From a virus (lineage: Duplodnaviria > Caudoviricetes), in the IMG/VR virus record IMGVR_UViG_3300012953_007654, positions 1-25,850 of that record: 25,850 nucleotides of DNA. One strand, written 5' to 3'. Every line of letters starts with the position of its first letter. Positions within the stretch are counted from its first letter, which is position 1. Of this stretch, positions 1 through 25,850 are shown in pieces. The position numbers were made by a program, and so were the translations under genes. Below the pieces are notes generated by a model. That model was not told where the DNA came from. It ran no database searches and saw only the letters and a program-made list of their open reading frames with translations.

Positions 1-74
1 ATGAGCATAGTATTACCGTGGAATTTTTTGATAGAAAATACGTCAGTAACTGAATTAAATTTGGCAGATTATCC

Positions 75-82
75 ATATTTAG
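75..82 (+). promoter_or_regulatory. Possible variant (ATATTTAG) of the putative late promoter motif
   Basis: One mismatch to the ATATTTAT motif seen upstream of four other genes; lies about 26 nt upstream of the ATG at 109. Confidence 0.35.
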
Positions 83-108
83 TGTCAACTAAACAAGGGG
101 CTGATAAG

Positions 109-264
109 ATGCTATCAATAGAAGAAATTATTATGAGATTAGAGGCAGCTATTTATGATAAAGACTGGGCAGCTGCCGAACTGTTGCTAGAAGATTTACA
201 AATTGAAGACGAATCGTTCGATCAGGGGTATGATCAGTTTGCTAACGAAGATTATGATGATTAA
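109..264 (+). CDS. Small acidic hypothetical protein (51 aa; MLSIEEII...)
   Basis: The track ORF is 1..264, but AAGGGG (SD-like, 95-100) precedes ATG 109, so this start is more likely. Very acidic C-terminus. Confidence 0.6.
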   Translation: MLSIEEIIMRLEAAIYDKDWAAAELLLEDLQIEDESFDQGYDQFANEDYDD

Positions 265-271
265 ATAATAT

Positions 272-689
272 GGGCCCGCTTGGTATCGACGGGTGCTTTT
301 TGACAATAGAGTGCAGCAAGGTTTGAACAAGACCTGTTAAAAAAGGTTCACTAACTCAAATGGTGATAATTCACTAGACGGGTTGGTAATCGATTGGCAT
401 TTAGCCGATCATGATTCAGCACCTCATGTAGGTTCTGAGTTGGATTACCAACAATCTTATTCCTACGCGGCATAAGATACTGAGTTGTCTAACACTCGGT
501 CATAAAATAAGTTAGACACAAACTCGTGTGGTAGAGTATAAGAGTCACCTGTTGACAATCAGAACAAATGTCTAGTGGTTTTGCAGGTAAATTAATAGGC
601 CTCCTAAAGCTGATGGAAAACCTGACTAAGCTGTAAATGACTCGTTGTTAACGGTATACCGGACGGGAGTTCGAATCTCCCCGGGTCCA
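272..689 (+). ncRNA. ssrA: Phage-encoded tmRNA
   Basis: Acceptor stem GGGCCCG (272-278)/CGGGTCC (682-688) with G3-U wobble and discriminator A689 (Ala identity). 5' GGTATCGACGGG motif. T-arm GGGAG-TTCGAAT-CTCCC (665-681). Helix 2: TGACAATAGAGT/ACTCGTTGTTA and TGCAGC/GCTGTA. PK1 at 319-350 (AGGTT/GACCT, TGAAC/GTTCA); PK2 at about 480-518 (TGTCTAAC/GTTAGACA). Tag ends YAA-stop. Confidence 0.96.
362..475 (+). other. tmRNA tag reading frame: (A)GDNSLDGLVIDWHLADHDSAPHVGSELDYQQSYSYAA*
   Basis: Resume codon GGT follows an 11-nt spacer after PK1 with A at -4 (CAAAT-G), the spacing known from E. coli. Open for 37 codons to ...TAC GCG GCA TAA; the stop sits in hairpin ATCTTAT/ATAAGAT (454-478). Confidence 0.85.
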
Positions 690-698
690 CAATAAATT

Positions 699-842
699 AT
701 GTTTAAACATATTAAAGAAAATAATACGACGTATATGAAGCATTGGTTGAGAGCAATGAAATGTGCAATTGCATTAATAATACACGCTTTCTATCCGGAT
801 ATACTTCAAGATTATACATCAAAAAAGTTACAAAATAAATGA
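699..842 (+). CDS. Small protein, DUF6356-like (47 aa; MFKHIKENNTTYMKHWLRAMKCAIALIIHAFYPDILQDYTSKKLQNK)
   Basis: Not in the ORF track; translated by hand. The H-x-x-E-x3-TY-x2-H ... IHA-x2-P pattern recalls DUF6356. Fills the gap after the tmRNA. Confidence 0.65.
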   Translation: MFKHIKENNTTYMKHWLRAMKCAIALIIHAFYPDILQDYTSKKLQNK

Positions 843-851
843 AAAAAAGCC

Positions 852-880
852 TTTCATATTACACGAAATGTTATTAGATT
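852..880 (+). promoter_or_regulatory. Possible sigma70-type promoter (TTTCAT-N17-TAGATT) with an upstream A-tract
   Basis: 17-nt spacing and an A-run at 842-848; upstream of the 918 gene. Weak -35 match. Confidence 0.35.
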
Positions 881-917
881 ATGCTATCAATAATAAGATA
901 ATAATGGAGCGCACACA

Positions 918-1433
918 ATGCAAAACCTAAATAAATACATACTAACAATTGCTTTTATCACTATGGTAAATGCCTTTATAACTACAAAGTTTATGAAGAA
1001 ACATAAAGAGATTTATCATGGACACTATGCAGAATTGACAGTACAAAATAAAGTTCTATCAGATAGACTATCAAAATTCTATCAGCATGGAATAAAAGTT
1101 GATGTTACAATGTATCAGCCAGATAAAATACAGTGTGATGATACACCAGATATTACTGCTGACGGCACTCGAATTAGGATAGGCAAAGCATCACAATATA
1201 AATTTGTTGCACTATCTCGTAACTTACTTAAGCGGTGGGGTGGACCATTTGACTACGGTGATTTTGTTTTATTAAAGGGTACAGGTGGGAAAGACGGTGT
1301 TTATCAAGTACGTGATACAATGAATGCTAAATGGGTTAATGTAGTAGATATTTTAGAATCAAAAGGTGTAGCACCTTACAAATATGTGAATTGCGATATT
1401 TTTAAATTAGACTGGACAAAGGAGAATGCATGA
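918..1433 (+). CDS. 3D (Asp-Asp-Asp)-domain protein, putative peptidoglycan lytic transglycosylase with an N-terminal hydrophobic anchor
   Basis: VTMY...TADG...VALSR...YGD...V-DTM...VDIL matches the 3D/double-psi beta-barrel pattern. GGAG SD upstream; hydrophobic residues about 7-23. Confidence 0.75.
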   Translation: MQNLNKYILTIAFITMVNAFITTKFMKKHKEIYHGHYAELTVQNKVLSDRLSKFYQHGIKVDVTMYQPDKIQCDDTPDITADGTRIRIGKASQYKFVALSRNLLKRWGGPFDYGDFVLLKGTGGKDGVYQVRDTMNAKWVNVVDILESKGVAPYKYVNCDIFKLDWTKENA

Positions 1434-2176
1434 GAATAAGTGCAGAACAGATCAAAGAAAATTGGTCTGAGTTACAAAAAACAATAGACGAAAATTTTGA
1501 GGGAGAACGTCTAGAAAAAATAAAAGCTCTCCATGAACACTTCCAAGAAAGAATGACATTAGCACCTGCATCTGGTAGGGCATGGTATCACAATGCATTT
1601 CCAGGAGGATATGTAGCACATGTTCTTAATATTATACAGTGGTCGCTAAGTTACTATGAGCTATTCAAAGCACAGGGTATGTACGTTGATGATATATCAA
1701 AGGAATCAGTTGTATTTGCAGCTATGTTTCATGACCTAGGAAAGATCGGTAATATGGAAGATGATTATTATTCTCCAAACAAAGATGAGTGGAGAGCAAA
1801 GAAGCTTCAAGAATATTATAATCATAATCCTGCAATACATTATATGACTGTTACTGATCGTGCAATATGGATATTAAATCAATTTGGAATTACAATGACA
1901 GAAACAGAATATCTTGGTGTAAGACTTGCAGACGGCTTGTATGAAGAAGCAAATAAGTCTTATTACTTTGAAGGTGCAGAATGGAAAGCTATGAAAACAA
2001 ACCTGCCCCATATAATACATTTTGCAGACTGCTCTGCAGCAAGGCAAGAAAAAGAAGCGTTTATGTTATCAGGTGAATCTAGAATTGATTTTCCAAAGTA
2101 CATGAAAGGTGAATCTAAAGAAGAAGAGCTAGTTAAGAATTTAGATGTTGGTAAATTAAAGGACTTGTTCGCATGA
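1430..2176 (+). CDS. HD-domain metal-dependent phosphohydrolase (YhaM-like HD region, no OB fold)
   Basis: APAS...HNAFPGGYVAH, MFHDLGK and IIHFAD motifs; ATGA overlap with the upstream gene. Confidence 0.85.
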   Translation: MRISAEQIKENWSELQKTIDENFEGERLEKIKALHEHFQERMTLAPASGRAWYHNAFPGGYVAHVLNIIQWSLSYYELFKAQGMYVDDISKESVVFAAMFHDLGKIGNMEDDYYSPNKDEWRAKKLQEYYNHNPAIHYMTVTDRAIWILNQFGITMTETEYLGVRLADGLYEEANKSYYFEGAEWKAMKTNLPHIIHFADCSAARQEKEAFMLSGESRIDFPKYMKGESKEEELVKNLDVGKLKDLFA

Positions 2177-2433
2177 TAATAGAAACACTAAGCTCAATGA
2201 CAATACTAATATTATGTTATATTGTCTGGAACTTATACAATAAAGTAGATTTTTTAGAAGATGTCCTGGACAGTAATTATGCTTTAATAAAATCTGTTCA
2301 GGAAGAAATGAAGAAGGTTGATACACTTGGATCGTTCGAATCTGATGATGAAACAGGGACAACTTTTGAAGCACTTAAAAATGAAATAGAAAGATTAGAT
2401 AATTTAATAGAGGATAAAAATAATGCCACGTAA
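2173..2433 (+). CDS. Small membrane-anchored coiled-coil hypothetical protein
   Basis: N-terminal TM segment (MTILILCYIVWNL), acidic helical tail, ATGA overlap. Confidence 0.75.
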   Translation: MIIETLSSMTILILCYIVWNLYNKVDFLEDVLDSNYALIKSVQEEMKKVDTLGSFESDDETGTTFEALKNEIERLDNLIEDKNNAT

Positions 2434-3139
2434 AAAATCAAAAACAAGAATGTATTTCACAGAAGAAACTGAAGAAGCAATTGTAAAGTATAATGGTACT
2501 GAAGATTGGAGAGAGAAAAATCAAATTTACAACGCTTCTCTAAGAAGACCGTTTGAAAAACTTTGTGAAAATATTATTCACACATTTAAGTTCTATCACT
2601 TTGATGTCCCTTCTGAAGATGTTAAACATGAAGTAATCTCTTTTATGATAACACGTCTTGGAAAATATAAGCAAGGTAAAGGAAAGGCATTTAGTTACTT
2701 TAGCGTTGTTGTAAAAAATTGGTTAATATGTCACAACAATGCCAATTATAAAAAGATGAAGACGCACACAGATGTTGTAGACTTAAAACACAAAGATGTA
2801 AAAAAAGTTACGTATGAAAACAATGAAGTTGAAGTACAAGAACAGAAAACATTTTATAACACTATTATAGAATACTGGGATACAAATATTCCTAAAGTAT
2901 TTAAGAAGCAAAGAGACATTAAAATTGCTCATTCTATTTTAGACTTAATGACACGTGTCGACTCAATAGAGATCTTTAATAAAAAAGCTCTTTATATTTT
3001 GCTCAGAGAAATATCAGGTTCTCAAACACAACACATAACAAAAGTTTTAAATGTAATGAGGATGCATTATAAGACTCTAGATGTCCAGTGGGAAAAGCAA
3101 GGTTTTATTAATACATCAGGATCTGCGCGTATGTTTTAA
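2423..3139 (+). CDS. Phage RNA polymerase sigma factor, T4 gp55-like (late transcription)
   Basis: N-terminal basic stretch plus YFT, and region-2-like KYKQGKGKAFSYFSVVVKNWL (compare gp55 NPFAYFT). Sits directly upstream of the structural operon. Confidence 0.7.
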   Translation: MPRKKSKTRMYFTEETEEAIVKYNGTEDWREKNQIYNASLRRPFEKLCENIIHTFKFYHFDVPSEDVKHEVISFMITRLGKYKQGKGKAFSYFSVVVKNWLICHNNANYKKMKTHTDVVDLKHKDVKKVTYENNEVEVQEQKTFYNTIIEYWDTNIPKVFKKQRDIKIAHSILDLMTRVDSIEIFNKKALYILLREISGSQTQHITKVLNVMRMHYKTLDVQWEKQGFINTSGSARMF

Positions 3140-3147
3140 AAAACTCT

Positions 3148-3156
3148 ATATTTATA
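3148..3156 (+). promoter_or_regulatory. Putative late promoter ATATTTATA
   Basis: Intergenic, 17 nt before ATG 3174; recurs at 18500, 20397 and 21525. Confidence 0.65.
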
Positions 3157-3173
3157 ATCAAAGGGCTAGTTTT

Positions 3174-3551
3174 ATGTCTACTGATTACAAAATATTTGAT
3201 AATACAACACTATCAGACATCTTAAAAAAGATTGATCACAACTCACAGCGTAATAAGATACAGATAGAAACGACAATACAAGAGTTGATGACCTATATAA
3301 AAGATCCAAATACTGCTGTTCAATTATTTCCTATGATCAGCGACTTTATGGAGGCCAACATTAGAAATGATGAACTACTAGTCAAATTAGCTGCTGTAGT
3401 TCAACGTGTTATGACAACTGATAGTAAGGGCGGTACTGATGAGTTAGGATTATCAGACACAGAAAAAGAAGAAATTTTGCAAAAGATTAATAAAGCAACT
3501 GAAGAAATACAACATGAGGTTGATGATATAACTCTGCAAATACAGGAGTAA
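3174..3551 (+). CDS. Helical hypothetical protein (125 aa; MSTDYKIFD...)
   Basis: The track start at 3081 overlaps the sigma gene; ATG 3174 follows the putative late promoter. Confidence 0.75.
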   Translation: MSTDYKIFDNTTLSDILKKIDHNSQRNKIQIETTIQELMTYIKDPNTAVQLFPMISDFMEANIRNDELLVKLAAVVQRVMTTDSKGGTDELGLSDTEKEEILQKINKATEEIQHEVDDITLQIQE

Positions 3552-3553
3552 CT

Positions 3554-4828
3554 ATGTCTATAAGTCGTAAAGTCTCACGAAGAGGTGGGATCTGGACTGA
3601 TCTCGCTAAGAACAAAACAGAATTAGATCTTGGTAGTTCTTTAACAACAGAAAAAGCTGTTAGAGATATTACAACTGACATCATAAGACAGTTAACAGCA
3701 ACATCTATTCAAATAATTCCGGGTGAGGTAACAGAAGTTATATACAATGAAGATGATATCGACAATCGTCCTGAATTAAAATATCAGGACATTGGTTGCA
3801 TACGTGTGTCTACTTTTGAAGGGTTTGAACTTCCGTCTGATTGGGTTTATCCATTAGATCCTAACATTAAAAATTACCCTATATACGGTGAGTTGGTTCA
3901 CGTTATTTGTATTGGTAATCAAGCTTATTATACAATCCCACTAAACATAAAAAGAAATGTTAACAATAATGCTTCAATCGGAATAACAAACACAGACGGT
4001 GCAAAAGCAAATGTTAAATCAGATACTGTTTCTTTATTAACAAAAAAATTTAAGCCTATTACTGGTCGTCCCACAAGAATAATACCTGGTGATATTGTTA
4101 TAGACGGACGTGAAGGGCAATCAATTAAGTTAGGAAAAAATAAAGCAGTCTTAAATAGTGAACAAGAACTTACAGAATCAAAGCCCATAATTAAGATTCG
4201 AATTACTAATGATGATAAAGATATGTCAACTAGATTCTTGCCTAAAGAAGAAGATATTATTGAAGACGCTGCGTCTATTTATCTTTTAAAAAATGAAGAA
4301 ATAAAATTAACACCGTCTAGATTAATATACAATGATGAATCAAAAACAATAACTCCAACCTTACATAAAGGAAAGCAAATCTTAATTGATAGCAGCAAAA
4401 TAATTTTTAATACAAAGCCAGGAGAAGGAAATAATATTAGCGTATATTCCGGAAATCAGTTAAATATTATTTCAAAAAGAAACACTATTATAATTGGAAA
4501 AAATGTATACATAGGTGACGCAAGAAGAAAGACAGATGGAGTAGGTGAGAATGATGAGGTAGGATTTGCAGAGCCTGCTGTTTTAGGAGAAGCTTTGTGC
4601 GACCTCTTATACTATATGGCAATAAATTTAGAGTCAGCTGGGATTAGTCTTAGAGACTCACAAGGAATAGGTAACTTTGGGATGCCCTCAGTTCACCCAT
4701 CAGAGAATGCATCAGGTGCATTAATATCTGCTATGTTTGGAAAAGACGGCAGGTTTGATTTGCAACGATTAAAAGAAGCTTTGCTAAGTCAAAATGTTTT
4801 TATTTCTAGATCTGCACCGAGAGAATAA
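3554..4828 (+). CDS. Baseplate hub/central spike, gp5/VgrG-like (OB-fold N-terminus, beta-rich C-terminus, no evident lysozyme domain)
   Basis: GEVTEV...GCIRV...YPIYGELV (OB-like); PGDIVIDGREGQSIKLG; KQILIDSSKIIFN; EPAVLGE. Located upstream of gp25/gp6. Confidence 0.65.
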   Translation: MSISRKVSRRGGIWTDLAKNKTELDLGSSLTTEKAVRDITTDIIRQLTATSIQIIPGEVTEVIYNEDDIDNRPELKYQDIGCIRVSTFEGFELPSDWVYPLDPNIKNYPIYGELVHVICIGNQAYYTIPLNIKRNVNNNASIGITNTDGAKANVKSDTVSLLTKKFKPITGRPTRIIPGDIVIDGREGQSIKLGKNKAVLNSEQELTESKPIIKIRITNDDKDMSTRFLPKEEDIIEDAASIYLLKNEEIKLTPSRLIYNDESKTITPTLHKGKQILIDSSKIIFNTKPGEGNNISVYSGNQLNIISKRNTIIIGKNVYIGDARRKTDGVGENDEVGFAEPAVLGEALCDLLYYMAINLESAGISLRDSQGIGNFGMPSVHPSENASGALISAMFGKDGRFDLQRLKEALLSQNVFISRSAPRE

Positions 4829-4830
4829 CT

Positions 4831-6318
4831 ATGATTAATTGTGATAACGTAACAAACATTAGAAGATCACTCCCTACAGGTGCAACACTGTTAATGGGAG
4901 ATCAGATAGTATCAGGATGCGCAATAAAAGTTTCACACTCTGCAAAAAAGAAAAGCCAGACAGATGAACAGATAGCACAGAATATCGCAGTTGCAGAAAT
5001 ATATGGATTGTCAGAAGAAGACTTAAACTCTGATCCGCTTGTCAAAACACCAATAGGCACAAAGTTACATGCACCTCAGCCGTTCTTTATCACAGAGCCA
5101 GGATGGGAAGTATGTGAACCTGGTGCAGAAGTTATACACTCAGGATATGGCGGCGAAGTAAGATCATTTGGTGCTGGATCAGACCTTATGCCAGGAGACT
5201 TGATAGTTAACGGAACAGCTGTGGATCCTGATGGCGTGTCACATGATGCTCCAATATCGATCGGTGTAAGTGGTTGGAATGTAGGACCTGATGGTGCAGT
5301 TGTATCGCCAGTATCGGATGATGATGAAAGTGGCTTTTGCAGTTTACAAGAATTAGCAGGAAAAGGTCGTGCAGATTCTTCACCTGTAGATAGGCTTATA
5401 CCAGAATTAGATTTGGACTTTGAAATACCAGGCCTCGACCTCTCTTGGTGGGTTCCAATACAAGAAAAAATAGTAGAGATAACACAGCTCCATACTAAGC
5501 TGGCTGCGAGAGTACAGTCACTAAAAATAAAAATTGATGGTGATCCTGATGGTGATGCCTGTAAGTATAGGCCACAAGCACAACAACTTTTACAGCTAGT
5601 AAGAGATGTTCAAAGAATTATAACACAAATTAGAAAAGTTGTTCAAGCAGTGAGGACAGCTGTAAATACTGTTAAAAGAGTTATCAAAGTAATTGAAAGT
5701 ATATTTATGATTGGCAAGGCTGTTAAGATGGCATTTGTTTATTTTACAATAAAGCAAATGGTATTAGGTCTAGCACAAATGATTGATACACTTGCGAGAA
5801 GTTTACTAGACGCAAATAGAGTTCTGCCACAGTTAATAGCAATGCTAGCAGCAATGATTCAGGCATGTGCAAATCAAAGAGGGATGGAAGACGGATTGAC
5901 AAAAGAAGATTGTGAAGCATTAGGCGGTACATGGATAACAGGAAGAAGCGGAGATATGGGAGATGCTTCTGACGGTGGCGTTGGTGAAACCATAGAAGGA
6001 GATGTTAATAATTTAATTGGAAGCTTAAGCGATGATTTAGACTTATATCTAAGGCCTGGCCTGGAATTAAATGAGGGTGATGTTATAAAGACAGGTTGTG
6101 TTGAGTCACCTACAGGAGATAAAGTGCATGCTCCAGAAATATTTACAATACCAGGACCTGGATGGATTGTATGTGAAGAAGGAGCATCAGGCGAATCTGA
6201 AAATGCGACTATATCACAAGAAGAAATTAATGCTATTCTTAACTCACAATTAGTTGACTTATCTGAATGCTTAACTAGAATAGATGACATTGAAAAAACT
6301 TTTAACTTTTCAAACTAA
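4831..6318 (+). CDS. Hypothetical baseplate-region protein with three internal GD-x-I..HAP..GW-x-V repeats and a central amphipathic helical hairpin
   Basis: 495-aa ORF coupled to the spike gene; repeats visible in the translation. Confidence 0.8.
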   Translation: MINCDNVTNIRRSLPTGATLLMGDQIVSGCAIKVSHSAKKKSQTDEQIAQNIAVAEIYGLSEEDLNSDPLVKTPIGTKLHAPQPFFITEPGWEVCEPGAEVIHSGYGGEVRSFGAGSDLMPGDLIVNGTAVDPDGVSHDAPISIGVSGWNVGPDGAVVSPVSDDDESGFCSLQELAGKGRADSSPVDRLIPELDLDFEIPGLDLSWWVPIQEKIVEITQLHTKLAARVQSLKIKIDGDPDGDACKYRPQAQQLLQLVRDVQRIITQIRKVVQAVRTAVNTVKRVIKVIESIFMIGKAVKMAFVYFTIKQMVLGLAQMIDTLARSLLDANRVLPQLIAMLAAMIQACANQRGMEDGLTKEDCEALGGTWITGRSGDMGDASDGGVGETIEGDVNNLIGSLSDDLDLYLRPGLELNEGDVIKTGCVESPTGDKVHAPEIFTIPGPGWIVCEEGASGESENATISQEEINAILNSQLVDLSECLTRIDDIEKTFNFSN

Positions 6319-6330
6319 AAAGGTAATATA

Positions 6331-6726
6331 ATGAAGAAGAACACAGTAATGGCACTTAAGAAAATAATAAAAGAAACTGTTGAAAAAGAAGTTGCCAGAC
6401 AAATGAAAATAGTAATAAAGGAAATTACAAATCCTCAAGTGAATCAGGATAATAAATCTAGCGAGATTAAAAACCCAATAAATGTAAAAGATCCAGTATT
6501 AAATAAAATACTAGCAGAAACACAAGGAGGAATACCGTCTGAACAAGCTCCGTATCCTACTATGGGTGGCGGCGCTTACACAACACAACATACAAATCAA
6601 ATTGGCGGCGGCGTCCAGATGCAACCAACAGATCCAAATATGCCAGACTTTATGAAAAAGGCAATGAGTGGACATTCTGCAAAAGTGGTAAAAGCTATAG
6701 AAGGCAAACATGGCACTAAGTCTTAG
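6331..6726 (+). CDS. Hypothetical protein (possible virion/head-associated)
   Basis: AAGG SD; N-terminal LKKIIKE motif; LNKILAET motif. Confidence 0.75.
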   Translation: MKKNTVMALKKIIKETVEKEVARQMKIVIKEITNPQVNQDNKSSEIKNPINVKDPVLNKILAETQGGIPSEQAPYPTMGGGAYTTQHTNQIGGGVQMQPTDPNMPDFMKKAMSGHSAKVVKAIEGKHGTKS

Positions 6727-7165
6727 TAGATTAATAAGAAATCTTGCAAACATAAAGCACGAGCATACAAATGAAAATAAGTTTCTTAAGACGAAGGCAA
6801 AAATAAAAGAAATGAAAAACAATGTTAAGGAAGCTCAGAAAGATGCCTTAGCAATACATGATTACGTTTCTCGTGCAGATGTCTCTATGGGAGGTGCAAA
6901 TAGCAGTCCACCATTAATGCATCCGAGCTCTTTTAGATTTATGCCAAGAAGATTATTAGAAATTTTAGCTATACCAAATCCTACTGAAAGAGAAGCAGCA
7001 ATTGTACAACTTGAAAATGATTTGACTATTGGTTTGGTGCAAACTAATAATGGGAGATATTTAACTACAAAGGGCGCTGCGAGTAGTTATAATATTGGTA
7101 CATTTAGATCGATGAGTGCAAATATTATTAAAGGACTTTTTAGCATAAAGGGAAAACTTAAGTAA
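6710..7165 (+). CDS. Hypothetical protein
   Basis: 151-aa ORF overlapping both neighbours, with TAATG coupling to gp25. Confidence 0.7.
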   Translation: MALSLSRLIRNLANIKHEHTNENKFLKTKAKIKEMKNNVKEAQKDALAIHDYVSRADVSMGGANSSPPLMHPSSFRFMPRRLLEILAIPNPTEREAAIVQLENDLTIGLVQTNNGRYLTTKGAASSYNIGTFRSMSANIIKGLFSIKGKLK

Positions 7166-7602
7166 TGGCATTAGAAAACCCAAGAACAACTTCTGTTAGA
7201 TCTAGAGATAAAGATCCTGATACATTTATTGGTGTGTCATTGCCATTTGTACATTCTCGTCACGGGTGGTTTAAGTCCAGTACGACATTACTTAAACAGA
7301 CGAAATCAAATATGAAAAATTTATTATTGACTGTGAAAGGTGAAAGAGTAAATCAGCCTGAACTTGGATGTGATTTGTTTAATATTTTATTTGAGCCTAT
7401 GGACGATAAGCTAAGTGAAAAAATAGATTCTTCGATAAGAGAATCAGTTGGATTATGGTTGCCCCACGTAGTATTAAAAGGTATAAATATTGATTTGCAG
7501 CATGACTTAAATTTAGTCAATATAAGTGTAACATTTACAACAAGGATAGAACCGAATGCTACAGAGACAATAACATTAAATCTAGCGACAGTAGGAGAAT
7601 AA
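7165..7602 (+). CDS. Baseplate wedge subunit, gp25/GPW family
   Basis: KSNMKNLLLTVKGERVNQPELGCDLFNILFEP...WLPHV is the gp25 signature. Confidence 0.92.
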   Translation: MALENPRTTSVRSRDKDPDTFIGVSLPFVHSRHGWFKSSTTLLKQTKSNMKNLLLTVKGERVNQPELGCDLFNILFEPMDDKLSEKIDSSIRESVGLWLPHVVLKGINIDLQHDLNLVNISVTFTTRIEPNATETITLNLATVGE

Positions 7603-7605
7603 TAG

Positions 7606-9609
7606 ATGGCACTAGATAAACAGAGACCAAAAGATATAAATTTTTTAAACAAAAATTTTACAGGATTACGTGGTGATTTAATCGACTTTGCAAAAGATTA
7701 TTTTCCATCATCATATTCAGATTTTAATGAAACAAGCCCAGGTATGATGTTCATAGAGATGGCTGCTTATGTCGGTGACATACTTTCATTTTATATTGAT
7801 GAACAATTTCGTGAATCACTATTAGCATACGCTGAAGAGAGAAAAACAGTTTTTGCAATAGCCCAATCTTACGGGTACAAACCTACAATATCTACACCTG
7901 CTCAAACAACACTAGAAGTATTTCAAACTGTTCCAGCAGCAGGGTCAGGTGACAATGTGACACCAAATTATTCTTACGGCTATAGAGTAAAGCCAGGATC
8001 TGTTGTTTCGGCAGACCAGTTTGGAAAAACATTTAGGTTAGTCGAAGAAGTAGATTTCAGTACATCAGGCTCACTTGATCCTGTAGAGACAAGTATTTAT
8101 GAGGTTGATGATTCGGGAAATCCTACTAAATTTTTATTAAAGAAAAATGCAAGGTGTGTTAGCGGTGAAGTTGTTAAAGAGACTTTTTCATTCGGATCTG
8201 CAAAAGCATATGACATGCTGACATTAGGAAGCAAAAATGTTTTAGAAGTAATATCTTGTATAGATTCAGATGGGAACAAGTGGTATCATGTAGATTCACT
8301 AGCACAAGACTTAATATATGATGAAGTTAGAAATGATGCAGAATTTGATCCCAATCTTGCTGCGTATAATGACACTACGCCATATATGCTAAAGCTCATC
8401 AGAACAAAGAAAAGATTTAAGACACATATAAAGCCGGATGGCACATTTCAATTACAGTTTGGTTCCGGAACAGCAACAGAAAATGATGAAGAAGTTATAC
8501 CTAATCCATCGACAGTTGGAAATTCAAATGTTAATTCTGATTTCTTAAATTCTAATTCAGCACTTGATCCTGCCAACTTTTTAGAAACCTCTGTTTACGG
8601 TCAGGCACCTGCAAATACAACATTAACTATAACATACTCTACTGGCGGTGGCATTGATGATAATGTACCTGCCAACTCTATAACATCAAAAAGAAGTGTT
8701 GATGCTGCTATTAATTCTGCAGGACTCGATGGAACACTTAGAGATGAATCATTAAATTCAATATCAGTTAATAATCCTTCTCCTGCTACAGGCGGCAAAG
8801 GTGCTGAAACAATAAAAGAGATAAAAGAAAATGTTAAACAATATTTTCAGGCACAGCAAAGGGCTGTATCAAAAGAGGACTACGTAACTAGAGTCTATAG
8901 TATGCCTTCTAAGTTTGGCAACATCTCAAAGATTTTTATAACACAAGACGACCAACTAAACTCAGGTCAAGGTGTAATACAAGGGCAAACTATCTCTCCA
9001 GAAGTTTTAATGGAAAAATATGTTGAGCCAAACGAACCTTTAAAAGTGCAAGACTTAGAAGTTCGAGTTCCTAATCCTATGGCACTAAACTTTTATGTGC
9101 TAGGATACAATAAACAAAAGAAACTAGAGCACGTTAATGAAGCGACAAAAAGAAACATTAAGACTTACCTAGGGCCTTATAGAATGCTGACAGACGCGGT
9201 CAACATTAAGGATGGATATATTATTAACATTGGCGTTAGATTTTCAATATATGCAAAAAAAGGATTTAACAAAGAAGAAATTATTTTTAAGTGCATTCAA
9301 AAAGTAAAAGATTATTTTAATGTAGACAAATGGCAAATAAATCAACCAATTATATTAAGCGACATTGCATATGAGATTTCTCTTGTTGAAGGCGTAAATA
9401 GTGTTGTACCACCAATTGAAAATAATCCTGATGGGAGTTTAATTATAATAAATAATAAATTTAATAAAGCTAGCGGCTACTCAGGCAATATTTTTGATAT
9501 ATCAACAGCAGTTAAAAATGGTGTTGTGTACCCATCACTAGACCCTTCAATTTTTGAAATAAGATTTCCTGACATAGACATTGTCGGTAAGTGCTTAGGA
9601 GATTATTAA
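7606..9609 (+). CDS. Baseplate wedge subunit, T4 gp6-like (baseplate J-like)
   Basis: DFNETSPGMMFIEMAAYVGDILSFYID; LQFGSG; ATGGKGAETIKEIK; QQRAVSKEDY motifs. Follows gp25. Confidence 0.92.
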   Translation: MALDKQRPKDINFLNKNFTGLRGDLIDFAKDYFPSSYSDFNETSPGMMFIEMAAYVGDILSFYIDEQFRESLLAYAEERKTVFAIAQSYGYKPTISTPAQTTLEVFQTVPAAGSGDNVTPNYSYGYRVKPGSVVSADQFGKTFRLVEEVDFSTSGSLDPVETSIYEVDDSGNPTKFLLKKNARCVSGEVVKETFSFGSAKAYDMLTLGSKNVLEVISCIDSDGNKWYHVDSLAQDLIYDEVRNDAEFDPNLAAYNDTTPYMLKLIRTKKRFKTHIKPDGTFQLQFGSGTATENDEEVIPNPSTVGNSNVNSDFLNSNSALDPANFLETSVYGQAPANTTLTITYSTGGGIDDNVPANSITSKRSVDAAINSAGLDGTLRDESLNSISVNNPSPATGGKGAETIKEIKENVKQYFQAQQRAVSKEDYVTRVYSMPSKFGNISKIFITQDDQLNSGQGVIQGQTISPEVLMEKYVEPNEPLKVQDLEVRVPNPMALNFYVLGYNKQKKLEHVNEATKRNIKTYLGPYRMLTDAVNIKDGYIINIGVRFSIYAKKGFNKEEIIFKCIQKVKDYFNVDKWQINQPIILSDIAYEISLVEGVNSVVPPIENNPDGSLIIINNKFNKASGYSGNIFDISTAVKNGVVYPSLDPSIFEIRFPDIDIVGKCLGDY

Positions 9610-10718
9610 TGGCACATTATTTTGTAGGAGTAAATAAAGACGCATCACTCATAAGAGGTGCAGACACACTAGGCACATCAAGTAATTTTAACTTAGGCGG
9701 TGATGAAGTATTAGAAGTTGGAAAAACATTCCAAGCAGCATCAACTAGTGTTGGAACAATTCAAAGATTTGTTTTACAATTTCCAGTAACTAGAATATCC
9801 AAATCAATGGCAGATGGCTCAATAACTAGCGATGCAAAATATTACTTAAACTTATATGACGCAGGATCATTTGAATTGACAAGAGATAATAATAATATTT
9901 CTGTAAATGTTGTATCACAAAGTTGGACTGAAGGTGACGGTAAATTATCTGATGATCCGCATATACGAGAAGGCGTTAGCTGGCGATACAGAACAGGTGA
10001 AACAGGCTCTTTAGAATGGTTTTCTGGAAGCGAAGCAAAATGGGGAGCAACTTATTACACAGGATCTGGTTACTCTGCGTCATTCTCTTTTAGCAAAACA
10101 GGATCTGACGCGAGAATAGATATCACAGACATAGTTCACACATTCGTTAGTGGCTCAGTACCTAATGAAGGCTTAGTAGTTAGGCGGTCCACGACAATAG
10201 AAGACTCAACACAAAACTATGGTATTTTAAAATTCTTCTCATCAGACTCTCATACGATTTTTAAGCCAACAATAGAGGCTGTTTGGGACGATGCTGTATG
10301 GGCTACTGGCTCTTTAGGACCGCTTGATTTAGATGAGTTAGGAAAAATAGAAGCTTATATGACCAGTCTCAGACCTCAGTATAGAAAAGGTACAGTATCT
10401 AAAATAAGAGTACACGGAAGAGAAAGGTATCCAGCAAGGACTTTTGGCACTTCATCAGCTTACTTGACGACTCAATATTTCCCATCAGCATCAAGCTTTT
10501 ATTCTATAAAAGATGCAAAAACAAATCATACAATTATACCGTTCGGAAGTGGATCAAAACTAAGCTGTGATTCAACAGGCAACTTTTTTAAATTAAGAAC
10601 TGAAGGACTGGAACCTGAAAGGTATTACGATATTTCTTTTAAGGTTGTGAGTGGAAGTGGTATAAACGAAACAATACAATTTTTAGATAATAAAATATCA
10701 TTTAAGGTGGTCGAATAA
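9609..10718 (+). CDS. Virion structural protein with a DNRLRE/CBM96-like N-terminal domain
   Basis: True start probably ATG 9609 (TAATG overlap). DASL...NLGGDEVLEV...RFVLQF...SWTEG...DITDIV...NEGLVV...FFSSD..P matches the DNRLRE-like pattern. Confidence 0.6.
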   Translation: MAHYFVGVNKDASLIRGADTLGTSSNFNLGGDEVLEVGKTFQAASTSVGTIQRFVLQFPVTRISKSMADGSITSDAKYYLNLYDAGSFELTRDNNNISVNVVSQSWTEGDGKLSDDPHIREGVSWRYRTGETGSLEWFSGSEAKWGATYYTGSGYSASFSFSKTGSDARIDITDIVHTFVSGSVPNEGLVVRRSTTIEDSTQNYGILKFFSSDSHTIFKPTIEAVWDDAVWATGSLGPLDLDELGKIEAYMTSLRPQYRKGTVSKIRVHGRERYPARTFGTSSAYLTTQYFPSASSFYSIKDAKTNHTIIPFGSGSKLSCDSTGNFFKLRTEGLEPERYYDISFKVVSGSGINETIQFLDNKISFKVVE

Positions 10719-11041
10719 TGCCGTATACAGAAGAAGAGTTACAAGATAATTTACATTATCAGTCTTTAAAAGAAAGAGACGAGATTAAATACGAACAGAA
10801 GTTTCAAAAAGATTTATCGAAATTTTTACAAAAAAATCTTAAAGCAGGCTCCGAGCCGAATAAAGTTTTAAAAACTTCTTTGAGAGATGGTAATGGTGTT
10901 ATAAGGCTTTTTGAGAATTTTAGTAATGGTGAGACATATTCTAATTTATCACAAAAATTATATGTCGAAGTTTATCAAAGAAGATACAGAACAAAAGAAG
11001 ACACATTCGATTATATTGACAGAGAATTTAAGGAGCTGTAA
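10718..11041 (+). CDS. Hypothetical structural-region protein
   Basis: TAATG-coupled on both sides; ends IDREFKEL. Confidence 0.75.
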   Translation: MPYTEEELQDNLHYQSLKERDEIKYEQKFQKDLSKFLQKNLKAGSEPNKVLKTSLRDGNGVIRLFENFSNGETYSNLSQKLYVEVYQRRYRTKEDTFDYIDREFKEL

Positions 11042-14000
11042 TGGCATACGACGCAAAGTCTAAACGACTACAAATTCTACCGGAAAAAATCCAGGGATTA
11101 GTCACACTACCAGAAACAAAAGACTGGACCCCATACAGAGATACAAATTACTATCCACAATTTGTAAGTGAGACGTATGAGTCAAGTAAGTGGCCTGACC
11201 TAAAGTATGGTCAGCATGAAGATGATCTTATAAAAGTTAATGTTTATGGTGACGATAATATTTTAATAACAACAACTTATGTTAACAGTGATGAATTTCA
11301 AAGTGAAGTAGACAATGATCTAGATATTCCTGTAATACAAATAGATGCTGCAAAAATATTAAAAGATCTTGGATTTAGAAGGGGTAGATTTAAAATAAAA
11401 TTTTGCTTTTATAGACTGATGTTTGGTAGCCCTTATCCATTATTAGTAAACGGTGAAGAGAAAATTTATTTTGGTGGGTTTGAAGAAGATGATACAAATA
11501 AAATGTTTGCTCTTGATGATCACACAGCATCAGAAACATCAATAGGCGATAGAGTATTTTCAAAAGAAGATAAAGCAATACTGACTAGAATATCTTCTGA
11601 TAGAACAGAAATAGTTTTATCACCGAACTTTATTAATGACTCAAGCTATTTAGAGAGATTTAGAATTGCTGCATATACATGCTTAAATGATTTTCCTATA
11701 GAAGACGAAGGGGTTAAGTTTGCAGATGGAGAAGACTCAAATTATCTTACTGTTGTCAGTGATAACTCTGTCTCTAGAAAATATATAAATGGAATGATAA
11801 GAATTAATGATGCATACTTTTTAGGAAAAAGAGTTGTACCTGCGCTAAATGCATCTATTGTTGTCGAGCCTGCATTTACAACTGAACCGAAACCGGTAAA
11901 CTTATTAAGAGGTAGATATTTAGATAGCGACTATCAATGGAGAGGACACAGCCCATTTCCAAATGAAGATGCAGTTAATTCAATATCACAAGACAACCCA
12001 ACATTATTAGGTACAGAAACTGTTGTTAAACAAACACCTGTAGGCAATCAATGTGTTAGAGTTTTCTATCAGACAACAGCAAATCATTCTACAGATGCAA
12101 ATCATTCTTTCTGCTTGTCACCGTATTTAAAAATACACAGAGAAATAAACAATCAAGAATTTACTTTTAGTGCATACGTTCAAGGTGTTAAAGATAGTAA
12201 AGTTAGATTATTAGCACATGCTGGTCCCTGGGGTATTGAATCAACAACATCTAGATCGCCGCTGTTTGAGGTCACAGGTAAGTGGCAAAGAATATCACAC
12301 ACATTTACTCTATCAGAAGTCGGTGAAGGAAATGATGTTATTACGCTAAGAGTTGTAATATATCCTAATGGACAATTTAACCCTAGCCTTGAGACAGCAA
12401 TAGGGACAGAATATTTTCTTGCAGGTGGTCAGCTAGAGATAGGATCATCAGCTAGCCAATTTACTAGAAATGAAGATGAATCTTCTGAAGAAATAGAGAT
12501 AGCTGAATCTGGTACAATTAAATTTATCGATCCTGATAGCGATGATCCTATTATAAAAAGAACTCTTAAGGCAGATCTTGGTTCTGGCGATGAGATATTC
12601 ATACAGAAGATGGTTGGCTCTAATATCTTAATTAGAGATGCAATGACAATAGATGATCTCAGCTCTCAGATGGTCACAAATGAACTTGATCTAAGAGAAA
12701 TAAGACACCTACAACCTTATATAAATTCTTCTTATGAAATTCCTGGTTCTTATGTTGGATCAAAATCATGGACTCAGTTAGGTGTAGACTTCTCATTTCA
12801 GTGGGATACAAATTTACACTCACAAGCAGTTGCTCAAAAAGATGAGTATGATAGAGGACTATGGTCAAACGGCTTTAGTACACTTAACCCTGCTGCTAAA
12901 TGGGAACAAGTTGGAGATGCAGCTGTTGGTTATCACGCACACTGGCTAAAAGACAAGGGAGTTGATAACGAGTTATGTATGTATTTTCCTGACCTCAACT
13001 ACTTGCCAGAAATATTAGAACAAAGAAAAGTATTATCACTCGCAGCGTACAACGATCCAGTTACAGGATATTATGTAAGAGACGGGCTAGAAGATCCGAG
13101 AATAACAGGTGATGTAATTAATTCAGAAAGATTCAAGCACAGATGGTTGTCAATAGGAACTGGAGTTGGCGGACAGTATGGTGATAGTAGTGCTATTGGG
13201 GCTTTGGCAGCTTATGGCGCAAAGCCAGGAGATACAGTAAGAATTACATGGCAACAAAAAGCAATACCTCAAAATCCTGACTTTGATAACGGAGGAAGAA
13301 AAGGTGCACAAGTACAATTACTACATTATTATAAAGAAGTTATCGAGTCTCCTTCAACACCGTTTATCACAGGACAAGATATTAGAAATGAAATGATTGA
13401 TCTAATAACAGGATTCTACAGAGAAGGATTGACAAACTCATTAATTGTAAATGTTTTAAATAATATTTACGATGAAGTAAATGCATCAAGAAAAGGATAT
13501 ACATCAGGTAATGGTATTAAAAATTATAGAGTTGAAATTGTAGAAGGTAATGTTAACCCTGTTGCAATAGAAAACATAGAGATGGAAGATGAAATATTTG
13601 CTGTTACAGAAGATAAAGTTAGTTTCATTACAAAATTAGAAGATAAAACTGAACTAAGAACAGTTGATGTATCAGCAGATGTACCAGATTCTCAGATGAG
13701 AAAAACTGATTTTATATTTGGAACACGAGCATCTACTAATGAAGATGATACAAAAATATTAGGAACATCCGGACGACCTCCAGCAGAAGGGCCTACTGCG
13801 TGTGGTTATACAGAATTTGGATCTGTTACTAATTCAAGCTCAAATATTTCACCATTAGGTGAGAACAAACCTCCATTACCTTCTCCAAGTAATAGGCCAC
13901 CTTTAGATGATTATAATGACTGGAACTGGTCTGGAGTAAAGTGGATTATTGACGGTGACTTAGTTGCAGCTGGATGGAGTTATATAGGGCAAAATCCTGT

Positions 14001-17000
14001 AGGAGAAAGATGGGTGCAAACTGGTATTAATGATCCTGAAAATACGGGTGAAGGATTTATTATGCCTGCTATAGTTGCTATTGGTGGATTTGTTTATTTG
14101 TCTGAAGCCTTAGGTTGGGTATGGGATGGGTCTGAGTGGCAGTCGATGATAACCTTATTACAAAAAGAATCATTTTACTATGTAAGCCCTAGCACAATAC
14201 CGTTTTATCAAAGTTTGGCAAACGGAAATTATGAGACTAGTTATACAGATGTTCAGCCTTATCCTTCATCAGAAATTATTAATAATGATATTACAAATTC
14301 ACCTGATGGTAATTGGAAGTGGAATGGAGTTCAATGGAATTATGTCGCCGGACAAACAGAAGAAGAACTGCAGACAGGTGCAGACGGTGTTAGGTCTTTT
14401 ACAAAAACAACTCTAACAGATACTTTGACAAAAAATACAGACGGTACTGTTGCAACAAGATCGAAAGGTTATGTTACTTGTCATGAATTAGGTGAATGGG
14501 AAGAAGCGCACTTTGATTTTATTATACCAGAAGACAATTCATTTGGGCTGTATACAAATTGTGGCATTAGAATGTTAGGCCACAAAGGTGGTTTTGGTGA
14601 GTTGTGGGTTGACAAAGTAAGGATTGATATTTTGTTGACATCAAACGAAAGAATTAAAGTAGATCAAACTGCAAAGCTAGGTCCTATACTTTTAAAAATA
14701 GAAGAAGTCTTAGAGAATGACACTATTGTTGTAGAGCAGACGTATGACGAAGCTGCAGACGAACAAGGAAGAGTGGACGCAAACATACCTGTTAATAAAT
14801 ACACATCATTTGGTGGCGGCTATGAAGTGGGTTATGTCGAAGAAGATGAAGTAATTGAAGACATAATGGCAAGGTATGAAGGAAAAATTTTAGACATAGA
14901 AGGTAATAAATTAATAGTTGATAAGTCATACAGAGAATTTGGTGGAACAATAAACGCAATAAGCGGAAGTGTAGATTCACCAAATATAGAACATCAGTTT
15001 AATGATTATTTTGTAAGATACAGACTTAAAGATTCTGATAATTTATACACTAAGGTCGTATTTGGTGGAGATGTTGAATCAGTTGTTGTTAACTTTAAAC
15101 CTGTAAATGCAACTAATTATCCTGGATCTATAGCTTATAAATTATTGGAGCCCTTGCCAGATGAGATAACTGAATTTGATTCTGCATATATTGCGTCAGA
15201 AGTAACTCCTGATCTTGTAGAGACTGTTGATCTTGTTCCTTTTATAGATGAGGTAATACCTGATACTGTTTTAAAGGCACCAAAGCTTAGTGAAATAGAA
15301 CCAGTTATTGTGAAGCGTGAAACTGAATACAGAAGCCATACTGATCTTGTAGGCGTTAACACTGATGTTAGACAACAATTAGAAGATAAGATATTTAGCG
15401 GTAGCTTATTAGATGTCAGTATAAATGTTGACTATAGTATCTTTGAAAACTTCTCACACTTCGGATCAGTTGAAAAGCGAGTTAATAATTTTAAAGATAA
15501 ATTAGAAACAATAGAATTGTATACACAAAAAAGCCAGTCTTTAGGAGGTACATCACAAACGCCGTACATTACAGGACAAACATCTGGTTCAATTGTTTCA
15601 GGATCATCAGACCAAATGAAATTTTGGAATATGGAAAAAAGAAAAGTTATAAATGGTTTTGATGATTTTGAAAACTATATGTTTAATGTAAGCTCTTCAT
15701 ATATTTCTAGTTCTAATGGAATAGAGTATGATAATGCTGCACCTAAATTTTCTGGTGATGGCACATTGACAAATCCTTATAAATTATTTTCTGTTAGCAG
15801 TTCTGAATTTACAACATGGCATACTAATTTGATTTCGTCAGCATCAGTGTTTGATAGAAAAAATACAAATAGGTTGATAAATTTAATCCCAGCACACGTC
15901 ACATATGATGTTGATAATGAACCCTTTATAAGATTTATGGACATGATGGGCCACCATTACGATATTATATGGACACATATTAAGGCAATGACAGATGTTC
16001 ATGAAAGAAGCGAAGATATAACAAAAGGTATATCAGCACAACTAGTTCAACCTGTCGCAGAATCACTAGGGTTTACGATGTTGGAAGGCAGAGATCTTGT
16101 TAGAATGCCTCAATATCATTTAGGTCTTGCTGAATCAGGAAGCAGAACAGGTGAATTTAATGTTAGATTTACAAAGAAGTCACAACAAGATGTTACAAGA
16201 GAAATATGGAATAGAATACTTTCTACTATGCCATACATTCTAAAAACAAAAGGTACGAAGCAATCACTTAAGGCACTAATTGCTGCTTATGGTATTCCAA
16301 CTTCAATATTAAGAATACAAGAATACGGCGGACCAAAAATAGAAGGAGGTTCACCTGAGTTTGAAATAAAACAGAGATATACATACGCGTTAGATTTTCA
16401 CGGATCACAAAGATTAGCATCACCGTGGTATAGAAATACTCTTACAGACAGAACAAGTGACACAATAGAATTTAGATTTAAAACTGGAATAGAAAGGAAT
16501 ACATTAATAGCTACAAAAAATAATTCTAGTAATATGGTTGAATCTGCGATTTATATCCACAACGTTAGCGGATCAGACACAAAAGGCAAACTAGCATTTG
16601 CACTATCTGGGAGTGAAGGATTTGTTACTGCTAGTTTACAACCTCTGCCATTTTATAATAACGAATACTGGTCTGTAATGGTCAGGCGTCGTCAAGCTTC
16701 AATAAGCAGCAGTTATTCCGAACAGTCACTTACAGGTGAGACAACTCAAGCAACACACAGCTTTGATATTTATGCAGGATTCTATGATTCAGGCACAGAT
16801 GAAATTATTACTAAAGCATCTGCTAGCATGACGCTATCTGGTTCTAGTTTGCTTGCAAGCTGGTACGCATCAAGTTCAATAGGTGATAATTACTGGCAAA
16901 TTGGTGGTAAGACACAGACAAGTGAAGAAAACACATTATACGGAAGTAAATTTTCAGGCTCAATAATGGAATGGAGATATTGGAGCACACCTTTAAAAGA

Positions 17001-18477
17001 GGCAGCATTTTTTAACCATGTTTCTGCACCAAAGGCAATTAACGGAAATCATGAAAGCTCATCATTTTATGATATGAACTTAAGATTTTCTATGGATGAC
17101 AAAGCAAATTTAAATTCTAGTCCAAACGTTGTAAGAGATTATTCTTTAACAGGTGGCCAAGTATACGCAACTGGATCTGGATTTGCTAATGCAATAAACT
17201 TTAGTTCTGTTTCTGATAGACAAAAAGGATTTATTCCTTCAATAGGACTTAATAAAACTTCTAACAAACTTAGACTAGACAACAGAAAAACAATTTACTC
17301 AGATGGCGTGCCACCTGTCTTAAGTACAACTGAAAGAGTTGAGTTGAGCTCATACGACACAGCACCACTTGATTCAAATAAGCTAGGAATATTTTTTGCA
17401 CCAAGTGATGTTATAAATGAAGATATTATATTGTCATTAGCTGACTTGGACTTTGGATCTTATTTAGGTGATCCAAGAGACACATATGCAGACAGATATT
17501 ACCACGGAAGATTAGATAGAATATCAGACACATATTGGAAAAAATGGACAACAAAATTTAATTTTTGGGATTATCTAAAATTAATAAAATATTATGATTT
17601 AAGTTTATTTGATCACCTTAGAAAACTTTCACCTGCGAGAGCTAAGAAAAATATTGGTATATTAATAGAGCCAACTTTGTTAGAAAGACCTAAAGTAATT
17701 GTTGGTAACAAGCCTTTTGTAGAAGAAAGAAACTATAGAGGCAGAATAAGACATTACACGCTCTATAGCCAAAGTGCCGCAGAATACACAAAGTCAGGAT
17801 CTATAAACCTTCCGTTTGACGGATTACTGACATCATCAAATGATATGTATACATCACAAATGAGTGGAAAGGTCTATAACTTAGACACAGGATCATATGA
17901 AAGTAGAACATCTAAATTAAACATATTATCTCATAGAAAATACACATCTTCTAGAGACGATATGGCTTCACATTTTAAGTGGTCATATGAGGCAAATGTC
18001 CCACTAACATCTAGCAAAGATGACTATGAGTCTATTGCAAATGCAAATAGATTTAATTATGAACAGTTTAGAGGGTTTAAAGTTGATCCGTTAATTGATC
18101 CGCTAGAAAGAAATTATACTGAAGGTGAGGTTTATTCTGGTGGTGGAGGAAATATTTTTCATGAAGTTTTAATGCCAATGGCTACTTCATCTGTTAAGTC
18201 TGCTTTAAATGATGATAGAATATATCACTATAGTTCATCGATAAGTAAATCACTTAACCTATGGTATTCTTCATCGTTTGAAAAGTCTGAAAAAGAATCA
18301 TTATTTACATCACATACAGGCATGTTTAATTTAATGTATGGGGGCTGCTTAGAAAACGGAGACACAATACCTGATGGAAATAAAATTGCTGTTGAAATAA
18401 CTGAAGTTAATCCTTACAGGGTAACCTCTAGAAGATCAGGCGATTCGTTCGTTGATGTTCAATTAGACAATGAATAA
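11041..18477 (+). CDS. Giant (2478 aa) baseplate wedge protein, gp7-like, with CBM-like jelly-roll and LamG-like domains
   Basis: Wedge-like motifs FMDMMGHHYD and EIWNRIL..MPYILKTKGT..SLKALIAAYGIP. CBM-like FTFSAYV...WQRISHTF...QLEIGS. LamG-like TIEFRFKT...YWSVMV...FSGSIMEWRYW. C-terminal KLSPARA..GILIEP. Confidence 0.75.
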   Translation: MAYDAKSKRLQILPEKIQGLVTLPETKDWTPYRDTNYYPQFVSETYESSKWPDLKYGQHEDDLIKVNVYGDDNILITTTYVNSDEFQSEVDNDLDIPVIQIDAAKILKDLGFRRGRFKIKFCFYRLMFGSPYPLLVNGEEKIYFGGFEEDDTNKMFALDDHTASETSIGDRVFSKEDKAILTRISSDRTEIVLSPNFINDSSYLERFRIAAYTCLNDFPIEDEGVKFADGEDSNYLTVVSDNSVSRKYINGMIRINDAYFLGKRVVPALNASIVVEPAFTTEPKPVNLLRGRYLDSDYQWRGHSPFPNEDAVNSISQDNPTLLGTETVVKQTPVGNQCVRVFYQTTANHSTDANHSFCLSPYLKIHREINNQEFTFSAYVQGVKDSKVRLLAHAGPWGIESTTSRSPLFEVTGKWQRISHTFTLSEVGEGNDVITLRVVIYPNGQFNPSLETAIGTEYFLAGGQLEIGSSASQFTRNEDESSEEIEIAESGTIKFIDPDSDDPIIKRTLKADLGSGDEIFIQKMVGSNILIRDAMTIDDLSSQMVTNELDLREIRHLQPYINSSYEIPGSYVGSKSWTQLGVDFSFQWDTNLHSQAVAQKDEYDRGLWSNGFSTLNPAAKWEQVGDAAVGYHAHWLKDKGVDNELCMYFPDLNYLPEILEQRKVLSLAAYNDPVTGYYVRDGLEDPRITGDVINSERFKHRWLSIGTGVGGQYGDSSAIGALAAYGAKPGDTVRITWQQKAIPQNPDFDNGGRKGAQVQLLHYYKEVIESPSTPFITGQDIRNEMIDLITGFYREGLTNSLIVNVLNNIYDEVNASRKGYTSGNGIKNYRVEIVEGNVNPVAIENIEMEDEIFAVTEDKVSFITKLEDKTELRTVDVSADVPDSQMRKTDFIFGTRASTNEDDTKILGTSGRPPAEGPTACGYTEFGSVTNSSSNISPLGENKPPLPSPSNRPPLDDYNDWNWSGVKWIIDGDLVAAGWSYIGQNPVGERWVQTGINDPENTGEGFIMPAIVAIGGFVYLSEALGWVWDGSEWQSMITLLQKESFYYVSPSTIPFYQSLANGNYETSYTDVQPYPSSEIINNDITNSPDGNWKWNGVQWNYVAGQTEEELQTGADGVRSFTKTTLTDTLTKNTDGTVATRSKGYVTCHELGEWEEAHFDFIIPEDNSFGLYTNCGIRMLGHKGGFGELWVDKVRIDILLTSNERIKVDQTAKLGPILLKIEEVLENDTIVVEQTYDEAADEQGRVDANIPVNKYTSFGGGYEVGYVEEDEVIEDIMARYEGKILDIEGNKLIVDKSYREFGGTINAISGSVDSPNIEHQFNDYFVRYRLKDSDNLYTKVVFGGDVESVVVNFKPVNATNYPGSIAYKLLEPLPDEITEFDSAYIASEVTPDLVETVDLVPFIDEVIPDTVLKAPKLSEIEPVIVKRETEYRSHTDLVGVNTDVRQQLEDKIFSGSLLDVSINVDYSIFENFSHFGSVEKRVNNFKDKLETIELYTQKSQSLGGTSQTPYITGQTSGSIVSGSSDQMKFWNMEKRKVINGFDDFENYMFNVSSSYISSSNGIEYDNAAPKFSGDGTLTNPYKLFSVSSSEFTTWHTNLISSASVFDRKNTNRLINLIPAHVTYDVDNEPFIRFMDMMGHHYDIIWTHIKAMTDVHERSEDITKGISAQLVQPVAESLGFTMLEGRDLVRMPQYHLGLAESGSRTGEFNVRFTKKSQQDVTREIWNRILSTMPYILKTKGTKQSLKALIAAYGIPTSILRIQEYGGPKIEGGSPEFEIKQRYTYALDFHGSQRLASPWYRNTLTDRTSDTIEFRFKTGIERNTLIATKNNSSNMVESAIYIHNVSGSDTKGKLAFALSGSEGFVTASLQPLPFYNNEYWSVMVRRRQASISSSYSEQSLTGETTQATHSFDIYAGFYDSGTDEIITKASASMTLSGSSLLASWYASSSIGDNYWQIGGKTQTSEENTLYGSKFSGSIMEWRYWSTPLKEAAFFNHVSAPKAINGNHESSSFYDMNLRFSMDDKANLNSSPNVVRDYSLTGGQVYATGSGFANAINFSSVSDRQKGFIPSIGLNKTSNKLRLDNRKTIYSDGVPPVLSTTERVELSSYDTAPLDSNKLGIFFAPSDVINEDIILSLADLDFGSYLGDPRDTYADRYYHGRLDRISDTYWKKWTTKFNFWDYLKLIKYYDLSLFDHLRKLSPARAKKNIGILIEPTLLERPKVIVGNKPFVEERNYRGRIRHYTLYSQSAAEYTKSGSINLPFDGLLTSSNDMYTSQMSGKVYNLDTGSYESRTSKLNILSHRKYTSSRDDMASHFKWSYEANVPLTSSKDDYESIANANRFNYEQFRGFKVDPLIDPLERNYTEGEVYSGGGGNIFHEVLMPMATSSVKSALNDDRIYHYSSSISKSLNLWYSSSFEKSEKESLFTSHTGMFNLMYGGCLENGDTIPDGNKIAVEITEVNPYRVTSRRSGDSFVDVQLDNE

Positions 18478-18499
18478 AAGAATTATTTTTGATAACGAG

Positions 18500-18508
18500 A
18501 TATTTATA
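18500..18508 (+). promoter_or_regulatory. Putative late promoter ATATTTATA
   Basis: Intergenic, upstream of the GGAG SD and ATG 18548. Confidence 0.65.
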
Positions 18509-18547
18509 TAAAAGTTCTAAATATCTTAAGAAATTGGAGAGAAAACA

Positions 18548-19225
18548 ATGGGATACTTAAACAACGCAACCACAGTACTGGACGCTGTTTTAACAAAAAA
18601 AGGTCGTGAGCTACTATCTCGTGGAGAGCAAGCTTTTAATATAACAAAATTTGCACTTTCTGACGATGAAGTAGATTACTCTTTGTGGAATGTTGCTCAT
18701 CCTCTTGGTACAGATTACTACGGTACAGTAATAGAAAACTTACCGTTACTTGAACCAACAACAGATCCTGATACTGTTATGAAGTATAAACTTATAACAC
18801 GTAATGATCTACCAAATAAGCTACCTGTAATATCATCTATAGTTGATCAGACAGTAATTTGGAATCAGAACGTTGCAGGAGCACCTGTTACAATAGCACC
18901 AAACTTGGTCAATGTAGATGTTCAAGGAGAATTTATGTTTACAGTATTAAATTCTTCTATTGCATACTTGACTGCTGGTGGTACAGGAGCAGTTGGAACA
19001 GGGAATATTGATTACTCAACTAGTTTAGATTCTATTAGCCAAACAGTAGTTGGATCAACATGCGCAATTAGAGCAAAATCTGTTCAAGACAATACTACTA
19101 GTGGTCAGCCAGACCCAACAACAACTGTTGTTGTAACTAGTATTGAGTGGGGTGCTACAGCAGCTTTTACTATAACTGTTAATTATGTTCCAAATGATGC
19201 TGGTGGTAATCAAAGCCCAGCTTAA
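18548..19225 (+). CDS. Baseplate/tail-associated structural protein (paralog A1)
   Basis: DAVLTKKGRELL...ITKFALSDDEVDYSL...YYGTVIENLP; the T-x2-G...FAL-x-D start recalls tail-collar/baseplate proteins. Confidence 0.7.
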   Translation: MGYLNNATTVLDAVLTKKGRELLSRGEQAFNITKFALSDDEVDYSLWNVAHPLGTDYYGTVIENLPLLEPTTDPDTVMKYKLITRNDLPNKLPVISSIVDQTVIWNQNVAGAPVTIAPNLVNVDVQGEFMFTVLNSSIAYLTAGGTGAVGTGNIDYSTSLDSISQTVVGSTCAIRAKSVQDNTTSGQPDPTTTVVVTSIEWGATAAFTITVNYVPNDAGGNQSPA

Positions 19226-19245
19226 TAAAATATAAGGAATAGACT

Positions 19246-19689
19246 ATGTCTTTTATCGACCGATCAACCTTAGTAGTTGATGCAGTATTAACAAAAGTAG
19301 GACGACAAAGATTATCTGAAAATAATTTTCTTGTCGACAAATTTGCTTTGGGTGATGATGAAATAGACTATTCTCTTTATAATGAAGCCAACACAGGCGG
19401 TCCTAATAATTACGGTATTATAATAGAGAATATGCCAATTCATCAAGCATTTACTGCTACTGATTTAGCTTTACAATATAAATTAGTAACACAACCCTTA
19501 GGTGATAACAACACGCCAAGTATTGCAGAAAGCGTGCCTTCTTCACTGACAGTCTCAGGTGAGGGTGATGCTTTAGTAATATCTCCTGGAACACTGAATG
19601 GTTTTGGTGATGAAGACTATATTTTTGAATTAGCCAGCAATCAAGACGTGACAATAACACCTGGTAACGTTTTAGAAGGAAATGAATAA
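19246..19689 (+). CDS. Paralog of 18548..19225, N-terminal part only (A2-N)
   Basis: DAVLTKVGRQRL...VDKFALGDDEIDYSL...YGIIIENMP...YKLVT aligns with A1 but stops before the A1 C-terminal strands. Confidence 0.8.
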   Translation: MSFIDRSTLVVDAVLTKVGRQRLSENNFLVDKFALGDDEIDYSLYNEANTGGPNNYGIIIENMPIHQAFTATDLALQYKLVTQPLGDNNTPSIAESVPSSLTVSGEGDALVISPGTLNGFGDEDYIFELASNQDVTITPGNVLEGNE

Positions 19690-20369
19690 TGCCAACAAGA
19701 TCAAGCGGAAGAAGTGGTAGATCAAGTAGGTCAAGTAGGACTAGCGCTACAAGAAATACAAATACAACTAGAAGTACTAGTCAAACTAATAGAGATACAT
19801 CAGCTGCTGATTCAAGAAGTACTGCTTCTAGAAGCACTGAGTCTAGAAGTACTTATACACCACCTAACAGAAATGATAGACAGTCAACTGTTTCTCCTCC
19901 AGCAATTCAAAGGACAGAAGTAGAACAAACACCACAACGTGATATGACACCTCCAGCAGAAAGAGAGGCACAAGAAATAAATAGAGAAAGAGAAGAACAA
20001 GTCAGAGAAACATTAAATTCACGTGACGAGGCTACATTAGAGAGGGAAGATCTAGTAAGAGATGTATCAAATAGAGGTGTTCAAGAAACAATCACTGCCA
20101 GAGAAGTAACACTTGTGGCACGTGATGTATCGTCTACAACACAGGTCGAATTAGTAATAACAGGTGTTGAATCAGGCGCTGTAAGAAGAGTTACTGTTAA
20201 CATTGAGCCTGGTCCTAGCAGACTAAATAGAGAAATAAACGGATCTAGACCACCGTTTACTAGAAATACTAGAAGAAGAACACAAAGTCCACCTAGAGAA
20301 ACTACTGCAAGACGCAGCAATACTACAACAAGAAGTCCAGGTAACACTAGAACAACAACAAGAAGATAA
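19689..20369 (+). CDS. Arg/Ser/Thr-rich low-complexity protein containing the missing C-terminal segment of paralog A2
   Basis: TAATG-coupled. Core ETITAREVTLVAR...VELVITGVESGAVRRVTVNI resembles A1 QTVVGSTCAIRAK...TTVVVTSIEWGATAAFTITV. Confidence 0.75.
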   Translation: MPTRSSGRSGRSSRSSRTSATRNTNTTRSTSQTNRDTSAADSRSTASRSTESRSTYTPPNRNDRQSTVSPPAIQRTEVEQTPQRDMTPPAEREAQEINREREEQVRETLNSRDEATLEREDLVRDVSNRGVQETITAREVTLVARDVSSTTQVELVITGVESGAVRRVTVNIEPGPSRLNREINGSRPPFTRNTRRRTQSPPRETTARRSNTTTRSPGNTRTTTRR

Positions 20370-20396
20370 AAATTTATTGAAAAGGTAAACAATACA

Positions 20397-20404
20397 ATAT
20401 TTAT
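20397..20404 (+). promoter_or_regulatory. Putative late promoter ATATTTAT
   Basis: Intergenic, upstream of the AGGAG SD and ATG 20428. Confidence 0.6.
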
Positions 20405-20427
20405 TAAACGAATAGGAGTTAGATATT

Positions 20428-21459
20428 ATGTCAATTTTTACACAGTTCACACCAGAAGAAGATATAAAGACAGGAAACATTAGTGTTGTTTCGTCTGGCA
20501 TGTGGTCAGGCGGTATAGGAACACTAAATTCCTTTTATACATCTTCAACACAAAGCGGAAGCACAGGTGAGCATTACTATGATGTTTATAACGGATCAGT
20601 TGGAACAAATGCTACAGCTTCTATTCAATTTTCTGTCGCTTATGGTCACTTTGCAGGATCAGGATCTAGAACAGGTGATTCTAACTTCTCATCTGCAAAA
20701 GCTATTTATAGACAATTAAGAAATTTATTATTACCACAAGGTACCGAAAAATTTAAATCAGGCGCTTATCAAGGTGGCGGAACTGATGCAGATACAGACG
20801 TAATTTTTGCAGTCAGTCTAAATAGAGGCAGGCTAAAAGAAAAGATGGATCCAGGTAACTGGGAATTGCGTCTTTCTGGCTCAAATGGCCAAATACTACA
20901 CTTAATTGATGATAGTGGTGCGACAAATGACCCTAATGTAAGAAATACTTCAAGAGAATTTAATGTTATTTCAGGATCAATAGCGGCTGGTACTGCAGTT
21001 ATTGGTGGTGCTTCAACAGCATCATTTGGAAAGTTCTTTCCGGAAACTGGAATACTAGTACTTGATTCCACAAGACTAAACAACGGCAGTGGCACAGGTA
21101 TCTCAATGTCATCTTATAATACAGGCTCAAATACACACGGTGATAATGCATCAGTATTTTTTAATGCTGTTTCAGGAGGTGCATATTTTGCAGCTAGGAG
21201 AGAAGAGCAAATTAAGTCTACTCATTACTTTTGTAGAGTAAGGCATAATGAATATAATCATAGCCAAAATCCAACATACACATCTGGTAGTCAGGGTGAT
21301 TTACAGATCGCTTCGTTTAGAAATGATCCAAAGTCATATATTACTACAGTTGGTCTTTACAATAATGCTAATGAATTGTTGGCAGTTGCAAAACTTTCAA
21401 GACCAATTCTGAAGTCGACTTCCCGTGAAGCATTAATTAAAGTAAGATTAGACTTCTAA
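20428..21459 (+). CDS. Baseplate/tail-associated structural protein (paralog B1)
   Basis: C-terminal YITTVGLYNNANELLAVAKLSRPILK...KVRLDF; KEKMDPGNWEL...LIDD. Confidence 0.7.
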   Translation: MSIFTQFTPEEDIKTGNISVVSSGMWSGGIGTLNSFYTSSTQSGSTGEHYYDVYNGSVGTNATASIQFSVAYGHFAGSGSRTGDSNFSSAKAIYRQLRNLLLPQGTEKFKSGAYQGGGTDADTDVIFAVSLNRGRLKEKMDPGNWELRLSGSNGQILHLIDDSGATNDPNVRNTSREFNVISGSIAAGTAVIGGASTASFGKFFPETGILVLDSTRLNNGSGTGISMSSYNTGSNTHGDNASVFFNAVSGGAYFAARREEQIKSTHYFCRVRHNEYNHSQNPTYTSGSQGDLQIASFRNDPKSYITTVGLYNNANELLAVAKLSRPILKSTSREALIKVRLDF

Positions 21460-21478
21460 ATTATTATACTACTTTAAT

Positions 21479-21512
21479 AAAGCCCCTTCTAAGAATCTGT
21501 AGGGGCTTTTTT
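21479..21512 (+). terminator. Rho-independent terminator
   Basis: AAAGCCCCT/AGGGGCTTT stem with a 13-nt loop followed by a T-run, 20 nt after the B1 stop. Confidence 0.8.
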
Positions 21513-21524
21513 GTTATAAGGGAA

Positions 21525-21533
21525 ATATTTATA
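21525..21533 (+). promoter_or_regulatory. Putative late promoter ATATTTATA
   Basis: Immediately after the terminator and 17 nt before ATG 21551, where re-initiation is required. Confidence 0.7.
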
Positions 21534-21550
21534 ATTAAAGAGAATTAGAT

Positions 21551-22651
21551 ATGTTTGGAGACATAGATCAATCAGATAAAAGAGTAACACCTATAAAGGT
21601 TCATAAGAGGTTTACTGCGCAGAAGTATGATACAATAGATAATACTTCTTATTTAGGTGTTATGTCTATGAAAGCTATAAAGCCTACTGTAGGACAATTG
21701 CACATGTTTCGAACAGGTTCTTCAAATCATCACGGACCTACTGCATCATTTGTTACAGGCGGAGTGACTTATTCAAAATATTCTTGGCTAATGTATCGGC
21801 AGCTGCATCATCAATTTTTTAATTATGCCGGAACATCAAACCCAAGAAGCAATACAACACCTCAGCCGCAATATGTTTTAGATCAATATTATAAACCTTG
21901 GGGGCGTGGTGGGATCGTATCATCATCAAATACTGTAAGAGACTATGAGACATTAGGGTTAAGAAAGGTTCATGATCAAATCAATGTCTTTAGTATTCCA
22001 CAACAATTATATGGCGAACAAATTAAAACTGGCTCAGTAGAAATAACAGACTATTCTACGAACGGAACAATAGTATTAAAAGATGATGGATATGGAAACT
22101 TATATGACTCAGCATTTGAAACGCACTACTTAAGTGCAAGCTTAGATGCTAACGGGTCTGGATCTTCAGTTGGTACAGTATCATACACACAAGGTGTTGT
22201 TATGGTAACTGACACAGGCAGTTATGGCACTATTGGTCAAGGGACAGGTTCGAATGGTTGGAAATTAAAATGGGATGCGACAAAGACGATGTATGAACAT
22301 GAGTATACAGTTGTTATTCCACCAAACTCTTTTAACAGAACAAGAAATATTAGCATTACTAAGGCAAGAAGTGGAAGCTTATCAATTAATCAAAGTGTTG
22401 CGCAGTCAGGTGTTGCAACACTAAGAGAAATATTACCTGCACCTGCAGAAAGTCTGTATAATACAACAACAGCCCATATAGCTGCAACAGATGTTGCTAA
22501 TTTTGCAACACATTCTGCATTTGCGCCTTATGTTACAACCGTAGGGCTGTATAATGATTTTAATGAATTACTAGCAGTAGCTAAATTATCTAAGCCAGTA
22601 AAAAATGATCCTGAACTAGCGCTGTCATTTGTTGTGAGATTCGATATTTAA
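21551..22651 (+). CDS. Baseplate/tail-associated structural protein (paralog B2)
   Basis: C-terminal YVTTVGLYNDFNELLAVAKLSKPVK...VRFDI is nearly identical to B1; GEQIKTGSVEI...LKDDGYGNL. Confidence 0.7.
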   Translation: MFGDIDQSDKRVTPIKVHKRFTAQKYDTIDNTSYLGVMSMKAIKPTVGQLHMFRTGSSNHHGPTASFVTGGVTYSKYSWLMYRQLHHQFFNYAGTSNPRSNTTPQPQYVLDQYYKPWGRGGIVSSSNTVRDYETLGLRKVHDQINVFSIPQQLYGEQIKTGSVEITDYSTNGTIVLKDDGYGNLYDSAFETHYLSASLDANGSGSSVGTVSYTQGVVMVTDTGSYGTIGQGTGSNGWKLKWDATKTMYEHEYTVVIPPNSFNRTRNISITKARSGSLSINQSVAQSGVATLREILPAPAESLYNTTTAHIAATDVANFATHSAFAPYVTTVGLYNDFNELLAVAKLSKPVKNDPELALSFVVRFDI

Positions 22652-22684
22652 TAATGGGTATATGTCAAAATTAGGAGAAAACAG

Positions 22685-23971
22685 ATGTTAAAGAAAATAA
22701 TAATAGGTTTACTATTAACCTCATCTTTGTTTGCAGAGACTGAGTTGTGGAAATTTTTTAAATATTCTACAGCATACGCTAGTTTTAGCCTTAATGCGCC
22801 ACGATATCAAGATGACAGGTTTGCTATTATTGGCGGCTTGAGTACTGGACAACTAGTTGTTGATAGAGACAAACGTGATCTTAAACCAGACTTTCAAAAA
22901 TCTTTTGGATTAAGAAAAATTGGTAGGTTTAAATATGAACCTAAACGAGGTGTGAAAAACGCAGGTAAAGGTGGTACTTGGTATGACGGTTCAGAAAAAA
23001 ATGCAAATGAAAGTGCTACTATTGCTCCAGTTAAAGGTTGGGAGTATTTATTTAAATGGACACAAGGACGTCAATGGGGCGAAGAATACTTAAATCAAGA
23101 ATATTGGGTAAGATACACAGGAGATTGGTGGTTGGCAAAAATTGGCTGGACAGAATACGGTTTAGAAGAAATCAATTACGGTCAAGGAGACTTGCGTGTA
23201 AAATGGACACCAGAATTTTTAGATAATAAATTAACACTTAGTGTTGGTGGTAAACATAGGCAACATCCAGTTTATGGGTTTGATGCTATGATTTTAGATA
23301 CAACATGGTATAGAGGTGAATGGTGGAAATTTGCTGAAAAAGCGTTTGGCATAGATGATAATGCATGGTTCACAGAAGACTATCATTTAAATGGTGATCA
23401 AGATATTCAATTATATGAAATAGATCCTGAAACAGGAGAGCTTAGAGAAATTGAAGGTGGTGGACCATTTTGGAATGATGATGGAAGATTTGTAGGTGTT
23501 GATTGGCTGTGGAGAGATACTGATGGTAGAATATTTGCTTATACAGATAGAGAATATTTCTTATATCACTTTCCTGGCATGTTAGAAGAATATATTGAGG
23601 GAGTAAAAACTGACTTAGGATTTATGAAAGAAACAAGTATTGTATTGGGCCTTGATTTCTATCACCACTCAGATAATTGGTGGTTACATGCTTGGGGTAA
23701 TTGGTTACCGTATCATTTTGGACATGATCCACATGCATATCACAATGCGTCACATTATAAAATGCACAAAGAAAATGGTGGTAAACCACATGAGTTTGAA
23801 TTTAAAGATCCAATGTGGCACACATGGAATGATTATGATTACGGTGCAATATTAGGTGTTAAGCTACAAGACAATCTTGGAGTTTTTGCAGAAGGAAAAT
23901 ATTTATATTATTGGGAACGTCCTGCTTATGATTTTAAGTTTGGATTAAATTATCAATTTATGGGATTTTAA
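22685..23971 (+). CDS. Secreted aromatic-rich protein, probable outer-membrane beta-barrel
   Basis: Sec signal MLKKIIIGLLLTSSLFA; alternating beta-strand patterns; C-terminal YDFKFGLNYQFMGF ending in Phe (BAM beta-signal-like). Confidence 0.6.
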   Translation: MLKKIIIGLLLTSSLFAETELWKFFKYSTAYASFSLNAPRYQDDRFAIIGGLSTGQLVVDRDKRDLKPDFQKSFGLRKIGRFKYEPKRGVKNAGKGGTWYDGSEKNANESATIAPVKGWEYLFKWTQGRQWGEEYLNQEYWVRYTGDWWLAKIGWTEYGLEEINYGQGDLRVKWTPEFLDNKLTLSVGGKHRQHPVYGFDAMILDTTWYRGEWWKFAEKAFGIDDNAWFTEDYHLNGDQDIQLYEIDPETGELREIEGGGPFWNDDGRFVGVDWLWRDTDGRIFAYTDREYFLYHFPGMLEEYIEGVKTDLGFMKETSIVLGLDFYHHSDNWWLHAWGNWLPYHFGHDPHAYHNASHYKMHKENGGKPHEFEFKDPMWHTWNDYDYGAILGVKLQDNLGVFAEGKYLYYWERPAYDFKFGLNYQFMGF

Positions 23972-24120
23972 TGCCGAGTAAAAAAGCAAAAGAACGAAAA
24001 AGAAAACGACATACATTAAATAAAAAATGGGCAGTAGAAGGAAGAACTTCTAACCAACACAAGAAGTGGTTAGAAAAGAATTCTGGAAAAACTGAAAATA
24101 GATTTGGGGTTAAGCGATGA
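23971..24120 (+). CDS. Small highly basic protein (49 aa; MPSKKAKERKRKRHTLNKKWAVEGRTSNQHKKWLEKNSGKTENRFGVKR)
   Basis: Not in the ORF track; exactly fills the gap with TAATG and ATGA overlaps at its two ends. Confidence 0.75.
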   Translation: MPSKKAKERKRKRHTLNKKWAVEGRTSNQHKKWLEKNSGKTENRFGVKR

Positions 24121-24719
24121 AAAATACTGATGAATTATATTACACTATAAACGCTTTATTTGGTTGTTTATTAATGACAGCAATGTTTATATTTCCTGCT
24201 TGTGAAGATACAAGAGTAGAAGAAGAAATCGTTCTAGAACCAAAAATGGAAATGTGGGTTAATGGTGATCCTATTGATCCATACGAGTACTATGGCTCAA
24301 TAACAACCTATGGAGAAAAAACTATAGGTGATGATGGCAAAGTTAAAAAACTATTAGTATTGCATTTTCAAAGAGAAATTGGAAGAGTATTACCAGAATT
24401 AGAACACTATGCCACTATATGGTATGATAATGATGGTGACAATAATGGCAACTTAATAGATCCCGGCTTATATTTGAATTATGGAGTTGAAGATACAGTC
24501 AATAGGGATAAAACAATAAACTTAGAAATAATAGGTAGTTTTGATTATACTGAATTTGGACAGTCAGAAATATCTAAAGTCGAAGATGGTAAAGTTTCTG
24601 GGATGGTTAATGGACAATTTTATAATCCATATAGAGATGAAATGCAAATCGCATTATTAATTTTTGAAAACGTAGAAATAGGTACAGATCCAGAAGCAAC
24701 CTTCTATACTGGAGAATAA
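24117..24719 (+). CDS. Putative lipoprotein
   Basis: Hydrophobic segment ending FIFPA-C(29), followed by acidic EDTRVEEE; beta-rich acidic mature domain. Confidence 0.65.
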   Translation: MKNTDELYYTINALFGCLLMTAMFIFPACEDTRVEEEIVLEPKMEMWVNGDPIDPYEYYGSITTYGEKTIGDDGKVKKLLVLHFQREIGRVLPELEHYATIWYDNDGDNNGNLIDPGLYLNYGVEDTVNRDKTINLEIIGSFDYTEFGQSEISKVEDGKVSGMVNGQFYNPYRDEMQIALLIFENVEIGTDPEATFYTGE

Positions 24720-24723
24720 TGGT

Positions 24724-25305
24724 ATGAATGGAGACGTTAAAATAGGAAGACTACTTTGTGATCATGATATTATTACAAAGCGGCAACTAAATCAAGCACT
24801 TCAATTGCAAGTAAAGGGAGATAAGCGAAGTTTAGGCGAGTTACTCGTTGAGAAAGGATTTTGCTCACTTCAAGATATCACCGAAATAATATTAGAGCAC
24901 GGTAATGGTCACGAAGAAAAACAAGAAGAAATCACTGAAAAAATAGAGCCTAAAGAAGAAGTGGTTAAAGAATTGAGTGAAGACACAAAATTTTCTATGT
25001 CAATACAAACAATGGTTGCAATAGGAACAGCTATAGCATCTTTAGTTGGAATGTATTATATGCTTATCGGTGAAATAGAAGAAGCAAAACAATTACCAAG
25101 TTTAGAAACACTATATAAAGCCGAATACCCGTCTAGACCGGAGGGATATAATTGGCCAAGATCATATGAACAGTATAAAGACCAAGTTGGTACATTGCAA
25201 GATGACATGGATGAAGCATACGGTGATATTGAAGATATGAAAGATATTATTAAAGAATTAAGAAAAGATATTAAAGACCTCGAAAAGAGAAAACGGGACA
25301 AATAG
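24724..25305 (+). CDS. MshEN (T2SSE_N)-like domain + single TM + coiled-coil protein
   Basis: KIGRLLCDHDIITKRQLNQALQLQ and SLGELLVEKGFCSLQDITEIILEH follow the tandem 24-aa MshEN motif. TM: TMVAIGTAIASLVGMYYML. Heptad-rich C-terminus. Confidence 0.7.
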   Translation: MNGDVKIGRLLCDHDIITKRQLNQALQLQVKGDKRSLGELLVEKGFCSLQDITEIILEHGNGHEEKQEEITEKIEPKEEVVKELSEDTKFSMSIQTMVAIGTAIASLVGMYYMLIGEIEEAKQLPSLETLYKAEYPSRPEGYNWPRSYEQYKDQVGTLQDDMDEAYGDIEDMKDIIKELRKDIKDLEKRKRDK

Positions 25306-25314
25306 GAGTTTGTT

Positions 25315-25686
25315 ATGAAAAAAATACTTTTATCGTTATTTCTGTTAGCCTCTTTAAGTGCGCAAGTAACAGACAAAAATTTTAAAGAAAAGGTAGGTGA
25401 TGGCGTAGTAGTCGTAGTATTTGGCTCTAAATGGGCTGAAAGCGACGGACTGAACTATGTAGATGGTGTTAAGGGGCATGAAGATGCAAAAGTACTACAA
25501 GTTATGTCTGAAGATACTAAGAAAGCATGTAAAAAATTAAGAATACGAAATTATCCGTCTATTGCATTATATGTTAATGGTGATAAAATAGACACTTGGA
25601 AAGGCGATATGGATGGAATAATTGAAGTTGAACCAGAAGACATAAAGGATGCCATTGAAGAAGCATTAGCTGGGGAGCAATACTAA
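25315..25686 (+). CDS. Secreted thioredoxin-fold protein lacking CXXC
   Basis: Signal peptide, then VTDKNF...VVVVFGSKWAES (in place of WCxxC)...IRNYPSIALYVNG (cis-Pro loop). Confidence 0.75.
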   Translation: MKKILLSLFLLASLSAQVTDKNFKEKVGDGVVVVVFGSKWAESDGLNYVDGVKGHEDAKVLQVMSEDTKKACKKLRIRNYPSIALYVNGDKIDTWKGDMDGIIEVEPEDIKDAIEEALAGEQY

Positions 25687-25850
25687 TGATAAAATTGCAG
25701 GATGTATTACTACAAGAATACAAAAGAAAATATAAAAAGCATTGGTCCTACGAAGCGTATACTGATCAGGAAGAGGAATATTTTGATGAGGTAGAAGACG
25801 ATTTAAAAAAGATGTTTGGTAAGGATAAAATTTACCAAATAAACGATTTT
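25686..25850 (+). CDS. Partial hypothetical protein (MIKLQDVLLQEY..., runs off the window)
   Basis: TAATG overlap; frame open to the window end. Confidence 0.65.
   Translation, partial: MIKLQDVLLQEYKRKYKKHWSYEAYTDQEEEYFDEVEDDLKKMFGKDKIYQINDF

What the first reader, a model, noticed from the sequence alone, without database searches (positions are those of the whole stretch)
272..689. Phage tmRNA with an exceptionally long (37-residue) degradation tag
Seen: a complete 418-nt tmRNA. The resume codon, fixed by the 11-nt spacing after PK1, opens GDNSLDGLVIDWHLADHDSAPHVGSELDYQQSYSYAA*. Known: most bacterial tags are about 10-15 aa and end in a ClpXP-type AA terminus; phage tmRNAs exist but are poorly studied. 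Inference: the phage supplies its own ribosome-rescue RNA that appends a tag with about 24 extra residues (including LVIDW). This could redirect rescued proteins to another protease or adaptor, slow their turnover, or give them a new function during infection.
Basis: partly seen in the sequence, partly recalled or inferred. Interest (0 to 1): 0.85.

Follow-up and report, generated by a model that had tools for sequence, protein, structure and literature searches.

The report
Phage tmRNA with conserved long tag
A marine phage carries its own ribosome-rescue RNA (tmRNA), which would add a 37-residue tail to unfinished proteins, about four times the length used by most bacteria of its likely host group; the tail keeps a conserved core and is built like the long tags that Mycoplasma sends to the Lon protease, but what it does has not been tested.

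Summary
The tmRNA is real (RF00023, ARAGORN; 272-689). The 37-codon frame from Gly at 362 is very probably translated. Of 74 distinct related phage tmRNAs, all have the A86-equivalent 4 nt upstream of this codon; 72 encode 34-43 residues and 2 encode 9 from the same codon. Among 42 long tags found without using the tag sequence, all keep LxxLx[IV]DW[HQ][LMF]Axx[DE], with many synonymous changes and only in-frame indels. The same codons also form RNA helices, so part of the conservation is RNA-level. Likely host phylum: Fidelibacterota (Marinimicrobia). Of 69 cellular tags there, 62 have 8-10 residues and 7 have 21, in an order that lacks ClpX. Only 39 of 74 phage tags end in AA; 60 end like the Mollicute YAFA Lon degron. 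Best reading (0.45): a multipartite, Lon-type degron used with host SmpB. Binding and turnover are untested. The scan noted this family before (e1-5342295) and long tags in unrelated phages.

The parts
272..692 (+). One-piece tmRNA gene, 418 nt to discriminator A689, then CAA (a CCA end would have to come from host enzymes; inferred)
   Evidence: RNA contigs of 4 seawater metatranscriptomes cover only 272-688 of 1-1500
272..278 (+). Acceptor stem 5' strand, pairs with 682-688; G274.U686 alanine identity pair
   Evidence: Rfam alignment; fold
317..350 (+). Pseudoknot 1 (stem 1 317-322/332-336; stem 2 324-328/346-350)
   Evidence: read; homologous stems vary together in relatives
351..361 (+). 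11-nt spacer with the A86-equivalent at 358 (-4) and U at 361 (-1)
   Evidence: A at -4 and U at -1 in 74 of 74; spacer 10-13 nt
362..475 (+). Tag reading frame, 37 codons plus TAA: acidic start, conserved core (codons 5-18), variable linker, C-terminal QSYSYAA
361..376 (+). Hairpin that contains the resume codon (361-366/371-376); in this copy a C-G pair is replaced by U-A, synonymous on both sides
   Evidence: 92.5% of cells paired, 2 pairs with two-sided change
382..452 (+). Long-range helix 382-391/443-452 (GLVI codons with DYQ codons) enclosing the WHLA hairpin 392-398/404-410; an alternative pairing of 380-386 with the spacer is also possible
   Evidence: 22 two-sided changes at one pair; centroid fold; alternative
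454..478 (+). Helix H5 (454-459/473-478) holding the stop codon
   Evidence: 96.8% paired, 3 pairs with two-sided change
479..517 (+). Pseudoknot 2 (479-485/494-500; 487-493/511-517)
   Evidence: read; conserved
662..688 (+). T arm and acceptor stem 3' strand

Best explanation
During infection the phage transcribes its own tmRNA. It is charged with alanine and, with host SmpB, enters stalled ribosomes. Translation resumes at Gly 362, and the ribosome unwinds four helices of the mRNA-like domain while adding Ala plus 37 residues. The tag is a multipartite degradation signal of the Mollicute type: a C-terminal aromatic-Ala-aromatic-Ala(-Ala) end plus an upstream hydrophobic and aromatic patch (LxxLxIDWHLA) in an acidic, unstructured peptide, joined by a linker of free length. 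It most likely routes rescued proteins to host Lon and makes their removal independent of ClpXP. Shown: the gene, the frame, peptide-level selection, the RNA helices, and presence in RNA libraries.
For: Frame and selection. On a tree of 51 sequences, L5 has 12 synonymous and 0 amino-acid changes, A15 9/0, H13 6/1, I10 13/3, and L14 (in a hairpin loop) 14/5. There are at least 24 length changes, all in frame, whereas post-stop lengths fall in all three frames (12/17/22). Core identity is 0.78 against 0.20 in the linker; net charge is -3 to -8. The end matches [YFH][ASV][YF]A(A) in 60 of 74, AA in only 39 of 74. Mollicute tags are long, end in NYAFA, go with loss of ClpXP and are read by Lon (PMC9382460, PMC7246954, PMC8403727; passages). 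In the likely host phylum the tag end tracks ClpX: 26 of 30 AA-ending tags lie in genomes with clpX, against 2 of 39 others. Lon was found in 41 of 42 genomes of the ClpX-less order and in 5 of 5 others tested (one genome is in both sets), SspB in 0 of 5. An AA-ending and an AYA-ending phage share a host-type receptor gene at 82% identity, so the terminal AA looks dispensable within one host group.
Against: No binding or degradation measurement exists. The genomes closest to the phage receptor gene do encode ClpX, so the phage is not forced to avoid it, and this window's own tag ends in AA. Strongly acidic tags can hinder proteolysis (recalled). Much of the core is also base-paired. The ClpX association rests on about three related lineages of incomplete genomes, so its Fisher p (1e-12) overstates it. 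The host link comes from relatives' genes (G123, G209), not from this window.
Confidence: 0.45

Rival explanations
1. The core is a docking site for an adaptor or the N-domain of a Clp ATPase (ClpX or ClpC type), as the SspB site is in E. coli, and the YAA/AYA end is engaged by ClpXP or another ClpP partner.
For: Two-part layout with a free linker of 22-31 residues from W to the end; ClpX is present in the genomes nearest the phage receptor gene; 39 of 74 tags end in AA.
Against: 35 of 74 do not end in AA. No SspB in 5 of 5 genomes. No neighbouring gene travels with the tmRNA: the commonest neighbour family is in 19 of 42 loci. No Clp or adaptor family among 116 of 139 ORFs of relative G123.
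Confidence: 0.2
2. The tag protects or diverts rather than destroys: it slows turnover of rescued phage proteins, acts as a decoy that occupies a host protease, or binds an unknown phage or host factor.
For: Net charge about -7; an invariant DW is more specific than general hydrophobic degrons need; other scan notes report long conserved tags in unrelated phage families (unchecked), and Bxz1 has an acidic 25-residue tag, which suggests a phage-specific pressure.
Against: The degron-like C-terminus is kept in nearly all members (71 of 72 long tags end in Ala); two members do with a host-like 9-residue tag; no partner was found.
Confidence: 0.2
3. The extension is kept for its RNA structure (stability, control of loading into the ribosome); the extra peptide is translated but nearly neutral.
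For: The region folds far better than shuffles (z -5.55) and better than synonymous recodings in 12 of 12 tested (z -1.4 to -4.0); compensatory changes are present; G7, D11 and W12 show almost no synonymous change.
Against: At unpaired sites third positions change 10.7 times on average and second positions 2.3. I10 uses ATT, ATC and ATA but never ATG, and loop residue L14 switches between TTA, TTG and CTA. The G.U pair at L5 never becomes G-C.
Confidence: 0.07
4. Translation resumes further downstream (Gly7 or ARAGORN's Asp16), giving a 31- or 22-residue tag.
For: Both sites are in frame and have TAG-like upstream bases; the first codon lies in a hairpin, and pairing near the resume codon was proposed to block frame selection in an E. 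coli mutant (PMC2481249 passage).
Against: A at -4 is invariant only at codon 1; short-tag relatives start there; the same resume hairpin is predicted in 61 of 69 cellular tmRNAs of the phylum (shuffle mean 21.6), where no other start is available.
Confidence: 0.04

Closest known systems
One-piece bacterial tmRNA (SsrA, Rfam RF00023)
   Same: tRNA-like domain with G3.U, PK1, A at -4, tag frame, H5, PK2.
   Different: Tag of 37 codons against a commonest length of 10 (PMC11915505) and a reviewed range of 8-35 (PMC8012679); three extra helices in the mRNA-like domain; phage-borne, with no SmpB found in 5 related phage records.
Extended Mollicute ssrA tags read by Lon (Mesoplasma florum, Mycoplasma pneumoniae; 27 residues, NYAFA end)
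   Same: Long and acidic, with an internal hydrophobic patch and an aromatic-Ala-aromatic-Ala end (60 of 74; M. florum tag as printed in PMC9097571).
   Different: Different core sequence (IDWHLA), longer, half end in an extra Ala; encoded by a phage whose likely hosts have ClpX; Lon recognition not tested.
Mycobacteriophage Bxz1 tmRNA
   Same: Phage-encoded, acidic tag longer than usual (25 residues by ARAGORN; listed as a phage ssrA in PMC4131195).
   Different: No shared motif by eye; different host phylum; shorter tag.
Cellular 21-residue tags of one Fidelibacterota group (L158-L162, L204, L205; found here)
   Same: Shared helix-2 signature (3' side: 7 of 7 cells, 23 of 24 phages, 0 of 62 other cells), resume hairpin, HL-x-A and QP-like elements, A[YF]A[MF]A end.
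   Different: Chromosomal, 21 residues, no IDW. Common origin unresolved: phage+cell clade 94/95, but vertical descent is not rejected (AU p 0.567).

Membership tests
tmRNA (RF00023) | Covariance-model score above the gathering threshold over the full model | tested here: met
   70.7 bits against 47, model 1-374
tmRNA (RF00023) | Alanine acceptor stem with G3.U and discriminator A; T arm | tested here: met
   G274.U686, A689; the encoded end is CAA
tmRNA (RF00023) | PK1, then A at -4 and a resume codon about 11-12 nt downstream | tested here: met
   11 nt; A at -4 in 74 of 74; rule from PMC2481249
tmRNA (RF00023) | Open tag frame ending in small hydrophobic residues and a stop in H5 | tested here: met
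tmRNA (RF00023) | Expressed and processed as a discrete RNA | tested here: inconclusive
   RNA-run contigs from 4 studies cover only 272-688 of 1-1500; one starts at 272; exact pieces 288-491 and 349-502 span the tag. Contigs cannot show ends, strand or level
tmRNA (RF00023) | SmpB-dependent trans-translation and tagging | not testable with these tools
   No SmpB in 5 partial phage records; present in 5 of 9 genomes of one host-phylum family
ClpXP/SspB-type ssrA degron | Conserved C-terminal (L)AA | tested here: inconclusive
   This copy ends YAA, but only 39 of 74 family members end in AA
ClpXP/SspB-type ssrA degron | SspB adaptor in the host | tested here: not met
   0 of 5 genomes of the likely host phylum (incomplete genomes)
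Mollicute-type extended Lon degron | Long tag with an aromatic-Ala-aromatic-Ala end | tested here: met
   60 of 74 match [YFH][ASV][YF]A(A); 26 without the extra Ala; this copy YSYAA
Mollicute-type extended Lon degron | Host lacks ClpXP | tested here: inconclusive
   Best receptor matches have ClpX; 39 of 101 phylum genomes and 41 of 42 in one order show none; exact host unknown
Mollicute-type extended Lon degron | Degraded by Lon through several tag elements | not testable with these tools
   needs biochemistry

The most novel reading that the evidence does not exclude
Phages of Fidelibacterota use their own tmRNA to re-route the products of ribosome rescue: a dual-coded (RNA helix plus peptide) module, LxxLxIDWHLAxx[DE], is a specific ligand that takes rescued proteins away from the host's ClpXP route, or occupies a host protease, during infection. 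Together with long tags in unrelated phage families, this would make tag rewriting a general phage strategy for controlling host proteolysis.
Probability: 0.3. Interest if true: 0.85.

Novelty: new variant of a known kind. Interest (0 to 1): 0.66.

Why it matters
Phage tmRNAs are known (79 unique sequences in PMC11915505), but in the papers read here they are described simply as ribosome-rescue genes. This family has tags of 34-43 residues, at or beyond the reviewed upper limit of 35, under peptide-level selection. That suggests the phage changes the fate of rescued proteins, not only the rate of rescue. It offers a direct test of why phages carry tmRNA: the family has 72 natural long variants and two short controls. 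The side result, that tag endings in this phylum track loss of ClpX and that one ClpX-less group has tags resembling that of Mesoplasma, would be an independent repeat of the Mollicute switch to Lon. ARAGORN miscalls these tags, so automated annotation hides them.

Tried and rejected
(1) ARAGORN's 22-residue tag and the Gly7 start: rejected. (2) A cellular source with the same motif: the exact-pattern scan gave one unrelated ORF and two phage-like contigs in bins whose own tmRNAs have 9-residue tags; a diverged motif would be missed. (3) Likeness of the core to the GH18 chitinase motif (E 0.095): treated as chance. (4) A second copy of the motif in phage proteins: none in 5 partial records. 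PHROGs and ESM Atlas gave no hit for the tag. (5) AlphaFold2 of the tag: pLDDT 61.8, pTM 0.17, one weak helix at 12-17; uninformative. (6) Host from bS21 (28-42% identity) or peptide deformylase (2 of 61 genomes): uninformative. Co-binning is unreliable: the two bins have unlike cellular tmRNAs. Protein homologue searches gave no taxon names. (7) Trees: one search was misaligned at PK1; searches do not decide between transfer and vertical descent, and a similar helix-2 deletion appears in other seed sequences of PMC11915505, so it can be convergent. (8) No sigma-70 promoter or terminator flanking the gene. (9) No cultured phage match (one 30-nt hit). (10) The pairing table had three sites wrong; corrected. 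(11) The gene content around the cellular 21-residue tmRNAs was read from ORF translations only, without a family scan. (12) No complex prediction was run: enzyme-substrate pair, uncertain host. (13) Literature searches without a description of this family or of long phage tags; the library lacks most subscription papers.

Full report
Observation. The window is a virus record with baseplate genes. ARAGORN finds one tmRNA at 272-690, and Rfam RF00023 matches 272-692 at 70.7 bits against a threshold of 47. The sequence shows the alanine acceptor stem (G274.U686, discriminator A689, then CAA), PK1 ending at 350, 11 nt, and GGT at 362. This codon opens 37 codons that end at TAA 473-475. ARAGORN reports only the last 22 codons, so the start had to be tested.

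Relatives. Three searches of viral contigs were made. The neighbouring HD protein gave 46 loci, 12 with the tmRNA, one of them this window's own copy. A tag-motif pattern gave 68 loci, which are biased towards the motif. A helix-2/PK1 pattern that ignores the tag gave 59 loci: 56 family members and 3 non-tmRNA matches. From 139 profile hits, after dropping three truncated loci (L049, L055, L079) and duplicates, 74 distinct sequences remained: 72 tags of 34-43 residues and 2 of 9. All 74 have A at -4 and U at -1 of the chosen codon, 10-13 nt after PK1. In E. coli the resume codon lies 12 nt after PK1 and A86 is the main frame determinant (PMC2481249, passages). At the two alternative starts A at -4 is found in only 50 and 48 of 72. 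The two short-tag members start at the same Gly. I put the 37-residue reading at about 0.9.

Peptide-level selection. In the tag-independent set, 42 of 42 long tags match LxxLx[IV]DW[HQ][LMF]Axx[DE]. Parsimony on a tree of the non-coding parts (51 of 57 full-length sequences, those with W at codon 12) gives synonymous/amino-acid changes of 12/0 at L5, 5/0 at L8, 13/3 at I10, 6/1 at H13, 14/5 at L14 and 9/0 at A15. Residue 18 switches only between D and E. There are at least 24 length changes, all in frame, while post-stop lengths fall in all three frames. The other two frames contain stops in 70 and 72 of 72. The linker is free: identity 0.20 against 0.78 in the core.

Against a purely peptide reading. 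The tag region is strongly structured (z -5.55) and folds better than synonymous recodings in 12 of 12 cases. On 62 of the 72 long sequences aligned, there is a hairpin containing the resume codon, a long helix pairing the GLVI codons with the DYQ codons (22 two-sided changes at one pair), a hairpin over WHLA, and H5. An alternative pairing with the spacer also scores. These counts are sequences, not independent events. G7, D11 and W12 are nearly invariant as nucleotides. Still, at unpaired sites third positions change 10.7 times and second positions 2.3, I10 never uses ATG, and L14 in a loop changes only synonymously or to M or F. The module is therefore coded twice, as RNA and as peptide.

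Expression. 20 RNA runs hold part of the stretch, at most 0.36 of its sampled words. In 4 runs from 4 studies, contigs lie only on 272-688 of 1-1500, and exact pieces span the tag. These are contigs from runs chosen with this gene, so they show presence, not level or ends.

Host. A 165-kb relative (G123, 79% complete) is T4-like and encodes bS21, a peptide deformylase near the tmRNA, Hsp20 and a TonB-dependent receptor; 116 of 139 ORFs were scanned and no Clp, Lon or adaptor family was seen. SmpB was not found in 5 partial records. The receptor is 61-64% identical over most or all of its length to genes in 9 of 61 genomes of one phylum, and its nearest bacterial clusters are Fidelibacterota, the name under which NCBI files Marinimicrobia. 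That the searched phylum is this one is my inference; the tool does not name it. Of 69 cellular tmRNAs extracted from it, 62 encode 8-10 residues, several ending YAYAA or AYA or starting GE as the phage tags do, and 7 encode 21. The resume-codon hairpin is predicted in 61 of 69 of them (shuffle mean 21.6). No species genome holds a cellular tmRNA with the exact phage motif. The long tag is thus not a general host trait. The seven 21-residue tags are chromosomal where checked (2 of 7) and share a helix-2 signature with the phages, but the trees do not settle a common origin.

Mechanism. All seven 21-residue tags lie in an order where clpX was found in 1 of 42 genomes, clpP in 38 and lon in 41. 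Across the phylum, 26 of 30 AA-ending tags come with clpX, against 2 of 39 others; these are few lineages and incomplete genomes. The pattern mirrors Mollicutes, whose long NYAFA-ending tags go with loss of ClpXP and are read by Lon through several elements (PMC9382460, PMC7246954, PMC8403727; passages; the primary papers by Gur and Sauer and by Ge and Karzai were not read). The phage tags end in AA in 39 of 74 and in [YFH][ASV][YF]A(A) in 60 of 74, and phages with either end share the receptor gene. I therefore favour a multipartite Lon-type degron (0.45) over an adaptor site for a Clp protease (0.2), a protective or decoy role (0.2), an RNA-only role (0.07) and a downstream start (0.04). The main fact against it is that the genomes nearest the receptor gene have ClpX. 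Nothing here measures binding or turnover.

Known context. Phage tmRNAs are on record (PMC4131195, passages; PMC7162821, passages; 79 sequences in PMC11915505, first fifth of the text, passages and 2 of 375 supplement parts). The commonest tag has 10 residues, the reviewed range is 8-35 (PMC8012679, passages), and Bxz1 has 25. PMC11986505, PMC10695633, PMC9948707 and PMC9097571 were seen as passages. Nine literature searches found no description of this family; the full tmRNA database could not be checked and may hold some members. The scan has noted this family once and long tags in other phage families several times; these are unchecked notes.

Verdict. A genuine tmRNA, a new variant of a known kind: the long tag is almost certainly real and selected, the host group is probable, and the function is open but directly testable. 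Interest 0.66.

Noticed in passing
G035, G075, G099, G087, G071, G106, G103 (L158-L162, L204, L205): Cellular tmRNAs with 21-residue tags (AxxVPTHL[LF]...A[YF]A[MF]A) in an order lacking ClpX. By eye they resemble the C-terminal half of the Mesoplasma florum Lon tag printed in PMC9097571 (VPT, then L, Q, YAFA); the VP part may be forced by the resume hairpin. Convergence or transfer.
   Followed up: partly
order of G035 (42 genomes) and ~1-Mb genomes G026, G037, G081, G089: clpX not found (1 of 42 in the order) while clpP and lon remain; tags there end YA, VA, IA, FA or MA instead of AA.
   Followed up: partly
L118, L129-L205 (cellular tmRNAs): The resume codon is predicted to sit in a small hairpin in 61 of 69 tmRNAs of this phylum (shuffle mean 21.6); other phyla were not tested.
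   Followed up: partly
L214, L260: Same-family phage tmRNAs with a short tag GNTANFAYA; natural controls, and either the ancestral state or a reversion.
   Followed up: partly
L003-L012, L014-L016 and others: Close relatives (82-89% identical HD protein) show no tmRNA in the DNA held around that gene; the gene is variably placed or lost.
   Followed up: no
G123 (L275:7892-8524, L278:6539-6763, L281:3599-6334): The related phage encodes peptide deformylase with a SEC-C motif close to the tmRNA, ribosomal protein bS21 in the head-gene module, a full TonB-dependent receptor, three Mom-family proteins and a DruA-like protein.
   Followed up: partly
L116, L117: Phage-like contigs binned into two bacterial genome assemblies give those genomes a second, long-tag tmRNA.
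   Followed up: yes
L164-L166: Cellular tmRNAs with an insertion of about 21 nt inside PK1.
   Followed up: no
window 918-1433 and 1430-2176: Downstream genes: a 171-aa signal-peptide protein of unknown PHROG family, found next to the tmRNA in 10 of 42 loci, and an HD-type phosphohydrolase.
   Followed up: no
window 24724-25305: 193-aa ORF with only weak, short PHROG hits (E about 1e-3); unassigned.
   Followed up: no

Follow-up and report, generated by a model that had tools for sequence, protein, structure and literature searches.

We confirmed that a three-way RNA junction lies at positions 382-452 of the window (the whole stretch of DNA that was analysed, a 25,850-base virus record from a marine phage with baseplate-wedge genes), within the tag reading frame of an intact phage tmRNA. 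Comparison with its relatives shows the segment to be, as far as their sequences can tell, under selection as an RNA fold and as a reading frame alike, and it is most likely read through into an unusually long tag rather than cut out. With a probability that we put at roughly two in three, it represents a double-coded expansion domain of the phage tmRNA, read through as an extended degron tag, with its closing stem, P1, in the place of helix H5. The parts of the gene, all on the plus strand, are the following.

272..692, plus strand: one-piece phage tmRNA gene (RF00023 match, ARAGORN and sequence)
319..350, plus strand: pseudoknot 1, 319-322/332-335 and 324-328/346-350, placed by eye from the sequence and homologues
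351..361, plus strand: linker of 11 nt before the resume codon, with A at -4 (358)
362..475, plus strand: tag reading frame, 37 codons and TAA (473-475), from translation
362..375, plus strand: hairpin over the resume codon, 362-366/371-375, counterpart of 'helix m'
374..406, plus strand: codons of the conserved core L-x-G-L-x-I-D-W-H-L-A
381..453, plus strand: P1, the conserved closing stem; in this allele 382-391/443-452
392..410, plus strand: P2 hairpin, coding for D-W-H-L-A-D; loop 399-403
413..441, plus strand: P3 hairpin, coding for the variable middle of the tag, from the single-sequence fold
455..477, plus strand: stop-codon helix, counterpart of H5, 455-460/472-477, one base past P1
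479..518, plus strand: pseudoknot 2, 479-485/494-500 in the fold and 486-493/511-518 by eye

The gene matches Rfam RF00023 over model positions 1-374 with 70.7 bits, against a gathering threshold of 47. Its tRNA-Ala-like domain, T arm included, has a 7-bp acceptor stem (272-278/682-688) with a G-U third pair (G274-U686) and an A discriminator (A689); CCA is not encoded. The tag frame, with its resume context, stop codon and hydrophobic end, is a standard tmRNA feature that is also present here. The resume site at 362 is backed by the same context in a short-tag relative (L163, see below), and its register matches the row of a family member in the available part of a published seed alignment. 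ARAGORN called a 22-aa tag in this gene, which we rejected as a resume site because it begins in the middle of the element. Run on 15 family members, the program missed 7 and placed the resume codon of the other 8 inside the element, so this family of long-tag tmRNAs is under-annotated.

No sigma-70-like promoter was found in window positions 1-1000. Positions 1-264 hold a small acidic ORF without PHROG or Pfam match that ends 7 nt upstream of the tmRNA, and a similar acidic C-terminus is encoded upstream of the tmRNA in most relatives viewed. In the regions 7165-9609 and 11041-18477, baseplate wedge genes (gp25-like and gp6-like) indicate a contractile-tail phage, and a 2478-aa ORF had no PHROG or Pfam match.

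The original prediction described a perfect stem between 382-391 and 443-452 that encloses hairpins at 392-410 and 413-441, and these stems proved correct when checked on the sequence. ViennaRNA folds 378-456 into exactly this three-way junction (-33.9 kcal/mol, with MFE and centroid identical), none of 200 dinucleotide shuffles was as stable (z -5.57), and the junction persists when 345-530 is folded. In the full-length 421-nt fold, computed without pseudoknots, the centroid retains P1 and the MFE structure breaks it. When its peptide was recoded synonymously at random 60 times, the window allele stood at z -4.2 against the recodings. Deletion of 380-451 leaves 13 codons, as had been noticed from the sequence. 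The premise that this region of tmRNAs is normally single-stranded was only partly right, as a small 'helix m' over the resume codon is described in the accessible parts of two papers (PMC1168896, PMC8363625).

We collected at least 152 distinct long-tag alleles, the window's included, from at least 314 partly redundant loci on phage-like contigs, by pattern scans of IMG/VR, metagenomes and GTDB. Left out were 10 loci that were truncated or had no stop in reach and 31 without tmRNA context, the latter including two real members clipped at their 5' ends (L049 and L129). The extraction pattern fixes part of the peptide core; a check for this bias, with scans anchored 5', outside the element, gave 129 distinct segments, 107 with the strict core and 22 without. 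By reading, the 22 comprise 4 core variants, 1 short-tag tmRNA (L163), 4 segments that are too short and 13 unrelated ones. Among cultured-phage records there was no match beyond a 30-nt piece of the T arm.

Folded alone, each of the 152 alleles forms P1 with a probability above 0.5, and each is more stable than the mean of its own 60 synonymous recodings (median z -2.3; 97 alleles below -2). Base pair 388-446 is canonical in 144 of them (A-U 86, C-G 36, G-C 12, G-U 5, U-G 3 and U-A 2), and its changes affect the encoded amino acid of one side or of both. In a tag-region tree for which the arm columns were masked, the two positions share 17 of their 21 changes, other columns sharing no more than 6; a tree of the flanks (106 alleles) gives 21 of 24 (0.88), the next best value being 0.68. 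Covariation, which had been proposed as a check, supports the closing stem through 388-446 on two trees, this being the only P1 pair with strong tree-based covariation. The outermost pair, 381-453, forms in 144 of 152 alleles but not in that of the window, and 387-447 and 391-443 pair in just 93 and 95 of 152.

The predicted junction as a whole was scored in 43 hand-picked junction-type alleles, in which 86.8% of its cells are paired and 10 pairs show two-sided changes, with 0 of 500 shuffles (a control that ignores kinship) doing as well and slid controls at 23-50%. P3 is the weakest helix, with 70.6% of cells paired in the same alleles. What RNAalifold returned at default settings was limited to the P2 core, the hairpin at the resume codon and a small one at the stop, without P1 or P3; with RIBOSUM scoring it recovers the whole junction.

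The interior of P1 takes several forms, with two inner hairpins in 98 alleles, one in 50 and three in 4. Sorted by the partner of the D-W-H codons, 80 alleles are junctions of the window type, 22 are junctions that have a distal arm and 50 are rods; the P2 region forms a local hairpin in 80 of 152 and is paired distally in 71. Across the 106 alleles of the flank tree, 29 switches between these fold classes occur, and the tag middle of L010, the allele closest to that of the window (90% in the flanks), is different. The conserved structural unit is the closing stem P1, and its interior is not fixed; the three-way junction does not hold up as a conserved unit. Because 50 of the 152 alleles are unbranched rods closed by the same P1, a fold-specific protein-binding site, one of the functions first suggested, is unlikely. 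The idea that a discrete, selected RNA module explains the long tag is borne out, its removal leaving 13-15 codons in 150 of 152 alleles.

A regulatory switch had also been proposed. In its explicit form, the 5' arm of P1 would alternate between the 3' arm of P1 and linker 351-357, gating the tmRNA, and the second state would lengthen the resume hairpin and hide the linker. A competing pairing of 351-357 with 380-386 is possible: this alternative state has a probability of 0.26 in the window and occurs in the full-length MFE structure, its probability exceeds 0.1 in 27 of the 95 alleles chosen as representatives, compared with 8% of 1140 shuffled linkers, and four core pairs are possible in 137-152 of the 152 alleles. 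The pairing is thus commoner than in shuffles, but covariation gave it no support, as there is no compensatory change and the P1 arm is invariant. With a median probability of 0.03 for the alternative state, P1 dominating in 89 of the 95 representatives, a linker conservation that may serve frame setting and no ligand or trigger identified, we regard such a switch as quite improbable.

The reading frame is maintained along with the fold. In all 152 alleles, over 11 element lengths (69-105 nt), the Q/E-P anchor is in frame and no stop intervenes, and the frame is kept through about 28 length changes on a tree. The other two frames have stops in 146 and 152 of 152 alleles, which lie largely in shared core triplets and are not independent. 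The resulting tags are 34-46 aa long, with one of 49 aa, carry a net charge of -1 to -9 and end in hydrophobic residues (Y-A-Y-A or Y-A-A type). At two loci (L076/L142), a sense codon replaces the tag stop, and read-through extends the tag to 49 aa with an end that is not hydrophobic.

Pairwise comparisons of 151 alleles, which are not independent, gave pN/pS values of 0.10-0.14 in the core G-L-x-I-D-W-H-L-A and 0.26-0.33 at the C-terminus. Values in the middle of the tag were 0.40-0.50 among closer pairs and up to 0.81 among distant ones. The first six codons, whose silent sites are bound by the resume hairpin, reached 0.74-1.15; wobble in RNA pairing also favours third-position changes and lowers pN/pS in stems. 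The clearest case is the unpaired P2 loop of 80 alleles, where the second codon positions A399 and T402 are invariant (80/80), and positions 400, 401 and 403 vary, with transitions there being silent. The 107 alleles found by scanning from an anchor outside the element have the same codon pattern, though all of them were extracted with the core pattern.

The insertion might instead be nearly neutral, tolerated since it is folded away and in frame, and its peptide inert. A hypervariable middle and a short-tag form within the clade would fit, but the silent-only variation in the P2 loop and the excess of long forms (111, with a single short one, in the readable segments of the scans whose anchor lies outside the element) render this very improbable.

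The tag peptide had no Pfam match and no Atlas match, and an AlphaFold model of it was uninformative (pLDDT 61, pTM 0.18). In a profile search against 1.84 billion proteins there were 34 matches, and 21 of the 22 viewed are frames over the same kind of tmRNA. Two long-protein matches, examined by Pfam only, were taken as chance. Another match (P0001) is a predicted frame with the core motif twice in tandem, which may be a duplicated segment or an assembly slip. We set aside a ribosome-arrest peptide, given that the spacing from W to P varies.

The exact-pattern scan of GTDB, which would overlook a diverged bacterial form, gave 10 matches, 7 without tmRNA context and 3 on phage-like contigs binned into bacterial MAGs (L161 on NHIV01000037.1, L160 and L159), contigs that do not name the host. 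All three MAGs have a 9-aa-tag tmRNA of their own; two of these tmRNAs (L234 and L235) encode the same 9-aa tag, which hints weakly at a single host group with which such phages bin. The updated RF00023 seed alignment (PMC11915505 supplement) includes the L161 tmRNA as a row, and in its available part the element is an unmodelled insertion; several other rows on the same page have insertions of 15-35 nt in the tag region (PMC11915505).

These distributions bear on a tentative alternative that we consider unlikely, though less so than the others weighed here, in which L-x-G-L-x-I-D-W-H-L-A is a docking site or mimic that gives the tagged protein a fate other than plain degradation and the fold is only a carrier. 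Capture by a phage factor, jamming of a host protease or adaptor and a signal of the number of stalled ribosomes are the fates proposed. The core is nearly invariant and the spacer is swapped freely (29 class changes, 106 alleles), the exact motif in GTDB is confined to the three phage-like contigs in MAGs with short-tag tmRNAs of their own, and the profile matches viewed lead back, with one exception, to this kind of tmRNA. However, the degron-like C-terminus is conserved just as well, by its pN/pS of 0.26-0.33, the spacing between W and the C-terminus varies, and the partner is only hypothetical. Were docking the function, which we think doubtful, trans-translation would serve as delivery, every stalled chain receiving a conserved phage peptide whose docking target is either a phage protein or a protease, adaptor or defence factor of the host. 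Stalling would thereby be made to signal for the phage or to block quality control in the host, and the cassette would be nuclease-shielded, exchanged in its middle between phages and possibly gated by the linker/P1 switch.

The original prediction also considered that the element might be excised, or bypassed by a ribosome hop, so that a 13-aa tag is made beside the long one. We give almost no credence to this, although removal leaves 13-15 codons in 150 of 152 alleles and the stem brings the ends of the element together. Constraint on the coding sequence within it (frame, stop-freedom and conserved peptide) speaks against excision, as do RNA contigs. Among contigs of four metatranscriptome runs (four studies) placed on window 150-950, exact matches at 288-491 (X1) and 349-502 (X3), from two studies, span the element unspliced; no joint skips 380-451 in the four runs, in contigs that drop rare forms, show no strand and may include DNA and that could miss a minor cut form. 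The one joint present, at 400-473, represents a longer allele, not a cut. Coverage by the RNA contigs is confined to bins 258-689, with the flanks bare, and we do not take them as proof of a mature transcript. With respect to bypass, T4 gene 60 offers a likeness, a stem-loop within a coding region; unlike it, the element lacks matched take-off and landing codons, found in at most 30 of 152 alleles over 12 codon pairings, and has no stop after the take-off codon. The element is 71 nt long, in the tag frame, and had no intron family match up to E = 1, whereas the known tmRNA introns, in the portion of PMC11915505 available, are group I introns in the T-loop averaging 293-414 bp.

The only short-tag member found (L163; contig IMGVR_UViG_3300030106_006181, minus strand, about 561-470) is not a deletion product either, having another tag, H5 and pseudoknot 2. 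It has a 9-aa tag, its own resume hairpin and H5 at +18. Its flanks are 97% (5') and 99% (3') like those of long-tag alleles, among which it is nested (99 SH-aLRT, quick tree). It looks like a swap of the whole cassette of tag, H5 and pseudoknot 2, on a single contig that is possibly a chimera. In a search for a sister family of its short-tag module, only its own contig matched.

The position of P1 points to how read-through of the long tag could be accommodated. P1 lies 19 nt from the first resume base in 143 of 152 alleles, the other 9 having 22 nt. The corresponding start of H5 is +18 in E. coli, L163 and L234, and +15 in L235. A single base separates the 3' arm of P1 from the stop helix, whose pairs are kept in 138-150 of 151 alleles, with an A-U/U-A swap at the first pair. 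In the resume hairpin, 142-143 of the 143 alleles that share its spacing retain each pair, and in 5 of them C-G has become U-A. The tag region is 28% unpaired here, compared with 58% in E. coli. H5 docks on uS3, uS4 and uS5 and is unwound only once translation has resumed, according to the accessible part of PMC8363625. Because P1 lies at +19 and H5 at +18, P1 would replace H5 and loop out the extra coding sequence; it probably keeps the normal tmRNA geometry while setting aside a long, swappable coding cassette.

We infer from the sequences the following roles for the element and its tag in geometry, shielding and degradation. The phage tmRNA would enter a stalled host ribosome with host SmpB, and translation would resume at G362. 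P1, as the first long helix 18-19 nt past the resume codon, would take the H5 position, and roughly 70-100 extra nucleotides would be looped out as a compact side domain that leaves the pk1-resume-helix-pk2 geometry unchanged and is shielded from nucleases, as the low unpaired fraction suggests. The ribosome's own helicase would unwind P1-P3 and the stop helix, so that the entire 37-aa acidic tag is appended. The tag may act as a multi-part degradation signal, in which a swappable acidic spacer connects the ordinary hydrophobic C-terminus with a conserved motif upstream that a protease or adaptor would recognise, comparable to the long Mycoplasma tags that favour Lon. An extended degron fits because the product is acidic with a hydrophobic end and because there is a precedent in M. 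pneumoniae, whose 27-aa tag is cleared by Lon, as stated in the part of PMC8403727 available. The 9-aa tag of L163 counts against this extended-degron reading, as it indicates that the long form is not indispensable. SmpB was found in neither of two viral records (79% and 25% complete), and ClpP and Lon_C in none of 5 partial phage records each (14-79% complete).

The element bears on the question of why phages carry tmRNA: its tag has three to four times as many residues as is usual and contains a conserved internal motif. Short, rod and junction variants occur naturally on scaffolds that are almost identical, which makes the peptide and the fold separately testable. The comparison also suggests a design rule for tmRNA: the first long helix has to lie about 18 nt past the resume codon, and a side domain at that helix can supply extra coding capacity, which may be useful for engineered tags.

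Compared with standard tmRNAs (RF00023, E. coli SsrA), this one shares the tRNA-like domain with its G-U third pair, pseudoknot 1, the 11-nt linker, the resume hairpin, a long helix about 18 nt on, the stop helix, pseudoknot 2 and the hydrophobic tag end. It differs by a folded coding domain of 69-105 nt between the resume region and the stop helix, and by a tag of 34-46 aa, against a commonest length of 10 (PMC11915505) and a range of 8-35 in a review (PMC3968760), both as given in the parts available. Our literature search, with most subscription journals outside its scope, found no description of a folded coding element, and long tags are not discussed in the text of PMC11915505 covered by reading and term search.

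The long Mycoplasma tags are similar in length and in the structure predicted in their coding part: in the accessible sections of PMC1168896, the predicted 'helix m' of the coding part has 2-10 bp, M. pulmonis reaching the upper value, and mRNA-like regions span 48-126 nt. Judging from these descriptions, the phage tag is longer and differs by its covarying closing stem, branched folds and aromatic-acidic core. Other phage-encoded tmRNAs, in Bacillus phage G, mycobacteriophages and DS6A (PMC4131195), the two-piece tmRNA of Melnitz (PMC9004378) and those of huge phages (PMC7162821), resemble it in being carried by a large tailed phage, here with SmpB not found in the partial relatives searched; the available portions of these three accounts mention no long structured tag. 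Group I introns in tmRNA have a group I core, a T-loop site and several hundred bases, none of which applies to the element. Intron-bearing and permuted tmRNAs also hold extra sequence inside the gene; in the parts available of PMC11915505, that sequence is removed and lies in the T-loop or between the permuted ends, whereas the element is retained in the tag frame. We strongly infer that it is a real, covarying and translated expansion domain of a phage tmRNA clade, and as such a variant of the known tmRNA.
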